Of a DNA stretch of 64,000 bases, positions 1-64,000 are shown one piece after another. Source of the stretch: Candidatus Moraniibacteriota bacterium. GTDB lineage: Bacteria; Patescibacteriota; Minisyncoccia; Moranbacterales; UBA1568. The stretch lies in assembly GCA_017983435.1 (NCBI GenBank), contig JAGOBM010000002.1, forward strand, positions 33,414 to 97,413, in the 5' to 3' direction. Position numbers and translations under genes: made by a program. The notes under the pieces were generated by a model. The model was given only the letters and a program-made list of their open reading frames with translations. It was not told the DNA's origin and did not search any database. Numbering within the stretch: position 1 is the stretch's first letter; every line of letters begins with the position of its first letter.

Positions 1-480
1 GCACGCACCCTCCGTGAGCCGTTCGAGCGGGCCCGCCAGTCCATCGCGCATGCTGCAGTGCTTATCGGTGAGCGATCCGATCGTCTGCTCGCCGGACAGC
101 GCGCCGAGATTGAGCGCGCCGAGCGGATACTCTCGTTGGTCTTCCCGAAACTCAGGGAACGTTTCATCCGAGCCGAGCAGGAGCTCTTCCGGTCGACTGA
201 GCGGATCCGTTTTGCTCTGCTCCAGTCGGCTGAGCAGTGCGTTGAGTCAGAAAGGCTTTTTTTGAGCGGTTTTTCTGGTATCCTGGAGAGGTTCAAGCAG
301 TCGCTCTCGCATGTGGACGAGAAGCTACGAGAGTACGATCCGCATCGGGCGCTCAGTCTCGGGTATGCGTTGGTCCGGTCGGGAGGGGCGCTTATCCGGA
401 GCGTGGCTCAGGTCAAAGCCGGCGATCATCTCTCGCTCCAGGTACGGGATGGGACGATTGAGGCAGAGGTGAAAGGCTGA
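1..480 (+). CDS. xseA: Exodeoxyribonuclease VII large subunit, C-terminal fragment (continues upstream of the window)
   Basis: Frame 1 is open from base 1. The C-terminal sequence ...SLGYALVRSGGALIRSVAQVKAGDHLSLQVRDGTIEAEV is typical of an XseA C-terminus, and xseB lies directly downstream. Confidence 0.75.
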   Translation, partial: ARTLREPFERARQSIAHAAVLIGERSDRLLAGQRAEIERAERILSLVFPKLRERFIRAEQELFRSTERIRFALLQSAEQCVESERLFLSGFSGILERFKQSLSHVDEKLREYDPHRALSLGYALVRSGGALIRSVAQVKAGDHLSLQVRDGTIEAEVKG

Positions 481-642
481 TGGTTTTTGAGTGGGTGCTT
501 CCCCGGGAAACGAAAGCAGATTTTTTCCTCGCTGTACGCTCGGAAGCGTAGTGCATCAGAAAAAACCTCTTTCGCTTCCCGGTGAGCGCAGGCAAATCTG
601 TTTCGCATCTGGGGAACATTATTCGAGGTGAGAGCATAATTA

Positions 643-861
643 TTGAAGAAGAGAAACTCTATGAAAAAAGGATCGCTGGCGGAATCGCTCAAGAAGCTCG
701 AGGGGATCACGGACTGGTTTGAGAATCAGGAAACGATCGATGTCGAACAGGCGCTCGAGAAAGTGAAGGAGGGTGTTGCACTCATCAAGGAGAGCAAGCT
801 GCGCCTCAAGGAAGTCGAGAACGAGTTCGAAGTCGTGAAGAAAGAGCTGGGGAAGGAGTAG
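643..861 (+). CDS. xseB: Exodeoxyribonuclease VII small subunit
   Basis: A 72-aa helical protein, LEGITDWFENQETIDVEQALEKVKEGVALIKESKLRLKEVENE, matches the XseB helix-turn-helix consensus. It follows xseA; an alternative start is at 661. Confidence 0.8.
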   Translation: MKKRNSMKKGSLAESLKKLEGITDWFENQETIDVEQALEKVKEGVALIKESKLRLKEVENEFEVVKKELGKE

Positions 862-929
862 GTTGGCAAAAATATGCTTGTGTGATAACTTGGAAATCAA
901 GTTCTTTCTAGATTTTTTTGAGAGTGTAT

Positions 930-1011
930 CTTCAGGGTACAAAAGGAATTTTCCTGCTGCCCCAGGACTTCCGAGGCGATAGCAAGGGAAAAGTTCTTTT
1001 GTACCCTGAAG
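930..1011 (+). ncRNA. Conserved stem-loop element, copy 1 of 3 (candidate structured RNA with a conserved roughly 35-nt loop CCUGCUGCCCCAGGACUUCCGAGGCGAUAGCAAGGGAAAA)
   Basis: A perfect 16-bp outer stem, CTTCAGGGTACAAAAG / CTTTTGTACCCTGAAG, encloses a loop nearly identical to those at 23424-23510 and 54783-54866. It lies between xseB and korA. Confidence 0.45.
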
Positions 1012-1492
1012 AATAGGATAGGCAATCGAGGGCGATAGTTGGGTCGGGCACGCGGTGTCTTTCAGTGATGAAGGAATCCGAGTGCCCGATCGAAGGAATC
1101 AAGACGATTCTGTCGTGCAGAGAGGGTACGCCGTTCTATCTCACGAGGAGATTGACATGAAACATCCGGCTTTTGCTTGCCCCCGCGCCAGTCCTTGCGC
1201 TTCCGACCAAAGTTGGGCCCAGATCGGCGATACCGTCGCCTGTACCGGTCCGCCTGCTAGTTTCCAGCAGAAAAACGGCGCCGACGTCGGTCCCGGTATC
1301 TGATCGCAAGGACGATCTCGTATCCGGACGCTCTCAACTCGCAGCACCCCTCCCTCGCCGCCTTCACTGAAGGCTCGCGATGGAGGGTTTTTCTTTGCTC
1401 GTATCTGGATTCCAGGAGTGGCGCGTTGTGATATACTGGAGAAAAGATCACATGTCCAAAAAACAGGACGAACAATAAAAATAAAGATTTAT

Positions 1493-3193
1493 ATGAAGCG
1501 TTTTTCAGGAGATATTTCTATCGTGCTCGGGGGTGCGGCGGGACAGGGGATACAGACGGTCGAAGCGATGCTCGTATCGGTGCTGAAGGCCGAAGGATAT
1601 CGGATTTTTGCCTGCAAAGAGTACATGTCACGCATCCGCGGGGGATCCAATTCGACCGAGATCCGCATCGGCCGCGGCAATCCGCTCGCGTATGTCGAGC
1701 GTATCGATTTTCTGCTCGCGCTCGATCAGGGTGTCATCCCGCATTTGAGAGAGCGTATCGGCAAGCAGACGATCATACTCGGGGAGAAGGACAAGGTGCA
1801 GCACGAGGGCGCGCATATCATCGATCTGCCGTTTACCAAGCTTTCAGCTGAACTCGGCAATCCGATTTTTGCTTCGACCATCGCGGTCGGCGCGGTACTC
1901 GGCATGCTCGGCGCGGAGCGGAAGCCATTTGAAGACTATCTGCGGGCGCATTTTGCTCGCAAAGGGGAAGACGTGGTGAAGAAGAACCTCGAGGCGGCTG
2001 CCAAAGGTATGGACTTCGGGAGCCATATTGCCTTTATGGAAGGGTTTGAAGTGAACCTCCAGAAAGATGAGACAGTCCGCGAGGAGCTCTTGCTCGATGG
2101 CAATACCGCTCTCGGTCTCGGAGCGATCGCGGCGGGGTGTGATTTTGCCTCATCGTATCCGATGTCTCCCGGGACCGGTGTACTGACCTATCTGGCGAGC
2201 CAGGCGCAGAAGTTCGGTATCGTCATCGATCAGGCGGAAGATGAGATCGCGGCGATCAATATTGCGATCGGTGCCTGGTATGCCGGTGCACGAGCACTCG
2301 TGACGACATCCGGCGGCGGATTCGCCCTCATGTGCGAAGGAGTGAGTCTCGCGGGCATGATTGAGACGCCCGTCGTGGTCCATATCGGACAGCGTCCAGG
2401 CCCGGCGACGGGACTCCCGACGCGTACCGAGCAGGCCGATCTCAATCTCGTGCTCTATGCCGGGCATGGCGAGTTTCCGCGGGCGATATTCGCTCCGGGT
2501 ACTCCTGCACAGGCGTTTCATGCGATGCAGCAGGCTTTCGAGGCGGCGGATGCGTATCAGATCCCGGTCTTCGTCTTGTCGGATCAGTATATGCTCGATT
2601 CCATATCGACTCTTCCGAAGGAAGATCTGGAATGTCTACCGGTAATCAAACACGTCGTCGAGACCGATGCTGCCTATCGCCGCTATGTCGTGACGGAAGA
2701 CGGAATATCGCCCCGTGGTATCCCGGGTTTCGGCCAGGGGATGGTCGGAGTCGATAGCGATGAACACGATGAGGAGGCCCATATCACCGAAAGCGCTCTG
2801 GTCCGCATCGCGATGCATGAGAAGCGTCTCCGGAAGCTCGATCTGATGAAGGAGTCCGCGCTCATGCCGGAGGAGATCGAAGCGGTAAAGGGTGCCAAGA
2901 CGCTTATCGTCACCTGGGGATCGAATCGGGGTATCCTCGAAGAGGCACTCGGCACAATCAAAGATGAGTCCGTGGCCGGCCTCCATTTCTGCCAGGTCTA
3001 CCCGCTCAATCCGAAAGCGAAGAAACTGTTTTCGAAGAAGAGAATCATTGTGATGGAGAACAACGCAGCGGGACAATTCGCCGATCTCTTGGAGCGCGAT
3101 CTCGATATCGAGGTCAGCGAGCGGATCCTGAAATATGACGGATCGCCGTATTCGGTGGAGGAGACGGTGGAGAGGCTGAAACAGCTATTGTAA
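1493..3193 (+). CDS. korA: 2-oxoacid:ferredoxin oxidoreductase, fused gamma/alpha subunit (KorA/OorA-like)
   Basis: An N-terminal gamma domain (GGAAGQGIQT...RGGSNSTEIRIG) is followed by an alpha domain (YPMSPGTGVL...TTSGGGFALM). The start was chosen at the internal ATG at 1493 because the upstream extension of the ORF is not conserved. Confidence 0.85.
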   Translation: MKRFSGDISIVLGGAAGQGIQTVEAMLVSVLKAEGYRIFACKEYMSRIRGGSNSTEIRIGRGNPLAYVERIDFLLALDQGVIPHLRERIGKQTIILGEKDKVQHEGAHIIDLPFTKLSAELGNPIFASTIAVGAVLGMLGAERKPFEDYLRAHFARKGEDVVKKNLEAAAKGMDFGSHIAFMEGFEVNLQKDETVREELLLDGNTALGLGAIAAGCDFASSYPMSPGTGVLTYLASQAQKFGIVIDQAEDEIAAINIAIGAWYAGARALVTTSGGGFALMCEGVSLAGMIETPVVVHIGQRPGPATGLPTRTEQADLNLVLYAGHGEFPRAIFAPGTPAQAFHAMQQAFEAADAYQIPVFVLSDQYMLDSISTLPKEDLECLPVIKHVVETDAAYRRYVVTEDGISPRGIPGFGQGMVGVDSDEHDEEAHITESALVRIAMHEKRLRKLDLMKESALMPEEIEAVKGAKTLIVTWGSNRGILEEALGTIKDESVAGLHFCQVYPLNPKAKKLFSKKRIIVMENNAAGQFADLLERDLDIEVSERILKYDGSPYSVEETVERLKQLL

Positions 3194-3210
3194 ATTCAAA
3201 ATTCAAAATG

Positions 3211-3630
3211 ACAAGCTCCAAATAAATCCAAATGATTCAAATTCAAAAAACAAAAATATACGATTTGGAGGAACGGACATTAGAGTATGGGAAGAGAATT
3301 ATTCATTTAAGCAGGAGTCTTCCAAAGGATGTAGCTAACGATACTATTAGCGGGCAGCTCATGCGTTCAGGGACTTCATTAGGCGCTAATTATAGAGAAG
3401 CTAATGAAACAGTAACCAAAAAAGATTTTTCTTTTCGGATGCGTATTTGTCGTAAAGAAGCAAAGGAAACGGTGTATTGGCTGCAGTTGGTGGTAGAAGC
3501 AAATCCAGATCTGGACAAGAGGGTTTCTCCGTTACTTCAAGAAACGAGGGAGTTGGTAAAAATATTCGCAGCCATTATTGAAAAATCTAAATAATTTGAT
3601 ATTTGAATTTGTAATTTATTTGGAGCTTGT
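3211..3630. mobile_element. AT-rich cassette bounded by a perfect 17-bp inverted repeat (ACAAGCTCCAAATAAAT at 3211-3227; ATTTATTTGGAGCTTGT at 3614-3630) and carrying a four-helix-bundle gene
   Basis: The inverted repeat was read directly from the sequence, and the arms extend further with imperfect matches. GC falls sharply relative to the flanking korA and korB. Confidence 0.6.
3232..3594 (+). CDS. Four-helix-bundle protein (TIGR02436, the family of 23S rRNA intervening-sequence proteins)
   Basis: YDLEERTLEYGKRIIHLSRSLPKD...SGQLMRSGTSLGANYREANE...KDFSFRMRICRKEAKETVYWLQLV matches the family signature. Confidence 0.8.
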   Translation: MIQIQKTKIYDLEERTLEYGKRIIHLSRSLPKDVANDTISGQLMRSGTSLGANYREANETVTKKDFSFRMRICRKEAKETVYWLQLVVEANPDLDKRVSPLLQETRELVKIFAAIIEKSK

Positions 3631-3656
3631 AATTTTTGATTTTAGATTTAAAACGT

Positions 3657-4520
3657 ATGATCGACAAAAAGCTCTATGATATGCCGCATGGTACGGATAT
3701 CGCTTGGTGCCAGGCCTGCGGGAACTTCCCTATCCTGACTATCGTGAAGAGCGCGCTTGCGGAGCTCGATATCCTGCCTGGATCCGTCGTCATGACTTCC
3801 GGTATCGGACAGGCTGCCAAGACCCCGCACTATCTGCACCTCAATTATTTCAACGGTCTGCATGGCCGGGCGCTCGGACCGGCGATGGCGATCAAGGCGG
3901 CGAGCCCGCAGCTGACGGTTATCGCCGAGAGCGGAGACGGCGATACCTACGGTGAGGGAGGCAATCATTTCATGCACACTATCCGCCGCAATCCGGATAT
4001 CACGAATATCGTTCACAACAACATGATCTACGGTTTGACCAAGGGGCAGGCATCGCCGACCTCAGAGAAGGGCCTGGTGACGCCGCTTCAGCCGGGAGGG
4101 GTGATTCTGGAGCCGTTCAATCCGATTCCGGTCGCGCTCTCACTCGGGGCGACCTTCGTCGCGCGTGCCTATGCGGGCAATATCCCGCAGGCGGTCGCGA
4201 TCGTGAAGGAAGCGATACAGCATAAGGGGTATGCACTCGTCGATATTTTCCAGCCCTGCGTCGTCTTCAACAAGCAGAATACCTATCAGTGGTTCATGGA
4301 ACACACCTATCTGCTCGGAGAAGAGCATGATGCGACCGATCGCGCCCTGGCCTGGAAGCTTGGTATGGATCAGGATCGGCTCGCACTCGGCGTCATCTAT
4401 CGGGAGACGGGACGACCGACCTATGAGGCACAGGTCCGTACGGGATCGGATATGCTGTTTGGACGCGAGCGCGATACCGCGCAGGTCCGGGCCCTGGTCG
4501 ATTCGTATACGAAGAAGTGA
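3657..4520 (+). CDS. korB: 2-oxoacid:ferredoxin oxidoreductase beta subunit (TPP-binding)
   Basis: CQACGNFPIL...SGIGQAAKTPHYL...GDGDTYGEGGNHF is a TPP/PFOR beta-domain pattern. The ORF begins with TTG at 3636, and the first ATG is at 3657. Confidence 0.85.
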   Translation: MIDKKLYDMPHGTDIAWCQACGNFPILTIVKSALAELDILPGSVVMTSGIGQAAKTPHYLHLNYFNGLHGRALGPAMAIKAASPQLTVIAESGDGDTYGEGGNHFMHTIRRNPDITNIVHNNMIYGLTKGQASPTSEKGLVTPLQPGGVILEPFNPIPVALSLGATFVARAYAGNIPQAVAIVKEAIQHKGYALVDIFQPCVVFNKQNTYQWFMEHTYLLGEEHDATDRALAWKLGMDQDRLALGVIYRETGRPTYEAQVRTGSDMLFGRERDTAQVRALVDSYTKK

Positions 4521-4540
4521 TAACGATTTCGAATGAATTA

Positions 4541-4568
4541 AAAAAACCGCCGAAAATGGCGGTTTTTT
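4541..4568. terminator. Bidirectional rho-independent terminator
   Basis: AAAAAACCGCCGAAAATGGCGGTTTTTT forms an 11-bp perfect stem with an A tract on one side and a T tract on the other. It sits between the convergent korB and sufT. Confidence 0.8.
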
Positions 4569-4599
4569 GCTAATAAGCTCAACAGCTAAAGGTCTGCCC

Positions 4600-4917
4600 T
4601 TAATCCCAGCCGAGACGGATCTTGGCATCCTCATTCATTTTCTCCGGGGTCCAGGGCGGATCGAAGACGAGATCGATTTTGGCTTCTTCCACACCGTCGA
4701 TTTCCATGAGGCGATCCTCGATGTCTTTCTGTATGACCGGAAACAAAGGGCAGCCGATCGTGGTGAGAGTCATGGTGATGAGCGCGATGCCTTCCTGGGA
4801 TATCGCGATACCATAGACGAGTCCGAGATCCCAGATGGAAACACCGAGCTCAGGATCCATGACCTGTTTGAGCTTCTCTTGGATCGCGATTTTGAGTTGT
4901 GATGGAGTGTGGGGCAT
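4600..4917 (-). CDS. sufT: SUF-associated DUF59/MIP18-family FeS assembly protein (SufT-like)
   Basis: PSQLKIAIQEKLKQVMDPELGVSIWDLGLVYGIAI...TMTLTTIGCPL is the DUF59 fold signature. It is the last gene of the suf operon; the start was taken at the internal Met (MPHTPS). Confidence 0.7.
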   Translation of the reverse strand: MPHTPSQLKIAIQEKLKQVMDPELGVSIWDLGLVYGIAISQEGIALITMTLTTIGCPLFPVIQKDIEDRLMEIDGVEEAKIDLVFDPPWTPEKMNEDAKIRLGWD

Positions 4918-4929
4918 ACAAAGATAGGG

Positions 4930-5038
4930 AGAATATGGAATAGAGTATAGAGAATAAAGGTTTCTGAAACAATAACCCTCCATTGCGGAGGATTATTGTT
5001 TTTCTTTTCTGTATTCCTTATTCTACATTCTCTATTCT
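4930..5038. repeat. GAATA-rich inverted-repeat element (arms 4930-4956 and 5012-5038) flanking a CCTCC-ATTGC-GGAGG hairpin
   Basis: The arms AGAATATGGAATAGAGTATAGAGAATA and TATTCCTTATTCTACATTCTCTATTCT belong to the same family as elements at eight other loci listed in the findings. It is intercistronic between fdx and sufT. Confidence 0.6.
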
Positions 5039-5044
5039 AGAGAA

Positions 5045-5314
5045 CTATTCTGGGAAAATCTGCTTGCCGGTCTCATCCTTGATGATGATGGCGGCGACCG
5101 GACAGGCCTTGGCGGCGTTCAGAATCGTATCATTATCGTCTTCATCAGCGGTCGAGAGGATGGCGGCCTTTCCGTTCTCGTCGAGAGCAAAGGCTTTCAT
5201 CGCGATCGCGGTACACGGGGCGGCTCCGATGCAGACATTCGATTCAACTTCGACGGTCCAGCCATTCGCGAGCTTTACCGGGCCGTAGGGGCGGGCTTCA
5301 TCTTTCCAAGCCAT
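5045..5314 (-). CDS. fdx: Ferredoxin (small 4Fe-4S/3Fe-4S type)
   Basis: It is 89 aa with CIGAAPC...CP cysteine spacing. It sits inside the suf operon. Confidence 0.7.
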   Translation of the reverse strand: MAWKDEARPYGPVKLANGWTVEVESNVCIGAAPCTAIAMKAFALDENGKAAILSTADEDDNDTILNAAKACPVAAIIIKDETGKQIFPE

Positions 5315-5315
5315 A

Positions 5316-5684
5316 CTATTCTTGTTTACTGTTTACTGCTTTGCTGAATGTTTCCAGGGAGAGGAGGGCACACTTCAAGCGATTCGGAGAGAGCGAGACT
5401 CCTAGTAGAGCGAGGAGACCGTCTGTGTCGAAAGTGCTGGCTTCCGCAATCGTCTTTCCTTTCACGAATTCGGAGAGGAGCGACGCGCTCGCCTGTGAAA
5501 TAGCGCATCCTGAACCGGAAAACTTCACATCGGCAATAATACCATTTTTCACGGAAAGCTGCATCTCAAGCCGATCACCGCAGGTCGGATTGTTGGCCGC
5601 AGCCCGGTGCGTCGGCGCCTTCAGCACGCCCTGATTGCGAGGGTTGCGATAGTGGTCGAGGATGAGGTCTTGGTACAGGCTCAT
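5316..5684 (-). CDS. sufU: SUF FeS cluster scaffold/sulfur-transfer protein SufU (NifU/IscU-like)
   Basis: NPTCGDRLEM...FSGSGCAISQAS...RLKCALL shows the three conserved Cys of SufU/IscU. Confidence 0.8.
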   Translation of the reverse strand: MSLYQDLILDHYRNPRNQGVLKAPTHRAAANNPTCGDRLEMQLSVKNGIIADVKFSGSGCAISQASASLLSEFVKGKTIAEASTFDTDGLLALLGVSLSPNRLKCALLSLETFSKAVNSKQE

Positions 5685-5690
5685 ACAGAT

Positions 5691-6944
5691 TTATGCTAAG
5701 AGGGTGAGTGCTTTTTTGGCAGCTTCGATGAATCGATCGATATCTCCTTCCGTCGTGTATATCCCGAAACTGATACGGGCCGTGGACGTGATATCGAGTC
5801 TGCGGTGGAGCGGACTGGCGCAGTGTTCGCCGGCGCGGATACAGATAGACTGTTCACCGAGCAGATGCGCGAGGTCGTGTGGGTGGATGCCCTTGAGAGC
5901 AAAGGCGATAAGTCCGCTCCGTCGCTCAGGCGATGATGGTCCCAGGATGCGGATGGCATCCCCGAAAGTCTCGGTCAGGCGCGTGAGAGCCGAGCGGATG
6001 AGCGATGCTTCATGAGCACGGATGGCTTCCACCCCGATCGTTTCGAGGAAGTCGAGGGCGGCACCCCAGCCGATGACGCCGGAGATATTCGGCGTGCCAG
6101 CTTCAAAGCGGTAGGGAATGTCTTTGTACTTCCTGGGAGCAGAACAAGCCCGCCCGTTTTCTGATGGCGGACAAGCATCCAATACCATACCGCCGCCGAA
6201 AGTCAGGGGGGGCAGAGTCTCGAGGAGTGAGGCTCGGCCATAGAGAATACCGACGCCGGTCGGGCCATACAGTTTGTGCGCCGAGAAGGCGACAAAATCC
6301 GCGTTCCACTCGGCGACATCGATGGGGATATGGAGAGCGGCTTGGGCGGCATCGATCACGGTGAGGGTGTCTCTGTTTTTTGCTCGAACCGCCTGGATGA
6401 TATCCGTCACGGGATTGATCCCGCCGAAGACATTGGAAACAGCGGAGAAAGCGACCAGCACCGTCCGAGCATCCACGAGTGTAGCCATAGCGACTGGTTC
6501 GATGAGACCATCGGCATCAAACGGGACGATACGAAGCTCGATGTCCTTGGCTTCCGCGAGCTCGACCCAGGGGAGAAAGTTGGCATGGTGCTCAGCGTCG
6601 GTGATGACGATATTGTCTCCTGCTCGGAGTCGGGGGGCGATCCAGGTGGCGACCATATTGAGAGCCTGAGTCGTGTTTTGGGTGAAGATGATTTCTCTCG
6701 GGGTGGCTCCGATGAAACGAGCTGTCCGCTCCCGGACTGCTTCGAACGCTTCGGTGGCTTGCTCGGCGATCGGATAGAGGCCGCGGCCGATATTGGCCGA
6801 ATATTCCTCTTCATAGGCCCGTTCGGCCGTGATGACGCAGTCCGGTTTCAGGCTGGTCGCTGCCGAATCGAGGTATGCGAGCTCGGGGTGATGGGAGAAT
6901 ATCGGGAAATATTCCCGGATATCCGCTGGGAGAACACGGTTCAT
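5691..6944 (-). CDS. sufS: Cysteine desulfurase SufS (PLP-dependent class V aminotransferase)
   Basis: SAHKLYGPTGVGILYG contains the PLP-Lys motif, and RAGEHCASPL contains the active-site Cys. It overlaps sufD by ATGA. Confidence 0.9.
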   Translation of the reverse strand: MNRVLPADIREYFPIFSHHPELAYLDSAATSLKPDCVITAERAYEEEYSANIGRGLYPIAEQATEAFEAVRERTARFIGATPREIIFTQNTTQALNMVATWIAPRLRAGDNIVITDAEHHANFLPWVELAEAKDIELRIVPFDADGLIEPVAMATLVDARTVLVAFSAVSNVFGGINPVTDIIQAVRAKNRDTLTVIDAAQAALHIPIDVAEWNADFVAFSAHKLYGPTGVGILYGRASLLETLPPLTFGGGMVLDACPPSENGRACSAPRKYKDIPYRFEAGTPNISGVIGWGAALDFLETIGVEAIRAHEASLIRSALTRLTETFGDAIRILGPSSPERRSGLIAFALKGIHPHDLAHLLGEQSICIRAGEHCASPLHRRLDITSTARISFGIYTTEGDIDRFIEAAKKALTLLA

Positions 6945-7537
6945 AGGCGGGAAGAAAAGGTATGAAGGATATCCGGCAAGACACAGTCCGTACCGGTATG
7001 CCGGGTGATGCTCTCCGTCAGGTGACTGACGAATCCTTGGGCGATCGCCGCTTCGGCTTGCGTTCGGGTGAGTCCGCGGCTTTCCAGAAAAAAAATCTGT
7101 TCCGGATCGGGGGCGCTCATCGTGGCAGCGTGACCGCAGCGGACGTCGTCTTGTTCGATCTCGAGCGCGGGGAGAGAGCGTGCTTCGACATTCGGAGAGA
7201 GGAGGAGGTGCTTCATCTCCTGATGAGCATCGGAGCGGACAGCGGATCGTTTGATCGAGAGTAGTCCTTGCCAGTCGCAGCCGGTCTGGCTTGCGAGGAG
7301 GCTCCGCCCGGTGAAGGACGAGCGCGTATCGGCTCCGCTATGGATCTGCGATATCCGGCTTTCGATGCGGCTGCCGCCATCAGGCAGAAACAGCGCGATG
7401 ATATGCGCTTCCGATCGATCGCCCTCGAGCTCAAAAGCGATATCGCCGGACCGATTGAACAGAAAGAACACGCACTGCTCATTTTCCTTGAGCGTGTAGC
7501 GTTTTTTCTGGTCGTGAGAGATATCGATGAAGCGCAT
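6941..7537 (-). CDS. sufD: FeS assembly protein SufD (short form)
   Basis: It has a SufBD-domain C-terminal pattern (CGHAATMSAPDPEQIFFLESRGL) at 198 aa. It lies between sufB and sufS. Confidence 0.7.
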   Translation of the reverse strand: MRFIDISHDQKKRYTLKENEQCVFFLFNRSGDIAFELEGDRSEAHIIALFLPDGGSRIESRISQIHSGADTRSSFTGRSLLASQTGCDWQGLLSIKRSAVRSDAHQEMKHLLLSPNVEARSLPALEIEQDDVRCGHAATMSAPDPEQIFFLESRGLTRTQAEAAIAQGFVSHLTESITRHTGTDCVLPDILHTFSSRL

Positions 7538-7554
7538 AAATAATGTCTGAATTT

Positions 7555-8964
7555 CTATCCTACACTGCCTTCCATCTCGAGGTTGATCAGCCGGTTGAGC
7601 TCGATGGAGTATTCGAGAGGGATCTCTTTGACAACGGGTTCGAGAAAGCCGTTGACAAGGAGTCCTTCGGCATCGGACTGTTTCAGTCCGCGGGACATAA
7701 GGTAGAAGAGCTTTTCGGCAGAGATCTTCTCGACGGTGGCTTCGTGTTCGACTCGGGCGGTCGGTTCATTGACCCGCATGGTCGGATAGGTATCGGAGCG
7801 CGACTCTGGATCGAGGATGAGCGCATCGCAGACGACGGAGGTCTTGGCTCCCCGGGCGCCCTTGCCGATGTGGACGATGCCGCGGTAGGAAGTGCGCCCG
7901 CCGTCCTTGCTGATGGATTTGGAAATGATGCGCGATGTCGTCTCGGGAGCGAGGTGAATCATCTTGGCGCCGGCATCCTGGTGCTGATGCGCTCCGGCAT
8001 AGGCGATGGAGAGGACTTCGCCATGCGCGCCTCGGCCGGCCAGGTAGACCGCCGGATACTTCATCGTGACGCCGGATCCGATATTGCAGTCGATCCATTC
8101 CATGGAAGCGTTTTCTTCGGCTCTGGCCCGTTTGGTGACGAGATTGTAGATATTCTTCGACCAGTTCTGCACGGTGGTGTAGCGGACGCGAGCGTTTTTC
8201 TTGACGAAGATCTCGACGACCGCCGAATGGAGCGAGCTGGTCCGGTAGATAGGCGCGGTGCAGCCTTCGACATAGTGCACGGAACTGCCTTCGTCGGCGA
8301 TGATGAGCGTGCGTTCGAATTGCCCGAAGGCCTCCGAGTTGATACGGAAGTAGGCCTGGAGCGGCAGATCAACTTTGACTCCTTTCGGTACGTAGACGAA
8401 TGAACCACCTGACCAGACGGCCGAGTTGAGCGCGGCGAATTTGTTGTCGTGCGGCGGAATGAGTGTGCCGAAGTATTCTCGGACCAGTTTCGGATATTTC
8501 CGGACCGCCGTATCCATATCGCAGAAGATGACACCTTTGGCAGAGAGCGTCTTTTCGATGCTCTCGTAGACGACCTCGCTCTCGTATTGGGCGGAGACAC
8601 CGGCAAGGAATTTCCGTTCCGCCTCGGGGACACCGATACGATCGTAGGTCTCTTTGATTTCATCTGGGAGCTCTTCCCAGGTCTTCGATTGGGCATCAGT
8701 CGCCCGGAGATAGTAGGTGATTGCGTCGAAATCGATGGCGGACAAATCAGCGCCCCATGAGGGAAGAGGCATGCCGACGAAGCGCTCGTAGGCCTTGAGA
8801 CGGAAATTTTTCATCCAGGCCTTCTCATCTTTGATTTGGGAAATCTCCGCAACGATATCAGCGGAAAGCCCTGTGCCGGTCTTGCGGACTGATCGTTCAG
8901 GCATGGCAAAGCCGAAGCGGTAATCGCCGAGGTCTACGTTCTTGGTTGGTTTATGCTTTGACAT
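7555..8964 (-). CDS. sufB: FeS assembly protein SufB
   Basis: It is 469 aa with conserved SufB blocks ([20 protein letters not shown]...; ...[11 protein letters not shown]...). Confidence 0.9.
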
Positions 8965-9070
8965 GACTTTTACTCTCAGCGGATGAAGATTTAGGATGTT
9001 TGATTCACGATTGTAGAATGAATACCGTGGTCGTCTGAAAGACGACTATTCAAAAATCAAAAATCTATAA

Positions 9071-9784
9071 TCATATATGGGAGAAGCCTTTCTTCTCGAT
9101 AGCAGCCGCCAATGCTGGACCGCCGGTAGCGACCAGGCAGCCATCTTTGATAACGAGTATTTCATCCGGGCGCATGTATTTGAGCAGCTTGGCCGAGTGA
9201 GTGATGAAGACGAGTGTCGCTTCTTTGGAGAGTGTTTTGCGCAGGAAACCGGTGATAGTCTTCAGGGCATCGACATCGACACCAGTGTCAATCTCATCGA
9301 AGAGGACGAACCGTGGCTCAAGCAGGGCGATCTGGAGCGCCTCGAGCTTCTTCTTTTCTCCTCCGGAAAATCCGTCATTGAGCGAACGTGATAAGAGCTC
9401 GGATTTTATCTTGAGCGCTTCGGCGCCTTCACGGATCTTGGCGTGCAGGGCGAATGGGTCATAGCGTTTCTCGAGCGCGAGCCGGAGGAGGTCCCGGACA
9501 GAGACTCCTTCGAGCGCAAGCGGATTCTGAAACGTCATGCTGATACCGAGCGCTGCCCGCTTGTCCGGCGAGAGCGAACGGAGATTCTTCTGGCCGACGA
9601 GGATCTTGCTCCCGCGGGCGAGCTTGAAGTCCGGGTGGCCCATGATGACGCTCGCGAGCGTCGATTTGCCTGAGCCGTTAGGTCCGAGTATAGCGTAGGT
9701 TTTGCCTGACTTGAAAGCGAAGGAAATGTCGTGGAGTATCTTCTTGCCTTCGATAGATGCGGAGAGGTGTTCGATGGAGAGCAT
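9071..9784 (-). CDS. sufC: FeS assembly ATPase SufC
   Basis: MLSIEHLSASIEGKKILHDISFAFKSGKTYAILGPNGSGKSTL carries Walker A, and LSGGEKKK... carries the ABC signature. The start was set at the internal Met that matches the SufC N-terminus. Confidence 0.9.
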   Translation of the reverse strand: MLSIEHLSASIEGKKILHDISFAFKSGKTYAILGPNGSGKSTLASVIMGHPDFKLARGSKILVGQKNLRSLSPDKRAALGISMTFQNPLALEGVSVRDLLRLALEKRYDPFALHAKIREGAEALKIKSELLSRSLNDGFSGGEKKKLEALQIALLEPRFVLFDEIDTGVDVDALKTITGFLRKTLSKEATLVFITHSAKLLKYMRPDEILVIKDGCLVATGGPALAAAIEKKGFSHI

Positions 9785-9792
9785 AGGGTTGA

Positions 9793-10203
9793 TTACGAAT
9801 GAAGCGTATTGGTAGTTATCTGGTCGAGGGTCATAGCGGACAATGTCATCTCTATTTTCTGTTCGAGCTCTCGCCATACCTGGTTTGTCTGGCAGTGAGT
9901 GAGTTTCGGGTAGGGAGACGCATGGGTGAGTCGGGGCGGGGCGAAGCTCTTCCAGCCACCATCGAGTGTCGAGACGATATCCCAGACGGAGATGGCAGCG
10001 AGCGGTCGGGCTAGGGTGTAGCCGCCATGAGCGCCCTTCTCGGATGAGACGAGGCCCTCGCGCTTGAGGATCTGGAGTATCTTGTGGAGGTATTCCTCGG
10101 GCATATTCTCAGCCAGAGCCATGTCGTGTACGGAAAGCTCGCCCTCGGTCGCGAGTGCGGTGATGGCCCGGAGGCCGTAGTAGGCTTTCTTAGATATGCG
10201 CAT
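9793..10203 (-). CDS. Rrf2-family transcriptional regulator (IscR/SufR-like), first gene of the suf operon
   Basis: MRISKKAYYGLRAITALA...ALAENMPEEYLHKILQILKREGLV is an Rrf2 wHTH. Cys residues lie in the C-terminal half. Confidence 0.8.
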   Translation of the reverse strand: MRISKKAYYGLRAITALATEGELSVHDMALAENMPEEYLHKILQILKREGLVSSEKGAHGGYTLARPLAAISVWDIVSTLDGGWKSFAPPRLTHASPYPKLTHCQTNQVWRELEQKIEMTLSAMTLDQITTNTLHS

Positions 10204-10385
10204 ACTTTGCCTGATATATACCCTTTTTCTATATAGGACCTAATTAGTCCGAATTATAGCAAAATAGGGCCATTTGTCAATATAAGGGCATGAATGACGA
10301 ATATGCTGTAGCGAAGACATATGTATTTTGCTTTTTCGTGGTATTGTGTGAAACTTCAGAGGATGCTGGTGTTTGTAAGAGATAT

Positions 10386-11378
10386 ATGACTTCATATTCA
10401 GGATTTTGGGGAGAATTGAAAAAACCGTTCTTTGTGATGGCGCCGATGGCGGATGTCACTGATGCGGCTTTTCGGCGCATGTTTGCCAAGTACGGCAAGC
10501 CGGATGTGACGTGGACGGAATTCGTTTCGGCCGACGGACTCTGTCATCCGGAGGGGCGATTGGCGATGCTCGGGGATCTCGGATATACCGAGGCGGAACG
10601 TCCGATCGTCGCGCAGGTGTTTACTGCTCATCCGGACAAGATGCGAGAATCGGCCCGGATCATCCTCGGTCTCGGTTTCGATGGTATCGATATTAATATG
10701 GGGTGTCCGGATAAGAACGTGATGAAGCAGGGCGCCGGCGCCAAACTCATGCAGGATCCGGCTCTGGCTCGGTCTCTCGTCGCTGCGGCCAAGGAGGGAG
10801 TTGAGGGAAAAATCCCCGTCTCAGTGAAAACGAGGATCGGTTTCAATAAGGATGAGCTCGATGTGTGGCTCCCAGAACTGCTATCCGAGCGACCGGCAGC
10901 GATTACGGTGCATGCGAGGACCAAGAAAGAGATGTCGCTGGTTCCGGCCCGCTGGGAGTATGTGGCCCAAGCAGTCGAGCTCGCGCGCGGCACCGGCGTG
11001 CTCATCATCGGCAATGGCGATGTACGGAGTATGGAGGAAGCGCGACAGCGGGTTGCAGAGACGGGCTGTGATGGGGTAATGATCGGACGGGGACTCTTCG
11101 GGAATCCGTGGTTTTTTTCCGAGCAGGAAGTATCTCTTGATGAGCGTCTCCGGGCTCTTATCGAGCATACCGAACTGTATGAATCATTGTTCTCCGGTCA
11201 GAAGAGCTTCGAAATCATGAAGAAACATTACAAGGCCTATGCGCATGGATTCGACGGAGCGCACGGGCTGCGTGCGGCGCTGATGGAATGCCACGATGCG
11301 CCGTCGGTTCGAGAGCGGGTCGAGGATTTTCTCCTGCATCGGGCAGCTGCAGCGATTGACAAGCCGCCGCTCGACTGA
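10386..11378 (+). CDS. tRNA-dihydrouridine synthase (Dus family, FMN TIM barrel)
   Basis: FVMAPMADVTDAAFRRMF...INMGCPDKNVMKQGAGAKLM...VKTRIG match Dus. The start was chosen at the ATG at 10386. Confidence 0.85.
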   Translation: MTSYSGFWGELKKPFFVMAPMADVTDAAFRRMFAKYGKPDVTWTEFVSADGLCHPEGRLAMLGDLGYTEAERPIVAQVFTAHPDKMRESARIILGLGFDGIDINMGCPDKNVMKQGAGAKLMQDPALARSLVAAAKEGVEGKIPVSVKTRIGFNKDELDVWLPELLSERPAAITVHARTKKEMSLVPARWEYVAQAVELARGTGVLIIGNGDVRSMEEARQRVAETGCDGVMIGRGLFGNPWFFSEQEVSLDERLRALIEHTELYESLFSGQKSFEIMKKHYKAYAHGFDGAHGLRAALMECHDAPSVRERVEDFLLHRAAAAIDKPPLD

Positions 11379-11421
11379 TACGATGGCCGGTCTTGTTCTT
11401 TGGAGAAGAGAGGAGGGAAAT

Positions 11422-11886
11422 ATGGCTCGGATACGGACGACGACTTCTAGTCGGACACTCGGGAATATCGATACGCTTTTTCGGGAGACCAAAGTGATTC
11501 TCGTGGTCATACAGAAAAGGCGGTTTTTCATCGCTCATCGTTCGGGAGAATTGGTCCGGCAGCCCGAGTGGCTGGCCCTCCGGCACTTCACGGATGTGCT
11601 CCATGCGAGGAGACTCAATCGGAAGAAGCACGGTCAGGCCTATGCGGACTTCGTGTTCGGCTGTATCGACTGGGCATTGCAGCCGTTTCCGGATTGGAAA
11701 GGCGATATGCATTCTTTCGTACGGCACCTCGAGTACCTGCTGAACCGGAAATCTGATGGTGTCTACCGGTATCGGTCGGATCTCGAGATGTTTTTCATCC
11801 GATTGCGCAACAAGCTGCGCGAACGGCTGGCCAATGCGCGTAGACAGCAGCGGGCTGCGCGCCTGGAGGCGATACGGATCGCATAA
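11422..11886 (+). CDS. Hypothetical Arg-rich protein (154 aa)
   Basis: The ATG at 11422 is preceded by an AGGAGGG RBS. No family was recognised. Confidence 0.45.
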   Translation: MARIRTTTSSRTLGNIDTLFRETKVILVVIQKRRFFIAHRSGELVRQPEWLALRHFTDVLHARRLNRKKHGQAYADFVFGCIDWALQPFPDWKGDMHSFVRHLEYLLNRKSDGVYRYRSDLEMFFIRLRNKLRERLANARRQQRAARLEAIRIA

Positions 11887-11890
11887 CCGA

Positions 11891-11925
11891 AAAGGCATGG
11901 AAATTTCCATGCCTTTCTTTTTTTG
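11891..11925. terminator. Bidirectional rho-independent terminator
   Basis: AAAGGCATGGAAATTTCCATGCCTTT is a hairpin with flanking A and T tracts. It lies between convergent genes. Confidence 0.75.
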
Positions 11926-11946
11926 TATGACGGAGAGATTCTTCTG

Positions 11947-13143
11947 CTATTTGTAGCGGAGCGCTTCGAGAGCGTCGATACTGGAAGCTTTGCGGGCCGG
12001 GAAGACACCGGTCGAGAAACCGACGACGGCTCCGAAAAGAATGACGGTGGTGATGAACCAGAGCGGGCTGTAGAAGAGGTCAACAGACTCGCCGCCGAAT
12101 CGCTGAGCGATCAGATTGATCATGAGATTGAGTACTTCTCCTTCGAGCATACCGAGCACGACGCCGCCGAGCGCTCCGAGGAGTCCCATGAGCGTCGATT
12201 CAGTGAGAAACATGAGCGCGATGCTCCGCTTGGCGGCACCGATAGATTTCATGATGCCGATTTCTTCAGTACGCTCGAGCAGGGCGATGGTCATAGTGTT
12301 AAACATACCGATAGCCGAGACAATAAGGGCGATCAAGCCAAAGACCATGAGGACGATCTGAACCGCCCGGAAAACTTTGTTCGCCTGGTCGACGGTTTCG
12401 GAAATGGATGAGGCGATGAATCCCTTGCCTTCGATTTCTGCCCGGACGCTGTTGATAGTGTCGGTCGAGCTGCATTTCACTTTGAGCTTGGTATAGGACG
12501 CGAGCGGGAACTCGCCAAGCGAATCGAGCGAGAGGTAGACGAGGTTCTCCTCTCCTTCGACGACGCCGACGATGGTGTAGGTGTCGGGTAGTGCAAACGT
12601 ACTGCTCTTCTGAGATTTCCCGGAGGCATCGCTCTGAAATAGGGTGAGGGAGACGGTCTGGCCGAGCATATCTTCGGGGGCGGAATCGAAAACTTGAGCG
12701 ACCGCTTTGGTGATGACGATGGAACTCTTCTCATCTTTGGTGAAGAGCCGTCCGACATTGATCTTGAGGCCTTCGTTGCGGAGCAGGCCGGCGGTCGAGC
12801 TGACGGTGTTGATATCAAGCGTCACATTGCCGAATTTTCCTTGACCAGGGAGCTCAAGTACCGGAATGACATCGACGACGTTGGGGAGTGTGCGCATGGT
12901 CTCGATGGCGGCACTATCCAGGATAGTGGTGCCTTCGGCGCCTGAGGCGGTGACATCGAGGCTGACCAGGGAGTCCGAAGTTGTGATCTTCTGAAGCAGA
13001 GTGCGCTGGAGGCCGTAACCGAATGAGACGAGGAAGATGATAGCGGCGATACCGACGCTCATACCGAGAATGGTCAGGAAGGTTCGCATGGTGCGAGCCT
13101 TGAACATACGGAGCGACAGCCTGATGAGATCGAAAAGACGCAT
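11947..13143 (-). CDS. ABC transporter permease, FtsX/MacB-like (4 TM plus a large periplasmic domain)
   Basis: It has an N-terminal TM segment, a roughly 220-aa extracytoplasmic domain and a C-terminal FtsX domain (GIMKSIGAAKRSIALMFLTE). Confidence 0.85.
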   Translation of the reverse strand: MRLFDLIRLSLRMFKARTMRTFLTILGMSVGIAAIIFLVSFGYGLQRTLLQKITTSDSLVSLDVTASGAEGTTILDSAAIETMRTLPNVVDVIPVLELPGQGKFGNVTLDINTVSSTAGLLRNEGLKINVGRLFTKDEKSSIVITKAVAQVFDSAPEDMLGQTVSLTLFQSDASGKSQKSSTFALPDTYTIVGVVEGEENLVYLSLDSLGEFPLASYTKLKVKCSSTDTINSVRAEIEGKGFIASSISETVDQANKVFRAVQIVLMVFGLIALIVSAIGMFNTMTIALLERTEEIGIMKSIGAAKRSIALMFLTESTLMGLLGALGGVVLGMLEGEVLNLMINLIAQRFGGESVDLFYSPLWFITTVILFGAVVGFSTGVFPARKASSIDALEALRYK

Positions 13144-13147
13144 AAGT

Positions 13148-14455
13148 TTAGCTGAATTTGAGGAGCATGATTACTTCTACTTCGCGGGCGACCTTCTCGA
13201 CGGTGTTCTTGTGGAGACCGACACCATCTTGAGCGACCGGTGCATCGATGCGCTTGCGGAGTTCGATCTGACCAATGGTGCTTTCGAGACGCATCTTGAG
13301 GACGGTCTGGAGGCGGAGCAGTTTCTGCTGGTCGAGCTTGAGATGGAAATGCGTGATGAGGTACTCGGCCAGGAGTGTCGCGCTTTTGGCTGGGTCGTCT
13401 TTGAGCTTTTGGGCGATGGCAAGGATTTCCTGCACCCGGCCAGAGAAGGATTCGGCCCGGAGCCGGTTCCAGCCAGCGCCACCTTTCTCGAGGTCGAGGT
13501 CGAGCCGATCGGTAAAGGTCGGATTGTCGATATTCTTGAAGAGGAGCTCTTTGAGGAAAGCTTCCGCCATGCTGATCTGCTCTTCGTTGAGCTCGGAGAG
13601 GAGATGGGCGAGGAGCTGCTTGGCTTTGAATGGAACGAGCAAGACGTCAACCTGCTGCGGGAGAAGGCTGCGGAAGGAGGCCATGAGCATCTTGAGTTCC
13701 TTGTTCTCCTCGGGTTCTGGCTCGTCATCATCGCGCTTATGATGGACGATTGCCCGCTTTTCCCTATGGACTTCTTCTTTGATGATTCGACCGTCTTTCA
13801 TATGGAGCACACGGTCGGCGTACTGGAGGTGCTCCGGGTTGTGGGTCACCATGACGACCGTCTTCTGATCGACTTCGTTGAGTTCCTTCAGGATCTTGAG
13901 TACGTTCTCGGCGCTTTCGCTGTCGAGGTTACCGACCGGCTCATCAGCCAGGATGATGTCGGGATTGTTGACGAGTGAGCGGGCGATGGCGACGCGCTGC
14001 TTCTGTCCGCCGGAGAGTTGGCTTGGGAATTTGTCCGCCTGCTCGGCGATGCCGAAACGGCGGAGCAGCTGATAGCCGGCCTCGAGACGCTCCTTCGGAG
14101 GCTCACCGCGGAATACTTTCGGAAGGATGACGTTGTCGATGATATTGAGCGAGGGGATGAGGTAGAAAGCTTGGAAAATCATGCCGATGAAGGTCTGGTG
14201 CAGCTCCAGGTCTTCCTTTTCGGTCATCTGCGCGATGACCTTGTTCTTGACGGAGACACTGCCATACGTGGCAGACTGCAATCCGGAGAGTGAGTAGAGG
14301 AGGGTTGATTTGCCGCAGCCGGACGGCCCGAAAATGATCACATATTCGTGAGGATAGATAGACACGCTCGTCTCTTCGAGCGCGCGCATCTCGTTGGATT
14401 TTCCCTGGTTGTAGATAATCCGCAGCTTATCGACAACGATGATCGGCTCACTCAT
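13148..14455 (-). CDS. ABC transporter ATP-binding protein (MacB-type NBD) with a roughly 200-aa helical C-terminal extension of unknown function
   Basis: Walker A ([10 protein letters not shown]), the signature ([13 protein letters not shown]) and Walker B ([11 protein letters not shown]) are present. Residues about 235-435 are an acidic then helical extension with no recognised domain. Confidence 0.85.
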
Positions 14456-14704
14456 TTTGTTTCGTGGAAAAAAGAAGTCTTGCGTCCTTAGGATAGCATA
14501 GCGGCCGCCTTTTTTGAATTTTTATCGGCTGATTTTCCCGGTTGCTTCGGTGGCCGGCGGCGGGTATGATGAGGAGGCAGGAAAGCAGAGCAATATCTCT
14601 CTACCTTATGAAGCGTGCTATCTACGTTCTCCTGGGTATTTCACAGCTCATCATCCTGACGCTGCTCTATCTTTGGTTCGCACAATCAGTATAAATCGCA
14701 GAGT

Positions 14705-15469
14705 ATGGAACATTTTTGGCAACGCATCAATCCCGTATTGACCCTGGTATTCCGAGGACACGATATCTGTGCGGACACGCTCGGCCGATGGTATGGGTCT
14801 GTCAAGTGGGGTATCCTGATCGCCGCTCATTTCACGCTGCTTATCTTGTTCGTACCGGAGCTCGCCGTCTTCCGGAAAGGAGCGGGCGAGCTCGCAGCCA
14901 ATCTCCTGATCGCGCTCCTGTTCCTGAGTCCGATCGCGACGATATTCCGGATGCGTCTCCTTTCGCTCGGCATGGGATTGCGGCGGGAAATCGGCATACT
15001 CATGGGCTACCTGGCCGTCGTGCATGGAGTCGGATATATGACCGATCCTCAATTCTTCACGTTGTTCATCGCGGAGCATCTCGGAGCGGGAATCGTATCG
15101 ATGGATACGAGTATCCTGGTCGGGATCATCGGTCTAATCCTGACGCTGCCGCTCCTCGTCACCTCCAACGCTTTCTCGATGCGGCGGCTCGGAGGGAAAA
15201 ATTGGAAAAGACTGCACCGTCTCGTCTATCCGGCCTTCCTTTTTATCGTCTTGCATCGGTTTTTCCAGGTCGGAGGATCCTGGCAGGAGGTCGGACCGTT
15301 CATTGAAGCGGGTGTGCTGATCGGTATTTACACACTTCTCAAATATCTTGCTTGGAAGCCGACGGCTTGGCCGTGGTTGCGCTGGATCGTCGGTCAGATA
15401 GGCGCGCGCTATGCTACGTATCGGCAGGCGAGAGGAGCTCATGCGATCAGTCATTCAGATCTAAAATAA
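14705..15469 (+). CDS. Ferric-reductase-like transmembrane protein (MsrQ/YedZ-like heme-binding membrane subunit)
   Basis: It has six predicted TM helices with His residues in TM helices (VVHGVGY; LHRLVYPAFLFIVLHRF). Confidence 0.55.
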   Translation: MEHFWQRINPVLTLVFRGHDICADTLGRWYGSVKWGILIAAHFTLLILFVPELAVFRKGAGELAANLLIALLFLSPIATIFRMRLLSLGMGLRREIGILMGYLAVVHGVGYMTDPQFFTLFIAEHLGAGIVSMDTSILVGIIGLILTLPLLVTSNAFSMRRLGGKNWKRLHRLVYPAFLFIVLHRFFQVGGSWQEVGPFIEAGVLIGIYTLLKYLAWKPTAWPWLRWIVGQIGARYATYRQARGAHAISHSDLK

Positions 15470-15474
15470 AGGGT

Positions 15475-16698
15475 ATGCATATTTTTTGGAAAGGCAGTCT
15501 CTTGTTTGCTCTGCTGCTGGCCGGTATCGGCGTGACCATCCCATCAGCTGAAGCGGCTGATCGGGTACTCATTGAGGTCTTCGAACGTCAGGATTGCGCG
15601 CACTGTCAGGCTGAACGGGTATTTCTCGATGAGCTCATGAAGAGCCAGCAGGACGTCGAGGTGAAGAGACTGGATATCGCGGATGCTGCTTCCAAAGCAC
15701 TCTTCACGCAGTTTACTGATGCTCAGGGACTTTCCAAAGCGACGCCGCTCACGGTGATCGGCACGGAGGCGATACAGGGGTTCGATACGGAGGAAACGAC
15801 TGGCGCACTCATCATTCAGGCGGTGGAGGCCGGACAGGGAGAAGAGCGGCTCGGTATCGCTGTGCTCCTCGAAAGGAATATCAAGACCGGTGTCCGAGAG
15901 GAAGGCGCGATCTGCGATGCGGAGACCGGTGTCTGCAAGAAACCGGCACCGGAATACCCGGTCCGTGTGCCGTTTATCGGGACTGTGAATGCCTATGCTT
16001 TCTCGCTCCCGGTACTCGCGAGTATCCTCGGTTTCATCGATGGATTCAATCCCTGCGCTATGTGGGTGCTCGTCACCTTCCTCCTCGTCTTGATGCAGAT
16101 AGAGTCGCGTGAGCGGATGCTCTCGGTGGCCGGACTCTTCATCGTCGCCGAGGCGGTCATGTACTATCTCATCCTCAATATCTGGTTTACGACGTGGGAT
16201 TTCGTCGGTCTCGATCAGATCGTGACGCCGATCATCGGTCTCTTGGCGATCGGCGGCGGCGGGTTCTTCCTCTATGAGTGGAAGACAGCCGACGGCGCCT
16301 GCAAAATCATCGATGCGGAGAAACGGGTCTCCATCATCGCGTCCGTCAAGAAGCTCGCTCATGAGCCGCTGACGTGGGTATCAGCCGCCGGTATCGTCGC
16401 GCTCGCGTTCTCAGTCAATGTCATCGAATTCGCCTGCTCCATCGGTATCCCGCAGGCCTTCACCAAGATCCTCGAGCTGAACCAGCTGCACTTTTTGCAG
16501 GAGCAGGGGTTGATGGCGCTCTACATCTTCTTTTACATGCTGGATGATTTCCTTGTCTTCGGCCTCGCGCTCTGGGGCGCGCAGCATCTCCATCTGACAC
16601 AGAAGTATTCCCGCTGGTCGACGTTCGTCGGCGGCATACTCATGCTTATCCTCGGGCTCATCCTCATCTTCTCGCCGGAAGCGTTGCGTTTCGTATAA
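15475..16698 (+). CDS. Signal peptide, then a thioredoxin/glutaredoxin-like domain (CAHC), then a CcdA/DsbD-family thiol:disulfide transmembrane electron-transfer domain
   Basis: A signal peptide MHIFWKGSLLFALLLAGIGVTIPSAEA is followed by ERQDCAHCQ. The TM domain has FNPCAMW in TM1 and FACSIGIP in a later TM, matching CcdA Cys motifs. Confidence 0.6.
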   Translation: MHIFWKGSLLFALLLAGIGVTIPSAEAADRVLIEVFERQDCAHCQAERVFLDELMKSQQDVEVKRLDIADAASKALFTQFTDAQGLSKATPLTVIGTEAIQGFDTEETTGALIIQAVEAGQGEERLGIAVLLERNIKTGVREEGAICDAETGVCKKPAPEYPVRVPFIGTVNAYAFSLPVLASILGFIDGFNPCAMWVLVTFLLVLMQIESRERMLSVAGLFIVAEAVMYYLILNIWFTTWDFVGLDQIVTPIIGLLAIGGGGFFLYEWKTADGACKIIDAEKRVSIIASVKKLAHEPLTWVSAAGIVALAFSVNVIEFACSIGIPQAFTKILELNQLHFLQEQGLMALYIFFYMLDDFLVFGLALWGAQHLHLTQKYSRWSTFVGGILMLILGLILIFSPEALRFV

Positions 16699-16842
16699 AT
16701 ATGAAGACGGATGTGTTGTGATGTTTGGTCATTGCGAGCGAAGCGTGGCAATCCAACGAAGACATCTTTATCGAGATTGCCACGTCGTGGACTTCTCGCA
16801 ATGACAGAGAAAAAAAATGGCTGATGTCTATAGCATGAGCGA

Positions 16843-16876
16843 ACAAAAATCCCCAGCGAAAGGCCGGGGATTTTGC
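16843..16876. terminator. Bidirectional rho-independent terminator (3-prime of rplT on the minus strand; also downstream of the Trx-CcdA gene)
   Basis: CAAAAATCCCCAGCGAAAGGCCGGGGATTTTGC has a GC stem flanked by A and T tracts. Confidence 0.6.
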
Positions 16877-16898
16877 TTGCTATTCATCGTGTGTCTGC

Positions 16899-17243
16899 TT
16901 ACTTCACGCTCTCGATGAATTTTTCGAAGGCAGCGGGCTGATCCACAGCCATCTGCGAAAGGACCTTGCGGTCAAGCTCGATATTCTTCTCTTTTTCAAG
17001 AGCGATGAAAGCGCGATAGGTGATACCGTAGTTGCGGAGTGCGTTGTTCAGACGGACGATCCACAGGGAGCGGAACGTGCGCTTCTTGGCGCGACGGTCG
17101 CGACGGGCGTACTTGCCGGCCTTGATGACGGCTTCCTTGGCTTTGGTGAAGAGCTTCTTACGTCCCCAACGGTAGCCCTTGGCTTTCTCGAGAATATTCT
17201 TGTGGCGCTTTTTAGTCATGACGCCACGCTTGACTCTGGTCAT
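16899..17243 (-). CDS. rplT: 50S ribosomal protein L20
   Basis: MTRVKRGVMTKKRHKNILEKAKGYRWGRKKLF... is the canonical L20. Confidence 0.95.
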   Translation of the reverse strand: MTRVKRGVMTKKRHKNILEKAKGYRWGRKKLFTKAKEAVIKAGKYARRDRRAKKRTFRSLWIVRLNNALRNYGITYRAFIALEKEKNIELDRKVLSQMAVDQPAAFEKFIESVK

Positions 17244-17340
17244 AGTGTTGGTGCTTACAGCGGATAATTATGATACTTCTTGGGAAACGACAGCCTATCA
17301 GGTCTTCCGGTGCGGAGTCAAATGACTCGGGCCTCGGGGA

Positions 17341-17541
17341 CTAGCGGGCGTAGGGAATAGCCCGGAGGATATTCTTCTCATCGGCCCGGACCGTGATAGT
17401 CGAATCGATGCGCTTGTTGCGGGTCGCGACGCCGTTGGCGCGGACATTGTAGTGGTTGTTGCCGGTTGCGCGGCGGGTGACTTTGCCAGTGCCGGTGACC
17501 TTCACTTTCTTGGCGACGGACTTCTTGGTCTTCTGCTTCAT
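17341..17541 (-). CDS. rpmI: 50S ribosomal protein L35
   Basis: MKQKTKKSVAKKVKVTGTGKVTRR... is 66 aa and matches L35. Confidence 0.9.
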   Translation of the reverse strand: MKQKTKKSVAKKVKVTGTGKVTRRATGNNHYNVRANGVATRNKRIDSTITVRADEKNILRAIPYAR

Positions 17542-17637
17542 AACTGTATTGCGAACTTACAACTTACAACTGATGACTAGTATGAATCAGAGTTGCGTTG
17601 TTGTATGTTGTTGGTCGTTAGTTATTAGTTGACTGGT

Positions 17638-18186
17638 TTAGGCTGGAACGATGACGGCGGAGAATCCTCTCGGCGCGCGCTTGATCTCTTCTTCGAATTT
17701 GTAGGGGATCGAGAGACTCTTGAGGAAGGTAGTCAGATTTTCTTTGGCTTTGTCGGCCATGGCTTTCTCGCGGCCGTGGAGGACGATCTCGACTCTCACT
17801 TTGTGTCCCTTCGTCATGAATTTCTCAGCCTGAGATTTCTTGAAGGAGAGATCGTGAGTGTCGGTGCGGAAACCGATGCGGATGCCTTTGATGTCGACTT
17901 TTTTCTGCTTCGCTTTGGCCTGCTGCTCTTTCTTGGCCTGCTGATAGACGAGCTTGCCATAGTCGGTGAGCTTGCAGACCGGAGGCTTGGCGAGCGGGGA
18001 GACCTCGACGAGGTCGGCTTCCCGGCTCTGAGCCAGCTCGATGGCGGCAGCGAGCGTCATGGTGCCGAAGTTCTCACCGCTCTCATCGATCACGATGACT
18101 TCCGGCGCCAAGATCTGCTCGTTGATACGCAGCGTATCCTTCGGTCGCATCTTCGGCTTGGGTCGATTGTGCCTTCTTCGTCTCAT
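17638..18186 (-). CDS. infC: Translation initiation factor IF-3
   Basis: RINEQILAPEVIVIDESGENFGTMTLAAAIELAQSREADLVEVS matches IF3 N- and C-terminal domains. The exact start is uncertain because IF3 often uses a non-ATG start. Confidence 0.9.
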   Translation of the reverse strand: MRRRRHNRPKPKMRPKDTLRINEQILAPEVIVIDESGENFGTMTLAAAIELAQSREADLVEVSPLAKPPVCKLTDYGKLVYQQAKKEQQAKAKQKKVDIKGIRIGFRTDTHDLSFKKSQAEKFMTKGHKVRVEIVLHGREKAMADKAKENLTTFLKSLSIPYKFEEEIKRAPRGFSAVIVPA

Positions 18187-18286
18187 TTTGAGCAGCTTAT
18201 AGTTTATAGAGTTTTAGCTTATAGACGTAGCAAGAGAAGTCTTTTTCTTCCCTATTGACTCTGTCTCTACAAGCTATCACCTGTTC

Positions 18287-18676
18287 TAGTGGAGTTGATG
18301 GGAATTGCACCCATGTCCAGTCACGTTTTTCCAAAATATTCTACAAGCGTAGTCTGCTTTAGGTCCCTTCCTCTCTATGAAACAGACGAAAGAGAGCGGA
18401 AGACTGGTCTTCTGCAAAAGGCGATCGGAGGAGAAAGACGAGAAGAAAATCTCCGGACCTTCCCGAAGTATGACACCGGCGGTTCTCTATCGGGAGTCGA
18501 GGAGCCGATGGTCCGCGCGAATTAGGCGCGGGCGAAAGCGAAAGACGGAGCGAACGCCGAAGCGAACGTGGCCTTGGCCTTTGGGATGAAGTTTGCACTT
18601 ATCGGTTGATGGAAGTTTTTACGATCGTACCATCATGATCGGCTTGCCTATTTTGAAAGTACGCCCTGTCGAGTCT
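18287..18676 (-). ncRNA. ssrA: tmRNA (transfer-messenger RNA, SsrA)
   Basis: The minus-strand 5-prime end GGGGUUGUUUAGACUCGACAGGG and 3-prime end GGACAUGGGUGCAAUUCCCAUCAACUCCA(CUA) closely parallel E. coli GGGGCUGAUUCUGGAUUCGACGGG...GGACGCGGGUUCAACUCCCGCCAGCUCCACCA. The acceptor stem GGGGUUG/CAACUCC keeps the G3:U wobble. A resume-codon context UAAGU-GCA-AAC and an Ala-rich tag frame ending in UAA lie on plus 18522-18596. The gene is directly downstream of smpB. Confidence 0.8.
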
Positions 18677-18772
18677 AAACAACCCCATACCATCAAGGAT
18701 GATGGAAATTCCAAATTCCAAAGCCCAAATTCCCAGCGGAATTGTAGAGTTTGGATCTTAGAATCTGAAGAA

Positions 18773-19222
18773 CTACCGGTGATCCCTCATCGCTCGCTCG
18801 ATACGCCGCTTCGCTTCCCGTTCACCGATATCGGAACGCTTGTCATACTCCTTTTTTCCCTTTGCTAGAGCGAATTCGAGCTTCACAAGTTGTTTCTGAG
18901 TATACAATCGAATAGGGACCAATGTCAAGCCTTGGACGCGGGATTTTCCAATCAGGGAGCGGATTTCCGAGCGATGGAGGAGGAGCTTGCGCGAACGGGT
19001 ATCCTCATGCTTCGTGTCTTTGTGAGCGTGAGCGTAGCGCGGAATCAGGGCATTGGTCAGGAAGAGCTCATTGCCACGGGCCGTCACAAAGGCTCCTTTG
19101 AGGCTGACGTGGCCGGTTTTGACTGACTTCACCTCGCTGCCGGACAGGACGATGCCCGCCACATACCGATCGAGGAGGGCGTAATCATAGGAAGCTCTGC
19201 GATTGAAAGCGAGATCCTTCAT
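18773..19222 (-). CDS. smpB: SsrA-binding protein SmpB
   Basis: NRRASYDYALLDRYVAGIVLSGSEVKS...GLTLVPIRLY match the SmpB consensus. Confidence 0.9.
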   Translation of the reverse strand: MKDLAFNRRASYDYALLDRYVAGIVLSGSEVKSVKTGHVSLKGAFVTARGNELFLTNALIPRYAHAHKDTKHEDTRSRKLLLHRSEIRSLIGKSRVQGLTLVPIRLYTQKQLVKLEFALAKGKKEYDKRSDIGEREAKRRIERAMRDHR

Positions 19223-19321
19223 AGAAGGCAGTGTAGCGCGAAATAGCCGGTACCAACAAAAAAATCGAGATATATCCCGACCGTTCTTATATTATACACC
19301 AAAACAGTATATTGTGCAACA

Positions 19322-19349
19322 GTTGGAAATCCATAGATATATGGTATAA
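19322..19349 (+). promoter_or_regulatory. Putative sigma70-type promoter with an extended -10 (TTGGAA, 16 nt, TGgTATAAT)
   Basis: It was read in the AT-rich region upstream of the secreted repeat-protein gene. The -35 matches 4 of 6 and the -10 is perfect. Confidence 0.4.
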
Positions 19350-19394
19350 TTTTTGCAAATAGAAGTATAAATAAAAAGCTTGATAATCACGTAT

Positions 19395-20444
19395 ATGCAA
19401 AGAGGCAAGAAACTACTCATGATGACCCTGCTCTTGGTAGCTGGGTTCGTGGTGGGGGTGCAGGTAATCAAGGCGGGGAATTCGCAGAATACGATCGGTT
19501 GGCTCTGGGGTGGGATGAATGCGACGAGTGGTGGCAATACGTCTTTGGGTTGGGTCAGTATGAATAGCCGGGATTGTGATGCGGATGGAAATGGGACGGT
19601 CGACGTGGCTGGCTGTCCGGCGGGTGCGATTCCAGACTACGGGGTCAATGTGCCGCTTTCGGATGGTGCTGTGAGGGGGTATGGTTGGAGCGAGAATTAT
19701 GGCTGGCTGTCTTTCAATGCGGCTGATGTCGCTGGCTGCCCAGTGGGCGGTTGTAGCGCGCAGCGTGTCGGCAATGCCCTGACCGGCTGGGCGCGCGTCC
19801 TCTCGATCCGTGATGCGGCGGCCAATAGCGGTGGCTGGAGCGGATATGTTTCGTTGGACTCCGGTACGACCGGGAGCGGGGTGCCTTACGGGGTTACTGT
19901 GGCGGGGAATATTATTTCGGGCTATGCCTGGTCGGATGAGCTTGGTTGGATTGATTTTGGTCGTGCCCGCATACAGCCGGGGAATAGTTTGAAAATCTGC
20001 CGTGATAGCTGCAATAGCGGTATCCTTCGCGGAAGCCAGTCGGCAGCCGGAAGCAATACGATGGGGACGGGAGCTGTAGAGAGTCTTGTAGCGTGTTGGA
20101 ATTCAGATGTGGCATGCGGTATGGCTGGGGCTTCGGTGCCGGCGACGTGGGCGGAGAGCGGATCAGCCGCAGTGGGACTGTCCGGACCGGATACTCTGAA
20201 GACCGTCACAGCCAATGCGGTCGGATCGGAATCAGTCACGGCGACCTATGTCGGACAGACGGCTACGCTCAACGTCTCGGTGATCTGTGTGCCGCTGGTC
20301 TGTGGAGCAGTTACAAAGGCGGTGACGGATACCTATTGTCCGGATGCGACCCAGGATACCGGTGTATCGGATAACTGCGGTGGGACGCTGACCTGCCCGG
20401 GGACCCGCTATTGCGATACGAATTACAAAGAAGTGCAGCCGTAA
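19395..20444 (+). CDS. Secreted or cell-surface repeat protein with three G[WY]xWSxxxGW[ILV]xF motifs
   Basis: It has a signal peptide (MQRGKKLLMMTLLLVAGFVVGVQVIKA). The repeats are GWLWGG...LGWVSMNS, GYGWSENYGWLSFNA and GYAWSDELGWIDFGRA. The protein is Gly/Ser/Ala-rich with C-terminal Cys pairs. Confidence 0.7.
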   Translation: MQRGKKLLMMTLLLVAGFVVGVQVIKAGNSQNTIGWLWGGMNATSGGNTSLGWVSMNSRDCDADGNGTVDVAGCPAGAIPDYGVNVPLSDGAVRGYGWSENYGWLSFNAADVAGCPVGGCSAQRVGNALTGWARVLSIRDAAANSGGWSGYVSLDSGTTGSGVPYGVTVAGNIISGYAWSDELGWIDFGRARIQPGNSLKICRDSCNSGILRGSQSAAGSNTMGTGAVESLVACWNSDVACGMAGASVPATWAESGSAAVGLSGPDTLKTVTANAVGSESVTATYVGQTATLNVSVICVPLVCGAVTKAVTDTYCPDATQDTGVSDNCGGTLTCPGTRYCDTNYKEVQP

Positions 20445-20542
20445 TACACAGAGAGATAGAGCGGCTAGAGACAAAGAGCGATAGGGGGATAAGAGGGATG
20501 ATAGAGAATGCTTAAATAATTTGAGTATAAAAACAAAAACAT

Positions 20543-20884
20543 ATGACTCTGGAGCAGAATCATCCGAATCTGAAAAAACTCTTGGTATTCTTTCTGGTAG
20601 TGTTCGTAATCCTGGTCGGATTGGCCGGGTTGAAAGTGTATCTCGATGTATCGAAGTCGCCAGAGACGCCGGTGATGCAGGATGGCGGAGCACCTACGGG
20701 TCGTCTGACTGAGGCGGATATAGAGCAGCAGCTTGAAGCTTTGAATGTCGGAGATGATCCGAATAAGCACCCAACCGCGGCGGAAATGGAGAAACAGCTT
20801 GAAACCTTGAATGCTGGAGATGATACCGCCAAGCGCCCGACGGAAGCAGAAATCAGACAACAGCTTGAAGCTTTGAATCAGTAG
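20543..20884 (+). CDS. Small N-terminally membrane-anchored protein with 22-aa tandem repeats (EADIEQQLEALNVGDDPNKHPT)
   Basis: It has one TM helix followed by two and a half copies of a 22-aa acidic helical repeat. Confidence 0.6.
   Translation: MTLEQNHPNLKKLLVFFLVVFVILVGLAGLKVYLDVSKSPETPVMQDGGAPTGRLTEADIEQQLEALNVGDDPNKHPTAAEMEKQLETLNAGDDTAKRPTEAEIRQQLEALNQ
20711..20881 (+). repeat. Tandem 66-bp coding repeat, about 2.6 copies
   Basis: Units at 20711-20776, 20777-20842 and 20843-20881 have near-identical cores, CAGCTTGAAGCTTTGAATG and CAGCTTGAAACCTTGAATG. Confidence 0.7.
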
Positions 20885-20921
20885 AAATACTTAAAAAATT
20901 ATAAAGTTTTAACACACGTGT

Positions 20922-21485
20922 ATGCATCAGCTCTTGCGAGGTAGTCTCTACTGGGGAAAAGTCATTTCACTCGGTGTCATTCTCGGCGTCGGGATACAGT
21001 TCGCAGAAGCCTGGACCAACCCGACCGCTTCGGCCCCGGGTGGCAATATCGCTGGACCCTTGAATACCGGAGTCATCAATCAAGTGAAGAACGCTTCTTT
21101 GGGATTGGTAGGCAATCTGGCTGCCAATATGCTCCAGATCAACGGTGTAGCGACGGAAGGAGCAGCGTGCAGCTCTACCGGACTGGTAGCTCGGGATACC
21201 GGCGGAGTGATTCTGTCGTGTCAGTCGGGGGCGTGGAGGAAGGGGATGGGGGGGGGTGGACTTGGTACATCGCGGATGATTACGGCACCTACGGGGACAG
21301 CTACCACCAGTGTAACGTGTGCGTCTGATGAAGTTGTGACGAGCTGTGTATTGCGAAATCCAACGGCGGTGGGAGGAGTTTACTCCTCCTCTATTTCGGG
21401 AAAAACGTGTAGGTCAACTACTACCGAGGCAGATTTTAGTGATCGCCTGGCGTCAGGTCCGCTCATGGCTACTTGTGTCAAGTAA
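20922..21485 (+). CDS. Secreted hypothetical protein (signal peptide, Gly/Thr/Ser-rich, 7 Cys)
   Basis: It has an N-terminal hydrophobic segment with AEA followed by W. No family was recognised. Confidence 0.55.
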   Translation: MHQLLRGSLYWGKVISLGVILGVGIQFAEAWTNPTASAPGGNIAGPLNTGVINQVKNASLGLVGNLAANMLQINGVATEGAACSSTGLVARDTGGVILSCQSGAWRKGMGGGGLGTSRMITAPTGTATTSVTCASDEVVTSCVLRNPTAVGGVYSSSISGKTCRSTTTEADFSDRLASGPLMATCVK

Positions 21486-21510
21486 TTTTGACAATGGAAA
21501 TATGTGAAGC

Positions 21511-21548
21511 TAAACACTCTTCCTTCATAGGGGAAGAGTGTTTCTTTA
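21511..21548 (+). terminator. Rho-independent terminator
   Basis: AAACACTCTTCC-TTCATAGG-GGAAGAGTGTTT has a perfect 12-bp stem followed by CTTTAT. Confidence 0.65.
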
Positions 21549-21682
21549 TGCTGGGGAGGTTGGCTTTTAGGCTCATATGCGCTACGATAGGTGGGTATGC
21601 CCGGTAGTAGAACTTCGAAAATTTCAGACACCGAGTTTTTACAAAGTTATGTTTTAGGGAGAAAAGGGTAAATTATTTTTTC

Positions 21683-23359
21683 TTGGAAGAGACTTCCCTA
21701 TTCGAAGTTTCACTGCCGGGTATGAAAACAACTCTAGCGCAAGCGATACAGGGAGCGATCGAGGGATTGATCCGGACGGGTCAGCTGCCTCTATTCGATC
21801 TGCCTTGCATCCAGGTGGAGCGTCCGAAGGATGAACAGTTCGGCGAATATACGTCGAATATCGCTTTGATCGCAGCCAAAATAGTCGGCAAGAATCCGAG
21901 AGAATTGGCGGAGCTGATCAAAGAACAATTAACAATTAACAATCAACAAGAAACATTCTTCGAAAAAATCGAAGTCGCTGGTCCGGGGCATCTCAATCTC
22001 TATCTGGCGCAGTCGGTACTCGGCGGTGTCGTGGAAACTATCGCAGCGCGACAGGATCAGTACGGGGCATCAGATCAGGGAGCAGGCCAGTCCGTGAACA
22101 ACGAATTCGTCTCGGCCAATCCGACCGGCCCGCTGCATCTCGGCAATGGCCGCGGGGGATTCTTTGGCGATACGCTCTCGCACATCCTGCGCAAGGCGGG
22201 ATACGCCGTAACGAATGAATACTATGTGAACGATGCCGGCGAGCAAGTGCTGAAGCTCGGGCATAGCGTCCTCAAGGACGAGGAGGCGGTATATGGAGGA
22301 GAATATATTGAAACGCTCCATGAGCGTTTCAAACAACAAACAACAAACAACAAACAACAAGATGGGGAAGGTGTAGTGAGGGAAACAGGCGAGTGGGCGG
22401 CGGAATATATTCTCACACATTTCATCCAGCCGACGCTCAAGGATCAGATGCGGATTACGTTCGATGTCTTCACTTCGGAAAAGCAAGAAATAATCGAGCG
22501 TGGGTATGTCGAGAAAGCCCTGGAGATTTTCAAGGAGAAGCAGCTTTCGTTCGAGACGGACGGCGCACTCTGGCTCAAGACGACCGCTTTCGGCGATGAC
22601 AAAGATCGAGTGCTCGTGAAGGGCGATGGGACGAAGACATACTTCGCGTCCGATTGCGGCTATATCCTCTCCAAGATGGAGCGCGGCTTTACACGGCTTA
22701 TCCTCACGCTCGGAGCGGATCATCACGGCTATCGGGCCCGGATCGAAGCAGCAGCACAGGCGCTCGGATTTGTCGGCCGTTTCGATTTTGTCTTCGTCCA
22801 GCTGGTCCGCCTCATGAAAGACGGCCAGGAAGTGCGGATGAGCAAGCGGGCGGGCAATGTCGTCTCGATCGACGAGCTGATCGAGCGGGTCGGACCGGAT
22901 GTCGCACGCTTCTTCTTTCTCGTGTACAGCCCCGATACGCATATGAACTTTGATCTCGGACTGGCAGAAGAGCGGTCACAGAAGAACCCGGTCTACTATG
23001 TGCAGTACGCGCATGCTCGGCTGGCCAGCGTGCTAGCCAAAGCGGCGGAGGCCGGACTCGATCCGGATCGCGGCGATGTCACTCTGCTCCAGGACCCGAA
23101 GGAGCGCCTGCTCCTCGCTGAGCTCCTCTCATTCCCGGATTTGATCTTGGATACGGCCGAGGATTATGCCGTCCATCGGCTGCCTCAGTATGCTATCCGT
23201 CTGGCTGACCGGCTGCACTCTTTCTATGATGCCTGCCGGGTCATCGATACCGAACAGCCAGCGATGTCTGAGGCTCGCCTGAGGCTCGTGAAAAGTGCTA
23301 AAATAGTCTTGAGTGAGACACTTCGTCTCATAGGTGTTACTGCTCCGGAAAAGATGTAG
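21683..23359 (+). CDS. argS: Arginyl-tRNA synthetase
   Basis: SANPTGPLHLGNGRGG is the HIGH-region variant, and MSKRAGNVV the KMSK variant. It contains two in-frame simple-sequence stretches (INNQQ; QQTTNNKQQ). Confidence 0.9.
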   Translation: MEETSLFEVSLPGMKTTLAQAIQGAIEGLIRTGQLPLFDLPCIQVERPKDEQFGEYTSNIALIAAKIVGKNPRELAELIKEQLTINNQQETFFEKIEVAGPGHLNLYLAQSVLGGVVETIAARQDQYGASDQGAGQSVNNEFVSANPTGPLHLGNGRGGFFGDTLSHILRKAGYAVTNEYYVNDAGEQVLKLGHSVLKDEEAVYGGEYIETLHERFKQQTTNNKQQDGEGVVRETGEWAAEYILTHFIQPTLKDQMRITFDVFTSEKQEIIERGYVEKALEIFKEKQLSFETDGALWLKTTAFGDDKDRVLVKGDGTKTYFASDCGYILSKMERGFTRLILTLGADHHGYRARIEAAAQALGFVGRFDFVFVQLVRLMKDGQEVRMSKRAGNVVSIDELIERVGPDVARFFFLVYSPDTHMNFDLGLAEERSQKNPVYYVQYAHARLASVLAKAAEAGLDPDRGDVTLLQDPKERLLLAELLSFPDLILDTAEDYAVHRLPQYAIRLADRLHSFYDACRVIDTEQPAMSEARLRLVKSAKIVLSETLRLIGVTAPEKM

Positions 23360-23423
23360 TTTTTGCCCACCCCAGTCTCCGAAAGCCGATTTCTTATGTG
23401 GCTGATACCCCGCCGCATGCTCG

Positions 23424-23510
23424 TCTCACTGGTCGCGAAAGAGATTTCTCCTGATACCCGAGACTTCCGAGGCGATAGTGAGGGAAAATCTGCTTTTGTG
23501 GCCAGTGAGA
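23424..23510 (+). ncRNA. Conserved stem-loop element, copy 2 of 3
   Basis: An 18-bp outer stem, TCTCACTGGTCGCGAAAG / CTTTTGTGGCCAGTGAGA, has three positions paired only as G-U/U-G. The loop is UGAUACCCGAGACUUCCGAGGCGAUAGUGAGGGAAAA. Confidence 0.45.
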
Positions 23511-23595
23511 CACTGAGGAGAAAAAGTCTTTGCAGCCCAAGAAATGAAATGCGAAGTAATCAAGATACTTTAGTAAAACTTAAAACAAAAAAAAA

Positions 23596-23751
23596 ATGAT
23601 CAGGAGAATTCCGAAGAAGTATCGTCATAAATACGCGAAGCCGGCGTCGTTCGATACCGAGATCGTCACCTTTGCTCTCAAGGTGGTAGGTCCGGTCGCG
23701 TTGTTCTTCGTGGCGGCTATCGGACTCGATGTCTATTCGCTCATACAATAA
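23596..23751 (+). CDS. Possible small membrane protein (51 aa)
   Basis: MIRRIPKKYRHKYAKPASFDTEIVTFALKVVGPVALFFVAAIGLDVYSLIQ has a basic N-terminus and one TM helix. Its stop overlaps the start of the next gene. It is below the ORF-track size cut-off. Confidence 0.25.
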   Translation: MIRRIPKKYRHKYAKPASFDTEIVTFALKVVGPVALFFVAAIGLDVYSLIQ

Positions 23752-23752
23752 T

Positions 23753-24328
23753 ATGTCCGACACTTCTCTCGTGCTCTATCTCGTGCGTCACGGCGAAGCG
23801 GAGCACAATGTGCTCGGTGTCGGATCGTCGCTGCCGGAGATCACGGAGCGGCACCTGACAGAGCGGGGCAAGGAGCAGATCCGGGCAGCTGCCGAGCTCT
23901 TAGCGGGACAGTCGGTCGACGCTATCATCGCCTCACCGCTCGTCCGGACCCAGGAGACGGCCGCGATCATCTCTGAGAAGACGGGCGTACCGGTACAGAC
24001 CGATGATCGGCTGCACGAGACCGGACTCGGCGTGTTCAATGAGCAGTCGATCAGACGATTCTTCGGGAAATATCCGGATCCGACCATGCGTATCAGTATC
24101 CGGGAGAATGATGGTGTCGAGAGTTTCGATACGATGCGCGAGCGATTGGGGAGTTTCCTCGCGGATGTATGGAAGCACTATGCCGGCAAGACGGTCGTCG
24201 TTGTGTCGCATGGCGATCCATTGGAACAGTTGCACGGGCTGATTATCGGTGAGGGTGCGGCTGCGGCCGCTATGGGCTGGTATCCTCAAAAGGGGAGTTG
24301 CACGAGAATAATCTGGAAACCTGAATAA
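23753..24328 (+). CDS. Histidine phosphatase family protein (phosphoglycerate-mutase-like)
   Basis: LYLVRHGEAEHN is the RHG motif, and IIASPLVRTQETA...VVVSHGD follow the family pattern. Confidence 0.8.
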   Translation: MSDTSLVLYLVRHGEAEHNVLGVGSSLPEITERHLTERGKEQIRAAAELLAGQSVDAIIASPLVRTQETAAIISEKTGVPVQTDDRLHETGLGVFNEQSIRRFFGKYPDPTMRISIRENDGVESFDTMRERLGSFLADVWKHYAGKTVVVVSHGDPLEQLHGLIIGEGAAAAAMGWYPQKGSCTRIIWKPE

Positions 24329-24350
24329 AATATTTTTTTTGAGACGAGTT

Positions 24351-25040
24351 ATGGACAAGAAACAGCATGAAGATCTGGTCGCCTCGCTGGCAGACCCCAA
24401 GGTTCTTTTGGAATACGACCGTGTTTTCGATGATTTTCGTGTGAGCTGGCTTCCGAAAATCTTGGGACAGCTCTTGGTGAGTACTGGAAACTTGGTATTC
24501 GGAAAAGAACCTTCATATGGGAAGTTCAAGGCGGTCGAAGTGATTGCCCGGATCCCGTACCAATCGTGGGAGGTGGCGAGCTATATGCTCCTGACGATGT
24601 TTTACTCGAATGAGCAGCGAGCTATAGAATTGTCGCAGACCTCGCGCTTCGGGCGGAGCGCGCAGGACAATGAGACGATGCACGTGGTGGTACTGAGTCA
24701 GTTGGCCCAGAAATACGGAGAAGACAGTCTGATCAGGCATACGTTTATTCCGCTCGCGTTCTCTTTCTTCTACTTCGCAGCGTCTTTTGTGCTCTATCTC
24801 TTCAGTCCGCGCTCGGCGTTGGAACTCAACTATTTGTTTGAGAGCCATGCGTTTGAGCAGTACAGCCGCTTCTTAGAGTTGCGTGGTGAAGAATTGAAGC
24901 GGAAGCCCGTCATGCTTGATTTTCTGGAATTCTATGGCCGGCACGTGAAGAGTGAGTACGAATTGTTTCAATCGATCCGTGCAGATGAGATCATCCATCG
25001 CAATGTTTCGGCCCGTCGGGCTGAAGAGTATGGTGTATAG
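24351..25040 (+). CDS. Alternative-oxidase-like diiron carboxylate protein (AOX/PTOX family)
   Basis: Four diiron motifs occur in AOX order: EVIARIPYQSW (Glu 1), NETMHVVV (resembles NERMHL, ExxH), ESHAFEQY (resembles EEEAIHSY), RADEIIHRN (resembles RADEAHHR). Confidence 0.6.
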   Translation: MDKKQHEDLVASLADPKVLLEYDRVFDDFRVSWLPKILGQLLVSTGNLVFGKEPSYGKFKAVEVIARIPYQSWEVASYMLLTMFYSNEQRAIELSQTSRFGRSAQDNETMHVVVLSQLAQKYGEDSLIRHTFIPLAFSFFYFAASFVLYLFSPRSALELNYLFESHAFEQYSRFLELRGEELKRKPVMLDFLEFYGRHVKSEYELFQSIRADEIIHRNVSARRAEEYGV

Positions 25041-25086
25041 TAGGGGTATTCTCTCTAGGGTGGGGCGTAATCTATAGTAAGCCGAT

Positions 25087-25491
25087 ATGAAATCGTTTGA
25101 ATGGAAGGATGAATACAATATCGGGGTAGAGGTCATTGATGCTCAACATAAGGCGTTCGTGGGTATTATGAACGAGTTGTATACGGCGATTACCGAAAAG
25201 AAAGAAGCAGCCGTTTTTCAAGAAATTCTCAAACGGATCACGGAATATATGGATGATCATTTTCAGACCGAAGAACATTATTTTGATGAGTTTCGTTATG
25301 AGGGCGCCGTAGGGCATCAGGCGGCACACAGGATACTGCGGACGCAGCTGGTTGAAATCAGTGAACACCGGAAGAACAATCCTACAGGGAATCCTTTTGA
25401 ACTCTTGGATTTTTTGGAGAATTGGCTCGTGGAGCACGTTGCCATGGACAAGCAATACGGAGCCTGTTTCAAGAGTCATGGTTTACAGTAG
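25087..25491 (+). CDS. Hemerythrin-like (bacteriohemerythrin) diiron O2-binding protein
   Basis: WKDEYNIGVEVIDAQHKAFVGIMNEL...HFQTEEHYF...HRILRTQLVEI...WLVEHV show the H/E ligand spacing of hemerythrin. Confidence 0.8.
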   Translation: MKSFEWKDEYNIGVEVIDAQHKAFVGIMNELYTAITEKKEAAVFQEILKRITEYMDDHFQTEEHYFDEFRYEGAVGHQAAHRILRTQLVEISEHRKNNPTGNPFELLDFLENWLVEHVAMDKQYGACFKSHGLQ

Positions 25492-25539
25492 AGGGGACTT
25501 CACTTTTTTAGGTTTCGATGCTAGTGTAAACGTACAATA

Positions 25540-25860
25540 TTTGAACAGCGATGAAGGGGCCTCCCGAGGCGGGCGGATATCACCCCAGAGCTGCGAGAAG
25601 AAGCGTTTGTTGAAACCAAAGAAGGTGTCCGCCTTCGCCACGGCTTCGGCGTGACGCAGTAGACCTCGCCGGGCAAGCCCGTAATAGCCGAAGAAGAGGG
25701 TTTAGAGCGTTAGGTGATAGAGGCTAATAGAGGTTTTCTATAAGCTAAGTCTCTAATTGCTATAAGCTAAAGCAAGGTGGTACCACGCCTGTCCGCCCTT
25801 TGGCGGATTGCAGACGTCCTTAGCACGGTTTTCGTGTTAAGGTTTTTTTGTTTTTAAAGC
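25540..25860 (+). promoter_or_regulatory. T-box leader (tRNA-sensing riboswitch) upstream of ileS
   Basis: The conserved T-box sequence AAAGCAAGGUGGUACCACG at 25770-25787 matches the consensus AANNNGGGUGGNACCGCG. It is followed by a GC hairpin CCGCC-CUUU-GGCGG and a CACGGUUUUCGUG hairpin before a U-rich run. An AUC (Ile) triplet sits in a candidate specifier context at 25567-25569. Confidence 0.5.
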
Positions 25861-25876
25861 CATATATAATATAAGT

Positions 25877-28800
25877 ATGTTCAAAAAAGTCGATCCGAAA
25901 GTCAGCTTTCCGCAGCTTGAAGAAGAGACGCTCAAATACTGGGAGGAGAACAAGATCTTCGAGCAATCGGTAGCGAACCGCGAGGGTAAGCCGAAGTATA
26001 GTTTCAATGATGGGCCGCCGTTTGCGACCGGGTTGCCGCACTATGGGCATATCGTGGCGAGTGTTATCAAAGACGCCATACCGCGGTATTGGGCGATGCG
26101 CGGGCATCAGGTAGAGCGCAAGTGGGGCTGGGACTGTCATGGTCTGCCAATCGAGAATATCGCGGAGAAGGAGCTCGGTATCAAACATAAGAAAGATATC
26201 GAGGCGATGGGCGTCGCGAAGTTCAATGAGTTCTGTCGCTCCAAGGTGCTTGAGTACGCGGCCGAGTGGGAAAAGGTCATACCGCGTATCGGACGCTGGG
26301 CTGACATGAAGAACGCCTACCGTACCATGGATAAGGAATATATGGAGAGTGTGTGGTGGGTATTCAAGGAGCTCTGGGATAAAGGACTTATTTACGAGAG
26401 CTACCGTTCGATGCATGTCTGTCCGCGCTGCGAGACGACGCTCAGTCAACAGGAGGTGAGCGAGGGATATGTCGACGTGAAGGACTTATCAGTGGTCGCG
26501 AAGTTCGAGCTGGTTGGTTCTGATGTCATTCCGGCCTCCGAGCCGGAATCTAGGGACTGGATCCCGGGTCAAGCCCGGGATGACAAGAAAACATATGTCT
26601 TGGCGTGGACGACGACGCCGTGGACGCTGCCAGGCAATGTGGCTTTGGCTGTTGGGAAGGATATTGTTTACACAAAATCAAAAGTAGCTGAAATTAATGG
26701 CAATAGTACTTTTAAGTTAGGAGAGACTTATATATTTGCAAAAAATCGAGCAAAAATTGCAGCTCATGAAATATTTGGTGGAAAGTTAGGGGAGACTCAG
26801 ATTACGACTTTTGATAAAAATGATGGAGTGTTGTGTTCTGCAGTTATTGCGAATGATGATGGCTCTGAAACTCAAATTGTATTCGATTCTGTTGATATCT
26901 TTGGTGAGAATTTGCTAGGACAATCCTACAAGCCGCTGTTCGATTACTACGCCAAGGATACGACGCTTCCGAACCACGAGAATGGCTGGAAGATCTACGC
27001 GGCGGATTTTGTGACGACCGAGGATGGCACGGGTGTGGTGCATATCGCGCCGGCATTCGGCGAGGACGACATGGAACTCGGCAAGAAAGAGAATCTGCCG
27101 TTCGTGCAGCATGTGCATCTTGATGGCACGATGAAAGCCGAAGTGACGGATTTTGCGGGCCAGCCGGTGAAACCGAAGGAGGCGCCGCAGTCGATGGATG
27201 TGGAAATCATCAAATACCTCGCGCACAAAGGACTGCTCTTCTCAAAGGAGAAATACGAGCACAGCTACCCGCACTGCTGGCGCTGCGATACGCCGCTCCT
27301 CAATTACGCGACGTCGTCGTGGTTTGTTTCTGTGACGAAGATAAAAGAAAAGATGCTTGAGCTTGCCAAAGATATCCATTGGTCGCCGGAGCATATCAAG
27401 GAAGGGCGTTTCGGAAAGTGGCTCGAGGGCGCGCGCGACTGGTCTATCAGCCGGCAGCGCTATTGGGCCTCTGTGATGCCGATCTGGAAGTGCGAGTGCG
27501 GCGAGATACAGGTTTTCGGATCGATTGCTGATTTGGAGACAGCGAGCGGACAGAAAGTGGATGACCTGCATAAGCATGTCGTCGATGAGATCTCGGTACC
27601 ATGTACGAAGTGCGGCGGGACGATGAAGCGTGTCCCGGATGTGCTCGATACTTGGTTCGATAGCGGTTCGATGCCGTATGCGCAGGAGCACTATCCATTT
27701 GCGAACGAGGAACATTTCAACAAGAGCTTCCCGGCGGATTTCATCGCGGAGGGAGTCGATCAGACGCGCGCGTGGTTCTACTATCAGCACGTCATCGGCA
27801 CGGCTATCAAGGACAGCGTTGCATTCAAAAATGTCATCGTGAACGGTATCGTGCAGGGTGAAGATGGCAAGAAGATGTCGAAGAAACTCAAGAATTATCC
27901 GGATCCGATGGAAATCGTGAACAAGCACGGGGCGGACGCGCTGCGCCTGTATCTCTTGTCCTCACCGATTGTCGCAGCCGAAAATCTCAATTTCTCCGAG
28001 CGCGACCTGACCGAGACCTCGCGCAACGTGTTTCGCATGCTGTGGAATTCATACTCGTTCTTCATGACATACGCGTCGATCGATGCATGGGAGCCGAAGC
28101 AGGATGTCGAGCCGTCGGCCAATCTGCTCGACCGCTGGATTACTTCCGAGCTCCAGCTGCTCATCAAAAATCTCGATCAGTCGATGGAAGTGTACGAGTT
28201 GAACAAAGCAGCGCGCCTCTTCATGCCGTTTATCGACAATCTCTCGAACTGGTATATTCGCCGGTCGCGGGATCGCTTCTGGAAAAATGAAAATGATAAC
28301 GATAAGGAAGCTGCCTATCAGACGCTCTATGATGTGCTCGTAACGCTCTCGGAGCTCATGGCACCGTTTACACCATTCCTGTCGGAGGAAATCTATCGCA
28401 ATCTGACCGGAGAAGCATCGGTGCATCTGGCGGATTGGCCTACTAATAATGGCTCAATTGATGAATTGCTGAATGACTTGATGAAGGATGTTCGGGAAAT
28501 TGTGAGCATCGGTCTACAGAAACGAGCCGAGGCGAAGATTAAAGTAAGGCAGCCATTGAATCAAATCCGTCTCAAGTCGGATACGTACAAGAAACTTCTT
28601 GACACAGTTTCTGATCCTAAAGACAAGATGTTTCTCGAGAATATTATCTTGAGCGAGCTTAATGTGAAGGGAATTTACTTTGATGGTTCTGCAGAGGAAA
28701 ATATTGTTCTTGATATCGAGCTCACTGATGATCTCAAGCTCGAAGGCGAGATGAACGAGATCAACCGGGCTATCCAGGATGGGCGCAAGAAGGCGGGCTT

Positions 28801-28987
28801 CAATGTGGAGGACCGTATCGTGCTCGGGTATATGGGCAAAGAGAACGTTTTCCAGAAATTCGGCGATGAGATCGCCAAGAAAGTCCTCGCGACTGAGGTG
28901 AAGAATGAAGATCTCGCTGAGGCTGAGTATCGCGAAACCATCACCATTGAAGGCGAGGAATTTACATTCTCTCTCAAGCGATCATAG
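25877..28987 (+). CDS. ileS: Isoleucyl-tRNA synthetase
   Basis: It is 1036 aa with PPFATGLPHYGHI (HIGH), KMSKKLKN (KMSKS), a CP1 editing region, and a C-terminal WRCDTP...CTKCGG zinc region. Confidence 0.95.
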   Translation: MFKKVDPKVSFPQLEEETLKYWEENKIFEQSVANREGKPKYSFNDGPPFATGLPHYGHIVASVIKDAIPRYWAMRGHQVERKWGWDCHGLPIENIAEKELGIKHKKDIEAMGVAKFNEFCRSKVLEYAAEWEKVIPRIGRWADMKNAYRTMDKEYMESVWWVFKELWDKGLIYESYRSMHVCPRCETTLSQQEVSEGYVDVKDLSVVAKFELVGSDVIPASEPESRDWIPGQARDDKKTYVLAWTTTPWTLPGNVALAVGKDIVYTKSKVAEINGNSTFKLGETYIFAKNRAKIAAHEIFGGKLGETQITTFDKNDGVLCSAVIANDDGSETQIVFDSVDIFGENLLGQSYKPLFDYYAKDTTLPNHENGWKIYAADFVTTEDGTGVVHIAPAFGEDDMELGKKENLPFVQHVHLDGTMKAEVTDFAGQPVKPKEAPQSMDVEIIKYLAHKGLLFSKEKYEHSYPHCWRCDTPLLNYATSSWFVSVTKIKEKMLELAKDIHWSPEHIKEGRFGKWLEGARDWSISRQRYWASVMPIWKCECGEIQVFGSIADLETASGQKVDDLHKHVVDEISVPCTKCGGTMKRVPDVLDTWFDSGSMPYAQEHYPFANEEHFNKSFPADFIAEGVDQTRAWFYYQHVIGTAIKDSVAFKNVIVNGIVQGEDGKKMSKKLKNYPDPMEIVNKHGADALRLYLLSSPIVAAENLNFSERDLTETSRNVFRMLWNSYSFFMTYASIDAWEPKQDVEPSANLLDRWITSELQLLIKNLDQSMEVYELNKAARLFMPFIDNLSNWYIRRSRDRFWKNENDNDKEAAYQTLYDVLVTLSELMAPFTPFLSEEIYRNLTGEASVHLADWPTNNGSIDELLNDLMKDVREIVSIGLQKRAEAKIKVRQPLNQIRLKSDTYKKLLDTVSDPKDKMFLENIILSELNVKGIYFDGSAEENIVLDIELTDDLKLEGEMNEINRAIQDGRKKAGFNVEDRIVLGYMGKENVFQKFGDEIAKKVLATEVKNEDLAEAEYRETITIEGEEFTFSLKRS

Positions 28988-29006
28988 GAAATTCTTTTCC
29001 GCCTCC

Positions 29007-29037
29007 GATATTCAATATTCCATATTCTCTATTCTTC
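29007..29037. repeat. GAATA-family repeat element (single arm, reverse orientation)
   Basis: GATATTCAATATTCCATATTCTCTATTCTTC lies between the ileS stop and the recO start. Confidence 0.55.
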
Positions 29038-29042
29038 TACCA

Positions 29043-29765
29043 ATGGAACTCCGCTATACCGCTATCGTGCTCAAGAAGAAAGAGGTCGGTGAAACCGATC
29101 GCTTGTATACGCTGTACACCGAAGAGCAGGGCAAGGTGCGGGTGGTCGCCAAGGGTGTGCGCAAGCCGGAAGCCAAGCTGGCGAGCCAGCTCGAGACGCT
29201 CACCTACGGCCTCGTCATCGTCGTGAAGGGCCGGGGCATGGGCAAGATCGCTGGCGCAGTGGCGGAAGATTTCTTCCCGCAGCTGCGGAATGATTTCGAT
29301 ATCCTGAAACGTATCCTGGAATCCATCAGTGTCTTCGAACGGCTTGTCGATCTGGATGAACCGGATAGTCGGCTCTTTGGATTGCTCAAGACCTATCTCA
29401 GTCTGGCAGAAGCCCTGGTGCGCGATGGCCAGTCGGAAAAAGTCTTCCTGCTTTCCGAAGGATTCCTGTTCCAGTTGTTCGCGCATCTCGGCTATGAAGT
29501 CGAGACAGGCGCTTGCGTCGTGTCTGGAGAGAAGCTCCGCCAGGGCGACCGGCATTTCTTCAGTCCGGGCCAGGGGGGCATGCTATCGGGCGAGCACAGC
29601 GCGCAATCCCGAGGAGCCTTCGCGGTCAGTGAGAATACGATCAAGCTCATCCGGCTTTTCCTTTCCAATCGGTTGGAGCACCTGCCGCGCATCACGGCTG
29701 AGGCCCGGGAGCTGCGTGAACTCCGCCAGGTAGCTGCGAGCTTCCTCCAGTGGATTGTTCGCTAG
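29043..29765 (+). CDS. recO: DNA repair protein RecO
   Basis: MELRYTAIVLKKKEVGETDRLYTLYTEEQGKVRVVAKGVRK matches the RecO N-terminal OB fold. Confidence 0.85.
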   Translation: MELRYTAIVLKKKEVGETDRLYTLYTEEQGKVRVVAKGVRKPEAKLASQLETLTYGLVIVVKGRGMGKIAGAVAEDFFPQLRNDFDILKRILESISVFERLVDLDEPDSRLFGLLKTYLSLAEALVRDGQSEKVFLLSEGFLFQLFAHLGYEVETGACVVSGEKLRQGDRHFFSPGQGGMLSGEHSAQSRGAFAVSENTIKLIRLFLSNRLEHLPRITAEARELRELRQVAASFLQWIVR

Positions 29766-29875
29766 AGAAATCGACGGCATTTGCCCTTGACAAAATATGG
29801 ATTGAGAGGTATAAAGAACCCTTGTAGTTTAACAACTTTTTGGGACTTCCATTCCCGATTTGAGAAGGAGCAAGC

Positions 29876-30850
29876 ATGCCGGATAAGACCTCCCCATTCA
29901 CCCTGTCGGATATCATCCTCTCGGTAGTGATCATCGTTCTGCTCATGGCGGCTCTCGCGGCTCCACAGGCAGGACGGATATCTGAACGCGCACCGAAAGT
30001 ATCGACATCCCAGAGCGTCGAAGCGCGCATATCGGTACCAGAGAAAGGCTCTGTAAAGCGAGAAATACGGCATATCGTCACTAAACATGATACCCTGGCC
30101 GCACTCGTCATCCGTTTCTGCGGCGGGCATCTCGGCTCACTCACCCGTGTCGTACGGGACAATGAGCTTGCCGACCCGAATGTCATCCATATCAACCAGG
30201 TACTCGTCTTCAAAGATGAATGCCTCTCTTCCCCGGAAAGAGCGAAAACGCAAAACGTTTCTCCGGGGAAGTTCGCCAAGCATGGTGCAGCTTCTCAGGA
30301 AAAACGCTTTTTAAAAAACTCTGATCCTGAGAAGCTTCGCTTCCGACAAACCCTCCTCGCTCGTCTCGGGCTCAAGAACGCCGATTGTCTCTATGTGGTG
30401 CATAAAGGCCGTTGGCAAGCGAATACACTCAAACGGAGCGAATGCATCCGTGAGAATTATGGCGATGTCATCCAGGCTGCTGCTCGAGAGCATCGGCTCC
30501 CGGCCACGCTTATCGAAGCCATCATCCATCAAGAGTCCGAAGGACGTCCTGATGCTGTCTCTCCCACCGGATGCAAAGGCATCATGCAGTTCGAAAGTCG
30601 GACTGCTAGGGGATATGGTGTCAAAGATGCCTACGATCCGTTTGAGAGCATTCCGAAAGGAGCGCATGTCTTAGCGGATTATATCCGTCAGTTCCGCGGC
30701 GACCTCAATCGAGGCATCGCTTCCTACAACCAGGGACCCGGATCCGTCCGTGATCTGATCCGCCAAGGTGGCAATACGCACACGCTTCCGTATGTCGTGA
30801 AGGTACAAAAAGTGTTCCGATTGCTCGAGTCCCAAGCTCAAACCAAGTAA
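29876..30850 (+). CDS. Membrane-anchored LysM-domain lytic transglycosylase (SLT domain)
   Basis: It has an N-terminal TM segment and a LysM domain (HIVTKHDTLAALVIRF...INQVLVF). The SLT catalytic region is LIEAIIHQESEGRPDAVSPTGCKGIMQF...ASYNQGPG. Confidence 0.8.
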   Translation: MPDKTSPFTLSDIILSVVIIVLLMAALAAPQAGRISERAPKVSTSQSVEARISVPEKGSVKREIRHIVTKHDTLAALVIRFCGGHLGSLTRVVRDNELADPNVIHINQVLVFKDECLSSPERAKTQNVSPGKFAKHGAASQEKRFLKNSDPEKLRFRQTLLARLGLKNADCLYVVHKGRWQANTLKRSECIRENYGDVIQAAAREHRLPATLIEAIIHQESEGRPDAVSPTGCKGIMQFESRTARGYGVKDAYDPFESIPKGAHVLADYIRQFRGDLNRGIASYNQGPGSVRDLIRQGGNTHTLPYVVKVQKVFRLLESQAQTK

Positions 30851-30957
30851 GGAGAAATCTTCTCCTCTCCCGCCTGTCATCTTTTTGATGACAGGCTTTT
30901 TCTTTGTTCCGCGGCGTCGATTTGGTATACTGGAAGCATAAAACACAAACATATCCT

Positions 30958-33997
<3,040 letters not shown>

Positions 33998-34046
33998 TCC
34001 AGCTGCAGAAACAGGGCGAGAGCCTCTAAACAGAAAAGAAAATCAT

Positions 34047-36788
34047 ATGGCACAGAAACCGTTTTACCAGTATGCGCCGGAGGAAGCAGTGAAAGAACTT
34101 CGGAGCTCGATGTCAGGGCTGTCGCAGGCGGAAGCGGATGAGAGGATCAAGATTTCTGGTCTGAATCGTATCGAGCAGAAACACAAATTCGTCGCGCTCA
34201 AGCTGTTTGTGAAGCAGTTTAATGATGTCTTCGTATGGATCCTGGCGACGGCTGGTATTTTTGCCTTCGCGCTCGGTGAGATGCGCGATGCCGGCATCGT
34301 CGCGGTCATCGTCCTCGTCAATGCGACTATCGGTTTCATACAGGAATACAAGGCGGAGCAGATCATTGAGAAGCTGGCTCGTTTTGTCTCGGATACGACG
34401 GTCGTGTTTCGGGACGGGGAAAAGAAGGAGATTCCGGCTACTGATATCGTACCCGGCGATATCGTCTATCTGGATGCCGGCTCGAGCGTCCCGGCCGACG
34501 GCTATGTGATCGAGGCATACAATTTCAAAGTGCAAAGCTTCATCTTTACCGGCGAATCAGTACCGGAAAAGCGCCAGCCGGGAGCGATGACGGGTACCGT
34601 AGCGAGGAACGATATCGAGAACCTCGTCTATATGGGTGAATCAGTGGTGCTCGGCGAGGCAAAAGTACTCGTGCTCTCGACCGGTGCCGGTACGGATCTC
34701 GGACAGATGGCTGAGATGACGCATGCGATCAAACAGGAACCGACGCCGCTCCAGAAGAAGATGGAACACTTCGCCCGGAGCATCGCGCTGCTCTCGATCG
34801 CGATCGGCAGCATCGTGGTGGTGATCGCCCGGTATCAGGATTTTTCCTTCTATGAGAGTTTTCTGATCGGGCTCGCGCTCGCGGTTTCGGTCGTGCCGGA
34901 AGGCTTGCCGGCTGCCATGTCGGTCGCGTTTGCACTCGGCATGAAACGGCTGTTCAAGCATCATGTGCTCGCGAAGCGTCTCTCATCAGTCGAGACGCTC
35001 GGATCGGTTTCGATTATCTGTACTGATAAGACCGGGACAATCACCAAGAATGAGCTCTCAGTGACGGACATCGTGCTCGGTACGGAGACATTTGCAGTGA
35101 GCGGGTCGGGGTATGAGCCAAAGGGAGACTTCTCCCGTGATGGTGTGACGATCAATCCGGCCGAGATCCCGGGAGCTGAGATGCTCTTCCGTATCGGGAC
35201 GCTCGCCAATGACGCTTCGCTCTCGCGTAAGGACGGCCGGCCGATCATCATCGGTGATCCGACCGAAGGAGCAATTATCGTGGCGGCTCGCAAGTACAAT
35301 CCGCGCCCAGACTTCTTCGAAATCGGATTCCATAAAGTGGCGGAGCAGCCGTTTACATCGGAGCGCCGCCGCATGAGCGTGCTCTATGAGAATGCCGAGA
35401 CGCGCTCGTACGTGAAGGGATCGCCCGATTCGCTGCTCGAGCTGGCGACGGAATGGATCGATGGCGGAGTACGCAAGCCGTTTGCTCCGGCCGATAAGGA
35501 TCGGATTCGGAAGATTTGTGATGATATGTCTTCGCAGGCTCTGCGCGTGCTCGCTTTTGCCTATCGTGATCTCGATGCAGTGCCGAGAGAACAGCGGCAG
35601 GAAGAAATGGAGCGCGATCTCGTCTGGGTCGGCATGATGGCGATGATCGATCCGCCACGCGAAGGGCTGCGTGAAGCTATCGATCGCTGTCGAACCCTCG
35701 GAGTGAAAGTCGTGATGGTGACGGGTGATTATGAGAAGACGGCCCGCGCGATCGCCGAAAAGATCGGGCTCTGCCAGGCTGGAGAGACCGTCCGGGTTAT
35801 CAATGGGGCTTCGTTCCCAGTACTGTCCGACCGAGAGATTTTGTCGGCGGCTCGTGCTGGGGCTATATTTGCGCGTATCGCTCCGGATCAGAAGTTTCGT
35901 CTCGCTTCGGTCCTGCAGGTCGCCGGCGAAGTGGTCGCGATGACCGGCGACGGGGTCAACGACGCGCTCGCGCTCAAGAAGGCTGATATCGGTATCGCGA
36001 TGGGTATCACAGGGACAGATGTCTCCAAGGATGCCGCTGATATGATACTGCTTGATGATCATTTCTCATCCATTGTCCGCGCGGTCCGCGAAGGGCGGAC
36101 TATCTTCGAGAATCTCCGCAAATCGGTACACTATGTCTTCACCTCCAATGCGAGTGAGCTTTTCACAGTGCTGCTCGGTTTCCTCTTCGGTATCCCGTCG
36201 CCGATCACTGCGGTGCAGATCTTGTCGATCGACCTGGCAACCGATGTCTTCCCGTCGTTTGCGCTCGGCGTGGAGCCGGAGGAGCCGGACGCCCGGCAGG
36301 ATGCCTCGACGGCCGGCCGCCGGGTCATGGATATGCGGGGAGTCGTCCGTATCCTGATGCTCGGCGCTCTCATGGCGCTCGGCGCGGTCGCGACGTTTGT
36401 CTTTGTGCTCTACCGCGGCGGCTGGGAATGGGGATCGGCACTCGATCTCGAGAGCGCGCTCTATCGTCACGCAACGACCGCTGCCTATCTCACGCTGGCA
36501 CTCACGCAGATGGCCAACCTTCTCCAGTCGCGGAGCGAGACCCGATCATTCTTCCGGATGCCGTTTTTCTCGAACCCATGGATATTTGTCGGTATGGGCA
36601 TATCGGTCCTGATACTCTTCATGTTTACCAATCTGCCATTCTTTCACGCATTGCTCGGTATGGCACCGGTCGACGGCATCGATTGGTTGGTCGCTCTCGG
36701 CTGCACGCTGATTGTCTTCTGCTTCGAAGAATTACGGAAGCTGCACACAGCGCATCAGGTTATCAAAGAAAAAAGACAGTCAAAATGA
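34047..36788 (+). CDS. P-type cation-transporting ATPase (type IIA, Ca2+/Mg2+-like)
   Basis: CTDKTGTITKN is the phosphorylation site. MVTGDYEKTA, TGDGVNDALALKKADIGIAMG and ten predicted TM helices are present. Confidence 0.9.
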   Translation: MAQKPFYQYAPEEAVKELRSSMSGLSQAEADERIKISGLNRIEQKHKFVALKLFVKQFNDVFVWILATAGIFAFALGEMRDAGIVAVIVLVNATIGFIQEYKAEQIIEKLARFVSDTTVVFRDGEKKEIPATDIVPGDIVYLDAGSSVPADGYVIEAYNFKVQSFIFTGESVPEKRQPGAMTGTVARNDIENLVYMGESVVLGEAKVLVLSTGAGTDLGQMAEMTHAIKQEPTPLQKKMEHFARSIALLSIAIGSIVVVIARYQDFSFYESFLIGLALAVSVVPEGLPAAMSVAFALGMKRLFKHHVLAKRLSSVETLGSVSIICTDKTGTITKNELSVTDIVLGTETFAVSGSGYEPKGDFSRDGVTINPAEIPGAEMLFRIGTLANDASLSRKDGRPIIIGDPTEGAIIVAARKYNPRPDFFEIGFHKVAEQPFTSERRRMSVLYENAETRSYVKGSPDSLLELATEWIDGGVRKPFAPADKDRIRKICDDMSSQALRVLAFAYRDLDAVPREQRQEEMERDLVWVGMMAMIDPPREGLREAIDRCRTLGVKVVMVTGDYEKTARAIAEKIGLCQAGETVRVINGASFPVLSDREILSAARAGAIFARIAPDQKFRLASVLQVAGEVVAMTGDGVNDALALKKADIGIAMGITGTDVSKDAADMILLDDHFSSIVRAVREGRTIFENLRKSVHYVFTSNASELFTVLLGFLFGIPSPITAVQILSIDLATDVFPSFALGVEPEEPDARQDASTAGRRVMDMRGVVRILMLGALMALGAVATFVFVLYRGGWEWGSALDLESALYRHATTAAYLTLALTQMANLLQSRSETRSFFRMPFFSNPWIFVGMGISVLILFMFTNLPFFHALLGMAPVDGIDWLVALGCTLIVFCFEELRKLHTAHQVIKEKRQSK

Positions 36789-36821
36789 TTTGACTGTCTT
36801 TGACTGGGAAGCGGTTGCTTC

Positions 36822-37151
36822 TCAGTAGATGGGCATTTCCCGCTCGACCTGCTTGCAGCGTGAGAGGAGTGTACGCCCGGCTTTGATCGCGTAGGCTGAT
36901 CCGAGGAGATCAGGAGGAATGCTATCGACCTGCGGGTTGAAGGCCTGGATGATGGCGTCCGGATTGCAGGTCGCGATGTGCAGGCTGAGCAGGCTGGTTT
37001 CCAGGAGACAAGTGGTGTCCCGGTGATCTTTCAGACTGGCGAGCAGGCGGGTGTCGTTCGGAAAGAGCTCTGCGATGAGAGCGTTGAATTCCTGAGTGAA
37101 GGGTGTGACAGTTTGGGCTTGCTGGAGCAGGACTGCGGATGCGTGGGTCAT
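36822..37151 (-). CDS. Hypothetical protein (109 aa)
   Basis: It is the only sizeable ORF between convergent and divergent neighbours. No family was recognised. Confidence 0.4.
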   Translation of the reverse strand: MTHASAVLLQQAQTVTPFTQEFNALIAELFPNDTRLLASLKDHRDTTCLLETSLLSLHIATCNPDAIIQAFNPQVDSIPPDLLGSAYAIKAGRTLLSRCKQVEREMPIY

Positions 37152-37351
37152 AGTGGACTCCTCGAAAGGTACGGCTGGGAAAAAAGCGGATGGTATCCGC
37201 CATCGGAACTGTTAAAGAATCTTGCCAGCATAGAACGAAAGCCGCTCTTCGTCAATGCGTGGGCTAGCGGGAGCTAGACAGCTTTTCTGGAGAGCATTTT
37301 TTTGACTTTTGGCTTGAAAAAGGGTAGATTCGAAAGACAAGACGTATTTTT

Positions 37352-38791
37352 TTGAAGAATTTTCCTATGGCAGAACAGAAAAATGAGCGGATGGAGAAAA
37401 TAGTGTCGCTCTGCAAGCGGCGCGGGTTCGTGTTTCCTTCTTCTGAGATCTATGGTGGCTTCGGCGCGATCTATGATTACGGCCACTATGGGACGCTGCT
37501 CAAGAACAATATCCGCGATGCCTGGTGGAAGGCGATGGTGCAGGAACGTGATGACACGGTCGGTCTCGATAGCGCGATCTTCATGCATCCGAAGACCTGG
37601 GTGGCTTCCGGTCATGTCGAGGGGTTCAATGATCCGCAGGTGGATTGCCGCCAGTGCAAGAGCCGCTTCCGGGCGGACCACATCCTCGAGGAATTCGGGG
37701 TGAACGCCGACAAGGCGCCGCTCGATTTTATCAATGCCGAGCTCGGCAAGCTGCGCGAGGCAGGCAAGCTCGTCTGTGCGAGCTGCGGATCGAAAGACAT
37801 GACCGACGCGAAAGTGTTCTCGCTCATGGTGAAGTCGAATCTCGGGTCGCCGACGGATGCTCTGTCCGAGGACACGGTCGTCTATCTGCGTCCGGAAACC
37901 TGCGGCGGCATCTATCTTGAATACAAGAACACGGTGAACTCGGCTCGGGTCAAGCTGCCGTTCGGCATAGCGCAGGTCGGCAAGGCGTTCCGCAATGAGA
38001 TCGTCGCCCGGCAATTCATCTTCCGTACCCGCGAATTCGAGCAGATGGAGATGCAGTATTTTCATCATCCGTCGCAGACCACCGAGAAATACGCCGAGTG
38101 GCAGGCAGCCAGGTGGGCCTGGTACCGTGAATTCGGCATTCCGGAAGACAAGATCCGCTGGTACAAGCACGAGAAGCTCGCGCACTATGCGTCGGAAGCC
38201 TATGACATCGAGTATGATTTCGCGGCACTCGGCGGCTTCAAAGAAGTCGAGGGGATACATGCGCGCGGCGATTGGGATCTCTCCCAGCACAGCAAGTTCT
38301 CGGGTGAGGACCTCTCGTATTTCGATGAGAAGACCGGCGAGCGCTTCATCCCGCATATCATGGAGACCTCGGTCGGTCTGGCTCGCCTTTTCCTCATGTT
38401 CGTTGATCAGGCCTATGTCGAAGAGGAAGTGAAGCCGGGTGATATCCGCTCAGTCCTCAAGATCGATCGCCGGTTGGCTCCGGTCAAAGTGGCTATCTTC
38501 CCACTCCTCAAGAACAAGCCCGAGCTCGTCGGTAAGGCGCGCGAGATCTACGATGCTCTCAAGAAAGAATGGCAGTGCGAGTTTGATGACAACGGCAATG
38601 TCGGCAAGCGCTATCGCCGCCAGGACGAGATTGGCACGCCATACTGCGTGACGGTCGATTTTGACACGATCGGAGCAGGAGACGATTCGGCGCTCACTGG
38701 TACCGTCACTGTCCGCGATCGCGACACCATGGAGCAAGTCCGCATCAAAGCCGATGAGCTTGAGCGGTATTTCGCCGAACGCCTGAGATAA
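37352..38791 (+). CDS. glyQS: Glycyl-tRNA synthetase (alpha2 dimeric type)
   Basis: RGFVFPSSEIYGGFGAIYDYGHYG...FRNEIVARQFIFRTREFEQMEMQYF is class II motif 2, followed by a C-terminal anticodon-binding domain. Confidence 0.9.
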   Translation: MKNFPMAEQKNERMEKIVSLCKRRGFVFPSSEIYGGFGAIYDYGHYGTLLKNNIRDAWWKAMVQERDDTVGLDSAIFMHPKTWVASGHVEGFNDPQVDCRQCKSRFRADHILEEFGVNADKAPLDFINAELGKLREAGKLVCASCGSKDMTDAKVFSLMVKSNLGSPTDALSEDTVVYLRPETCGGIYLEYKNTVNSARVKLPFGIAQVGKAFRNEIVARQFIFRTREFEQMEMQYFHHPSQTTEKYAEWQAARWAWYREFGIPEDKIRWYKHEKLAHYASEAYDIEYDFAALGGFKEVEGIHARGDWDLSQHSKFSGEDLSYFDEKTGERFIPHIMETSVGLARLFLMFVDQAYVEEEVKPGDIRSVLKIDRRLAPVKVAIFPLLKNKPELVGKAREIYDALKKEWQCEFDDNGNVGKRYRRQDEIGTPYCVTVDFDTIGAGDDSALTGTVTVRDRDTMEQVRIKADELERYFAERLR

Positions 38792-38804
38792 TGCTGATTT
38801 TTCC

Positions 38805-38834
38805 CTATTCAATATTCTAAATTCCATATTCTAC
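38805..38834. repeat. GAATA-family repeat element (reverse orientation)
   Basis: CTATTCAATATTCTAAATTCCATATTCTAC lies immediately upstream of the M16 peptidase start. Confidence 0.55.
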
Positions 38835-38838
38835 CCGC

Positions 38839-40107
38839 ATGAAATACCAGAAAACAACCCTCAACAACGGACTGCGCATCATCTTGGCGCCGATGCAGGA
38901 AGCGGAAACAGTGACGGTAATGGTGATGACCGGTGTTGGCTCACGCTACGAGTCGAAGAAGGAAAACGGTATCGCGCACTTCCTCGAGCACATGATGTTT
39001 AAGGGGACGGAGAAGCGGCCGACCGCGCACGATATCTCGAAGGAACTCGACGGGATCGGAGCGGAGTACAATGCTTTCACCGGTAAGGAATATACCGGTT
39101 ACTATGCCAAGGTAGCGGCGACGCACGCCGAGACCGCGCTCGATGTGGTGAGCGATATCTTCATGAATGCCAAGCTCGAGCAGGCGGAAATCAACCGGGA
39201 GCGGGGGACTATTCTCCAGGAGCTCAACATGTATGAGGACATGCCGATGCGGCATATCAATGACCTCTGGGAGATGCATCTTTACGGGGATCATCCGCTC
39301 GGCTGGGAGATCGTCGGGACCAAGGAGAATATCGGATCTTTCAAACGGGCTGATTTCGTGAAATATCTGCGGCGCGGATACGTATCGGAAAACGTCGTGG
39401 TCGGTATCGCGGGCAACTTCGATTCGAAGAAGATGAAAAAGGAAATCGAGGCGCGCTTCGGTCATATCGGCCATGGCAAGAAGCCGGTGTCGAAGAAAGC
39501 CAATGACAAACAGTCGGCGCCCGGGCTCTTCATCCAGACCAAGAAGACCGATCAGACACATATGATACTCGGCGTGCGTGCCTATGATATGTGGAACCAG
39601 GACCGTTTCGCGCTGTCGGTGCTCGCGACGCTCCTCGGCGGCGGTATGTCGAGCCGACTCTTCATCCAGGTGCGGGAACGCCGCGGACTAGCGTACAGCG
39701 TGCATACGGGAGTCGATACCTATATCGATGCCGGTTATCTCGCGACCCAGGTCGGCGTGGAGCACAAGAATCTCGAAGAGACCATCCGGGTGATCCTCGA
39801 TGAATACAAGAAGATCGCGACTGAAAAAGTGGACAAAGAAGAGCTTGCCAAAGCGAAAGAATATATCAAAGGCAAGATCGCTATGGGCTTCGAAGGTTCG
39901 GATGATGTGATCGAGTACCTGGTGACGCAGGAGGTCTCCCGCGGGGAGGTGGTGCTGCCGAAGGAGAAGATGAAGCAGATCGACCGGGTGACCGCCGATG
40001 ATATCCTGCGGGTGGCTCAGGATATATTCGTCAACAAGAAGCTCAACCTGACCATCATCGGTCCGCATACGAATCCGAAGAAACTTGAGAAACTCTTGAC
40101 GTTCTAA
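38839..40107 (+). CDS. M16-family zinc peptidase (insulinase-like)
   Basis: HFLEHMMFKGT is the inverted HxxEH zinc motif, and ...EY... carries the second Glu ligand. Confidence 0.85.
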   Translation: MKYQKTTLNNGLRIILAPMQEAETVTVMVMTGVGSRYESKKENGIAHFLEHMMFKGTEKRPTAHDISKELDGIGAEYNAFTGKEYTGYYAKVAATHAETALDVVSDIFMNAKLEQAEINRERGTILQELNMYEDMPMRHINDLWEMHLYGDHPLGWEIVGTKENIGSFKRADFVKYLRRGYVSENVVVGIAGNFDSKKMKKEIEARFGHIGHGKKPVSKKANDKQSAPGLFIQTKKTDQTHMILGVRAYDMWNQDRFALSVLATLLGGGMSSRLFIQVRERRGLAYSVHTGVDTYIDAGYLATQVGVEHKNLEETIRVILDEYKKIATEKVDKEELAKAKEYIKGKIAMGFEGSDDVIEYLVTQEVSRGEVVLPKEKMKQIDRVTADDILRVAQDIFVNKKLNLTIIGPHTNPKKLEKLLTF

Positions 40108-40260
40108 AGCACAGATACAAAAAACACAGAATGCCAAACAAAACACAGGAGCAAAAATATCAAAACACAGATTGCTTATCAGGAGGTTTGTGTGCTGTGT
40201 TTTAAAAAATTGTGCTTTGTTTGGTTTTTGTGTTTTGATGATTGTGATTTCAGAAAAAAT

Positions 40261-41286
40261 ATGACTATCGATGAACGGGTAGAGATCGGTACGAAATTGC
40301 TTGTCCGTGCGGCGCTCTTGGTCGGCGGCGTGTATGCGCTCTATCTCTTGCGCGATGTCGTACTTCTGGTGCTCCTGGCCGTGCTGACGGCGGCGGCACT
40401 CACGCCAGCGGTCAACAAGCTGCGGGCCAGAGGACTTTCCCGTACGGCGGCGGTGATCATCATCTACGCTGTGCTGTTCCTCGGGGGAGTCGCGCTGCTC
40501 ATGGTGTTCATTCCGGTGTTCTTCTCGGAAATCAAGGAGTTCCTCGGTAATTGGCCGAAGTACTCCGAACGTCTCGGCGTGTTCTTCTCCGGCATCGAAG
40601 CCTATATGCAGGCGCTCGGATTCGTCTTCGATAAGCAGGCATTCTTCACGGATATCGAGGGATCGATCGGCAGCTGGTTCGGCGGGCTGTTCTCGACGAC
40701 GATCAATCTCTTCCAGGGGTTCATCCACGCGATCGGCTTCTTCTTCCTCGCGCTCTACCTGTCGCTCGAGGAGAAAGGCATCGAGAAATTCTTCCTCATG
40801 CTGACGCCGGATCAGTATCATGACCACGCGCTCTCCATCGCGTCGCGCATGCAGGGCAAGGTGAGCCAGTGGCTGTTCGGCCAGGCGATACTCATGCTCA
40901 TCGCGTTTACGATCTACTATATCGGTCTCTCGATTATCGGTGTACCGTACGCGCTGGCCATCGCCTTCTTCGGCGGACTGATGGAAATCCTGCCGTACAT
41001 CGGACCGGTGCTTGCGGCCGTGCCGGCTATCCTGGTTGGCCTGCTCTATTCCCCGGGCCTCGGATTTGCCGCTCTCATCTTCTATCTCATCGCCCATCAG
41101 GTGGAAGCGCATATCGTCGCTCCGCAGGTCATGAAGCGATCGGCTGATCTCAATCCGGTCGCGCTCATCATCGCTATCCTCATCGGTATAGAGCTTGGCG
41201 GACCGCTCGGCGTCATCCTGGCTGTACCGGTGACGATGATGCTCTCGGTGTTCGTCGAAGATATTATGATCAAGCGAAACGCTTAG
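40261..41286 (+). CDS. AI-2E family transporter (UPF0118/PerM-like permease)
   Basis: It has eight TM helices, and AHQVEAHIVAPQVMKRSADLNPVALIIAILIGIELGGPLGVILAVPV is the family C-terminal block. Confidence 0.8.
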   Translation: MTIDERVEIGTKLLVRAALLVGGVYALYLLRDVVLLVLLAVLTAAALTPAVNKLRARGLSRTAAVIIIYAVLFLGGVALLMVFIPVFFSEIKEFLGNWPKYSERLGVFFSGIEAYMQALGFVFDKQAFFTDIEGSIGSWFGGLFSTTINLFQGFIHAIGFFFLALYLSLEEKGIEKFFLMLTPDQYHDHALSIASRMQGKVSQWLFGQAILMLIAFTIYYIGLSIIGVPYALAIAFFGGLMEILPYIGPVLAAVPAILVGLLYSPGLGFAALIFYLIAHQVEAHIVAPQVMKRSADLNPVALIIAILIGIELGGPLGVILAVPVTMMLSVFVEDIMIKRNA

Positions 41287-41320
41287 AATAGAATATCGAA
41301 TATTGAATAGAGAATATGGA
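41285..41320 (+). repeat. GAATA-family repeat element overlapping the rsmI start codon
   Basis: AGAATAGAATATCGAATATTGAATAGAGAATATGGA. The ATG of rsmI lies inside the motif. Confidence 0.55.
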
Positions 41321-41996
41321 ACAAGAAAGAATTGGAACCCTATATATCGTCGCGACCCCTATCGGCAATCTGGGGGATATCACGCTGCGCGCGCTCGAGA
41401 CGCTCAAAGCGGTCGACGCGGTGCTCTCCGAAGATACCCGGGTAACCGGGAAGCTCCTGATGCATTATGAAATCAAGAAATCACTCATCTCGTGTCATGA
41501 ACACACGGATGATACGAAACTCGGGCAGATCGTCGCTCGCCTGACCCGCGGAGAGTCGCTCGCTTTCGTCTCCGATGCTGGGACGCCGGGACTCTCCGAT
41601 CCGGGCAACAAGCTGGTCTCGCTCGCTCTCGCCGCTGGAATCCCGGTCGTGCCGATTCCGGGTGTGTCGGCGCTCGCCGCCATGGTGTCGGTCGCGGGCA
41701 TCGATATGCGCGAGTTCATGTTTCTCGGCTTCCCGCCGCACAAGAAGGGACGTGAGACGTTTTTCAAAAAAGTCGCTGCTACCGAGATACCGGTTGTCTA
41801 CTACGAATCGGTACACCGCGTCGTGAAGAATCTCGAGCTGCTCGAGACGCTTGCTCCCGAGTCCCGAGTCATCATCGGCCGCGAGCTGACCAAGATGTTC
41901 GAAGAAGTTCGCCGCGGCAGCGTGTCCGATATCCTCGCGCACTATCGCGAGCACGAGAGCACAGTCAAAGGGGAATTCGTCGTGATCGTGTATTAA
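41316..41996 (+). CDS. rsmI: 16S rRNA (cytidine1402-2'-O)-methyltransferase
   Basis: GTLYIVATPIGNLGDITLRALETLKAVDAVLSEDTR is the tetrapyrrole-methylase fold of RsmI. Confidence 0.85.
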   Translation: MEQERIGTLYIVATPIGNLGDITLRALETLKAVDAVLSEDTRVTGKLLMHYEIKKSLISCHEHTDDTKLGQIVARLTRGESLAFVSDAGTPGLSDPGNKLVSLALAAGIPVVPIPGVSALAAMVSVAGIDMREFMFLGFPPHKKGRETFFKKVAATEIPVVYYESVHRVVKNLELLETLAPESRVIIGRELTKMFEEVRRGSVSDILAHYREHESTVKGEFVVIVY

Positions 41997-42050
41997 AAAA
42001 AGAAGAAACCCGGTCGCGATGGATCGGGTTTGGTGTGGGGCGTGAATGGT

Positions 42051-42215
42051 TCAGCGGAGAATCGTCGTAGCGATCCAATCGAACCAGTCACGGCTGGCGA
42101 GAGTGCAATTGCCGCCGGTAGAACAGTCGGCGCTCAGGATGGTGTAGCCAAGGGCTACGAGAACGACAGAAGCGATAACTGCGAACTTGCGGTCTTTTGC
42201 GATGGCGTTGGCCAT
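42051..42215 (-). CDS. Small exported or membrane peptide (54 aa, 2 Cys)
   Basis: MANAIAKDRKFAVIASVVLVALGYTILSADCSTGGNCTLASRDWFDWIATTILR. Its ATG is preceded by a GAGAGGAG RBS on the minus strand. Confidence 0.4.
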   Translation of the reverse strand: MANAIAKDRKFAVIASVVLVALGYTILSADCSTGGNCTLASRDWFDWIATTILR

Positions 42216-42289
42216 GGTACTCTCCTCTATGTAAAGAACTAAGTATCTACCATTATATACTATAAATATCATTCTGTCAATACTAAGCT

Positions 42290-43720
42290 ATGAACAATAC
42301 CTCAAATAAGCCTTTTTATATCACTACGACCCTGCCGTACGTGAATGGCCGGCCGCATCTCGGTTATGCGCTCGAGGTGGTACAGGCGGATGTCATCGCT
42401 CGGGCTGCCCGATCAGCCGGATCGGAAGTAGTATTTAATATCGGTACCGATGAACATGGGCAGAAGATCTATCAGAAGGCGACCGAAGAGGGGGTGACGC
42501 CGCAGGAGTACTGCGATCGCATGGCGGAGCCGTTTCGGGCGCTCCGTGAGACGCTCGATGTGAGTTATACGCATTTTGTCCGGACGACCGACGAGCAGCA
42601 TGTCGCGGCGGCCCAGGAGTTCTGGCGGCGCTGCGCGGAGAGCGGAGATATCTATAAGCAGCAGTACCAGACCAAGTACTGTGTCGGATGCGAGATGGAG
42701 AAGACGGATTCGGATCTCGATCATGGTGTCTGCCCGGATCATCCGAAGATGGAGATTGAGCTGGTCGAGGAGGAGAACTATTTCTTCCGATTCTCGAAAT
42801 ATCAGGAAGCGCTGCTCAGGCTGTATACGGAGCGTCCGGATTTCGTCGTGCCGGCCAATCGTTTGGCGGAAATCAAGAATTTCGTCGAAGGCGGGCTGCA
42901 GGATTTCAGCATTTCCCGTCTCGCCAGCAAGATGCCGTGGGGGATACCGGTGCCGGGGGACGAGGAACATGTCATGTACGTCTGGTTCGATGCGCTCGTG
43001 AACTATATCTCGACGCTCGGCTGGCCGGCTGCGGGATCAGATTTCGAGAAATTTTGGCCGGGGCTGCAGATCGCGGGTAAAGACAATCTCCGCCAACAGT
43101 CTGCTATGTGGCAGGCGATGCTCTTGTCTGCCGGGATCGCCCCATCGGAGCAGATACTGATCCATGGTCATATCATGGTGGCCGGGCAGAAGATGTCGAA
43201 GAGTCTGGGCAATGTCATCTCGCCGGATGAGCTGATCGAGAAATTCGGCAAGGATGGTACCCGGTACCTGCTGCTTTCATCGGGCAATCTGGAGAATGAT
43301 CCGGATATCACACTGGAACGGCTGGCAGAAAAATACAATGCCGATCTGGCCAACGGGCTGGGCAATCTCGCGAGCCGCTTGGTGAAGCTATCGGAGCGCT
43401 TGAGCGAGGACACAGTGCCAGTAGCTCTGGCTATCGAATATCCGGAAGCGCTCAGTCAGCTGATCGCCAAGTATCGTCTTGCGGATGCGCTCGAGTGGAT
43501 CATCGAGCGGACACGCGCGCTAGACAAATCCATTGCCGAACAGAAACCATGGGAGCTTGCAAAGACAGATGTGGTAGAATTTGAGAAAGCGATGAGGCTC
43601 TTCCTCGATGAGCTCGCGTTGATCGCTCTCTGTCTCAGGCCGTTTTTGCCGGAGACCGGGGAGAAGATCGCGCAGGCTCTGAGAGAGAGGAAGACCGAAC
43701 CGCTCTTCGCTCGTATCTAA
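42290..43720 (+). CDS. metG: Methionyl-tRNA synthetase (short form lacking a C-terminal tRNA-binding domain)
   Basis: TTLPYVNGRPHLGYA is the HIGH variant, KMSKSLGNV is present, and a Zn knuckle has the pattern CVGC...C. Confidence 0.9.
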   Translation: MNNTSNKPFYITTTLPYVNGRPHLGYALEVVQADVIARAARSAGSEVVFNIGTDEHGQKIYQKATEEGVTPQEYCDRMAEPFRALRETLDVSYTHFVRTTDEQHVAAAQEFWRRCAESGDIYKQQYQTKYCVGCEMEKTDSDLDHGVCPDHPKMEIELVEEENYFFRFSKYQEALLRLYTERPDFVVPANRLAEIKNFVEGGLQDFSISRLASKMPWGIPVPGDEEHVMYVWFDALVNYISTLGWPAAGSDFEKFWPGLQIAGKDNLRQQSAMWQAMLLSAGIAPSEQILIHGHIMVAGQKMSKSLGNVISPDELIEKFGKDGTRYLLLSSGNLENDPDITLERLAEKYNADLANGLGNLASRLVKLSERLSEDTVPVALAIEYPEALSQLIAKYRLADALEWIIERTRALDKSIAEQKPWELAKTDVVEFEKAMRLFLDELALIALCLRPFLPETGEKIAQALRERKTEPLFARI

Positions 43721-43736
43721 ACTAATACACAAGCAT

Positions 43737-44177
43737 ATGTCGTCATTCGAAATGCCGATTTTCAGAAAAAAAGAGACCGCTCCTCGTCCGGCACCGGTCG
43801 AAGCGCTCGCTTCGGAAGCGCTGCATGACCGTGCGGTCTATACGACGATGGACGGCCGTCCGACCGCGACTGAGCGGGAGCGCTTCGTGCAGTCTCTCCG
43901 GCAGGACGAGTCGGCGGGGGAAGCGATCGCCGGGGAGCAGGAGTGGGCTGCTGGACAGAAAGAAGAGGGGCCAGACGATGCCGAGAAGACAGCTGATCTC
44001 GAGCGTATCGTCGCGCTCAGCCAGGAGAAATTCGCGCTGATCGAGAAATGGAAGGGCCGGGTTGATCATACAAATCCTGAATACCTGGAAGACATGCGGA
44101 AGCTCGCGACGATTATTTCTGAATCAGTCCGTCTCGAGATGAAGAGCGCGCTCGGCCGCGACCAGCTCGATTCCTAG
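43737..44177 (+). CDS. Hypothetical acidic protein (146 aa)
   Basis: No family was recognised. It sits between metG and tatD in the same orientation. Confidence 0.45.
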   Translation: MSSFEMPIFRKKETAPRPAPVEALASEALHDRAVYTTMDGRPTATERERFVQSLRQDESAGEAIAGEQEWAAGQKEEGPDDAEKTADLERIVALSQEKFALIEKWKGRVDHTNPEYLEDMRKLATIISESVRLEMKSALGRDQLDS

Positions 44178-44196
44178 GGAGTTTATCTTATACTGT

Positions 44197-45219
44197 ATGT
44201 TCGATGTCCATGCCCATCTGCACGACGAGGCTTTTGTCGGGGATCGTGATGCTACGGTTGATCGGGCGCGGGCCGTCGGGCTGGAGGATATCGTGACGAT
44301 TGGTACGGATCCGGAGGAGAATCGTCGGGCGGTCGCCTGTGCCGAAGCGTATCCTGATGTGTGGGCCAGCGTCGGTCTGCATCCGCATTTCTTTGACGAA
44401 GAATATAGAATATGGAATGAAGAATATGGAGGGAAAATACCAGTACGAAACGAGACAGAAAAAGAGAGTCCTATTCAATATTCAACATTCGATATTCTCT
44501 TCGGAGACAAAGGGCGTATTCGAGAATATGTCGCGCAATTGAGAAAAGTCGCTGAAAGTTCGAGTAAGGTCATAGCTATCGGGGAGTGCGGTCTGGATTA
44601 TTACAGGCGCCAGTCAGCAGATAGCAATCAACAGGAAACGATTACAGAGGAGCAGAAGGCGTTCCAGCGGGAAGGATTTCTGGCGCAGATAGCTATCGCG
44701 GAAGATCTCGGTTTGCCGCTCATCGTCCATACCCGTCCCTCTCTGGGTTCGATGCCCGCCCGCAACGATCCGCAAGCGAAGCGTAGCGATTCGGGCGGAG
44801 ATGCCTATGAAGATGTGTTTCTTATACTAAAATCTAAAATCACTGCCCGTCCGGCAGGCGGGAAAAATCTAAAATCAGTAGTGCTTCACTGTTATATGGG
44901 TGACCTCTCAGTGACGGAAAAATTCCTCAGTTTGCCGGGAGTGCACTTCTCTTTTACCGGCAATATCACCTACAAGGTCAAGGAGGGATCGGATCGCGAT
45001 GAGACGCTCCGGATGATTCCGATCGAGCGGATGCTCTCGGAGACCGATTGCCCGTACCTCGCGCCGGTGCCGTATCGGGGGCAGCGCAATGAGCCGGCCT
45101 ATGTGGCGGAAGTCGTGCGCCGTATCGCTCTCATGCAGCAGATGACGTATACTGAGGCTGAGGAGCAGATCGGGATCAATACCCGACGCGTGTTTCCCCG
45201 TATGTTTGAAACCGTATAA
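44197..45219 (+). CDS. tatD: TatD-family metal-dependent hydrolase (DNase)
   Basis: MFDVHAHL...AIGECGLDYY...HCY...SETDCPY are the TatD motifs. It carries a roughly 35-aa in-frame insertion encoded by a GAATA-family inverted-repeat element. Confidence 0.85.
   Translation: MFDVHAHLHDEAFVGDRDATVDRARAVGLEDIVTIGTDPEENRRAVACAEAYPDVWASVGLHPHFFDEEYRIWNEEYGGKIPVRNETEKESPIQYSTFDILFGDKGRIREYVAQLRKVAESSSKVIAIGECGLDYYRRQSADSNQQETITEEQKAFQREGFLAQIAIAEDLGLPLIVHTRPSLGSMPARNDPQAKRSDSGGDAYEDVFLILKSKITARPAGGKNLKSVVLHCYMGDLSVTEKFLSLPGVHFSFTGNITYKVKEGSDRDETLRMIPIERMLSETDCPYLAPVPYRGQRNEPAYVAEVVRRIALMQQMTYTEAEEQIGINTRRVFPRMFETV
44398..44502. repeat. GAATA-family inverted-repeat element inserted in-frame within tatD
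   Basis: The arms are GAAGAATATAGAATATGGAATGAAGAATATGGAG (44398-44431) and CCTATTCAATATTCAACATTCGATATTCTCTTC (44470-44502). The reading frame is preserved. Confidence 0.65.
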
Positions 45220-45231
45220 GCAGTCAATCCT

Positions 45232-45594
45232 ATGTTCGATATGTCTGAGCAGCCAGCGAAGAGCGAAAGTGTGAAAGACCCGAAGATCAATCCGGATGGG
45301 AGCGTCGGCACGTCGGCGGAGCTCCAGCCGCTGGTGGCTTCGTATGAAGCGGATCGGAAGGCAGAGGCGGTACGCGAGCGCGAGTCGATCATCGGAGAGC
45401 CGGTGATGTCATCGGCGATCGGATCGGAACATATCCATCTGGGTGCTGTTGCAGACGAAGTGTCAGATGAGGCGGCTACTGAGCAGGCGGAGCAGCAGAT
45501 GAAAATGAGCATGCAGGCGTTTTTCGAAGCGAGCAAGGCCAAGGCGGAAGCAGAAGCCGAGGAGAAAGGCGACAATCAGGCGACGCAGCTTTGA
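45232..45594 (+). CDS. Hypothetical acidic protein upstream of the ATP synthase operon
   Basis: It is 120 aa and Glu/Ala-rich, with no recognised family. Confidence 0.4.
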   Translation: MFDMSEQPAKSESVKDPKINPDGSVGTSAELQPLVASYEADRKAEAVRERESIIGEPVMSSAIGSEHIHLGAVADEVSDEAATEQAEQQMKMSMQAFFEASKAKAEAEAEEKGDNQATQL

Positions 45595-45802
45595 CTTTTA
45601 GCGGATGCAGAGTATAATGGGAGGCGTTTAGAGGCCCGCCTGCGACGCTGTGCTTCAGAAAAAAGCATAGAAGCGTGCAGGTTTTTTCTTCAATATGAAA
45701 GGGGTGGTATAAACGGCGGAGCATGACGGGCAAGCCCACCTGCAACGTTGTAGCACTGCGGGTAAACTTGTAAGCGCCCCTTTTCTTTTTGAAATAGATG
45801 CT

Positions 45803-46558
45803 ATGGAAATCTCAATCGCGGCAGAAAAACTCTTCACTCTCGGTGCGCTCCCGGTCACGAACGCTCTTCTGATCGGCGCCTTGGTCAGCGCTTTTTTGAT
45901 CGTACTGACGCAGAAAGTACTGTCGTCCTGGCAGGAAGTGCCGCGTGGCGCGCAGAATCTGCTCGAAGCGGCTATCGATGGCGTGGTCGACATCCTGGAT
46001 GGCATCATGCAGGACCGGGCGCTCTCCAAGAGATTTTTCCCGCTGATCGCGACTATTTTCCTGTTTATCCTCTTCTCCAACTGGGCGGGGCTCTTGCCGG
46101 GTCTTGGGACCATCGGTCTCCAGCATGAGAATGCGGCCGGGCATGCGACGATCATCCCGTTTCTCCGGAGCACCTCAGCTGACCTCAATTTTACCCTCGG
46201 TCTCTCGCTTGCGGTCGTCATCGCGATCCAGGTGACGGGTATCCTGGCGCTTGGTGTCCGCGGATATGCGGCGAAATTCTTCATCGCGCCGTGGCACAAG
46301 CCATACGGTATCGGGACGATGCTTGGTCTTTTGGAGCTCGTGTCGGAGTTCGCCAAGATTCTCTCATTTGCCTTCCGGTTATTCGGCAACGTGTTTGCGG
46401 GGGAAATCCTCCTGACGGTCATGCTCCATCTCGCGCCGTATGTCGTTCCATTGCCGTTCCTCGCGCTCGAAATATTCGTCGGCTTCATCCAGGCGGCGGT
46501 ATTTGCGATGCTGACGGCGGTGTTCCTCAAGATGGCGACGGTGCCGGCGGAGCACTGA
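45803..46558 (+). CDS. atpB: F0F1 ATP synthase subunit a
   Basis: LSFAFRLFGNVFAGEILL contains the essential Arg motif. Confidence 0.9.
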   Translation: MEISIAAEKLFTLGALPVTNALLIGALVSAFLIVLTQKVLSSWQEVPRGAQNLLEAAIDGVVDILDGIMQDRALSKRFFPLIATIFLFILFSNWAGLLPGLGTIGLQHENAAGHATIIPFLRSTSADLNFTLGLSLAVVIAIQVTGILALGVRGYAAKFFIAPWHKPYGIGTMLGLLELVSEFAKILSFAFRLFGNVFAGEILLTVMLHLAPYVVPLPFLALEIFVGFIQAAVFAMLTAVFLKMATVPAEH

Positions 46559-46713
46559 TCCAGTCAATAGTCAACACAAAACGATTAACAGTCAACAAAA
46601 AACAGTCAACGGGGAGAAATGGTATTTCGGTTATACGTTGTCTGTTATGTGTTAATTGGAAACGGTTGGACAGATAAGTAGAAAGGCTCTATAATGGGTA
46701 ATCGTTAACGTAA

Positions 46714-46962
<249 letters not shown>

Positions 46963-46987
46963 TCTTACTCGTCATCGGTCAGGCTCT

Positions 46988-47437
46988 ATGGATGCTCTCG
47001 CTAACCTCGGTATCGATATCAAGCTTCTCGCAGCACAGATAATCAACTTTGTGCTGCTGATGTTTATCTTGAAGCGTTACGCTTATCAGCCGATGCTCCG
47101 GCTGATGGATGAGCGTGCAGCCAAGATCGAGAAGGGTCTCAAGGATGCCGAGGCAGCGGAGCAGAAGCTCCGATCGATCGAGGAAGAGGAGAAAACGATA
47201 CTGGCCGGTGCCCGGCAGCAGGCCAAGGAGCTCTTGGTCGAGACGGACAAGGCTGCCAAGGAGCGGGATGCCCTCAAGCTCTCCGAGACTGAGGCGCGCG
47301 TGAAGAAGCTCTTCTCCGATGCGGAAGTGAAGCTCGAGGATGACCGGACGAGGATGATCGAAGATGCCAAGCGCGAGCTCTCCGAGACCGTGATGCTGGC
47401 AGTGGAGAAAATCCTCAAAGAGAAGACTGAAAAATAA
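46988..47437 (+). CDS. atpF: F0F1 ATP synthase subunit b
   Basis: A single N-terminal TM segment is followed by a long charged helix. Confidence 0.85.
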   Translation: MDALANLGIDIKLLAAQIINFVLLMFILKRYAYQPMLRLMDERAAKIEKGLKDAEAAEQKLRSIEEEEKTILAGARQQAKELLVETDKAAKERDALKLSETEARVKKLFSDAEVKLEDDRTRMIEDAKRELSETVMLAVEKILKEKTEK

Positions 47438-47466
47438 ATGAATCGGTTAGACCTACCGCACCGGCT

Positions 47467-47868
47467 ATGAGAGTATCGATCCGACAATACGCAGGGGCTC
47501 TGCTCGATCTCGAGCGGGGGCTGACTCCGGAACAGGCAGCCGGAGCGGCGGAGCGTTTCGCTTCGTGGCTCAAGCGTCGTGGTGAAGCGAAGAAGCTCCC
47601 GGCGATCGTCACAGAGGCTGAGCGCCTGATTCAGGAGCGTGCCGGTCAGGTCGATGTGGAGATATGCTCGGCGCGTGCGGCCGGGGCGGAGATGAAACAG
47701 TCGCTTATCCGTGAGGCGGAGGGGATTTTTCCGGGAAAAAAGATAGCGGTGAAATTTGCTACGGATGAGACGCTCATCGGCGGAGCGCGATTCAGGAGTG
47801 AAGAGACGCTGTATGACGCCTCGCTGCGGGCGGCAGTGAAGCGTATGCGGGCGAGCCTCATGCAATAA
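47467..47868 (+). CDS. atpH: F0F1 ATP synthase subunit delta (short form)
   Basis: Its position is between atpF and atpA. The helical OSCP-like N-terminus is present, but the protein is 133 aa against the usual roughly 180. Confidence 0.75.
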   Translation: MRVSIRQYAGALLDLERGLTPEQAAGAAERFASWLKRRGEAKKLPAIVTEAERLIQERAGQVDVEICSARAAGAEMKQSLIREAEGIFPGKKIAVKFATDETLIGGARFRSEETLYDASLRAAVKRMRASLMQ

Positions 47869-47942
47869 TCGGTTAGATTGTTTTCTCGTTCAATGGTCGG
47901 AAGACCCTGGAGCGCGAAAGTCATGTAATCACACACAACCGT

Positions 47943-49442
47943 ATGTCCAATCCATTGATTGAAGAACTCAAGAAGCATATCGCAGAGTTTCATCATGAGC
48001 CGAAAGCGGAAGCGATCGGATCGGTGCTGGAGGTCGGTGACGGCGTCGCCCGTGTCTCGGGTCTGTCTGACGCGATGGCATCTGAAATGATTGAGTTCGA
48101 GAACGGTGCTTTTGGCGTCGCGCTCAACCTGGAAGAGGGAGAGGCAGGCATCATGCTGCTCGGTGAGACCGGCGATATCAAGGAAGGCATGATCGCCAAG
48201 TCGACCGGCCGCATCCTCTCGGTGCCGGTATCGGACCAGCTGATCGGGCGTGTCGTGAATCCGCTCGGAGAGGCGATCGATGGCAAAGGGAAGCTTGAAG
48301 CGACTGCTTACTATCCGGTTGAGAAGATAGCGCCGGGTGTCATTACCCGTCAGTCAGTGAACCAGCCGCTCCAGACCGGTATCAAGGCGATCGACGCCCT
48401 CATCCCCGTCGGCCGCGGACAGCGCGAGCTTATCATCGGCGATCGTCAGACTGGCAAGACGGCCATCGCGATCGATACGATCATCAACCAGAAGGGACAG
48501 GATATCGTCTGCATCTACGTGGCTATCGGACAGAAGGAATCCAAGGTCGCCCGTATCGTTGCCGAGCTTGAGAAGGCCGGAGCGATGGACTACACGATGG
48601 TGGTAGTCGCCGGAGCTTCCGAAGCGGCCGCGCTCTCATTCATCGCCCCGTACGCGGGCTGCGCGATGGGAGAATACTTCATGGACCAGGGCAAGGACGT
48701 GCTCGTGATCTACGATGACCTCTCGAAACACGCGGTGGCGTATCGCCAGATATCGCTCATCCTCCGCCGTCCGCCAGGACGCGAAGCCTATCCGGGCGAT
48801 GTCTTCTATCTGCATTCCCGTCTGCTCGAGCGGAGCGCGAAGCTCAATGCTGATTTCGGAGGTGGATCGCTGACGGCGCTGCCGATCATCGAGACGCAGG
48901 CCGGTGATGTCTCGGCCTATATTCCGACCAATGTCATCTCGATCACTGATGGTCAGATCTATCTCGAATCCGATCTGTTTTACAAAGGCATCCGCCCGGC
49001 ATTGAACGTCGGACTCTCGGTCTCGCGTGTCGGCTCAGCCGCCCAGATCAAGGCGATGAAGCAGGTGGCCGGGACGCTCCGTCTCGACCTCGCGCAGTTC
49101 CGCGAGCTCGAAGCTTTTGCGCAGTTCGGCTCCGATCTCGATGAGAAGACCCGGACGCAGATCGAGCGCGGCCGCCGTGCGGTGGAAATCCTGAAGCAGC
49201 CGCAGTACACGCCGCTGCCGGTCGAGAAAGAAGTCGCCGTCCTCTACGCGCTGACCCGCGGGCATCTCGACGATATCAAGGTCGAGGATCTCGGACAGTT
49301 TGAAAAAGAGTACTTCACCTATCTCGAGACGACGGGCAAGGAAGTGCTCGAAGCGATCGTGAAGGAACGGGCTCTGACGCCGGAAGTGGAAGAGCTCTTG
49401 AAGAAACATATTGCTAAATTTAAAGAGGGATTTGCGGTTTGA
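47943..49442 (+). CDS. atpA: F0F1 ATP synthase subunit alpha
   Basis: [18 protein letters not shown] is the P-loop, and the following sequence is canonical for the alpha subunit. Confidence 0.95.
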
Positions 49443-49465
49443 TAGGTTTTGAGAAATTAAAGACG

Positions 49466-49541
49466 AAGAATATCGAATATGGAATGTAGAATGTAGACAA
49501 AATACATTTCCCTATATTCTCTATTCGAAATTCTCTATTCT
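49466..49541. repeat. GAATA-family inverted-repeat element between atpA and atpG
   Basis: The arms are GAAGAATATCGAATATGGAATGTAGAATGTAG (49466-49496) and CTATATTCTCTATTCGAAATTCTCTATTCT (49512-49541). Confidence 0.6.
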
Positions 49542-49546
49542 GATTT

Positions 49547-50437
49547 ATGGCGAGTGCACGAGACATCCGAAGACGCATCAAGGGCGTGAAAGCCACCGGG
49601 AAAATCACCCGGGCTATGGAGATGATTTCGGCTGTCAAAATGCGCAAAGCCGTCTCGGCGGTACTCGCGATCCGGCCGTATGCCGAGAGCGTGATCCAGG
49701 TGCTGCACCAGCTCTCGGTGGTCGGGGAGGATCATCCTCTGCTCGCGGTACGCGAGGTGAAGAAGGAGCTCTATGTCGTCATCACATCGAACCGCGGTCT
49801 GTGCGGAGCCTTCAATGCGCAGATCACCAAGCGGGTGCGGCAGATCCTGCGCGAGGATACCGATCGCGAGGCTTCGTTCATCACCATCGGCAAGAAGGGG
49901 GATGCGGCGGTACGGCGGCTCGGAGGCGATATCGTGGCTTCATTCCCGGACGTACTGGGGACCCCGACGGCCGAGCTTATGCGTCCGATCGCCAAGATCC
50001 TGATCGAGGCTTTCGAATCGAAGCAGATCGACCGCGTCGTCATGGTCTATACGGATTTCAAATCCATGCTGTCGCAGGAGGTGAAAGTGCGGGCGCTCCT
50101 GCCGGTGATCGAGAAAGATGTCCAGAAGGCGCTCAATGAGATCGAGCACGGCGCTATCAAGGAGCGGGTGATGCATGCCGAATACGTGATCGAACCTTCA
50201 GCCAAGAAGGTGCTTTGGAAGATGATCCCGCGTCTCCTCGAGATGGAGCTCTACCATGCGGTGCTCGAGAGCAATGCCTCGCAGGAAGCAGCCCGGATGA
50301 TGGCGATGCGCAGCGCGACGGATGCGGGCAAGGAGATGGCTGCTGACCTGACGCTCGCGTACAATCAGATCCGCCAGTCGAAGATCACCCAGGAAATCGC
50401 CGAGCTCTCAGCGGGTATGGCTGCCGTTTCGCGGTAG
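49547..50437 (+). CDS. atpG: F0F1 ATP synthase subunit gamma
   Basis: MASARDIRRRIKGVKATGKITRAMEMISAVKMRKA is the canonical gamma N-terminus. Confidence 0.9.
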   Translation: MASARDIRRRIKGVKATGKITRAMEMISAVKMRKAVSAVLAIRPYAESVIQVLHQLSVVGEDHPLLAVREVKKELYVVITSNRGLCGAFNAQITKRVRQILREDTDREASFITIGKKGDAAVRRLGGDIVASFPDVLGTPTAELMRPIAKILIEAFESKQIDRVVMVYTDFKSMLSQEVKVRALLPVIEKDVQKALNEIEHGAIKERVMHAEYVIEPSAKKVLWKMIPRLLEMELYHAVLESNASQEAARMMAMRSATDAGKEMAADLTLAYNQIRQSKITQEIAELSAGMAAVSR

Positions 50438-50616
50438 CGCGACGATTGTAGATTTAAGATTTTCGATTTTAGAATAAATACTCAGGTGTCATTCCGAGCG
50501 TAGTCGAGGAATCTAATGAACAGTAGATTTCTCGAGAGGCTCAGAATCAGTTGTTTGGAAAAAAGAAAAGCCCCGGCGCAGTTGCGACGAGGCTGATAGG
50601 TTGGCTAAGTTGCCGA

Positions 50617-50835
50617 TTACTTTTCTGGTTTTCGTGGTTGATTTTCGAATAGCCGGATAATGTTGGTGAAAAAAGTACCAACGAGGATGACGGAAATAAT
50701 TCCGATAACAACTATTCGAAACCAGAAGACTTCTGAAGTGGTGCTGAAAGCATGCAGGAAGATGAGTATCGGTCCAAAAAGAAGACTGGAAATAAAGACG
50801 TAGCCAGCGCTTAAGCAGTACAAGAACGATTTCAT
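50617..50835 (-). CDS. Small membrane protein (72 aa, 2 TM) in the AT-rich insertion
   Basis: It is a hydrophobic ORF on the opposite strand within the low-GC segment 50440-51547. Confidence 0.35.
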   Translation of the reverse strand: MKSFLYCLSAGYVFISSLLFGPILIFLHAFSTTSEVFWFRIVVIGIISVILVGTFFTNIIRLFENQPRKPEK

Positions 50836-50950
50836 GGCAGTTCTCCCGTTGGTTGTTAAGAGTACAAATTAATATGATAGCATAAAAAATAGAAAAAGTC
50901 AATATTGTATAACGTTATTAACCAGTATTTTCCTTTAATCAAGCTAAAAT

Positions 50951-51478
50951 ATGCCGGAAAAGGCAGCGAAAAATCTGGTAGCGATTCCGAATGAGCGCAT
51001 CGAAAAGCGGATTTTTTGGCTGCGCGGGGAAAAGGTGATGCTTGATGCCGATTTGGCAGAGTTGTATGATGTATTGACCGGAAACCTGAACAAAGCGGTC
51101 AAGCGTAATATCGATCGGTTCCCATCCGATTTTATGTTTCAGTTGAACAAGGCGGAATTTGATGGTTTGATGTTCCAAAATGGAATATCAAAAGGGCGAG
51201 GCGGGAAAAGAAAGCTGCCGTACGCTTTTACCGAGCAGGGTGTGGCGATGCTCTCGAGCGTATTGAAGAGCCAGCGGGCAGTAGCAGTGAATATCCAAAT
51301 TGTCCGGACATTCGTAGAGCTGCGGAAGATGCTCGCAACGCATGAAGGACTGAGGAAGAAGATCGAGGCGATGGAACGGAAGTATGACAAACAGTTCAAG
51401 GCGGTATTCGATGTGTTGCGGCAACTCTTGAAAGAAGAAACGGAGCCGAAACAGAAGATCGGATTTGCTATAAAACAG

Positions 51479-51481
<3 letters not shown>
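50951..51481 (+). CDS. ORF6N-domain (KilA-N-related) DNA-binding protein
   Basis: LRGEKVMLDADLAELYDV...NKAVKRNIDRFPSDFMFQLNKAEF...GKRKLPYAFTEQGVAMLSSVLKSQRAVAVNIQIVRTFVELRK is the characteristic ORF6N signature. Its stop codon lies inside a GAATA-family repeat. Confidence 0.75.
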
Positions 51482-52942
<1,461 letters not shown>

Positions 52943-52956
52943 TCGCCGATTATCCT

Positions 52957-53397
52957 ATGGGTATCAAATTCAAAATCGTCACTCCCGAGAAGACCGTGGT
53001 AGAGGAGGATATCTACCAGGCTCTTTTGCCGATCGAAGGCGGCGAGATTACCGTGCTGCCGAATCATATTCCCTATATCGGATCGCTCCAGGCGGGTGAG
53101 ATACGGCTGCGTCATGAGATGAATGGAGAAGAAACGAGCCTGGCGACTTCGGGCGGGTTTATCGAATTTCATGACAATGTCCTCGTCGTGTTGGCCGATA
53201 CGGCCGAGCGGGCGGATGAGATCGATCTGGCTCGGGCAGAAGAGGCACAAGAGCGGGCCAAGAAGATCATGACGGAACGGGTCCGCACGGATGACGAAGA
53301 ATACGCTCGTGTGGCCGCAGCGCTTGAGAAAGAGATGGCACGCGTCCGTGTGGCGCGGAAGCACCGCAGCCGGAGCGGGCAGATGAATAGTCTCTAA
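52957..53397 (+). CDS. atpC: F0F1 ATP synthase subunit epsilon
   Basis: An N-terminal beta-sandwich is followed by a C-terminal helical hairpin. It follows atpD. Confidence 0.9.
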   Translation: MGIKFKIVTPEKTVVEEDIYQALLPIEGGEITVLPNHIPYIGSLQAGEIRLRHEMNGEETSLATSGGFIEFHDNVLVVLADTAERADEIDLARAEEAQERAKKIMTERVRTDDEEYARVAAALEKEMARVRVARKHRSRSGQMNSL

Positions 53398-53427
53398 GGC
53401 GTCTGTCCAGCATCGATGTGTTTTTTG

Positions 53428-53456
53428 CAGCCGCCCTGAACGGGGCGGCTTTTGAT
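53428..53456 (+). terminator. Rho-independent terminator of the atp operon
   Basis: GCAGCCGCCCTGAACGGGGCGGCTTTTGATT has a GC stem followed by a T run. Confidence 0.7.
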
Positions 53457-53706
53457 TGGAGGGTCACATCAGTTGAGGCTTGATTTTTCCCGGGTACCGT
53501 GCTATGCTCTCGAGACAACTGAGAAAGTCCGACGCGGTTCCCGCCTCACGTTCGCTTGAGCAAGAGGATCAGGAATCGCACAGCTCCGCTCCCGAGACTT
53601 TCTTTGTTGACGGAGTTTTTTTTGTGAGAAAGATTCTTCCGGATCGCGTGAGCGTCACGGATACGCAGGGTTGTTTCATATAATTTATCAGTAAGAAGAA
53701 GACATT

Positions 53707-54213
53707 ATGGCTCTGGAATACGAGTTGTTCTATCTGGTGGGGGAGAAGAAGGATGCCGAGTTGCCTCGCATCAAGGAAGAGATCGAAGCGTTGGTAACCG
53801 GTGTCGGCGGGACATTTCTCCCGGCGGTGACGGAAGAGAAGCGCAAGATGGCGTACGAGATCAAGGACGAGATCCGCGGTACCTATATCGCGCGTCGGTT
53901 CACGCTGCCGGATCGAGATGAGCTCGAGCGCGCTGTCGATGAGATCCATCCGATCGTCAAGATCGAGCGTGCCCTGACGCTCTCGAAGGATGTGCTGCGT
54001 TCGCTCGTGCTGCGGGCGGAGGAGCTGCCGGAATTGAAAGCGATCGAGCGCGAAGAGCGCCCGGTGACTGACAAGCGTCTGGGTCGCGGTGAGCGCCAGC
54101 GGACTGCCCGGGTGACCAAGGATGTCCCAGTCATTCAGGAGAAGCCGGCCCCGGCCGCCAAGGAAGTCTCCACCAAGGAGATCGATAAGCAACTTGAGTC
54201 ATTGGGTATATAA
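53707..54213 (+). CDS. rpsF: 30S ribosomal protein S6 (with a charged C-terminal extension)
   Basis: MALEYELFYLVGEKK...RKMAYEIKDEIRGTYIARRF matches S6. It forms the rpsF-ssb-rpsR arrangement. Confidence 0.85.
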   Translation: MALEYELFYLVGEKKDAELPRIKEEIEALVTGVGGTFLPAVTEEKRKMAYEIKDEIRGTYIARRFTLPDRDELERAVDEIHPIVKIERALTLSKDVLRSLVLRAEELPELKAIEREERPVTDKRLGRGERQRTARVTKDVPVIQEKPAPAAKEVSTKEIDKQLESLGI

Positions 54214-54251
54214 TAGGATTACGAAGATAGATATTCGTAAGACAAAAAATT

Positions 54252-54740
54252 ATGAACGTGAATAAAGTGATTCTCGTCGGTCGATTGACACGTGATCCGG
54301 ATATGCGGACCACTCCGACCGGGCAGTCGGTAGCGACGCTCGGCATGGCGACGAACAACTACTGGACCGATAAGGCTGGGCAGAAGCAGGAGAAGACCGA
54401 GTTTCATACGGTCGTCCTCTGGGGGAAGCTCGCCGAAATCGCCGGTCAGTATCTCACGAAGGGTCAGGAGTGTTTTGTCGAAGGACGTCTCCAGAGCCGC
54501 GAATATACTGACAAGCAGGGTCAGCCGCGCAAGGTGACGGAAATCGTTGGTGAGAATATGCAGCTCGGATCCCGTGCGCAAGGCGGTGGACAGGGTGGTA
54601 GCTATCAGGCTTCATCAGCTCCGCGCCCGGCCGCTCGTCCCGCTGCTGCCGCTCCGGCCGCCGCACCGATGGAAGAGGAAATCCCGACTATCAATCTCGA
54701 TGACGAGAAAGAGATTCGGATCGAAGATGTCCCGTTCTAA
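54252..54740 (+). CDS. ssb: Single-stranded DNA-binding protein
   Basis: MNVNKVILVGRLTRDPDMR...FHTVVLWGKLAE is the OB fold, followed by a Gly/Ala/Pro-rich linker and an acidic tail ending EDVPF. Confidence 0.9.
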   Translation: MNVNKVILVGRLTRDPDMRTTPTGQSVATLGMATNNYWTDKAGQKQEKTEFHTVVLWGKLAEIAGQYLTKGQECFVEGRLQSREYTDKQGQPRKVTEIVGENMQLGSRAQGGGQGGSYQASSAPRPAARPAAAAPAAAPMEEEIPTINLDDEKEIRIEDVPF

Positions 54741-54782
54741 GCTCTTTGCTTGATACGACGCGACATGATGCGTCTCGGGATG

Positions 54783-54866
54783 CGGAAGAGATTTTTCCTG
54801 CTGCCCGAGACTTCCGAGGCGATAGCGAGGGAAAAATCTGCTTTCGCATCCCGAGAAATGACACTA
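54783..54866 (+). ncRNA. Conserved stem-loop element, copy 3 of 3
   Basis: The outer stem is TCTCGGGATGCGGAAG / CTTTCGCATCCCGAGA. The loop is UGCUGCCCGAGACUUCCGAGGCGAUAGCGAGGGAAAA. It lies between ssb and rpsR. Confidence 0.45.
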
Positions 54867-54908
54867 TTTTTTTGAAGATTAAGTAACTCGTATTGATTTG
54901 CAGTCACT

Positions 54909-55109
54909 ATGGCACTCGAAACCAAGCAGCTCAAGAAGCTCGCGCACATCGACTATAAGGATGCGTACTTTCTGCGCAAATTCCTGAACTCTCAGGGCAA
55001 GATGTATCCTCCGAAGCGGCACGGATTGTCCGCCAAGCAGCAGCGCTGTCTCGCTCAGGCGGTCAAGCGCGCCCGCTTCATGGCGCTCATCCCGTACGTC
55101 GTGAAATAA
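54909..55109 (+). CDS. rpsR: 30S ribosomal protein S18
   Basis: IDYKDAYFLRKFLNSQGKMYPPKRHGLSAKQQRCLAQAVKRARFMAL is the canonical S18. Confidence 0.9.
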   Translation: MALETKQLKKLAHIDYKDAYFLRKFLNSQGKMYPPKRHGLSAKQQRCLAQAVKRARFMALIPYVVK

Positions 55110-55265
55110 CAGGTATTGCCTGATTTTACCGTCCGCCAGCTGGCGGATCGGAAATGAAAGTGAGTTTTCATTTCGCTCACTTCCCTGCCTGTCGGCAGAC
55201 AGGGTTTGGTAATAAAACGGTTCCGGAGATTGGCTCCGGATGGTGAAGTTTAAGATTGTTCATCT

Positions 55266-55823
55266 ATGTTAGGTCTGACTGAAATCAAAACCGGCAAGCG
55301 GATACTCCTGAATGAGGAGCCGTATGTCGTCATGGACTATCAGCACTCGAAAACCGGCCGGGCCGGCGCTGTGCTGCGTACGAAACTCAAGAATCTGCTG
55401 ACGGGAGCGACTATCGATCACACGTTCCAGGGAGCGGAAAAGGTCGAGGAGTCCGAAGTCGGCAAAGCGAAGGCGCAGTATCTGTATCGCGAGGGTGATG
55501 ATTTTGCCTTCATGGATATGGAGAGCTATGATCAATTTTCGCTGCCGGCGACGGTCATCGGCGATCTGGCGCAGTACCTGGTCGAGGGGACCGAGGTGAC
55601 GATGCTTACCTGGAATAGCGCTCCGATCAATGCCGAACTGCCGGTGAAGGTGACGCTTACGGTGACGGATGCCCCCCCGGGAATCCGCGGCGACTCGGTG
55701 TCGGCCGGAGACAAAGTGGTGACGATGGAGACCGGTCTTCAGGTCACAACCCCGCTTTTCATCAAGGAAGGCGACAAGCTCATCATCAATACTGAGAAGG
55801 GGACCTACGTATCCCGGGCATAA
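55266..55823 (+). CDS. efp: Elongation factor P
   Basis: Three OB/KOW-like domains are present, YVVMDYQHSKTGRAGAVLRTKLKNLLTG. Confidence 0.9.
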   Translation: MLGLTEIKTGKRILLNEEPYVVMDYQHSKTGRAGAVLRTKLKNLLTGATIDHTFQGAEKVEESEVGKAKAQYLYREGDDFAFMDMESYDQFSLPATVIGDLAQYLVEGTEVTMLTWNSAPINAELPVKVTLTVTDAPPGIRGDSVSAGDKVVTMETGLQVTTPLFIKEGDKLIINTEKGTYVSRA

Positions 55824-55839
55824 GGCTCTGGTTCATGGG

Positions 55840-55875
55840 AAAAAACCGTCTGAAAAGGCGGTTTTTTGTTTTGTT
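55840..55875 (+). terminator. Rho-independent terminator after efp
   Basis: AAAAAACCG-TCTGAAAAGG-CGGTTTTTT has a 9-bp stem including A-U pairs, with a T tract. Confidence 0.55.
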
Positions 55876-55951
55876 TCTGCGGAAAATAACGATATGTCGA
55901 CCGTTGCTTTTTTTGCTGGAAAAGGCTAGAATAGGAGAGCAAAGGCTTTAA

Positions 55952-58420
<2,469 letters not shown>

Positions 58421-58708
58421 AAGAGAGGAATGGTGGGATCCTTTCGATGGCTTTTTCGTACCGTATTTCCGGACGACCGTTTCATGACATCACGCCGAGA
58501 AAATCTCCTGTCCGCTACGGAAGACTCGCGTCACGGAAATTTTCTAGCGGCGCCGCTGTCAGAAACGGGAGCGTCCGAAAACACATGGTACGAGAAAAAC
58601 CAACCGAAAGAACCCACACCCGTATTCTTCTTCCTTCTTGACGGAATCAGGGAAAAATGATAGCGTTCAGGTACTCTTTTTCGCTCTTTGAGCCGTTTTT
58701 CGACAGAT

Positions 58709-59032
58709 ATGCCGCTGCCTCTGGAACAATTGGAGCCGCTCGTGCATTGCCCGGTGTGCAACAAGAAATACCGAGGATTGCGTATGCTGCCGGTCGCAGA
58801 GGAAGATAAGCGGACGACGCTGCATCTGACCTGCGAGCACTGCGGAGGCAAGACGCTCGTGGCGGTTTCCATGACGCAGTTCGGTATGATGAGTTTCGGT
58901 ATCATGACCGATCTCGATCAATCGGAAGCGAAACGGGTGCTCGGAGCCGATCCGGTCTCAGCCGATCAGGTGATTGAGGCGCATCGCTTCTTCAAGCAGC
59001 ATCGGGGAGGAGTCGAAGAGCTGATCGGATAG
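58709..59032 (+). CDS. Hypothetical zinc-ribbon protein (CPVC...CEHC)
   Basis: Two CxxC pairs lie about 20 residues apart. No further family was recognised. Confidence 0.45.
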   Translation: MPLPLEQLEPLVHCPVCNKKYRGLRMLPVAEEDKRTTLHLTCEHCGGKTLVAVSMTQFGMMSFGIMTDLDQSEAKRVLGADPVSADQVIEAHRFFKQHRGGVEELIG

Positions 59033-59074
59033 TCGGAGAGGATTTTTCATAAATAATCGTTTGAACAGAAGCCT

Positions 59075-59734
59075 ATGTCAGAGACACTGAAACTTACCGT
59101 GACCGAGCGTGAGGCGGCGGGCAAGGACTTGAATCGCTCGCGCAAGGCTGGGCTGGTCCCGGCAGTGCTCTATGGGCATGGCGTCGAGCCGCGGATGTTC
59201 TGGATGAACGCTATCGAATTCGGCAAAGTGTTCCGTACCGCCGGTGAGAGTACGATTTTTTCGTTGTCAGCCGGCAAGGGGGCTGCGCTCAATGTGCTCG
59301 TGCACGATGTCCAGACCAATCCGCTGACGAGCCGGGTATCGCATGTCGATTTCTATCAGGTCCGTATGGATGAGGAGCTCGAGACCAATGTGCCGCTCGA
59401 ACTGATCAATGAGTCGCCGGCGGTCCGCGAAGGCGGTATCCTCGTGAAGACGCTCGAGGAAGTCGAGATCAAATGTCTGCCGAAGGATCTCCCGCATTCG
59501 ATCACCGTCGATCTTTCTAAGCTGGTTACTTTCGATGATCAGATCAAGGTGAGTGATCTCAAGCCGGGCAAGGGCGTGGAAATCCTGACCGAAGCCGATA
59601 CGGTGCTCGCGCTCGTCGAGGCTCCGCGTACCGCGGCTGATATCGCGGCGCTCGATACCAAGATCGAGATGGACGTGACCAAGGTAGAGGGAGTCGTCAA
59701 AGAGACTCCGGCTGCGGAAGCCGAGAAGAAATAG
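59075..59734 (+). CDS. rplY: 50S ribosomal protein L25 / general stress protein Ctc
   Basis: LKLTVTEREAAGKDLNRSRKAGLVPAVLYGHG is the canonical L25 N-terminus, followed by the Ctc C-terminal domain. Confidence 0.9.
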   Translation: MSETLKLTVTEREAAGKDLNRSRKAGLVPAVLYGHGVEPRMFWMNAIEFGKVFRTAGESTIFSLSAGKGAALNVLVHDVQTNPLTSRVSHVDFYQVRMDEELETNVPLELINESPAVREGGILVKTLEEVEIKCLPKDLPHSITVDLSKLVTFDDQIKVSDLKPGKGVEILTEADTVLALVEAPRTAADIAALDTKIEMDVTKVEGVVKETPAAEAEKK

Positions 59735-59756
59735 CTCTCTTCTAGTCTTGATTCGA

Positions 59757-59790
59757 GAGAAAGCCGCCCTCCGGGGCGGTCTTTTTTTTG
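59757..59790 (+). terminator. Rho-independent terminator after rplY
   Basis: GAAAGCCGCCCTCCGGGGCGGTCTTTTTTTTG has a GC stem followed by a T8 run. Confidence 0.8.
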
Positions 59791-60240
59791 TTGCACAAGG
59801 TATCGAATAGAACCACCAACCGACTCACCTCGTGCGCCGTCAAAATCCCTGCGATCCGCCAGCTGGCGGATTGACTGACGTGAAAGCATTTCATTCCGTC
59901 ATCCTGACGGAAACCATGCTGAAATGCTTTCAAGCCGCGCCCTGAGGCGAGATCGGTCTGGAGGTTCTTTACGCTTGTGCTCTGGTCTAGGAAATGATTT
60001 TGCATAACTTCCGACTTCGCTGCAACGTTGCGATACCACCCCTCGCCGACCCAGCCAGAAAGCTTTTTCTGATGCCCGAGGTGCTTTAAACCGATAGTGA
60101 GGAAAAAATTTGCTGGCTGGATCGGTGAGGGTCATGATTCTATGGATTTATAGCCTCTGGTTCGGGAAACTGTCGGGAAATAGTATACAGAAAATAGTGT
60201 CGGCGCGTCTCTGGAAAAAGATTCTGCTTGGCACCAAATC

Positions 60241-61014
60241 ATGTATACTAGCCCTATGGAAAAACGATGGAACATTATCGGGGGATTGGTGTTGGCGGCT
60301 TGTCTCGTAGGCGCTGCTTGGGTATGGAACACGCGACCTGTCGGGACGGTAGTATTGGAAAATGGCAGCGCGGAAGGCATCCAGGAGATGGCTATCGGAA
60401 CTGAAGTGGCGGAGACGACCCCTGATGAGCCAGCGGTCGTGCCATCGCCAGAGATCGAGAAGCCGACCCCGAAAGCACCGGAGGAAAAGACAGGAACGGA
60501 AAAGCCGGAAGAGAAAGCTGCTCCGTCACCGACGACTGCTCCTTCGAAATTCAAGGTGATTGAGCGGCGAGTGAATTTTGGGTTTGGTGCGGCGGATCGA
60601 AAAGCGAAAGACATCGATACGATCGTGTTGCATTCCTCATACAACAATCAGGGAGGAGACCGGTACTCGGTCGACACAGTCATCGGTATCTGGAAGAGTT
60701 ACGACGTCGCGCCGCACTATCTGGTCGATCGGAAGGGGAATGCCTACCGGCTGGTCGATGAGAGCGATATCGCGTATCATGCGGGAGTATCGGAAATGAA
60801 GGACGGTCGGACGAATGTGAACGCTTTTTCGATCGGGATCGAGATACTGAATGCGGAGGATGACGACTATACGGACGCGGAATACGAGGCTATCCGGGAT
60901 CTGATCGCGGAGCTCAAGCAGACATATCCGATCAAATATGTCGTCGGGCACGATGATATTGCTCCCGGCAGAAAGACCGATCCGTGGAATTTTGATTGGA
61001 AACACATTCGTTGA
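60241..61014 (+). CDS. Membrane-anchored N-acetylmuramoyl-L-alanine amidase (Amidase_2/PGRP domain)
   Basis: An N-terminal TM segment and a Pro/Glu/Lys linker are followed by IDTIVLHSS...AYHAG...GHDDIAPGRKTDPWNFDW, the amidase_2 Zn-ligand pattern. Confidence 0.85.
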   Translation: MYTSPMEKRWNIIGGLVLAACLVGAAWVWNTRPVGTVVLENGSAEGIQEMAIGTEVAETTPDEPAVVPSPEIEKPTPKAPEEKTGTEKPEEKAAPSPTTAPSKFKVIERRVNFGFGAADRKAKDIDTIVLHSSYNNQGGDRYSVDTVIGIWKSYDVAPHYLVDRKGNAYRLVDESDIAYHAGVSEMKDGRTNVNAFSIGIEILNAEDDDYTDAEYEAIRDLIAELKQTYPIKYVVGHDDIAPGRKTDPWNFDWKHIR

Positions 61015-61144
61015 TTTTCGATTTTCGATGTTTGATTTTAGAATCCTCTTTCCAAAAGGAGTCAAAAAAATATTATTCTATCCTTTCTTGTGGCTCTGAG
61101 ATTCCAAAATCCAGAATCTAATATCCAGAATCATCTCAAAGAGT

Positions 61145-61426
61145 ATGTATAATCTTCGATTGCAGGTTGAAAAAGACAAGTCAAGGCTCGCTCTCTATCA
61201 AAATGGGGTGGAGCGGGCAGCGCGCGAGTGGGAGGAATCCCGGGATATGGGAAGGCGAGTATTTGAGTCTATCGAGGAGGTGATGAAGGAGGCATCTATC
61301 GTCCCGGAAAACATCGCTTCCTTCCAGGTAATCTCTGAATTGCCGGACTCATCGACGTCGAGGCGGATTGCTGAAACCGTGGCCCGGGTGTATACTTTTG
61401 GGGTGGAGACTCCTGGGTCGGATTGA
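61145..61426 (+). CDS. Hypothetical 93-aa protein with weak resemblance to the N-terminal half-domain of TsaB/YeaZ
   Basis: LRLQVEKDKSRLALYQNG and ...SSTSRRIAETVARVYTFG loosely echo TsaB blocks. It is too short to be functional TsaB. Confidence 0.3.
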   Translation: MYNLRLQVEKDKSRLALYQNGVERAAREWEESRDMGRRVFESIEEVMKEASIVPENIASFQVISELPDSSTSRRIAETVARVYTFGVETPGSD

Positions 61427-61509
61427 GTCGGGAGAACAAAATAAAAATGACACAAGGAAACCAACCCTGTTTCGAGGAAGGCTCATAAAAGCCTCTTTTT
61501 GGATTTGAT

Positions 61510-61538
61510 TTGACAGGGTGCGCTTATATTGATACTAT
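61510..61538 (+). promoter_or_regulatory. Putative sigma70 promoter for rpoB (TTGACA, 17 nt, TACTAT) with a roughly 240-nt leader
   Basis: The -35 is a perfect consensus at 61510-61515, the spacer is 17 nt, and the -10 matches 4 of 6 at 61533-61538. Confidence 0.4.
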
Positions 61539-61779
61539 CACCGGTACTGTTTTGAGAAGTGGCTGACTTTTCTGTCTCGAATCGCCTTTGGGTGAAAAGG
61601 TCTATGGCGAGACCGAGTTGGAGGGTGGTTACATGGGAAGTAACTCGCAGTTTCCAACCCAACCAGAATGGAGCGAACGCACGCCCTATTCATAATTCAA
61701 TAGCTTAACCGTAATCTCACAGGCTCTGCTTGTCAGAGGGGCGACCCGAAGGCAAGAAGAATACCGTGAGCGCCTTTTT

Positions 61780-64000
61780 ATGTCTCAGAAATCGGAGAGA
61801 GCGCTGAGGGTGAAGGATTCGATCGGATCGCATTCTTCGCTGGCCAAGCGGAAGTTTTTCAATAATCGTATTACGGTGTCCCTGCCGGACCTCATCGAGG
61901 TGCAGAAGGATTCCTACAATTGGTTCTGGGAAAAAGGTCTGAAAGAGCTTCTGAACGAGGTCAATCCGATCACTGACTTTACGAACAAGGATCTTGAGCT
62001 GTCTCTCGACGAGTACTATCTCGACGAGCCGAAGTATGCCGCGGCGGTTTCGAAGGCGAAAAACATCTCCTATGAGGCTCCGCTTCGCGCCAAGGCGACG
62101 CTCGTCATCAAGAAGACGGGCGAGGTGAAAGAGCAGGAAATTTACCTCGGTGATTTCCCGATCATGACCGAGCGCGGCACGTTTATCATCAATGGCGTCG
62201 AGCGCGTCGTCGTCTCCCAGCTGATCCGTTCCCCAGGTGTCTTCTTCACGATGGATTTCCAGAAGGGCAAGAAGCTGTTCGGAGCGAAGATTATCCCGAA
62301 CCGCGGTGCCTGGCTCGAGGTCGAGACCGATCTTGATGGCGTCATCTCGGTGAAGATCGACCGCAAGCGCAAACTCCCGATCACGACCCTGTTGCGCGCT
62401 TTTGGCTGCGATGAGAAGCAGATCCGCAAGGAATTTGCCGGCTGCGACGAGGGAGAAGTGAAATATATCGATACGACTCTCCTCAAGGATTCTTCCCGTT
62501 CCCAGGGTGAAGCCTATATCGAGGTCTACAAGCGTCTCCGCCCGGGCGACCTCGCGACCGAGGACAACGCCAAGCAGATGATCGATGCCATGTTCTTCAA
62601 TTTTGAGCGCTATGACTTCGGATCGGTCGGACGCTATCGGCTGAACCAGCGTCTCTCGATCGAGCGCGAAGACAAGGAAGAGAACCGTATCCTCAATATC
62701 GAGGACCTGTTCCTCATCGTGAAGGAAGTCATCCGTCTCAACAACGATGTCGATGGCCGTCCTGACGATATCGACCACCTCGGCAATCGCCGCGTGCGCG
62801 CCGTGGGTGAGCTCATCCAGAATAAGCTCCGCGTCGGCATCTATCGCATGGTCCGCAATATCAAAGATCGCATGTCGACCTGCGATGTCGAGACCGTCGT
62901 CCCGGGCCAGCTCATCAACCCGCGTCCGGTGGCCGCGAGTGTCAAAGAATTCTTCTCAAGCTCCCAGCTCTCCCAGTTCATGGACCAGGTCAACCCGCTC
63001 GCCGAGCTCGAGCACAAGCGCCGTCTCTCCGCGATGGGTCCGGGCGGACTCACCCGTGAGCGCGCCGGTTTTGAAGTGCGCGACGTGCACCACAGCCACT
63101 ACGGCCGCATCTGTCCGGTACAGACCTCTGAAGGTCCGAACATCGGTCTCGTCGGTCATCTCGCTTCCTATGCCAAGGTGAACGAGTACGGTTTCCTCGA
63201 GACTCCGTATCTTATCGTGAAGAAGGCAGTCGAAGCCAAGAAAGAAGCGCTCCTCCATCGTATCCTGGCCGAATCCGTCGAAGGCGTCGCCAAGACGGGC
63301 GCGCTCCTCGATGAGGATATGGCCGCCAAGGTCGCCGCGAAGAAGAAGGGTGAGATGGTAGCAGTGAAGCCGTTCGTCACGCTCGACATCGAATATCTGA
63401 ATGCTATCGTCGAGGATCGCAAGACGATCGCGCATGCCGGTATCGAGCTCGATGAGTATCGCAATTTCATCGAGGCATCCGTCGAGGCCCGCGTGAAGGG
63501 GCATCCAGGTATGATCGAATCCGAAGAAGTGGACTACGTCGACGTTTCCGTGAAGCAGTGTATCTCCATCGCGACCGCGCTTATCCCGTTCCTCGAGCAT
63601 GATGATGCCAACCGCGCCCTCATGGGTTCAAACATGCAGCGCCAGGCAGTCTCCTGCGTCGTGCCGCAGGCCCCGATCGTCGGGACCGGTATCGAAGACA
63701 AGGCCGCCCGCGACTCGGGTCAGGTACTGCTCGCCGTCGAGGCGGGTGAAGTCGTCGAAGTCGACGGCAACCATATCATCGTCCGCTCCAAGGCTCCGGC
63801 CGGCGCGAAGAAGGATCATATCGATCGCGAATACGAACTCCAGAATTTCGAGCGTTCCAACTCGTTCACCTCGATGAACCAGGTGCCACGCGTGACCAAG
63901 GGACAGAAGCTCGAGAAGGGCGATCTCCTCGCTGACGGCGCTTCGACCGACCACGGCGAGCTCGCGCTCGGACAGAATATGCTCGTCGCGTTTGTGCCAT
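61780..64000 (+). CDS. rpoB: DNA-directed RNA polymerase beta subunit, N-terminal roughly 740 aa (continues past the window end)
   Basis: The frame-1 ORF from the ATG at 61780 is open to the window end. MSQKSERALRVKDSIG...FPIMTERGTFIINGVERVVVSQLIRSPGVFF is canonical RpoB. It is absent from the ORF track only because it has no stop codon in the window. Confidence 0.95.
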   Translation, partial: MSQKSERALRVKDSIGSHSSLAKRKFFNNRITVSLPDLIEVQKDSYNWFWEKGLKELLNEVNPITDFTNKDLELSLDEYYLDEPKYAAAVSKAKNISYEAPLRAKATLVIKKTGEVKEQEIYLGDFPIMTERGTFIINGVERVVVSQLIRSPGVFFTMDFQKGKKLFGAKIIPNRGAWLEVETDLDGVISVKIDRKRKLPITTLLRAFGCDEKQIRKEFAGCDEGEVKYIDTTLLKDSSRSQGEAYIEVYKRLRPGDLATEDNAKQMIDAMFFNFERYDFGSVGRYRLNQRLSIEREDKEENRILNIEDLFLIVKEVIRLNNDVDGRPDDIDHLGNRRVRAVGELIQNKLRVGIYRMVRNIKDRMSTCDVETVVPGQLINPRPVAASVKEFFSSSQLSQFMDQVNPLAELEHKRRLSAMGPGGLTRERAGFEVRDVHHSHYGRICPVQTSEGPNIGLVGHLASYAKVNEYGFLETPYLIVKKAVEAKKEALLHRILAESVEGVAKTGALLDEDMAAKVAAKKKGEMVAVKPFVTLDIEYLNAIVEDRKTIAHAGIELDEYRNFIEASVEARVKGHPGMIESEEVDYVDVSVKQCISIATALIPFLEHDDANRALMGSNMQRQAVSCVVPQAPIVGTGIEDKAARDSGQVLLAVEAGEVVEVDGNHIIVRSKAPAGAKKDHIDREYELQNFERSNSFTSMNQVPRVTKGQKLEKGDLLADGASTDHGELALGQNMLVAFVP

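Follow-up and report, generated by a model that had tools for sequence, protein, structure and literature searches.

The window, by which we mean the whole 64-kb stretch of DNA analysed here, contains three intergenic stem-loops (copies 1-3), each placed between two + strand genes: copy 1 between xseB and the alpha gene of a 2-oxoacid:ferredoxin oxidoreductase, copy 2 between argS and a histidine phosphatase gene, and copy 3 between ssb and rpsR. All three were recovered where the original prediction had put them, and each folds into a single long hairpin with a z-score of -5 to -6 against dinucleotide shuffles; the three G.U/U.G pairs described for the outer helix of copy 2 are present. The window contains the 17-mer GACTTCCGAGGCGATAG at exactly three positions (966, 23462 and 54809), always on the + strand, compared with a mean of 0.4 matches in shuffled windows, none of 100 of which reached three.

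Inventory of the repeats and other features of the window

A covariance model was built from 24 copies, which were aligned using MAFFT. With this model the window holds five complete copies, distributed over both strands, in place of the three originally counted. This corresponds to roughly one copy per 13 kb. Three probable half-copy remnants are present as well, and the family makes up close to 1% of the window. The individual parts are as follows.

489-590, - strand: complete element with a type B apex (GAUGC-AC-UACGCU-UCCG-AGCGUA-CA-GCGAG); cmsearch 61.9 bits, E 2.6e-13; fold -53.3 kcal/mol.
598-617, + strand: 3' arm remnant CTGTTTCGCATCTGGGGAAC of a type A copy; a full element stands at the same spot in L035/L039 (alignment).
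924-1023 (hairpin 929-1012), + strand: complete element with a type A apex carrying a 1-nt insertion (copy 1); cmsearch 78.4 bits.
23375-23412, + strand: probable 5' half remnant GTCTCCGAAAGCCGATTTCTT...CTGATACCC, from sequence reading and alignment with the ortholog L017 of a metagenome-assembled genome (MAG); the weakest of all parts.
23420-23520 (hairpin 23423-23511), + strand: complete type A element (copy 2), downstream of argS; cmsearch 91.5 bits.
53636-53654, + strand: 3' arm remnant in the atpC-rpsF spacer; a complete hairpin stands at this place in L047 (42 bits).
54767-54868 (hairpin 54773-54856), + strand: complete type A element (copy 3), between ssb and rpsR; cmsearch 105.8 bits.
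60037-60140, + strand: complete element with a type C apex (GAUGC-CC-GAGGU-GCUUUAA-ACCGA-UA-GUGAG); cmsearch 40.8 bits, E 1e-7; fold -48.6 kcal/mol.

The copy at 489-590 is located between xseA and xseB, antisense to both, and has orthologous copies in L035-L042 and L052. The copy at 60037-60140 lies between rplY and an amidase gene, and the remnant at 23375-23412 sits just upstream of copy 2, in which the 3-bp helix (see below) has an A-U in place of a G-C pair. A further GC-rich hairpin at 41526-41613 (-) reached 25 bits with the repeat model, but was rejected as a false positive, as every conserved apex motif is missing; it is contained in a + strand ORF (41316-41996) that we take for rsmI from its N-terminus.

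Searching the whole window against Rfam 15 at the gathering threshold returned only a one-piece tmRNA (18287-18686, - strand, 110.8 bits). ARAGORN, run on the 64 kb, reported no tRNA and no tmRNA, the 18287-18686 gene included. The adjacent ORF at 18773-19222 (-) is presumably smpB, given its position and N-terminal sequence. Positions 40106-40246, inside a long - strand ORF (39691-41112) that is a weak, below-cut-off match to RE_TdeIII, hold a palindrome of about 140 nt that is rich in CAAAACACA/TGTGTTTTG and belongs to another, unrelated repeat family; similar copies were found in the atpA-atpG spacer of L044-L046/L050 and, in L032/L048, between atpC and rpsF. Between atpG and atpD the window carries an ORF6N-domain gene (50951-51544 region; Pfam E 8e-33) followed by a palindrome with 30-nt arms (51480-51544), and L044 and L048 have at this position a 96-97 aa ORF on the opposite strand instead. 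A hairpin-containing leader (TTGGGTCGGGCACGCGG...CCGAGTGCCCGATCGAAGGAATCAAGACGATTCTGTCGT, about 1030-1130, + strand) precedes the oxidoreductase gene and is conserved in the window, L035 and L052, and more loosely in L053; it gave only junk miRNA matches with Rfam and may be either a regulatory RNA acting in cis or the 5' end of a small ORF. At 3232-3594 (+), wedged between the alpha and beta genes of the oxidoreductase, is what we take from its sequence to be a four-helix-bundle/Avd-like gene. It is absent from this place in L035-L037, L052 and L053, and the corresponding genes in L038 and L054 match 23S_rRNA_IVP/bAvd. In the same syntenic region, L053 and L054 carry cassettes of a reverse transcriptase (RVT_1) and bAvd, which look like diversity-generating retroelements.

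Architecture of the arms and the apex

Every copy forms a rod-like hairpin, about 85-100 nt long, with the same order of layers. The outer helix is followed by a one-base irregularity and then by an A/U-rich helix (UUUUYC/GRAAAA); further in come a 2x1 internal loop (GM/A), the 3-bp helix YGC/GCR, a second internal loop of 2x2 (CC or AC facing UA or CA) and finally the apical mini-helix. Across 24-39 copies, conservation is highest at the apex and declines gradually toward the base of the hairpin. The outer stems had been described as completely different between copies while staying paired; the pairing was borne out, but the difference was not, since the arms of the 24-39 copies share a weak consensus (..TCTCCNGG..GCGAAAG / CTTTCGY..CCNGGAGA..). 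The 35-nt apical region, originally described as a loop, is itself structured and accommodates the 2x1 internal loop, the 3-bp helix, the 2x2 internal loop and a capped mini-helix of 6 bp.

Within a type the apex hardly varies, and at least three interchangeable versions exist that share the same helices and internal loops. The apical mini-helix of type A is GAGACU-UCCG-AGGCGA, with the oppositions G.A, A.G and A.G; that of type B is UACGCU-UCCG-AGCGUA, with all positions paired; and that of type C consists of 5 bp and a GCUUUAA loop. Intermediates between the types occur as well (e.g. L019_1222, L047_1689). The apical register derived from type B is backed by swaps between types (G-C/C-G 17/6, G-C/A-U/G.U 18/3/3 and C-G/U-A 21/2). 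The different apical helix that RNAalifold proposes for type A (GCCCG/CGAGGC) was rejected, being without covariation support and contradicted by types B and C.

Compensatory change in the arms, as proposed from the three initial copies, was upheld in the 24-copy alignment, where 22 of the 26 arm pairs show changes on both sides and 90.8% of cells pair, versus 78% after shuffling and 40-57% with slid partners. Arm mismatches were then counted in 46 elements in a strand-symmetric manner, by aligning one arm to the reverse complement of the other. On the + strand as defined by the apex, 94 mismatches are of the G.T type and 11 of the A.C type, with 43 transversions. Three columns contain inherited wobbles, and the bias is about 44 vs 13 when they are left out; it persists in copies antisense to genes (36 G.T-type vs 4 A.C-type). 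Because the arm mismatches are almost all G.T on the apex-defined strand, one strand is the structured one, as single-stranded RNA or DNA. The original prediction had taken the wobble pairs as a sign of RNA in particular. They do mark a single structured strand, but are compatible with RNA and single-stranded DNA alike, as G.T wobbles are tolerated in DNA hairpins and both folds are stable.

Distribution and turnover among relatives

The core 22-mer of type A, used in the genome and metagenome scans as an exact match only, so that the narrow distribution is a lower bound, was found in 12 copies among 185,579 species-representative genomes, all of them in one MAG (CAZOKB01), and at 11 further loci in metagenomes. 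CAZOKB01 is labelled 'uncultured Bdellovibrionales', yet is syntenic with the window. Application of the covariance model to the fetched loci added about a dozen more diverged copies, 7 of them in CAZOKB01 loci, bringing this MAG to at least 19 copies (12 exact-core and 7 diverged) in the loci sampled. No copy was found in the 10-20 kb available for each of L048, L049, L051, L053 and L054. Contig JAGNLQ010000011.1 (GCA_017999575.1) is 100% identical to the window over the 3.4 kb compared; its proteins are labelled 'Candidatus Moranbacteria bacterium', and XseB homologues carry the same label (CPR/Patescibacteria). In viral contigs the 17-mer was matched at 7 loci, each of them unrelated and attributable to chance; copy 3 had no BLAST match among phages and plasmids, and a literature search for the core sequence returned no paper containing it.

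All sampled copies are intergenic. Copies are placed within 5-60 nt of stop codons, and the flanking genes are unrelated to one another. Orientation with respect to the flanking genes is mixed, with about a third of copies antisense; solitary copies are sense in roughly 12 cases and antisense in 4, a bias that is not significant. Many copies occur in convergent inverted pairs, 0-40 nt apart.

Relatives at several distances were compared with the window, their nucleotide identity in efp and gyrB being 92-95% for L044-type strains, 87-89% for L048/L051, 80% for the MAG (L009) and 77-79% for L049. The spacer between ssb and rpsR, which is occupied in the window, L044-type strains and the MAG, is empty and about 31 nt long in L032-L034/L048/L049/L051. 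Copy 1 is missing from the same spacer of L052, the flanks of which are near-identical; L052 belongs to the repeat-bearing clade, because the type B copy upstream is still present. Partial loss is also seen. In the xseA-xseB spacer of sister strains, the type B copy is followed by a complete one of type A, of which the window has the 3' arm only. In the atpC-rpsF spacer, L047 has a complete element and L044 lacks the 5' arm and the apex, the missing part lying between CTGC direct repeats, as in a microhomology deletion; the window is deleted there too and retains the same 3' arm.

Whole-hairpin inversions were observed at four orthologous sites. Copy 2 (argS) has the same orientation in L029 and is inverted in the MAG locus L017, copy 3 (ssb-rpsR) is inverted in the MAG locus L009, in L044 the type C copy that follows rplY lies on the other strand, beside a type B partner, and the L008 copy is inverted relative to L020. 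As the arm mismatches travel with the apex, it is the whole hairpin that flips. An assembly artefact behind the flips was judged unlikely, given that the mismatched arm positions flip with the apex and that perfect inverted stretches are at most 26 bp. At one orthologous site the apex itself is exchanged, with type A in L008 and type C in L023 on arms that are about 80-85% identical (counted from the alignment). The unit of the family is the whole hairpin. Turnover is not rapid, and fast phase-variable inversion was rejected, since five near-identical strains (L044-L047, L050) all share one ssb-rpsR orientation.

Sites with and without a copy could be compared in four cases, three of them empty spacers and one a partner-copy indel. 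No target-site duplication was seen there, nor were defined ends or shared flanks, and the apparent gains could therefore be losses in the other lineage. Where an empty site is available, the insert exceeds the hairpin by 20-55 nt, and no two sites share this additional sequence. When 150-nt flanks were compared all against all by BLAST, only partner copies and orthologous loci were recovered, with no sign of a shared mobile unit extending beyond the hairpin. Insertion of new copies into the apex of old ones was considered and dropped, as apex half-motifs in the flanks (4 and 1 vs 1.4 and 0.4 expected) are not significantly enriched, and so was copying of the arms from the target flank, as the arms do not match the empty-site sequence. 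At ssb-rpsR, the non-hairpin flanks of the insert (window 54741-54772 vs L009) are about 90-95% identical, as counted from alignments, and the surrounding genes about 75-87%, and the insert is missing from the relatives with 87-89% identity, which suggests its local transfer or recombination, or repeated loss.

Class of the family, alternative explanations and proposed mechanism

Consistent with the original prediction, no Rfam family was matched by any apex version, and E-value scans of A, B and C copies gave only sub-threshold miRNA-precursor hits (at most 28 bits vs cut-offs of 50-100). The properties of a stem-loop-containing dispersed repeat are all present, namely many intergenic copies, a common hairpin fold, and presence/absence and rearrangement polymorphism. 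The operational definition of stem-loop repeat families given by Cozzuto et al. 2008 (repeated intergenic sequences with a common predicted stem-loop) fits these elements; that survey covers 40 cultured genomes and contains nothing from CPR bacteria and nothing with this sequence (PMC2267715).

REP/REPIN elements are short extragenic non-coding palindromes in inverted doublets, which form hairpins in single-stranded DNA or mRNA, undergo compensatory changes, cluster through insertion beside each other and depend on a trans factor, the RAYT (Y1/HUH) transposase (PMC3116915). The Moranbacteria repeats likewise fold as hairpins, form doublets and show compensatory change. Membership in this class was rejected on the distribution of conservation, since a REPIN has invariant ends and a variable spacer and the Moranbacteria repeats show the reverse, with an invariant apex and arms decaying outward. 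Inspection of the aligned copies by eye showed no GTAG/CGTC-type REP tag, and neither the window nor the sequence next to the sampled copies yielded a RAYT gene. Correia elements (Neisseria) and ERIC/IRU elements (enterobacteria) are similar in being intergenic imperfect palindromes of 100-150 bp that have a conserved core, are co-transcribed with their neighbours and differ in presence or absence between strains; ERIC elements in addition show orientation effects. The conserved inverted repeats at the termini, the TA duplication and the IHF site of Correia elements were not seen in the Moranbacteria repeats, and both Correia and ERIC elements differ from them in host phylum and have no sequence similarity to them. 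We know of no described counterpart of the interchangeable apex versions in Correia/ERIC elements, and to our knowledge such repeats have not been described before in this phylum.

Other classes were compared and set aside. A MITE does not fit, with the termini least conserved and no target-site duplication at the four comparable sites. For integron attC sites, no R''/R' boxes (RYYYAAC / GTTRRRY) were recognised by eye at the stem bases, and it is the centre and not the base that is conserved; unlike an attC cassette array, copies 1-3 are 20-30 kb apart and lie between housekeeping genes. Intrinsic terminators were rejected on the basis that no T run abuts the hairpins and a terminator scan gave no match at the elements. 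A canonical intrinsic terminator (GCCGCCCTCCGGGGCGGTC followed by T8, 59763-59790, + strand) directly follows rplY, and the hairpins are thus not the standard terminators of the organism. Riboswitches or gene-specific leaders are contradicted by unrelated neighbour genes, both orientations and close relatives without an element at the same genes. A hammerhead or other small self-cleaving ribozyme was rejected because CUGAUG is present in only some copies, others having CUGCUG or CCGCCG, and because the fold is a two-way rod with no three-way junction; none of the Rfam ribozyme models scores on the copies. K-turn, loop E, T-loop, SRP domain IV and hairpin ribozyme motifs were compared by eye only, and none fits the conserved positions.

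As the main alternative, the elements might be host-beneficial cis RNAs, that is, mRNA-processing or mRNA-stabilising hairpins located downstream of stop codons and within operons, whose apex is recognised by a dedicated RNA-binding protein or RNase and whose spread is secondary. Such a role would account for a G.U bias typical of RNA helices (wobbles make up 7-8% of arm pairs), for wobble positions that recur in many copies, for the internal loops and UCCG cap conserved across apex types, for the conserved non-canonical positions of the apex, for the closeness to stop codons, and for the sense orientation of all three initially reported copies and of most solitary ones. We nevertheless regard it as unlikely: about a third of copies are antisense, orthologs flip with the G.U bias following the apex strand and not the gene strand, spacers are empty in close relatives that encode an identical S18 or a 95% identical XseB, half-copy remnants are tolerated, the neighbouring genes have nothing in common, and no U tract follows the hairpins. 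Independence of gene orientation would be expected if the apex were instead a DNA-level site, bound as duplex or cruciform by a chromosomal protein (nucleoid organisation, recombination or DNA uptake) with the arms aiding extrusion, and the intergenic location, the frequent inverted pairs and the stable folds of single-stranded DNA would agree with this. A duplex site, however, predicts no strand bias, yet G.T vs A.C mismatches number 94 vs 11; furthermore, every occurrence of the core 17-mer in the window is within a hairpin, and the three apex versions are alike in structure and not in sequence, which makes a site of this kind improbable.

The combination of a constant apex with variable paired arms also recalls trans-acting small RNA or guide-like RNA genes, in which the apex would be a protein handle and the arms would confer specificity. 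TIGR-Tas systems, which occur in CPR bacteria and phages, have stem-loop arrays with variable palindromic stems, and share with the present elements variable yet palindromic stems, conserved short motifs near the loop and parasitic/CPR hosts (PMC12045711). TIGR units, however, are in tandem beside a Tas gene and have variable dual spacers in loops with conserved motifs of 2-3 nt (PMC12045711), whereas the Moranbacteria copies are dispersed, single or in inverted pairs, with a constant loop, homologous and diverging arms in place of unrelated spacers, and no promoter-like site upstream. No Tas/Nop-domain gene was present among the window ORFs scanned with Pfam. Assignment as a TIGR array was rejected, and guide-like RNA genes in general appear highly improbable.

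On balance, we consider the elements to be a previously undescribed family of palindromic repeats of about 100 nt, intergenic and belonging to one clade of Candidatus Moranbacteria, which behaves like selfish or mobile, or at least dispensable, DNA of the REP/REPIN, ERIC or Correia kind. The initial reading as a dedicated structured RNA and not a simple dispersed repeat was not supported, as the family is dispersed, occurs in either orientation, and is present or absent, inverted, half-deleted or apex-swapped between close relatives. Stem sequence shared among additional copies had been named in advance as evidence for a simple repeat, and this applies in part: the arms are homologous, but diverged.

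The active form of such a repeat would be the single-stranded hairpin of the + strand, as RNA or single-stranded DNA. Its apex may serve as the handle for a trans-acting factor encoded elsewhere in the genome, with the arms needing only to pair. Gene conversion between copies would keep the centre uniform and let the edges diverge, and this would explain both the conservation gradient and the apex swap at one orthologous site. Recombination or template switching between arms may underlie inversions and half-deletions alike, and some of the apparent compensatory change as well. Within operon transcripts, the imperfect duplex of 35-40 bp is probably cut or bound by double-strand-specific RNases. 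By analogy with Correia (CREE/NEMIS) hairpins, described as bound or cut by RNase III (PMC2649163), operon-internal copies are probably RNase III substrates. Any effect on mRNA processing or stability is probably a by-product and not the reason for the existence of the element.

Several observations run against the mobile-repeat interpretation, among them the absence of target-site duplication, defined ends and shared flanks and the constant ssb-rpsR orientation in near-identical strains. No mobilising enzyme was found in the window or beside the sampled copies; as to partner genes, no transposase, reverse transcriptase or Nop-domain protein was found among 20 unassigned window ORFs (Pfam) or on inspection of the ORFs beside the MAG copies. 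The non-canonical positions of type A (G.A, A.G, A.G) are strongly conserved, as if a specific fold were under selection in addition to any homogenisation. The mild sense lean of solitary copies (12 vs 4, not significant) would fit an RNA role. Another conceivable route is spread via an RNA intermediate, in which the + strand hairpin would be recognised by its apex and copied into DNA by a reverse transcriptase of the lineage or, in a variant, the apex would be the handle of an RNA-binding machinery with the hairpins as dispersed substrates. G.U pairs cost nothing in RNA, relatives carry syntenic cassettes of reverse transcriptase and Avd, and the window has a solitary Avd-like gene; we consider it a long shot. 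If spread via RNA were true, the family would be a retro-repeat of the SINE type, with interchangeable modules at its apex, in a CPR bacterium.

For a repeat family of the selfish or mobile kind, the interchangeable apex versions and the wobble bias following the apex through inversions are unusual features, and the latter offers a clean case for RNA vs single-stranded DNA selection. Whole-hairpin flips, half-deletions and apex swaps are convenient strain-level markers. Complete genomes and metatranscriptomes would make testable both an apex-recognising factor and the role of operon-internal copies (e.g. ssb-rpsR) as RNase III sites. CPR/Patescibacteria genomes are about 1 Mb in size and are usually described as streamlined, and a repeat family turning over between strains at 92-95% identity points to active intergenic dynamics in such a genome.

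Follow-up and report, generated by a model that had tools for sequence, protein, structure and literature searches.

The closest described relatives of the element reported here are the intervening sequences (IVSs) of 23S rRNA from Leptospira, Coxiella burnetii, Xanthomonas, and Brucella, which carry in their loop an ORF of about 120 aa encoding a PF05635/S23p protein. In the Coxiella IVS, a 28-bp terminal stem is cut by RNase III, and tandem heptamers stand before the ATG of the S23p ORF (PMC4990558). IVSs are patchily distributed, occur in ORF-less versions, and are expressed via host read-through (PMC4990558, PMC11270868). PF05635 ORFs have also been found in rRNA insertions of the CPR, and the protein family was still termed functionally uncharacterised in 2024 (PMC11270868). 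The IVSs themselves lie in helix 25 or 45 of the 23S rRNA.

Small elements located between protein-coding genes are known from Neisseria, where the Correia elements, MITEs with terminal inverted repeats, occupy operon spacers as many dispersed short copies. The hairpin that they form in transcripts is an RNase III substrate; they are associated with TA target duplications and carry no ORF. At the protein level, the relevant relative is Avd of the diversity-generating retroelements (DGRs), which forms pentamers and interacts with both nucleic acid and reverse transcriptase (RT) (see also PMC10053308). The protein family is moreover encoded by orphan genes annotated as 'four helix bundle protein' or 'S23 ribosomal protein' in Bacteroidota and cyanobacteria (BT_0352, PDB 2RLD). 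Reports include a Pleurocapsa gene that separates cmr3 from cmr2 (PMC3936711) and the order guanylate kinase, four-helix-bundle gene, nadD in Flavobacterium (PMC5524665); such genes have been read as functionally linked to their neighbors or as phage-related. In the literature searched, bounding inverted heptamer arrays, empty sites, and miniatures are undescribed for these orphan genes.

In a Moranbacteria genome, a 460-bp AT-rich cassette separates the genes for the two subunits of an essential enzyme (Table 1). The window analyzed here is a 64-kb stretch of this genome, and L-numbers (L007, L105, etc.) designate related loci in other genomes. The original prediction had recognized a perfect 17-bp inverted repeat, very low GC, a TIGR02436 gene, and the flanking oxidoreductase subunit genes, and all of these hold. 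Sequence reading and a repeat finder both recover the repeat, and across 3101–3700 GC falls to 0.32–0.41 (200-nt windows), lower than anywhere else in the window, whose mean is 0.54. The 420-bp unit proposed at the time is a real inverted-repeat segment, but the element is larger. Its limits were drawn from the extended inverted repeat, from comparison with the empty junction of L105, and from the recurrence of the termini in other slots. The korA stop codon TAA (3191–3193) provides the first three bases of the left end, while the right end stops 6 nt short of the korB ATG; the korB leader AAACGT arrives with the cassette and is missing at the empty site. Arms and gene travel as one unit that fills the space from the stop codon to the next start codon. 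This unit runs in the direction of the host operon and, judging by its position, has no promoter of its own. A promoter and terminator scan of the + strand within the cassette returned nothing meaningful.

Table 1. Coordinates of the cassette and its flanking genes in the window
Feature	Position	Strand	Basis or remark
korA, 2-oxoacid:ferredoxin oxidoreductase alpha	1493-3193	+	TIGR03710 1.4e-183; start agrees with homologues (begin MKRFSGDIS)
Whole cassette: left arm, four-helix-bundle ORF, right arm	3191-3650	+	Termini TAAAT...ATTTA
Left (5') arm	3191-3231	+	G-poor heptamer array directly before ATG
Left 17-bp core ACAAGCTCCAAATAAAT	3211-3227	+	Perfect copy, alpha-type end
Four-helix-bundle ORF, 120 aa	3232-3594	+	HMM matches, AlphaFold2, Foldseek, dN and dS
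Right (3') arm	3595-3650	+	C-poor heptamer array complementary to left arm
Right 17-bp core ATTTATTTGGAGCTTGT	3614-3630	+	Exact reverse complement of left core
korB, oxidoreductase beta	3657-4520	+	TIGR02177 1.3e-93; ATG at 3657 agrees with homologues

The 120-aa product matches TIGR02436 (76.7 bits, cut-off 24) and PF05635 (55.3 bits, cut-off 33.8). Its AlphaFold2 model (pLDDT 91.4) consists of four helices (13–28, 34–59, 63–90, and 92–119), and Foldseek searches with this predicted model gave TM-scores of 0.78–0.86 to 2RLD and 0.66–0.85 to 2GSC; the match to 2RLD is also evident in sequence (E = 9e-22). The structure 2RLD contains five chains, and a title cited in PMC10053308 and PMC3936711 presents Xcc0516 as five four-helix bundles. 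The conserved motif RxxxSxxxNxxE (Zhang et al. 2014, after Lin et al. 2006, quoted in PMC3936711) is present as R45-S49-N53-E56 in RSGTSLGANYRE and is invariant in 32 relatives, with the leading G of the published motif shifted by one residue. The family is large, with 8,799 clusters at 50% identity reachable from the cassette protein alone. Pfam, NCBIfam, PADLOC, and PHROGs gave no match to a catalytic domain in this helical bundle, which is the sole ORF of the cassette. PADLOC had no match at all, PHROGs matched the L107 protein, to Avd, but not that of the window, and the viral contigs scanned with the protein alignment held no relative. The four-helix-bundle protein is a homologue of Avd, which is pentameric and binds nucleic acid; its most likely role would be that of a putative binder of the heptamer arrays.

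Kinship with Avd raises the question of whether the gene is an orphan or accessory Avd of a DGR, possibly copied via RNA by the DGR reverse transcriptase. The two families are homologous (PMC10053308), and the Avd structures 4DWL and 8UB7 were matched by the four-helix-bundle model, at TM-scores of only 0.55–0.57. Furthermore, a few type-A cassettes lie in or beside DGR operons (L015/L016 and L027), and an RT fragment is found 2.6 kb off in L070. However, the window has no RT, Avd, or template or variable repeat, and querying it by tblastn with two RTs and two bAvd proteins of DGRs returned nothing. Of about 80 loci, only 3 have an RT within 3 kb, and the DGRs there encode a bAvd of their own (PF22296), a family distinct from PF05635, the only one that the window protein matches. 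A DGR origin is accordingly rated as very improbable.

The 17-bp core is embedded in longer arms (3188–3227 and 3614–3653), which are 85% complementary over 40 nt and are separated by 386 nt. The left arm is composed of five heptamers (AAATTCA, AAATTCA, AAATGAC, AAGCTCC, and AAATAAA), followed by TCCAA and then directly by the ATG, without a Shine-Dalgarno sequence. An identical 38-nt leader is found in L008, L014, L024, L025, and L034, and the arm consensus is kept across slots. Over 81 cassettes, the lag-7 autocorrelation reaches z = 19 and 27, and 7 is the best lag in 60 of them. Most relatives carry a beta variant at the right end, so that in the window the right core has come to match the left one exactly. 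Several orthologous copies have 2–4 mismatches in the 17-mer core. Neither the arms nor the cassette matched any Rfam family, at gathering or at permissive thresholds.

Could the inverted repeat be fortuitous, the gene being an ordinary orphan surrounded by an AT-rich spacer? The AT-rich arms of unrelated cassettes do show some complementarity, with an alignment score of 24 and a duplex energy of −21.0 kcal/mol for cross pairs. Nevertheless, a cassette's own arms score higher (37), and their duplex (−28.7 kcal/mol) exceeds that of cross pairs and of shuffled flanks (−14.9 kcal/mol). For type A, arm identity is 29.5 versus 27.1 of 36 (p = 0.0006). When up to 3 mismatches are allowed, the 17-mer has only its two sites in the window, for 0.06 expected, and none of 100 shuffles reaches two. 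Recurrence of the arms with the gene in many genomes refutes the chance reading, which is left with next to no probability.

At the RNA level, the MFE fold of 3170–3670 holds a long-range stem together with an inner stem (z = −3.98); the stem is also present in the centroid structure, and the predicted duplex of the two flanks amounts to −34.1 kcal/mol. Arm-specific covariation is small, and complementarity comes mostly from one consensus retained in both arms. Among arm mismatches, G-U is not favored over A-C (79 versus 83), and there is therefore no sign of constraint on the sense RNA rather than on the DNA. The absence of a G-U bias is a point in favor of a DNA-level terminal-inverted-repeat element, the arms of which would bind a recombinase or transposase encoded elsewhere, or the four-helix-bundle protein together with a host enzyme, the RNA stem being incidental. 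Such an element could also account for end variants that swap or homogenise between arms, as in the window and L104, and for patchy occupancy.

The cassette is present or absent at orthologous junctions. As the original prediction had suggested, relatives were compared at the korA–korB junction: in L105, whose KorB is 93% identical, the slot is empty, with an 11-nt spacer, that is TAA, GATACACGGCT, and ATG where the window has 463 nt. The target-site duplication then envisaged (AAAATG and AATTTTTG) must be abandoned, as both sequences lie inside the extended arms and no flank is repeated between the occupied window and empty L105. In L107, the same slot holds a gene of a different PF05635 subfamily. 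The same type of cassette, with its arms, recurs in other Patescibacteria at no fewer than 11 unrelated junctions; positions of this type include ruvA–ruvB, CCA-enzyme–dnaN, flippase–GT2, EndoIII–EndoIII, after mreB, and inside DGR operons. One operon of L051 has cassettes in two adjacent slots; they belong to different subfamilies, and each is bounded by arms of its own. The cassette shares its orientation with both neighbors in 52 loci and is opposite in 5 (binomial, about 6e-11), and in the examined loci the arms exactly fill the space from stop to start. Along with the miniatures and the constant AT-richness described below, these observations bear out the idea of a discrete cassette.

Several of these features fit poorly with a DNA-level element. 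Target-site duplication is absent, no recombinase domain is recognizable in or beside the examined cassettes, the strong co-orientation with host transcription is unexpected for simple cut-and-paste transposition, and the arms always fill the stop-to-start space exactly. Copies of the cassette elsewhere had also been anticipated, but neither the 17-mer core nor the gene recurs in the 64-kb window. A search for near-identical cassettes that occupy clearly distinct slots within a single genome was negative and thus gave no evidence of recent movement. The only close pair from one MAG, L028/L038 (93% nucleotide identity), was rejected, since each member lies at the end of a contig and the two may represent a single locus in different strains. 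The tree of the four-helix-bundle protein is mildly incongruent with that of KorA/KorB, the window and L017 being the closest hosts with the most distant cassettes; this was set aside as evidence because rate variation could explain it.

The family also includes ORF-less miniatures. L007 has two (6543–6623 and 7946–8031), as does L014 (5772–5843 and 6783–6855), in each case within 4 kb, and these carry the arm cores of the cassette, including the exact 17-mer. They occupy suf-operon junctions that are empty in the window; the SufS–NifU junction, for instance, is 6 nt long in the window, and that of L017 has 22 nt. Both distinct ends are retained with unchanged polarity: read in the host sense, the alpha end precedes the beta end, as in ORF-bearing copies. 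The elements can give upstream genes new stop codons and C-terminal tails. Dispersed copies with short derivatives that share the ends, a trait of MITEs, are seen in L007 and L014 but not in the window, which has no second core; like MITEs and other terminal-inverted-repeat transposons, the cassette has terminal inverted repeats, but not their target-site duplication and transposase. Correia elements are likewise small, bounded by terminal inverted repeats, and located in operon spacers; they differ from the cassette family in its ORF-bearing form, its lack of any duplication seen, its heptamer-array arms, and its fixed orientation to transcription. Conserved alpha and beta ends of fixed polarity, common to ORF-bearing and miniature copies, form a classic autonomous/non-autonomous pattern and speak for a DNA-level element, which on balance is considered distinctly unlikely.

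Given a large, patchy family with ORF-less miniatures, the cassette looks like an undescribed kind of mobile element. It probably represents the ORF-bearing form within a family of small, dispersed elements that are bounded by two inverted heptamer arrays, follow the design of an ORF-containing 23S IVS, and are located in protein-operon junctions.

Compared with copies in the orthologous slot, the cassette gene has a dN of 0.06–0.16, dS being saturated in korA, the cassette gene, and korB alike, and its product is more conserved than KorA or KorB, a pattern indicative of strong purifying selection. The slot is occupied across a deep clade in which KorA is only 62–81% identical and synonymous sites are saturated; by this measure the insertion is old, not recent. 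Since the slot is kept across a diverged clade and the protein surpasses KorA/KorB in conservation, the insert is more than the merely tolerated cassette first proposed.

One might conclude that the gene is a domesticated host gene, a normal nucleic-acid-binding factor whose heptamer arrays are regulatory sites (autoregulation and a regulon), its positions being patchy through ordinary gene shuffling. In addition to conservation of the protein and slot, the single gene copy in 64 kb is compatible with this. So are the 16 heptamer arrays of the window, mostly intergenic, versus 0.1 in shuffles. Arrays occur at 0.19/kb around gene-bearing loci compared with 0.028/kb in kor loci without the gene, but this contrast is confounded by taxonomy. 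In L124, L130, and L131, the korA–korB spacer has an array and no four-helix-bundle gene. Intergenic DNA of the window's genome commonly contains heptamer arrays of other sequence types, including a GAATATG type, and the cassette arms could therefore partly be a general trait of such genomes.

Against domestication stand the unrelated slots, at least 11 for one closely related protein type, the empty site at 93% KorB identity, the different subfamily in the same slot, the two subfamilies with differing arms in one operon, and the miniatures that retain both cassette ends. Composition points the same way, as the AT-richness was never ameliorated to the host: cassette GC3 stays at 0.29–0.46 across relatives whose host GC3 spans 0.34–0.72, the cassette being AT-rich whatever the host GC. 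The original prediction had named a position conserved across a broad clade, with host-like codon usage, as grounds against a mobile cassette; the position is indeed conserved, but codon usage is not host-like (GC3 0.34 versus 0.67–0.72). Domestication is hence an unlikely explanation. An integron cassette was rejected as well: there is no integrase nearby, and the repeats lie on both sides of the ORF, not as a single 3' attC.

Viewed as a member of a dispersed element family, the cassette has the anatomy of the Coxiella 23S IVS (PMC4990558). The cassette shares with rRNA IVSs the complementary termini, the tandem heptamers just before the ATG, a similar size of about 430–460 nt, patchy distribution, ORF-less versions, and probably expression by read-through. 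The cassette sits outside rRNA, between protein-coding genes of an mRNA operon: Rfam found only a tmRNA and no rRNA gene in the window, and no rRNA signature motifs occur in 80 related loci. The earlier view of a function that is not rRNA-linked nevertheless needs amending: given the common anatomy, the cassette is not unrelated to the rRNA elements. They differ further in selection: the cassette ORF is under strong purifying selection, but that of Coxiella is in decay and is probably not translated. Likewise, RNase III excision has been demonstrated for the rRNA elements and would apply to the cassette by analogy.

A possible sequence of events can be outlined. The cassette would be transcribed by read-through from korA, and its arms would then pair in the RNA as an A/U-rich duplex of about 40–55 bp, looping out the ORF and bringing the korA stop beside the korB start. 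As happens in rRNA IVSs, the duplex would be a target of RNase III, whose cleavage would free the four-helix-bundle mRNA and leave korA and korB on separate hairpin-ended RNAs. The RNase III gene itself was not found in the 64-kb window by tblastn with an E. coli RNase III sequence as query.

A more far-reaching, speculative proposal, to which only a low probability is given, is that protein and heptamer arrays form a self-contained system in which a pentamer recognizes tandem heptamers. This is suggested by the five heptamers that make up the left arm both in the window and in the five other type-A copies sharing the 38-nt leader, in conjunction with the five subunits of solved homologues. 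It would represent a new class of operon-dwelling element, spread or maintained via an RNA- or array-binding protein and not a conventional transposase, possibly with an RT in trans, and would be the source of the rRNA IVSs. If so, ORF-bearing cassettes would be the autonomous form and ORF-less intergenic inverted arrays the non-autonomous form.

To our knowledge, the role of 23S rRNA IVSs and of their conserved ORF has been an open question since the early 1990s. The finding of the IVS design in ordinary operons, with empty sites, miniatures, fixed polarity, and a strongly conserved protein, moves this question from an rRNA oddity to a general element of intercistronic junctions. These cassettes split the subunit genes of essential complexes, such as korAB, ruvAB, and a 2Fe-2S/molybdopterin pair. 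They can also mislead guilt-by-association annotation, for example where PF05635 genes lie inside cas or DGR loci.

The korA and korB genes of the window are separated by a cassette that consists of a left arm, a gene for a four-helix-bundle (FHB) protein and a right arm; the coordinates of these and all other features are collected in the table. The perfect 17-bp inverted repeat around a low-GC segment, described in the original prediction, was borne out, as both a reading of the sequence and a repeat finder place the 17-mer ACAAGCTCCAAATAAAT before the gene and its exact reverse complement after it. When up to 3 mismatches are allowed, the 17-mer has just these two sites in the 64 kb, against a mean of 0.06 matches in shuffled sequence (two matches in 0 of 100 shuffles). 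GC content is 0.32-0.41 over 3101-3700 compared with 0.54 for the window, and this is the deepest GC trough within it. The gene product scores 76.7 bits against TIGR02436 (cut-off 24) and 55.3 bits against PF05635 (cut-off 33.8), and is a member of this family, encoded between alpha and beta subunit genes as had been claimed. The original prediction proposed a search of the genome for further copies; over the 64-kb window, such a search yielded no other 17-mer and no second FHB gene. An identical protein is recorded in the Candidatus Moranbacteria MAG GCA_017999575.1 and in several metagenome assemblies, in the same context every time.

Judged against empty sites, the insert extends from the korA stop, which forms the first three bases of the cassette, up to just before the korB start. 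Its symmetrical ends, TAAAT and ATTTA, recur in related cassettes elsewhere. No flanking duplication surrounds the insert, and the hexamers put forward as a target-site duplication fall within the extended arms. Both korB and atpD come just after an insert, and each is preceded by the 9-mer AAACGTATG, start codon included; this 9-mer has 3 copies in the window (0.14 expected) and is missing at the empty korA-korB site of the related locus L105.

Coordinates of features in the window and in related loci from other genomes and metagenomes (L-numbers)
Locus	Feature	Position	Details
Window	korA, 2-oxoacid:acceptor oxidoreductase alpha subunit	1493-3193	TIGR03710, 1.4e-183; limits from homologues
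Window	Extended arms	3188-3227 / 3614-3653	40 nt, 85% complementary
Window	Cassette	3191-3650	Ends TAAAT (3191), ATTTA (3650)
Window	17-mer / reverse complement	3211-3227 / 3614-3630	
Window	FHB ORF	3232-3594	120 aa; sole ORF between arms
Window	korB, 2-oxoacid:acceptor oxidoreductase beta subunit	3657-4520	TIGR02177, 1.3e-93; limits from homologues
Window	Predicted pairing of arms	3191-3227 / 3614-3650	
Window	Predicted inner stem	3234-3246 / 3599-3611	
Window	9-mer before korB, atpD	3651-3659; 51551-51559	
Window	Heptamer arrays, listed positions	4931, 9045, 17554, 18702, 21914, 22325, 29004, 33740	
Window	Heptamer arrays, further listed positions	38806, 41287, 44470, 49466, 50443, 51517, 61008	
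Window	Array pairs	61008-61140; 8995-9078	
Window	tmRNA gene	18287-18686 (-)	Rfam RF00023, 110.8 bits
Window	Array adjoining tmRNA gene	18702-18735	CCAAATT type
Window	Isoleucyl-tRNA synthetase ORF	25877-28987	
Window	Low-GC segment within it	26600-26900	GC 0.35-0.39
Window	atpG-atpD insert	50438-51556	atpG end 50437; atpD ATG 51557
Window	Arrays bounding atpG-atpD insert	50443-50473; 51480-51544	Latter with 14-mer direct repeats and palindrome
Window	Small membrane-like ORF	50617-50835	Reverse strand
Window	ORF6N-domain gene	50951-51481	PF10543, 7.7e-33
L007	Miniatures	6543-6623; 7946-8031	
L014	Miniatures	5772-5843; 6783-6855	
L051	Two cassettes	1112-1622; 2931-3402	
L104	Mosaic	200-840	
L107	Other-subfamily cassette	2060-2500	
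L122	Glyoxalase-family gene at korA-korB	2009-2476	
L124, L130, L131	Solo array at korA-korB	~2450-2490	AATAATC repeated
L027, L015, L070	DGR-linked cassettes	1862-5664; 1758-4369; 18-338	

The arms are built from heptamers. The left arm reads AAATTCA AAATTCA AAATGAC AAGCTCC AAATAAA, then TCCAA and the ATG, and the right arm is complementary to an array of this kind. Across 81 related cassettes, strong autocorrelation is found at lags 7, 14 and 21 before the ATG and after the stop (lag-7 z: left arm 19, right arm 27), with 7 as the best period in 60 of the 81. Upstream arms are poor in G (0.10) and downstream arms in C (0.07). The periodic A-rich pattern continues through the first eight codons or so, which encode a variable N-terminus that is disordered in the structure model. 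Type-A cassettes, those most like that of the window, keep a single consensus AAATTCAAAATTCAAAATTACAAGTTCCAAATAAAT in both arms, with nearly invariant A-tracts and two or three variable intervening bases.

This layout has a precedent in rRNA. The 428-nt intervening sequence (IVS) of the Coxiella 23S rRNA gene carries a 28-bp terminal stem that is cut by RNase III in vitro, its ends map mid-stem, and tandem heptamers lie ahead of the ATG of its S23p ORF (PMC4990558). In CPR bacteria, too, some rRNA insertions contain PF05635 ORFs (PMC11270868). The window element shares with the Coxiella IVS a terminal stem, here a predicted one, and heptamers before an S23p/PF05635 ATG, but it lies between protein-coding genes of an mRNA operon. 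Its location at korA-korB and not in an rRNA gene rules out a 23S IVS proper; the element is an IVS-type design in mRNA operons, and the supposed lack of relation to rRNA elements needs correcting.

Folding of the RNA of 3170-3670 pairs the arms and encloses the ORF (MFE -119.8 kcal/mol, z = -3.98), and over the 81 cassettes the duplex energy averages -28.7 kcal/mol between the two flanks of one cassette, -21.0 when one of them is paired with a flank from another cassette and -14.9 when it is paired with a shuffled flank. From these pairing results and the Coxiella and CPR precedents, we infer that the cassette would be transcribed by read-through from korA, that its arms would pair in the transcript, and that RNase III would cleave them, so that korA, cassette and korB would each end up on an RNA of its own. 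The stem would also keep the korA stop and the korB start near each other. A possible alternative is that the arms act at the DNA level. Mismatches between arms display no G-U bias (79 vs 83), own arms of type-A cassettes match only slightly better than those of other cassettes (29.5/36 vs 27.1/36, p = 0.0006), and the core is imperfect, with 2-4 mismatches, in several orthologous copies. These three results keep the RNA processing model tentative and leave room for a DNA-level role. A crude count gave Shine-Dalgarno motifs at just 4 of 44 long ORFs in this genome, and with motifs so rare, the lack of one before the cassette gene is uninformative.

The empty junction whose comparison the original prediction had suggested exists in L105, found by a metagenome scan with KorB (KorB 93% identical, KorA C-terminus 89%), where just 11 nt (GATACACGGCT) separate the korA stop from the korB ATG. 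In more distant insert-free relatives, the two genes overlap (ATGA) or lie up to 20 nt apart. The slot is occupied in L104 (KorB 99%), L171 (75%) and L007, L008, L014 and L017 (70-85%), and empty in L108-L112 (~70%). In L107 (KorA 81%, KorB 85%), it is filled by a gene of a different PF05635 subfamily (128 aa, 2e-39, SNIAEGFGR type) whose arms show the reverse polarity, the one before the gene being T/G-rich and the one after it A/C-rich. Given these empty, occupied and other-subfamily states, cassettes of this kind have entered or left the junction at least twice. Judged by its divergence, the type-A copy at korA-korB is old: the other occupied genomes share 62-81% identity with the window in KorA and 70-85% in KorB, and synonymous divergence is saturated for korA, the cassette gene and korB, which corrects the age implied earlier. 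Nor is the cassette merely tolerated, as had been proposed, since the dN of its gene (0.06-0.16) is the lowest of the three. The cassette gene has a GC3 of 0.29-0.46 while that of the hosts spans 0.34 to 0.72; a neutral passenger of such age would have drifted to host composition, and something therefore maintains its AT-richness. More distant relatives have other contents in this junction: a glyoxalase-family gene in L122 and a solo G-poor heptamer array in the spacer of L124, L130 and L131.

The designation of a small mobile cassette was right in kind. About 1,900 proteins, nearly all from Patescibacteria, are at least 66% identical to that of the window, and a scan of 1.84 billion cluster representatives returned 8,799 clusters at E <= 0.001 and 1,945 at E <= 1e-10. 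The korA-korB slot also houses FHB proteins 77-93% identical to the window's, and those at 66-73% occupy other slots; the arms there are the same, and in many cases the 38-nt leader that follows the upstream stop is shared too. These type-A slots include ruvA-ruvB (L023-L025), CCA-adding enzyme-dnaN, flippase-glycosyltransferase, endonuclease III-endonuclease III, positions after mreB and before an AbiEii gene, and the inside of DGR operons; tblastx of the flanks of 18 type-A loci distinguished at least 11 unrelated contexts. In distant subfamilies, which occur in Omnitrophota, Nitrospirota, Desulfobacterota, Ignavibacteria and others, the layout is the same but the heptamers differ (AATAACC, for example), and one of their cassettes (L054) lies between the genes for the 2Fe-2S and molybdopterin subunits of an oxidoreductase. 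A polysaccharide operon of Moraniibacteriota (L051) carries cassettes from two different subfamilies in consecutive junctions, in the order GT2, FHB, UDP-glucose dehydrogenase, FHB, GT1, and both have heptamer arms of their own, which indicates that the arms belong to the cassette rather than to the genome. Both neighbours are co-oriented with the cassette gene in 52 loci and both opposite in 5 (~6e-11 under a fair coin, by our own arithmetic). Gaps are typically 61 nt upstream and 76 nt downstream of the gene, so that the arms fill the intercistronic space. Three type-A cassettes lie inside or adjoining DGR operons, one of them (L027) ordered as target gene with a Fib_succ_major domain, FHB, bAvd, template region and RT; this association, in three of ~80 loci, may exceed chance.

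Miniature copies are found as well. L007 and L014 contain, in addition, inverted pairs of the 11-mer core TCCAAATAAAT and of the full 17-mer with just 50-64 nt between them, in elements of ~125 bp with two type-A arms, a short loop and no ORF. The suf operon lies next to korB in these loci, and the miniatures sit in its intergenic junctions; the SufS-NifU junction that they occupy measures 6 nt in the window and 22 nt in L017. Two distinct arm ends are recognized, alpha (...AAAATTACAAG[C/T]TCCAAATAAAT) and beta (...AAAATCT[C/T]AATTTCCAAATAAAT, read as reverse complement). Read along the host transcript, alpha comes before beta in ORF-bearing copies and miniatures alike, the pattern expected if miniatures were internal deletions of the cassette. 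End variants are common to cassette and miniature within a genome, for example ATTGAGATTTTG in L007 vs ATTAAGATTTTG in the L014 miniatures, which suggests exchange or derivation after these lineages split. The right end in the window has turned alpha, which is why its 17-mer pair is perfect; together with the swapped ends of L104, this indicates that arms exchange sequence. L104 is a mosaic, with KorB 99% identical to the window's, a KorA C-terminus and left arm like those of the L017 lineage and alpha and beta ends swapped, suggesting a recombination breakpoint within or close to the cassette. In both L014 and L007, the SufS ORF ends inside the upstream alpha arm and takes its TAA stop from it, so that the miniature has rewritten the SufS C-terminus.

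The AlphaFold2 model of the FHB protein (pLDDT 91.4) is a four-helix bundle whose closest structures are 2RLD (BT_0352, five chains; TM 0.78-0.86) and 2GSC (Xcc0516), followed by the DGR accessory protein Avd, alone (4DWL) and in the DGR ribonucleoprotein (8UB7), at TM 0.55-0.57. It matched no defence-system or phage family, and the searchable literature assigns it no function and contains no description of such cassettes. Such genes have been recorded wedged at cmr3-cmr2 in Pleurocapsa (PMC3936711) and at guanylate kinase-nadD in Flavobacterium (PMC5524665). From its homology to Avd, its pentameric relatives and the repeat structure, the protein may bind the heptamer arrays.

Heptamer arrays are not confined to the cassette. 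The window holds 16 heptamer-periodic arrays, mostly intergenic, vs 0.1 in shuffles. They fall into two or more sequence types (xAAAATC/CAAAATT and GAATATG/ATATTCC), and several pair as ORF-less inverted repeats with weak folding, one pair (8995-9078) flanking a GC-rich hairpin. An AT-rich insert also separates atpG from atpD and so splits another essential operon; it has an ORF6N-domain gene inside and arrays at its bounds. Another array directly adjoins the tmRNA gene, and the low-GC segment within the isoleucyl-tRNA synthetase ORF may be an inserted domain. Array density is 0.19 per kb in the flanks of 80 genome loci with an FHB gene vs 0.028 per kb in kor loci without one, a contrast confounded by taxonomy, and 0.003 per kb in shuffled sequence. 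The array counts and densities, together with the solo arrays, make the cassette arms part of a wider class of intercistronic heptamer arrays. The korA-korB finding is real and more than a single-locus oddity.

Follow-up and report, generated by a model that had tools for sequence, protein, structure and literature searches.

Dispersed GAATA heptad repeats in a Candidatus Moranbacteria genome look like gene-less kin of IVP cassettes, not promoters or remnants of classical transposons

The present study analyzes AT-rich GAATA repeats in a 64-kb stretch of DNA (64,000 nucleotides, hereafter the window) from a Candidatus Moranbacteria (CPR) MAG. The repeats look like gene-less kin of IVP cassettes rather than promoters or remnants of classical transposons, and sequence comparison indicates that the family is linked to cassettes carrying a 23S_rRNA_IVP (S23p) four-helix-bundle gene. 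We lean toward regarding the GAATA loci as gene-less, IVS-like selfish elements, i.e. hairpins with heptad arms. Each arm would comprise about four 7-bp units (~28 bp), two inverted arms would form a long AU-rich stem in the transcript, and the same architecture flanks small cassettes with a 23S_rRNA_IVP/S23p gene, these being the ORF-bearing kind of IVS familiar from rRNA genes, in which RNase III cuts the terminal stem. In a compact genome such elements would settle where insertion is permissive, in the few dozen bases between a stop codon and the next start and, if in frame and free of stops, also in protein surface loops such as those of TatD and Tgt. GAATA pairs may be derived from, or dependent on, an IVP-type cassette and may be transcribed and processed as IVS stems, with single arrays as putative half-elements.

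An earlier note on this DNA described elements built from loose (A/G)GAATA words at nine loci. Chance tests and shuffles agree that the repeats are a real, dispersed family: the 19-mer GAATATGGAATAGAGAATA had 14 matches at up to 3 mismatches where 0.04 were expected, two exact units GAATANNGAATA had 16 matches against 0.08 expected, and a period-7 scan returned 10-12 arrays of 4-5 units each and none in 30 shuffles. The AT-rich GAATA repeat stood, but in place of loose words it is better described as tandem 7-bp units with the consensus G-A-A-T-A-(T/G)-(A/G). In total there were 12 tandem GAATA(T/G)(R) heptad arrays of ~28 nt over eight loci (Table 1). Eight is also the number in the earlier note's own list, the coordinates of which were all correct, and no locus elsewhere has even two exact units. 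The low GC content claimed for the copies was likewise found (21-35% in the arrays), although the window measures 54.3% GC and not the 57% given for the host. Inverted pairing was present at four loci, with arms of 23-32 nt that are 75-83% complementary and spaced 5-45 nt apart, and these pairs had predicted folds of -25 to -37 kcal/mol (z -3.4 to -8.1). The other four loci are single arrays, one arm each, which have no RNA self-complementarity (0 kcal/mol on folding). Neighbouring units in one array differ at positions 6-7, and inter-arm sequences of 5-45 nt show no relation from copy to copy, leaving the heptad arms as the sole common part. None of the copies overlaps a known RNA family in an Rfam scan, in which tmRNA was the window's sole structured RNA gene. 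GAATA is one word-class of a broader period-7 excess: there were 16 period-7 arrays in the window, whereas each of the other periods between 4 and 12 gave 0-3, and approximately none in shuffles. Perfect heptad arrays of other words include CAAACAA (4.4 units at 22330) and AACTTAC (at 17554).

Table 1. Heptad arrays, the nested hairpin and the IVP cassette of the window (positions are those of the window; strand as + or -, a point where none applies).
Feature	Position	Strand	Evidence
IVP cassette, PF05635 '23S rRNA-intervening-sequence protein' gene at 3232-3594	3188-3653	+	domain match, inverted repeats
GAATA array, 4 units, left arm of pair	4931-4956	+	period-7 scan, pairing
GC-rich 15-bp hairpin, 93% complementary, nested between the 4931/5005 arms	4967-5001	.	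pairing
GAATA array, 5 units, right arm of 4931 pair	5005-5037	-	period-7 scan, pairing
Single GAATA array, 4 perfect cores, 56-nt ileS-recO spacer	29009-29034	-	scan; RNA unstructured
Single GAATA array, 4 units, in frame within tgt	33744-33769	+	period-7 scan
Single GAATA array, 5 units, 47-nt glyS-M16-peptidase spacer	38799-38831	-	period-7 scan
Single GAATA array, 5 units	41291-41323	+	period-7 scan
GAATA arm, 4 units, left, in-frame pair in tatD; codes EEYRIWNEEY	44401-44426	+	pairing
GAATA arm, 4 units, right, tatD pair; codes IQYSTFDIL	44472-44497	-	pairing; fold z -3.4
GAATA arm, left, pair in atpA-atpG spacer	49468-49493	+	pairing; fold z -4.8
GAATA arm, right, atpA-atpG pair	49515-49540	-	period-7 scan, pairing
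Sister-word heptad array GATTnnn, 4 units, directly after atpG stop	50444-50473	+	
GAATA arm, left, pair between ORF6N and atpD	51481-51506	+	fold -31 kcal/mol, z -8.1
GAATA arm, right, ORF6N-atpD pair	51518-51545	-	pairing
Gene-less inverted pair, sister word GATTTTC x4 ... AGAATCC x5, directly after amidase stop	61013-61132	.	

Six loci occupy exactly the gap from the stop of one housekeeping gene to the start of the next, co-directional one, and the remaining two are inserted in frame where TatD and Tgt have surface regions. The 4931/5005 pair lies between a ferredoxin-like stop (5045, minus) and a SufT-like start (4917, minus), folds at -37 kcal/mol (z -6.3 for 4925-5042), and has a nested-hairpin layout that recurs in three copies on a viral contig (L294). 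The array before recO ends ~10 nt upstream of the recO ATG and that before the M16-peptidase gene 7 nt upstream of its ATG. The array at rsmI begins at the stop of an AI-2E permease gene (TAG 41284-41286) and includes the rsmI ATG (41316), while the ORF6N stop TAG (51479-51481) adjoins and overlaps the first unit of the left arm that follows it; both codons had correctly been placed within copies by the earlier reading. The right arm before atpG ends 6 nt upstream of the ATG (49547) and the one before atpD ~11 nt upstream (ATG at 51557). Within tgt, the array is part of a 16-aa insert (~33743-33790) that is missing from every solved Tgt structure.

Comparison with close relatives showed the same junctions with GAATA repeats, without them, or with other heptad words instead. 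There were no GAATA copies at syntenic junctions of the relative L127, the AtpG of which is 98% identical, and no GAATA arrays in 48.8 kb from four relatives. The L127 glyS-M16-peptidase spacer has equal length and no GAATA array, its permease-rsmI spacer is 10 nt without any array, and the M16-peptidase gene of L133 is preceded by an nATACnn array. Between atpA and atpG, a GAATA pair occurs in the window and in L217 (the left arm being identical in the two), an AAACACA-type pair occurs in L127, L215, and L216, and L218 has an empty 39-nt junction. Directly after the atpG stop there are GAATA arrays in L217 and L218 and none in the window. The TatD copy was found in four lineages, down to 49–56% protein identity, and is absent in others, and the TatD and Tgt copies are lineage-specific in-frame insertions. 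These empty junctions and lineage-specific inserts bear out the proposal of a dispersed inverted-repeat family that behaves as inserted, non-essential DNA. Arm sequence is conserved at synonymous sites: among identical residues of TatD, codons are identical at 13/15 positions in the arms compared with 71/152 in the rest of the gene, and the left arm is conserved in nucleotide sequence across four lineages. In L218/P0018 the tatD copy has the right arm only. Orthologous copies in the window, L217, L130, L131, and L132 all kept four units per arm. Further contigs with identical AtpG and TatD are from the same strain (99.9–100% identity) and are consequently uninformative on variability.

The location of the copies next to start codons could suggest that they are simply the AT-rich promoter or translation-initiation region of this lineage, as the earlier note had considered. 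At six of the eight loci the repeat does overlap a start codon or stop 6-13 nt short of one, and the single arrays are wholly unstructured as RNA, as a good leader would be. However, no sigma-70-like hexamer pair occurs in the copies even though canonical promoters (up to 12/12 matches) are found elsewhere in the window, and scans for promoters and terminators returned nothing within the copies except the nested hairpin at 4977-4991. Arrays lie upstream of genes in both orientations, most loci immediately follow a stop codon inside an operon, two copies lie in ORFs, paired copies give strong hairpins, and orthologous genes of relatives lack copies. The sequence evidence already contradicts a promoter or initiation role, and we consider it highly improbable. 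A replacement for Shine-Dalgarno sequences was rejected because almost no gene of the window has one, whether or not it has an array. Integron attC sites, DNA-uptake sequences, CsrA/PUF-type RNA motifs, and centromere or iteron arrays were also considered and dropped for want of any supporting feature.

The link to IVP genes rests in part on a cassette in the window itself (Table 1), which lies exactly between the porA stop and the porB start, has 34% GC, and is flanked by 40-nt inverted repeats (3188-3227 and 3614-3653, 85% complementary). The outer parts of these repeats are heptads of a word other than GAATA, AAATTCA and GATTTTn. Elsewhere, an inverted repeat (score at least 14) was present at 44/71 IVP loci and 0/202 shifted controls, and a period-7 array at 43/71 loci and 9/202 shifted controls. 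IVP cassettes were co-oriented with the upstream gene, ~74 nt away, in 47/51 cases, and were found behind 40 kinds of neighbour gene (47 loci). Between IVP copies in different contexts, homology continues past the gene for ~20-60 nt on the upstream side and 50-75 nt on the downstream side and then ends. The heptad arms travel with the IVP gene. In L071, from Gammaproteobacteria, GAATA heptads themselves flank an IVP gene, with arms of 28 nt that are 96% complementary and an inter-arm distance of 387 nt, compared with 386 nt in the window cassette; a GAATA-armed IVP gene in the same arrangement was found in Pirellulales (L106). Moranbacteria yielded no IVP gene with GAATA arms (80 CPR IVP loci and 48.8 kb of relatives), and the 80 CPR IVP loci had one GAATA-type array (L192), ~1.8 kb from the IVP gene. 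Among unrelated loci with GAATA arrays, an IVP gene was adjacent in 2/120 from genomes and 0/120 from viruses. Sister-word arrays of the window have motifs in common with the IVP cassette arm, which supports the IVS-like explanation: GATTTTAGA occurs both in the array after atpG and in the cassette's right arm. The gene-less sister-word pair after the amidase stop has weak predicted pairing (z -1.6). A four-unit GAATA search of species genomes was not host-specific, and the matches listed were mostly long simple heptamer arrays from cyanobacteria and Bacteroidota. Heptad-armed hairpin elements also occur in Alpha- and Gammaproteobacteria, Planctomycetota, Aminicenantes, Acidobacteriota, Clostridia, and viral contigs.

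IVS elements have been described as selfish stem-loops in which the terminal stem measures 28 bp and the S23p ORF is optional; they are excised by RNase III and sporadically distributed, and the IVS with the S23p/IVP family have been recognized for about 30 years with no function or mobility mechanism known (PMC4990558). IVP ORFs are present in rRNA insertions of CPR bacteria (10.1101/2024.02.27.582315). Several features are shared between the rRNA IVS of Leptospira, Coxiella, Brucella, and CPR bacteria and the elements analyzed here, i.e. an extended stem-loop with ~28-bp complementary termini, GC below that of the host, sporadic occurrence among relatives at recurring sites, forms without or, as in the IVP cassettes, with a ~120-aa four-helix-bundle ORF, and a position inside transcribed, functionally continuous units. 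The extended stem is seen in the fold scores of the paired copies and in the 40-nt repeat of the window IVP cassette, and sporadic presence at recurrent sites in the atpA-atpG spacer, after atpG, in the TatD loop, and in the M16 leader. However, the IVS lie in rRNA helices while the GAATA copies occupy mRNA spacers and coding sequence and not rRNA genes; in the window the arms are tandem heptad arrays, and the GAATA copies have no ORF. None of 12 IVP loci tested was inside an rRNA gene. Also against the IVS-like explanation, neither target-site duplications nor a defined insertion chemistry was found at the copies, and 4/8 loci consist of one array that has neither a partner nor any structure as RNA. 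We found no description of arms made of tandem heptad arrays in the literature; searches on the exact heptad strings returned primers only, and those on CPR repeats nothing relevant.

The family could instead be a classical non-autonomous transposon (MITE) or a REP/REPIN, mobilised in trans by a transposase or RAYT elsewhere in the genome. Inverted pairs and singletons in extragenic space with presence and absence among relatives speak for this, and arms more conserved than the loop would be expected if a protein recognizes the arms. Four of the loci have the terminal inverted repeats of a MITE. On the viral contig, three GAATA-armed copies have a common conserved core, as in a true MITE, and two Mesorhizobium copies (L110) also have part of the spacer in common. 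Yet the loops in the window differ in both sequence and length (5-45 nt), so that neither a full-length consensus nor a single master copy is evident, and the arms are tandem heptads as opposed to palindromic REP units with a 5' GTAG. Target-site duplications, for which a check had been advised, were absent from the edges of every copy. Comparison of filled with element-less sites also gave none, for tatD against L133 and L216 and for the post-atpG site against L217; between the atpA-atpG spacer and that of L218 there was likewise none, with flanks that do not align and boundaries that could not be placed. A cognate transposase or RAYT, also sought on earlier advice, was missing from the 50 ORFs scanned in the 64-kb window, and the protein encoded by the gene-carrying relatives of the elements, IVP, is not known as a transposase. 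The MITE or REP identity proposed earlier, lacking target-site duplications, a common core, a palindromic unit, and a transposase in the window, was not supported in its classical form, and we regard it as rather unlikely. Like classical MITEs, the elements are small, bounded by inverted repeats, and present in multiple copies, and they have a plausible gene-carrying relative the ends of which are of the same kind, but the window elements have no conserved interior or length and the candidate parent has no recognisable transposase. Proteobacterial REP/REPIN/BIME elements are likewise short extragenic repeats in transcribed spacers after stops, with singletons and hairpin-forming inverted doublets, lineage-specific sequence, and maintained arms. 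The REP unit, however, is a GC-rich imperfect palindrome with GTAG, while the arm in the window is made of AT-rich tandem heptads in which GTAG is present in some units only, no RAYT occurs in the window, and two copies lie in frame within genes. Rickettsia palindromic elements (RPE) and the enterobacterial RU/ERIC-type small mobile sequences that occur within genes are palindromic, ~100 bp, and insert in frame in conserved genes, where they add 16-40 residues at permissive positions and are retained in some orthologues and missing from others (PMC2759123). They resemble the TatD and Tgt copies in this regard but have no sequence relationship with them, and RPE have a full-length consensus as opposed to heptad arms only.

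Another possibility is that the arrays are heptanucleotide SSRs produced in situ by replication slippage and tolerated in spacers and loops without any transposition. They do consist of head-to-tail 7-nt units, seven is the dominant tandem period in the window, and several arrays of other words, CAAACAA and AACTTAC among them, are perfect. Heptamers are the commonest class of long SSR in many bacteria (PMC4679880), and long pure GAATAnn arrays are found in cyanobacteria and Bacteroidota among the matches listed. Independent slippage does not account for 12 arrays that use one word, run in both orientations, and include complementary inverted pairs. Moreover the divergence of units within an array at positions 6-7 implies that they are not fresh duplications, the unit number stays at four across lineages in which about half of synonymous sites have changed, and arms and IVP genes move together between contexts. 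Near-identical units with a copy number that varies among lineages, as in SSRs, were not observed, and contigs of the same strain were identical. We think slippage an unlikely origin. The Beggiatoaceae TAACTGA repeats (PMC4679880) and cyanobacterial STRR are similar in having 2-6 units of a 7-nt word, a few nt upstream of start codons without Shine-Dalgarno sequences and occasionally in ORFs, with a patchy distribution over phyla and no known function. In contrast, they consist of direct repeats that are almost perfect and share one orientation (one indirect among 170 sets), while GAATA arrays are degenerate at positions 6-7 and occur in both orientations, half of them in inverted pairs.

The elements could also benefit the host as cis-elements, either as binding arrays for a lineage-specific protein or as RNase III or stability hairpins that tune neighbouring cistrons, for example in the atp operon, with the heptad word co-evolving with its binding factor. 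The omega repressor of pSM19035 binds operators made of tandem 7-bp units that are arranged both directly and inverted, which is a known mode of binding. Different heptad words at the same junctions in different lineages (atpA-atpG, post-atpG, M16 leader, and TatD loop), the nucleotide-level constraint on the arms, and placement in transcribed intercistronic gaps with start codons 6-13 nt away are all consistent with such a role. But some of the junctions are empty or minimal in close relatives (39 nt for atpA-atpG in L218 and 10 nt for permease-rsmI in L127), the flanking genes have no common function, and copies in coding sequence are hard to square with regulation. Furthermore, in a compact genome with few spacers as the sole permissive targets, repeated use of one junction is what would be expected of selfish DNA. 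A host-beneficial role appears distinctly unlikely.

Returning to gene-less IVS-like elements, a further and more speculative step, which we put forward tentatively and doubt more than we credit, is that the four to five 7-bp units of each arm are a binding array for the pentameric, Avd-like IVP/S23p protein, that IVP is the mobility or maintenance factor of IVS, and that the GAATA elements are its non-autonomous passengers and members of a widespread, undescribed class. Such passengers would colonise operon spacers and, by in-frame read-through, add peptide segments to essential enzymes.

The data have several implications for CPR genomes. IVP cassettes outside rRNA appear to be mobile units that end in inverted arrays of 7-bp units, and gene-less families of like architecture may crowd the very short stretches between the genes of a CPR bacterium. 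Heptad-armed elements can be translated within housekeeping proteins and would supply CPR bacteria with lineage-specific protein insertions. Probably they also cause contigs to break in assemblies of CPR metagenomes, and several of the contigs in this analysis end at heptad repeats.

The GAATA words of the window form tandem runs of 7-nt units (heptads), and the association of inverted period-7 arms with cassettes carrying an IVP/S23p gene (PF05635, 23S rRNA-intervening-sequence protein) is a more interesting result than the repeat family itself. That a recurrent AT-rich family is real and lies where the earlier note placed it is borne out: a period-7 model finds arrays of 4–5 units at all reported coordinates and 0 in 30 shuffles, the 19-mer from that note has 14 matches in the window at ≤3 mismatches (0.04 expected), and two exact units, GAATANNGAATA, have 16 (0.08 expected), every one at a listed locus. 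The total is 12 arrays at eight loci, not the nine loci first counted. The unit consensus is G-A-A-T-A-(T/G)-(A/G) (n = 51 units), arrays are 26–33 nt long, and their GC of 21–35% is indeed far below that of the host, which is 54.3% in the window (57% in the earlier note). Inverted pairs occur at four loci, with arms of 23–32 nt, complementarity of 75–83% and spacing of 5–45 nt, while single arms make up half of the loci; the layout at 4930–5038 is GAGAATATGGAATAGAGTATAGAGAATAAAGG, a GC-rich hairpin, then CTGTATTCCTTATTCTACATTCTCTATTCTAG. Folding of the paired copies gives strong hairpins (−25 to −37 kcal/mol; z −3.4 to −8.1), single arrays form no structure at all, and the loops of window copies bear no relation to one another.

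Source names of the TatD, AtpG and IVP proteins place the window in a Candidatus Moranbacteria (Patescibacteria/CPR) MAG. Genes flanking these loci are ordinary housekeeping genes, co-directional at 6/6 intergenic loci, where the repeat begins at or a few bases from the upstream stop and ends 6–13 nt ahead of the next start or overlaps it; the rsmI ATG and the ORF6N stop codon do both lie within copies, as claimed. Such positions had also been taken as a possible shared promoter or translation-initiation region. A promoter scan found no sigma-70-like hexamer pair inside any copy, array orientation with respect to the downstream gene is mixed, Shine-Dalgarno (SD) motifs are wanting in nearly all window genes with or without a preceding array, and pairs form hairpins; the promoter idea is effectively excluded, and the wider promoter/initiation-region reading is contradicted by these observations. 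Textbook promoters do occur nearby, e.g. TTGACA-17-TATAAT at 42280–42252. Across the whole window, the SD motif is absent from −20 to −4 in almost every gene and T stands at −1 before most starts, which suggests that initiation in this CPR lineage is SD-independent.

Occupancy of shared junctions varies among relatives. At atpA/atpG, a GAATA pair is present in the window and in one relative (L217), two others (L127, L215) have an AAACACA-type inverted pair that is partially deleted in a third (L216), and a fourth (L218) is empty, with a spacer of merely 39 nt. After the atpG stop comes a GATTnnn array in the window and GAATA x4 with an inverted GATTCTA arm in L217; a GAATA pair occupies the entire atpG/atpD gap of L218, and a GTATTnn/GATACnn pair is found in L127, L215 and L216. 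The glyS/M16 and permease/rsmI copies are both missing in L127, the M16 gene of another relative (L133) is preceded by an nATACnn array, and GAATA arrays number 0 in 48.8 kb of four relatives and are present in five others. Judging from these comparisons, GAATA copies appear to be inserted, dispensable DNA. The MITE/REP-like label of the earlier note holds insofar as this is dispersed, inserted, inverted-repeat DNA, and is wrong in detail. A classical MITE or REP family would be served by a transposase not seen in the window; against this, no target-site duplication was found at any copy or site compared, and no transposase is encoded among the 50 window ORFs scanned.

Two copies lie in frame within genes. 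The tatD pair translates to EEYRIWNEEY...IQYSTFDIL, a segment of ~36 residues positioned after the third strand of solved structures, missing in many relatives, present in lineages down to 49–56% identity and reduced to its right half in one relative, and the tgt array is within a 16-residue insert absent from every solved Tgt. At identical residues, codons are identical at 13/15 positions in the TatD arms vs 71/152 in the rest of the gene for a 56%-identical pair, and at 11/13 vs 100/191 for a 71% pair; the inter-arm spacer varies in both sequence and length. The orthologous atpA/atpG pairs of L217 and the window agree at every base of the left arm and differ most in the loop. GAATA arms are constrained in sequence, a pattern that argues for sequence-specific maintenance, whether by an arm-reading factor or by conversion between copies. 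The copies could alternatively be host regulatory or processing sites, or slippage repeats formed in situ, but units per arm are constant at four across the orthologous copies compared, which argues against slippage-driven variation.

GAATA is one word of a general period-7 phenomenon. Roughly every second tandem repeat in the window has period 7, and a word-free test there gave 16 period-7 arrays vs 0–3 for each remaining period between 4 and 12 and ~0 in shuffles. Other heptad words in the window are AAATTCA, AAATTCC, GATTTTn, TCAAAAA, AACAATT and CAAACAA, and non-GAATA arrays occupy mostly gene boundaries, with some in frame within argS and tatD. The IVP cassette of the window fits exactly between porA stop and porB start, has a GC of 34% and has its gene flanked by 40-nt inverted repeats, 85% complementary and 386 nt apart, whose outer parts are heptads; the closest solved structure to its protein is 2RLD, a five-chain entry. 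A search for IVP genes at 120 unrelated GAATA-array loci gave two strong matches, both abutting arrays. In a gammaproteobacterial MAG (L071) the gene lies between 28-nt GAATA-heptad arms, 96% complementary and 387 nt apart, in the order stop, arm, gene, arm, start, and the arrangement in a Pirellulales contig (L106) is similar.

The window IVP has >1,800 homologues, the best 120 of which are 66–93% identical and occur in several CPR lineages and many different contexts. The reverse test, on 71 analysable IVP loci from metagenomes with 202 shifted positions as controls, gives strong evidence linking IVP genes with inverted heptad arms: an inverted repeat (score at least 14) spans the gene at 44/71 loci vs 0/202 controls, and a period-7 array is in its flank at 43/71 vs 9/202. 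Cassettes are co-oriented with the upstream gene at 47/51 loci, with a median gap of 74 nt, and the upstream neighbours comprise 40 gene kinds among 47 loci. In 255/257 pairwise comparisons homology is limited to the gene plus ~20–60 nt upstream and 50–75 nt downstream, so that the arms move with the IVP gene. None of 12 IVP loci tested lies in an rRNA gene, and gene-less heptad pairs were found at other CPR loci too.

Intervening sequences (IVS) of rRNA genes have been described as selfish stem-loops in which RNase III cuts a terminal stem of ~28 bp; they turn up sporadically, at sites used repeatedly, and some carry an S23p ORF and others none. The S23p product is a four-helix-bundle protein that assembles into a pentameric toroid, with no assigned function (PMC4990558). 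Some rRNA insertions in CPR are known to contain IVP ORFs (10.1101/2024.02.27.582315), the IVP family is similar to Avd, an accessory protein of DGRs (PMC10053308), and short TAACTGA heptamer arrays lie beside start codons in Beggiatoaceae, without established function (PMC4679880). In our literature search we came across no account of IVP cassettes with heptad-structured arms, of IVP cassettes lying in mRNA spacers or of any gene-less family resembling GAATA. On balance, and with moderate confidence, we read the GAATA loci as gene-less, IVS-like, heptad-armed hairpin elements of the same class as IVP cassettes; in a compact genome, such elements would settle in the only places that permit them. 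This reading has weak points: the search of this lineage yielded no IVP gene with GAATA arms, CPR IVP cassettes rarely use GAATA words, an adjacent IVP gene occurs at only 2/240 GAATA-array loci outside the lineage, loops are unrelated, and half the loci are single-armed.

Features of the window and of compared contigs
Feature	Contig	Coordinates	Remarks
IVP gene	window	3232–3594	within element 3188–3653
GAATA intergenic junctions	window		ferredoxin/sufT-like, ileS/recO, glyS/M16 peptidase, AI-2E permease/rsmI, atpA/atpG, ORF6N/atpD
tmRNA gene	window	18287–18686	minus strand; Rfam 110.8 bits
AAATTCC x4 array	window	18706–18733	~20 nt upstream of tmRNA 5' end; smpB just past
66-bp tandem repeat	window	20729–20878	2.3 copies, 77% matches; adjoins pilin/shufflon-like ORF 20922–21485
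AACAATT x3.7	window	21924–21955	near-perfect; arginyl-tRNA synthetase ORF
CAAACAA x4.4	window	22330–22360	units 100% identical; arginyl-tRNA synthetase ORF
Further in-frame tatD insertion	window	44757–44800	GC-rich, hairpin-like; encodes PARNDPQAKRSDSGG; common only to 86%-identical relative
Further in-frame tatD insertion	window	44827–44876	21-nt GC palindrome encoding TARPAGG; flanked by direct ATCTAAAATC repeats (GATTTTA heptads on opposite strand)
GTCATTCCGAGCGTAGTCGAGGAATC hairpin	window	50487–50514	after post-atpG heptad array
Same hairpin stem	L217	~10975–11005	stem retained, loop longer and different
ORF6N-domain gene	window	50951–51481	separates atpG from atpD, normally neighbours
Same ORF6N gene	L217	11073–11603	other point of atpG/atpD gap
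DGR-like insertion, atpC/rpsF	L217	15465–16869	weak bAvd match plus reverse transcriptase (RVT_1); none at window counterpart
Gene-less GAATA-type pairs	L110 (Mesorhizobium)	4899–4994, 6186–6281	
Gene-less GAATA-type pair	L034	872–956	between atpD and atpC
Gene-less GAATA-type pair	L320		
Gene-less GAATA-type pair	L268/L297		
Gene-less GAATA-type pairs	L294 (viral)		three copies

Gene-less GAATA-type inverted pairs also occur in Mesorhizobium, other Pseudomonadota MAGs and viral contigs, with words including GAATAGC and GAATAGG, and likewise occupy stop-to-start gaps; inter-arm sequence is common to the L294 copies and partly to both L110 copies, as in true dispersed elements. One contig (L124) breaks off within a GAATA pair, at window position 51544, metagenome contigs often terminate at or beside these elements, and most IVP homologues are on 1–2 kb contigs, which suggests that heptad elements break assemblies. 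The ORF6N gene is not in the atpG/atpD gap of L127, L215, L216 or L218, and in both genomes having it a heptad array lies 3' of it, which makes it a possible second type of small mobile cassette. The GTCATTCCGAGCGTAGTCGAGGAATC hairpin may be akin to a REP-like hairpin that many environmental genomes share.

Follow-up and report, generated by a model that had tools for sequence, protein, structure and literature searches.

In the Candidatus Moranbacteria genome, three plus-strand genes, designated gene 1 (G1), gene 2 (G2) and gene 3 (G3), are located between smpB and argS; the window, i.e., the whole stretch of DNA analyzed, comprises 64,000 nucleotides, and the features of the locus are collected in Table 1. 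The trio constitutes a compact same-strand group with its own promoter-like site and a terminator hairpin, and the elements described in the initial annotation, namely the three open reading frames, the TGnTATAAT extended −10 promoter-like site, the terminator (a 14-bp hairpin) and the 66-bp repeat, are all present. Neighboring genes include rpmI, infC, tmRNA, smpB, argS, a histidine phosphatase, a class I aminoacyl-tRNA synthetase (most likely IleRS) and recO, among others; the tmRNA was detected by Rfam and missed by ARAGORN. The surrounding genes are of the housekeeping type, and GC content is not deviant. A prophage or foreign-island origin of the trio was rejected on the basis of its context, its composition and the PHROGs searches.

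Table 1. Features of the smpB–argS interval and of the three encoded proteins (↓, predicted cleavage site).
Feature	Coordinates	Strand	Basis or remarks
smpB	18773-19222	-	NCBIfam equivalog, far above cut-off
smpB divergent promoter-like site (TGCACA, 16 nt, TATAAT)	19291..19318	-	same intergenic region as the trio site
Promoter-like site of the trio	19323..19350	+	consensus scan, 10/12 matches plus TG
Trio site, TTGGAA	19323-19328	+	followed by 16-nt spacer
Trio site, extended -10 TGgTATAAT	19342-19350	+	
Gene 1 (G1), 349 aa from ATG 19395	19395..20444	+	same as NCBI MBP5993498 (KA731_01180), 'hypothetical protein'
G1 Sec-type signal peptide, aa 1-27, MQRGKK-LLMMTLLLVAGFVVGV-QVIKA↓G	19395..19475	+	hydropathy, -3/-1 rule
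G1 N-terminal GW-hairpin domain, aa 29-196	19479..19982	+	alignments, AF2 model
G1 middle region, aa 198-297, two Ig-like beta-sandwich domains	19986..20285	+	AF2 and Foldseek
G1 C-terminal Cys-rich module (6 Cys)	20286..20441	+	ends ...CDTNYKEVQP-COOH
G1 tail	20421-20441	+	
Gene 2 (G2), 113 aa	20543..20884	+	ORF; predicted N-in/C-out single-pass membrane protein
G2 transmembrane segment, aa 13-32	20579-20638	+	hydropathy
66-bp tandem repeat, three 45-nt cores, 73-76% identical	20702..20878	+	encodes TEADIEQQLEALN / TAAEMEKQLETLN / TEAEIRQQLEALN
Gene 3 (G3), 187 aa, secreted (predicted)	20922..21485	+	
G3 signal peptide, aa 1-30	20922-21011	+	
G3 constant mature N-terminus WTNPTASAPGGNIAGPLNTGVINQVKNASLGLVGNL, aa 31-66	21012-21119	+	
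G3 shufflon-PilV-like Cys loop, aa 54-103	21081-21230	+	Pfam Shufflon_N
G3 Cys-containing C-terminal part, aa 104-187		+	
Terminator-like hairpin closing the trio	21512..21543	+	14-bp stem, 4-nt loop
argS	21683-23359	+	NCBIfam equivalog, far above cut-off

Promoter-like sites are not in excess in the region, with 5 observed against 4.0 ± 2.2 in shuffles. In the closest relative, locus L007, where the intergenic region is ~75% identical overall, the TATGGTATAAT block of the trio site is identical and its −35 hexamer showed no conservation; both hexamer regions of the divergent smpB site are kept there. The terminator-like hairpin has a free energy of −22.4 kcal/mol (z-score −2.8) and is followed by a weak T-tract (CTTTAT).

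Export signals were judged by simple rules, hydropathy and the −3/−1 rule, rather than by SignalP. The G1 signal comprises an RGKK n-region, a hydrophobic core (Kyte-Doolittle 2.5) and the predicted site IKA↓G; it is modeled by AlphaFold (AF2) as a helix over residues 3–23, and A or G at position −1 is kept across the alignment. An alternative TTG start at 19380 would give a 354-aa product, and NCBI uses the 349-aa form. In G3 the predicted site is AEA↓W, and in G2 a KK pair precedes one strong transmembrane segment (Kyte-Doolittle 2.85). Cysteine counts are even in mature G1 (14) and mature G3 (6), and G2 contains none. By these rules all three products look extracytoplasmic or membrane-anchored, with Sec-type signals in G1 and G3 and a transmembrane segment in G2, consistent with the secreted or membrane character first ascribed to them.

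The N-terminal GW-hairpin domain of G1 is composed of four aromatic β-hairpins arranged as an internal duplication, in the order GWLWGG..GWVSMN / YGV..GYGWSENYGWLSF / GWARVLSI..GGWSGYVSL / YGV..GYAWSDELGWIDF. The initial annotation had counted three copies of the GW motif; this figure is approximate, because two copies are strict (GYGWSENYGWLSF and GYAWSDELGWIDF) and two more are only degenerate (GWLWGG...LGWVSMN and GWARVLSI...GGWSGYVSL). The AF2 model of the domain is confident (pLDDT 89.1, pTM 0.85), and Foldseek returned no significant match among solved structures, to propellers or to any other fold (best E 0.22), and no fold match in BFVD; the earlier guess of a β-propeller or β-helix is not supported. 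At the sequence level the domain matched nothing in Pfam, NCBIfam or PDB; searching Pfam with G1, up to E 1, yielded only a sub-threshold Big_3 (13.5 vs 21.2 bits), and the cell-wall-binding profiles in Pfam (CW_binding_1, SLH, CWB2, LysM, SH3b/GW) gave no match. Likewise, no Pfam family spans the GW region of the multi-copy relatives P0155 and P0162.

The middle region of G1 (AF2 pLDDT above 90) has an Ig-like fold of the Big_2/Big_3 type, and relatives carry Big_2 above threshold. Foldseek matched it to LigA Big_2 (E 6.4e-4, probability 1.0), to a Big_2-CBM56 protein at 22% identity and to titin Ig, as well as to the S-layer proteins EA1 and SbsC. Across the family, the N-domain and the C-terminal tail are constant, and the middle varies (Ig/Big_2, Fib_succ_major, TSP1, Cys-rich). 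The tail reads (N/G)W-x-E-V-x-P-COOH in most members, with the broader pattern [WYF]xE[VITA]xP-COOH, and was found in 96 of the 120 best G1 homologs. Among the 2,443 ORFs of the fetched loci it is confined to G1-domain proteins (43/43), whereas a general sorting signal would be expected on other proteins too. Where G1 has no G3 gene close by, the tail is still present. The LPXTG motif, hydrophobic segment and basic tail are absent from G1, which ends in ...GTRYCDTNYKEVQP-COOH with no hydrophobic window after residue 310, and an LPXTG-type end is likewise absent in 96 of 120 homologs.

The ectodomain of G2 is predicted to form three short helical repeats. The 66-bp tandem repeat described initially as encoding a helical repeat in this membrane-anchored protein was recovered by TRF with period 66 (2.3 copies, 77% matches, 20729–20878), and its translation contains three copies of the peptide core T-E-A-[DE]-I-x-Q-Q-L-E-A-L-N.

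G3 belongs to a family in which a constant signal peptide and a "WTxPTxxPPxGN" N-terminus are joined to unrelated C-terminal domains. Its first 66 residues are 76% identical to those of the L007 G3, and the remainder is unrelated; the G3 proteins P0122–P0128 again combine the constant N-terminus with unrelated remainders. Among more distant members, Peptidase_S74 (a tail-fibre chaperone) and Hint occur, along with weak matches to Peptidase_G2 and to T7-tail-fibre. The cleavage context A/G↓W after a hydrophobic core is kept across 47 family members and is of the Sec/signal-peptidase I type. A profile search with the G3 N-terminus recovered only 20 short fragments (<100 aa), which are uninformative on family size and architectures. 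With phmmer, gene 3 also matched a carrot allergen, Dau c 1 (E 0.0015), which was rejected as a Gly/Thr-rich low-complexity match.

The trio had been described as a lineage-specific locus, a description that its distribution does not bear out. The GW-hairpin domain of G1 has 367 relatives in species-representative genomes, all labelled Patescibacteria (Moran-, Pace-, Kaiserbacteria and others), the domain family amounts to 7,714 protein clusters at 50% identity, and the trio recurs across them. In larger proteins the GW-hairpin unit occurs in 4–8 tandem copies together with PKD, fn3 or CARDB domains. Gene neighborhoods were assessed in 50 testable loci, defined as those in which the G1-family gene has 3 kb or more of sequence on each side. 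A G3-family gene lies within 3 kb of G1 in 40 of these, on the same strand in 40/40 cases, downstream in 25 and upstream in 15; at distances of up to 1 kb from G1, G3 genes occur at a density of 3.8 per 10 kb, vs at most 0.17 per 10 kb beyond 3 kb, and the linkage holds among relatives down to ~36% identity. In an all-against-all clustering, the G3 family emerged as the only recurrent non-housekeeping neighbor of G1 (59 loci). G2 neighbors, found separately with an HMM outside this clustering, adjoin G1 in at least 20 of the 50 testable loci, and the complete trio is present in 19. Gene order is variable (123, 13, 31, 321, 231 and others), and strand and proximity are constant; smpB adjoins G1-family genes in 10 loci, and argS is nearby in 10. 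In L007, unrelated genes occupy the slot after G2 and the G3 gene stands 2.5 kb from G1–G2 with housekeeping genes between, so strict operon coupling is not required. In the literature on pili, surface proteins, tail fibres and adhesins of Moranbacteria and Patescibacteria, no published description of the G1, G2 or G3 families was found; a study of Paceibacteria that parasitise methanogens reports signal-peptide proteins with high expression and gives no mappable sequences (PMC10936435).

Considering the gene structure, export-type signals, domain architecture, family size and phyletic range, and conserved neighborhood, all of which were established directly, we favor with moderate confidence the interpretation that the trio is one copy of a conserved cell-surface module of Patescibacteria (CPR), most likely serving attachment to a host cell or substrate; we infer that its proteins interact physically through docking ends and act in adhesion. 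In this module, G1 would be exported by the Sec pathway and present its GW-hairpin domain, Ig-like stalk, small Cys-rich knob and family-specific C-terminal tail peptide, with the GW-hairpin domain serving as a putative binding or anchoring module that may recognize either the cell envelope or termini containing proline, for example the one on G3. G3 would be a Sec-exported fibre or adhesin subunit, in which the signal-peptidase cut (A-x-A↓W) exposes the constant proline-rich N-terminus WTxPTxxPPxGNxxxP(I/L)N...Q, probably the docking end. The C-terminal part would then be the exchangeable target-binding end, represented in the window by a small disulfide-looped PilV-like domain. G2, as a small N-in/C-out membrane protein, may use its three short amphipathic helices to tether G1 and G3 at the membrane or help to assemble them there.

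The Ig-like domains of G1, which are of the surface-protein type, count in favor of an attachment module, and signal peptide, Big_2-like stalk and conserved terminal modules are all reminiscent of the fibrillar adhesins of monoderm bacteria. Unlike these, G1 is short, contains only two Ig domains, is accompanied by two dedicated partner genes, and ends in ...NYKEVQP with no LPXTG, hydrophobic segment or charged tail and no transmembrane segment after it. Because the N-domain has no known relative, its suggested binding function is argued only by analogy, namely by its likeness to aromatic hairpin repeats and to N-terminal anchoring modules. Its repeated hairpins, G-[WY]-x-W-S-x3-G-W-I-x-F, resemble choline-binding/CW_binding_1 repeats, the GW modules of Listeria InlB and Ami, and SLH/CWB2 triplets, a comparison that draws on established knowledge and not on homology; as in those systems, the domain is placed terminally in proteins that otherwise differ in domain content, and is found in 4–8 tandem copies in some of them. 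The domain differs from such repeats in having no sequence match at E up to 1 and no Foldseek match to solved structures, and, according to the secondary-structure read-out of the model, its hairpins pack into a compact duplicated domain of ~165 residues rather than an open solenoid.

Gene neighborhood alone could reflect the co-regulation of independent surface proteins and not a complex. The principal alternative holds that the three are independent envelope proteins sharing neighborhood and regulation, with G1 wall-bound or S-layer-associated through its GW-hairpin domain, G2 an unrelated small membrane protein, and G3 a free secreted adhesin or lectin; we regard this as possible and, on balance, unlikely. 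The variable gene order and the separation of G3 from G1–G2 in L007 fit such independence, as does the lack of a nearby G3 for 10 of the 50 G1 genes (20%), which counts against the module together with the detection of G2 in only 40% of loci, a minimum given how short and low in complexity this protein is. Tandem copies of the GW-hairpin alongside PKD, fn3 and CARDB are typical of wall-binding repeats, and the Foldseek matches to EA1 and SbsC point in the same direction. Against independence stand the strong, strand-specific excess of G3 genes at distances up to 1 kb from G1, seen among relatives down to ~36% identity, the family restriction of the G1 tail, and the conserved peptide ends of G1 and G3, which point to specific docking partners; moreover, the SLH, CWB2, LysM or CW_binding_1 matches that would mark a wall-bound protein were not obtained.

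A more elaborate version of the attachment module, which we consider speculative and rather improbable, would be a Patescibacteria-specific surface-fibre system needing neither pilins nor sortase. In this scheme the GW-hairpin domain would capture proline-containing termini, namely the constant N-terminus of G3, the tail of another G1 (giving head-to-tail chains), or both; the three G2 helices would tether a trimeric base to the membrane, and the exchangeable G3 tip would decide which host cells are open to attachment by the episymbiont.

The organization of the G3 family, with near-identical N-terminal 60–70 residues and swapped unrelated C-terminal domains, is like that of phage tail fibres and of the R64 shufflon PilV adhesins, and, as in tail fibres, some members end in a Peptidase_S74 chaperone. 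These S74 and PHROG tail-fibre matches among G3 relatives, and the frequency of Ig-like Big_2 domains on phage structural proteins, would suit a domesticated or degraded tail-fibre cassette (receptor-binding protein, adaptor and chaperone) persisting as a chromosomal remnant or decoy. We consider this origin very unlikely: all three window proteins carry Sec or transmembrane signals, which phage tail proteins lack, none has a significant PHROGs match, and the S74 module is found only in distant G3-family members. In addition, the surroundings are free of phage genes, synteny is kept with smpB, tmRNA and argS, GC content gives no hint of foreign DNA, and the G1 domain has no BFVD fold match. 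Unlike tail fibres and PilV, G3 carries a Sec signal peptide for export, lacks a prepilin leader and so is no pilin, is not encoded in a phage or plasmid, and has no DNA-inversion shufflon; its constant part, a short proline-rich peptide, is not a tail-attachment domain.

The likeness to PilV has a more specific source, since the window G3 contains the small C...C loop found where the constant region of PilV ends. Residues 54–103 match the last 50 of the 324 positions (274–324) of Pfam PF04917 Shufflon_N with 33 bits, which exceeds the gathering score (27.5), and the remainder of the profile is absent, because G3 has only 187 aa. The statement that none of the three genes matches a nameable family consequently stands for genes 1 and 2, unmatched in Pfam, NCBIfam, PHROGs and PDB, and gives way for gene 3 to this partial match. 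Together with the NCBI product name and, in the single relative L002, a T2SSE/PilB-like ATPase ~3 kb away from the trio, the match would support a locus serving a type IV pilus, with G3 as a tip adhesin of the shufflon PilV kind, a reading that we consider extremely unlikely. The match covers only that terminal stretch of the profile, and the G3 N-terminus is a Sec signal in which MHQLLRGSLYWGKVISLGVILGVGIQFAEA↓WTNPT shows neither the G↓F/M-T-L-x-E motif of a type IV prepilin leader nor Glu at +5. At the trio, no sfx-like inverted repeats, silent C-terminal cassettes or recombinase were found, the only inverted pairs in 19200–21700 being two weak ones (16–17 nt, 81–82% complementary), and argS lies downstream. 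The NCBIfam search gave no PilV match for G3, and no pil genes occur among the neighboring ORFs scanned. On leader, gene context and absent shufflon, the NCBI name 'PilV' is rejected as an over-annotation.

The suggestion that gene 2 is a contingency gene, its in-frame head-to-tail 66-bp repeat growing and shrinking to vary the length of a surface stalk, as implied by the variable copy number first proposed, is barely credible: with copies only 73–76% identical, efficient slippage is unlikely, the closest relatives also have three helix repeats each (a crude regex count over 33 retained family members gave 0–4), and no length variation was seen among the few contigs at hand, the exact 113-aa protein occurring on 6–7 contigs and both members of its 90% cluster being 113 aa long.

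To our knowledge, type IV pili are the sole well-studied candidates for host attachment in most Patescibacteria outside the cultivated Saccharibacteria. A small trio with its own promoter-like site, conserved in hundreds of genomes at species level, is built as one would expect of a device for host recognition, and it joins a large unannotated domain family to a fibre protein that differs in its tip even among close relatives. Two points concern annotation directly: gene 3 is mislabelled as a plasmid PilV, and neither Pfam nor NCBIfam includes the G1 domain family, which exceeds 7,000 clusters. The proteins are also short, clonable targets, amenable to determining the structure of the GW-hairpin domain with candidate peptide ligands, to localisation and to host-range comparisons.

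In the window, part of a Candidatus Moranbacteria (Patescibacteria/CPR) genome, the gap between smpB and argS is occupied by three plus-strand open reading frames, genes 1, 2 and 3, whose products are 100% identical to the NCBI MAG entries MBP5993498-500. The trio encodes three predicted exported or membrane proteins, export signals being judged by simple hydropathy and -3/-1 rules. Genes 1 and 3 carry predicted Sec-type signal peptides (cleavage after IKA, before G, and after AEA, before W, respectively), and gene 2 has a single strong TM segment with KK in front of it; cysteine counts in the mature parts are 14 (gene 1), 0 (gene 2) and 6 (gene 3). Both control signals described in the initial annotation, a promoter-like site and a terminator-like hairpin (-22.4 kcal/mol, z-score -2.8 on folding), were found; consensus promoter matches in the trio region showed no enrichment over shuffles. 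In L007, the locus of the closest relative, the TGnTATAAT block and the divergent smpB promoter on the opposite strand are kept, and the intergenic region is ~75% identical overall. Between genes 1 and 2, the strongly purine-rich intergenic region holds a short imperfect repeat, GATAGAGGGAT, in 2.6 copies; the ~30 nt directly 5' of the gene 2 start (AAAAACAAAA.CATATG) are kept in L007 and may act in translation initiation or as an internal promoter. Elsewhere in the window, the minus strand carries a tmRNA gene immediately downstream of smpB; by ARAGORN, neither a tmRNA nor a tRNA was reported anywhere in the window. Respiratory chains are usually absent from CPR genomes; the window encodes an alternative-oxidase-like and a ferric-reductase-like protein.

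Coordinates of features in the window and of a possible fourth neighbour in other loci
Feature	Sequence	Position	Strand	Basis
Ferric-reductase-like membrane protein	window	14705-15469	plus	Ferric_reduct, E 1.6e-12
tmRNA	window	18287-18686	minus	Rfam RF00023, full-length, 110.8 bits, E 2e-42
smpB	window	18773-19222	minus	NCBIfam equivalog
Promoter-like site TTGGAA-16-TGgTATAAT	window	19323-19350	plus	consensus match
Gene 1	window	19395-20444	plus	ORF, 349 aa; alternative TTG at 19380 gives 354 aa
Gene 1 C-terminal tail	window	20421-20441		
Gene 1-gene 2 intergenic region	window	20445-20542		
Short imperfect repeat	window	20480-20506		
Gene 2	window	20543-20884	plus	ORF, 113 aa
Gene 3	window	20922-21485	plus	ORF, 187 aa
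14-bp terminator-like hairpin	window	21512-21543	plus	folding
argS	window	21683-23359	plus	NCBIfam equivalog
Alternative-oxidase-like di-iron protein	window	24339-25040	plus	Pfam AOX, E 1.1e-10
Possible fourth neighbour	L002	6820-7356		
Possible fourth neighbour	L017	9664-10167		
Possible fourth neighbour	L020	9704-10252		
Possible fourth neighbour	L031	8930-9706		

A search of 5.8 billion proteins returned 457 relatives of gene 1, all labelled hypothetical, with the named ones from Moranbacteria; their alignment reveals a conserved ~165-residue N-terminal domain followed by variable domains. AlphaFold modeling (pLDDT 85.5, 36-sequence alignment) yielded a signal helix, a beta-rich N-terminal domain, two Ig-like sandwiches (pLDDT above 90) and a small Cys-rich end, of which only the Ig part was matched by Foldseek in the PDB (LigA Big_2, titin and S-layer Ig domains). 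The N-terminal domain, modelled alone with confidence (pLDDT 89.1, pTM 0.85), gave nothing significant in Foldseek searches of the PDB (best E 0.22, TM below 0.4) or BFVD, by profile against PDB sequences, or against Pfam and NCBIfam. It is composed of four aromatic hairpins with an internal duplication, (GW..GWxS) + (YGVxI..GYAWSxxxGWIxF), x2. Using HMMER on the full set of 1.84 billion cluster representatives, this GW-hairpin domain was detected in 7,714 clusters with an E cut-off of 1e-3 (4,304 with a cut-off of 1e-10), and in some proteins the unit occurs in 4-8 copies followed by PKD, fn3, CARDB or Ig domains. It is a large family that the consulted copies of Pfam and NCBIfam leave unannotated. 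Three larger Patescibacteria proteins (P0155, P0162 and P0189) carry 7-8 tandem units, then Ig or PKD domains.

The opposite end of these proteins is also conserved. A tail, [WYF]-x-E-[VITA]-x-P followed by no more than three residues, terminates 96 of the 120 best gene 1 homologs, whatever their middle domains; gene 1 itself ends in ...CDTNYKEVQP, and most GW-hairpin proteins (homologs P0001-P0120; loci L002-L086) in (N/G)-W-x-E-V-x-P-COOH, with related acidic-hydrophobic tails (...FEEF, ...PKWEEVPI) in distant members. All fetched loci together gave 2,443 ORFs of 80 aa or more; the motif ended 43 of them, all encoding the gene 1 domain, and none without it. Internally, gene 1 proteins contained it just 5 times over 33,792 residues. 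Both ends, the N-terminal domain and the tail, are therefore coupled and specific to the family; the data show a large, undescribed family of domains whose terminal signatures go together. Since no TM segment follows the tail, an LPXTG- or PEP-CTERM-type signal was rejected; candidate roles are a docking peptide, a processing tag or a sorting tag. In P0189, the motif LPKWKEIPP is followed by ~20 more, partly hydrophobic residues, a hint that the tail may originate from a processing site or function as one.

To place the trio in its genomic context, 80 loci were fetched of the 367 gene 1 relatives found by scanning one genome per species (GTDB), which, a few odd pipeline labels aside, were labelled Patescibacteria MAGs. 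With HMMs for the gene 1 domain and the gene 3 N-terminus, a gene 3-family gene was located within 3 kb in 40 of the 50 testable cases (gene 1 with 3 kb or more on each side), on the same strand in 40/40, 25 downstream and 15 upstream; at distances up to 1 kb from gene 1 there were 3.8 such genes per 10 kb, versus 0.17 or less per 10 kb beyond 3 kb. Gene 2 adjoined at least 20 of the 50 under a strict filter, a lower bound given its short, biased sequence. All-against-all clustering of neighbours identified the gene 3 family (59 loci) as the only recurrent non-housekeeping family; the recurrence of the others, smpB, argS, infC and rplT, reflects Moranbacteria synteny. The neighbourhood is conserved across a phylum-level radiation, and 19 of the 50 loci carry the complete trio, in varying order. 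That they encode mutually independent envelope proteins that are co-regulated is conceivable though unlikely. A possible fourth recurrent neighbour (~170-260 aa, N-terminal TM segment, beta-rich C-terminal domain) sits beside the trio in at least 6 loci; the window lacks such a gene.

Gene 3 belongs to a family defined by its N-terminus: a signal peptide ending in A or G before W, then WTxPTxxPPxGNxxxP(I/L)N...Q; an alignment of 29 members shows no variation at W, two P and N. Among close relatives, the first 66 residues are 76% identical and nothing beyond them is shared, and distant members carry Peptidase_S74 (5.6e-11), PHROG tail-fibre and Hint domain matches, with weak Peptidase_G2 and T7 tail-fibre matches. 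This constant-N, variable-C design is common to receptor-binding fibres and the gene 3 family; the trio includes a fibre-like partner with a swapped distal domain. L007 has the order rplT-infC-smpB-gene 1-gene 2-...-argS. In the slot that gene 3 fills in the window, it has two ORFs of 375 and 295 aa (9363-11436) that are unrelated to gene 3, and its gene 3-family gene (4604-5353) lies 2.5 kb upstream with a different C-terminal domain. This arrangement suggests cassette-like replacement, and the fibre gene is probably mobile and exchangeable relative to genes 1 and 2. A phage origin of the cassette is improbable; the trio region has unremarkable GC content and housekeeping neighbours in the window.

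NCBI names gene 3 (MBP5993500) 'shufflon system plasmid conjugative transfer pilus tip adhesin PilV', presumably through a partial Pfam Shufflon_N match covering residues 54-103 and, of the 324 profile positions, just the final 50 (33 bits versus a gathering score of 27.5). A true PilV-type pilus adhesin is very improbable, however: gene 3 has no prepilin leader, no sfx-like inverted repeats, cassettes or recombinase were found at it, and no pilus or plasmid context surrounds it. We reject this identity; the name is an over-annotation, and it will propagate.

Gene 2-like proteins adjoining gene 1 were collected from the fetched loci by iterative search. Their length is 105-135 aa, and they share a short, basic N-terminus and a single TM segment; the best matches have an ectodomain of three (S/T)xEE(I/V)xxQL(E/D)xL helices with Pro-rich linkers between. 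The 66-bp repeat noted initially is real (period 66, 2.3 copies, 77% matches), encoding a 13-residue helix motif in three copies. Its proposed copy-number variability was not borne out: no evidence of variation was found in the closest relatives, on the six contigs carrying the exact protein or in the 90% cluster, whose members are all 113 aa. A crude regex count gave 0 to 4 repeats among 33 retained family members. The DNA copies are only 73-76% identical, and the closest relatives, L007 included, have three repeats; together with the uniform cluster, this argues for an old structural feature. That the repeat acts as a contingency locus is, given the diverged copies and single length, the least probable reading.

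No description of the three families was found in Pfam, NCBIfam, PHROGs, the PDB or searchable literature. The locus is not an artefact and, on present evidence, not a categorically new mechanism; in kind, it is a probable surface adhesin or fibre locus with undescribed parts. We consider it somewhat probable that the three proteins make up, or work for, a single cell-surface attachment module, in which gene 3 would be the variable fibre that binds the target, gene 1 a conserved adaptor or anchor, and gene 2 an assembly factor or a tether to the membrane. Peptide-in-aromatic-groove docking is suggested, as a hypothesis, by the constant, proline-rich terminus of gene 3, the conserved gene 1 tail and the Trp/Tyr-rich hairpin domain, and three gene 2 repeats would suit a trimeric fibre.
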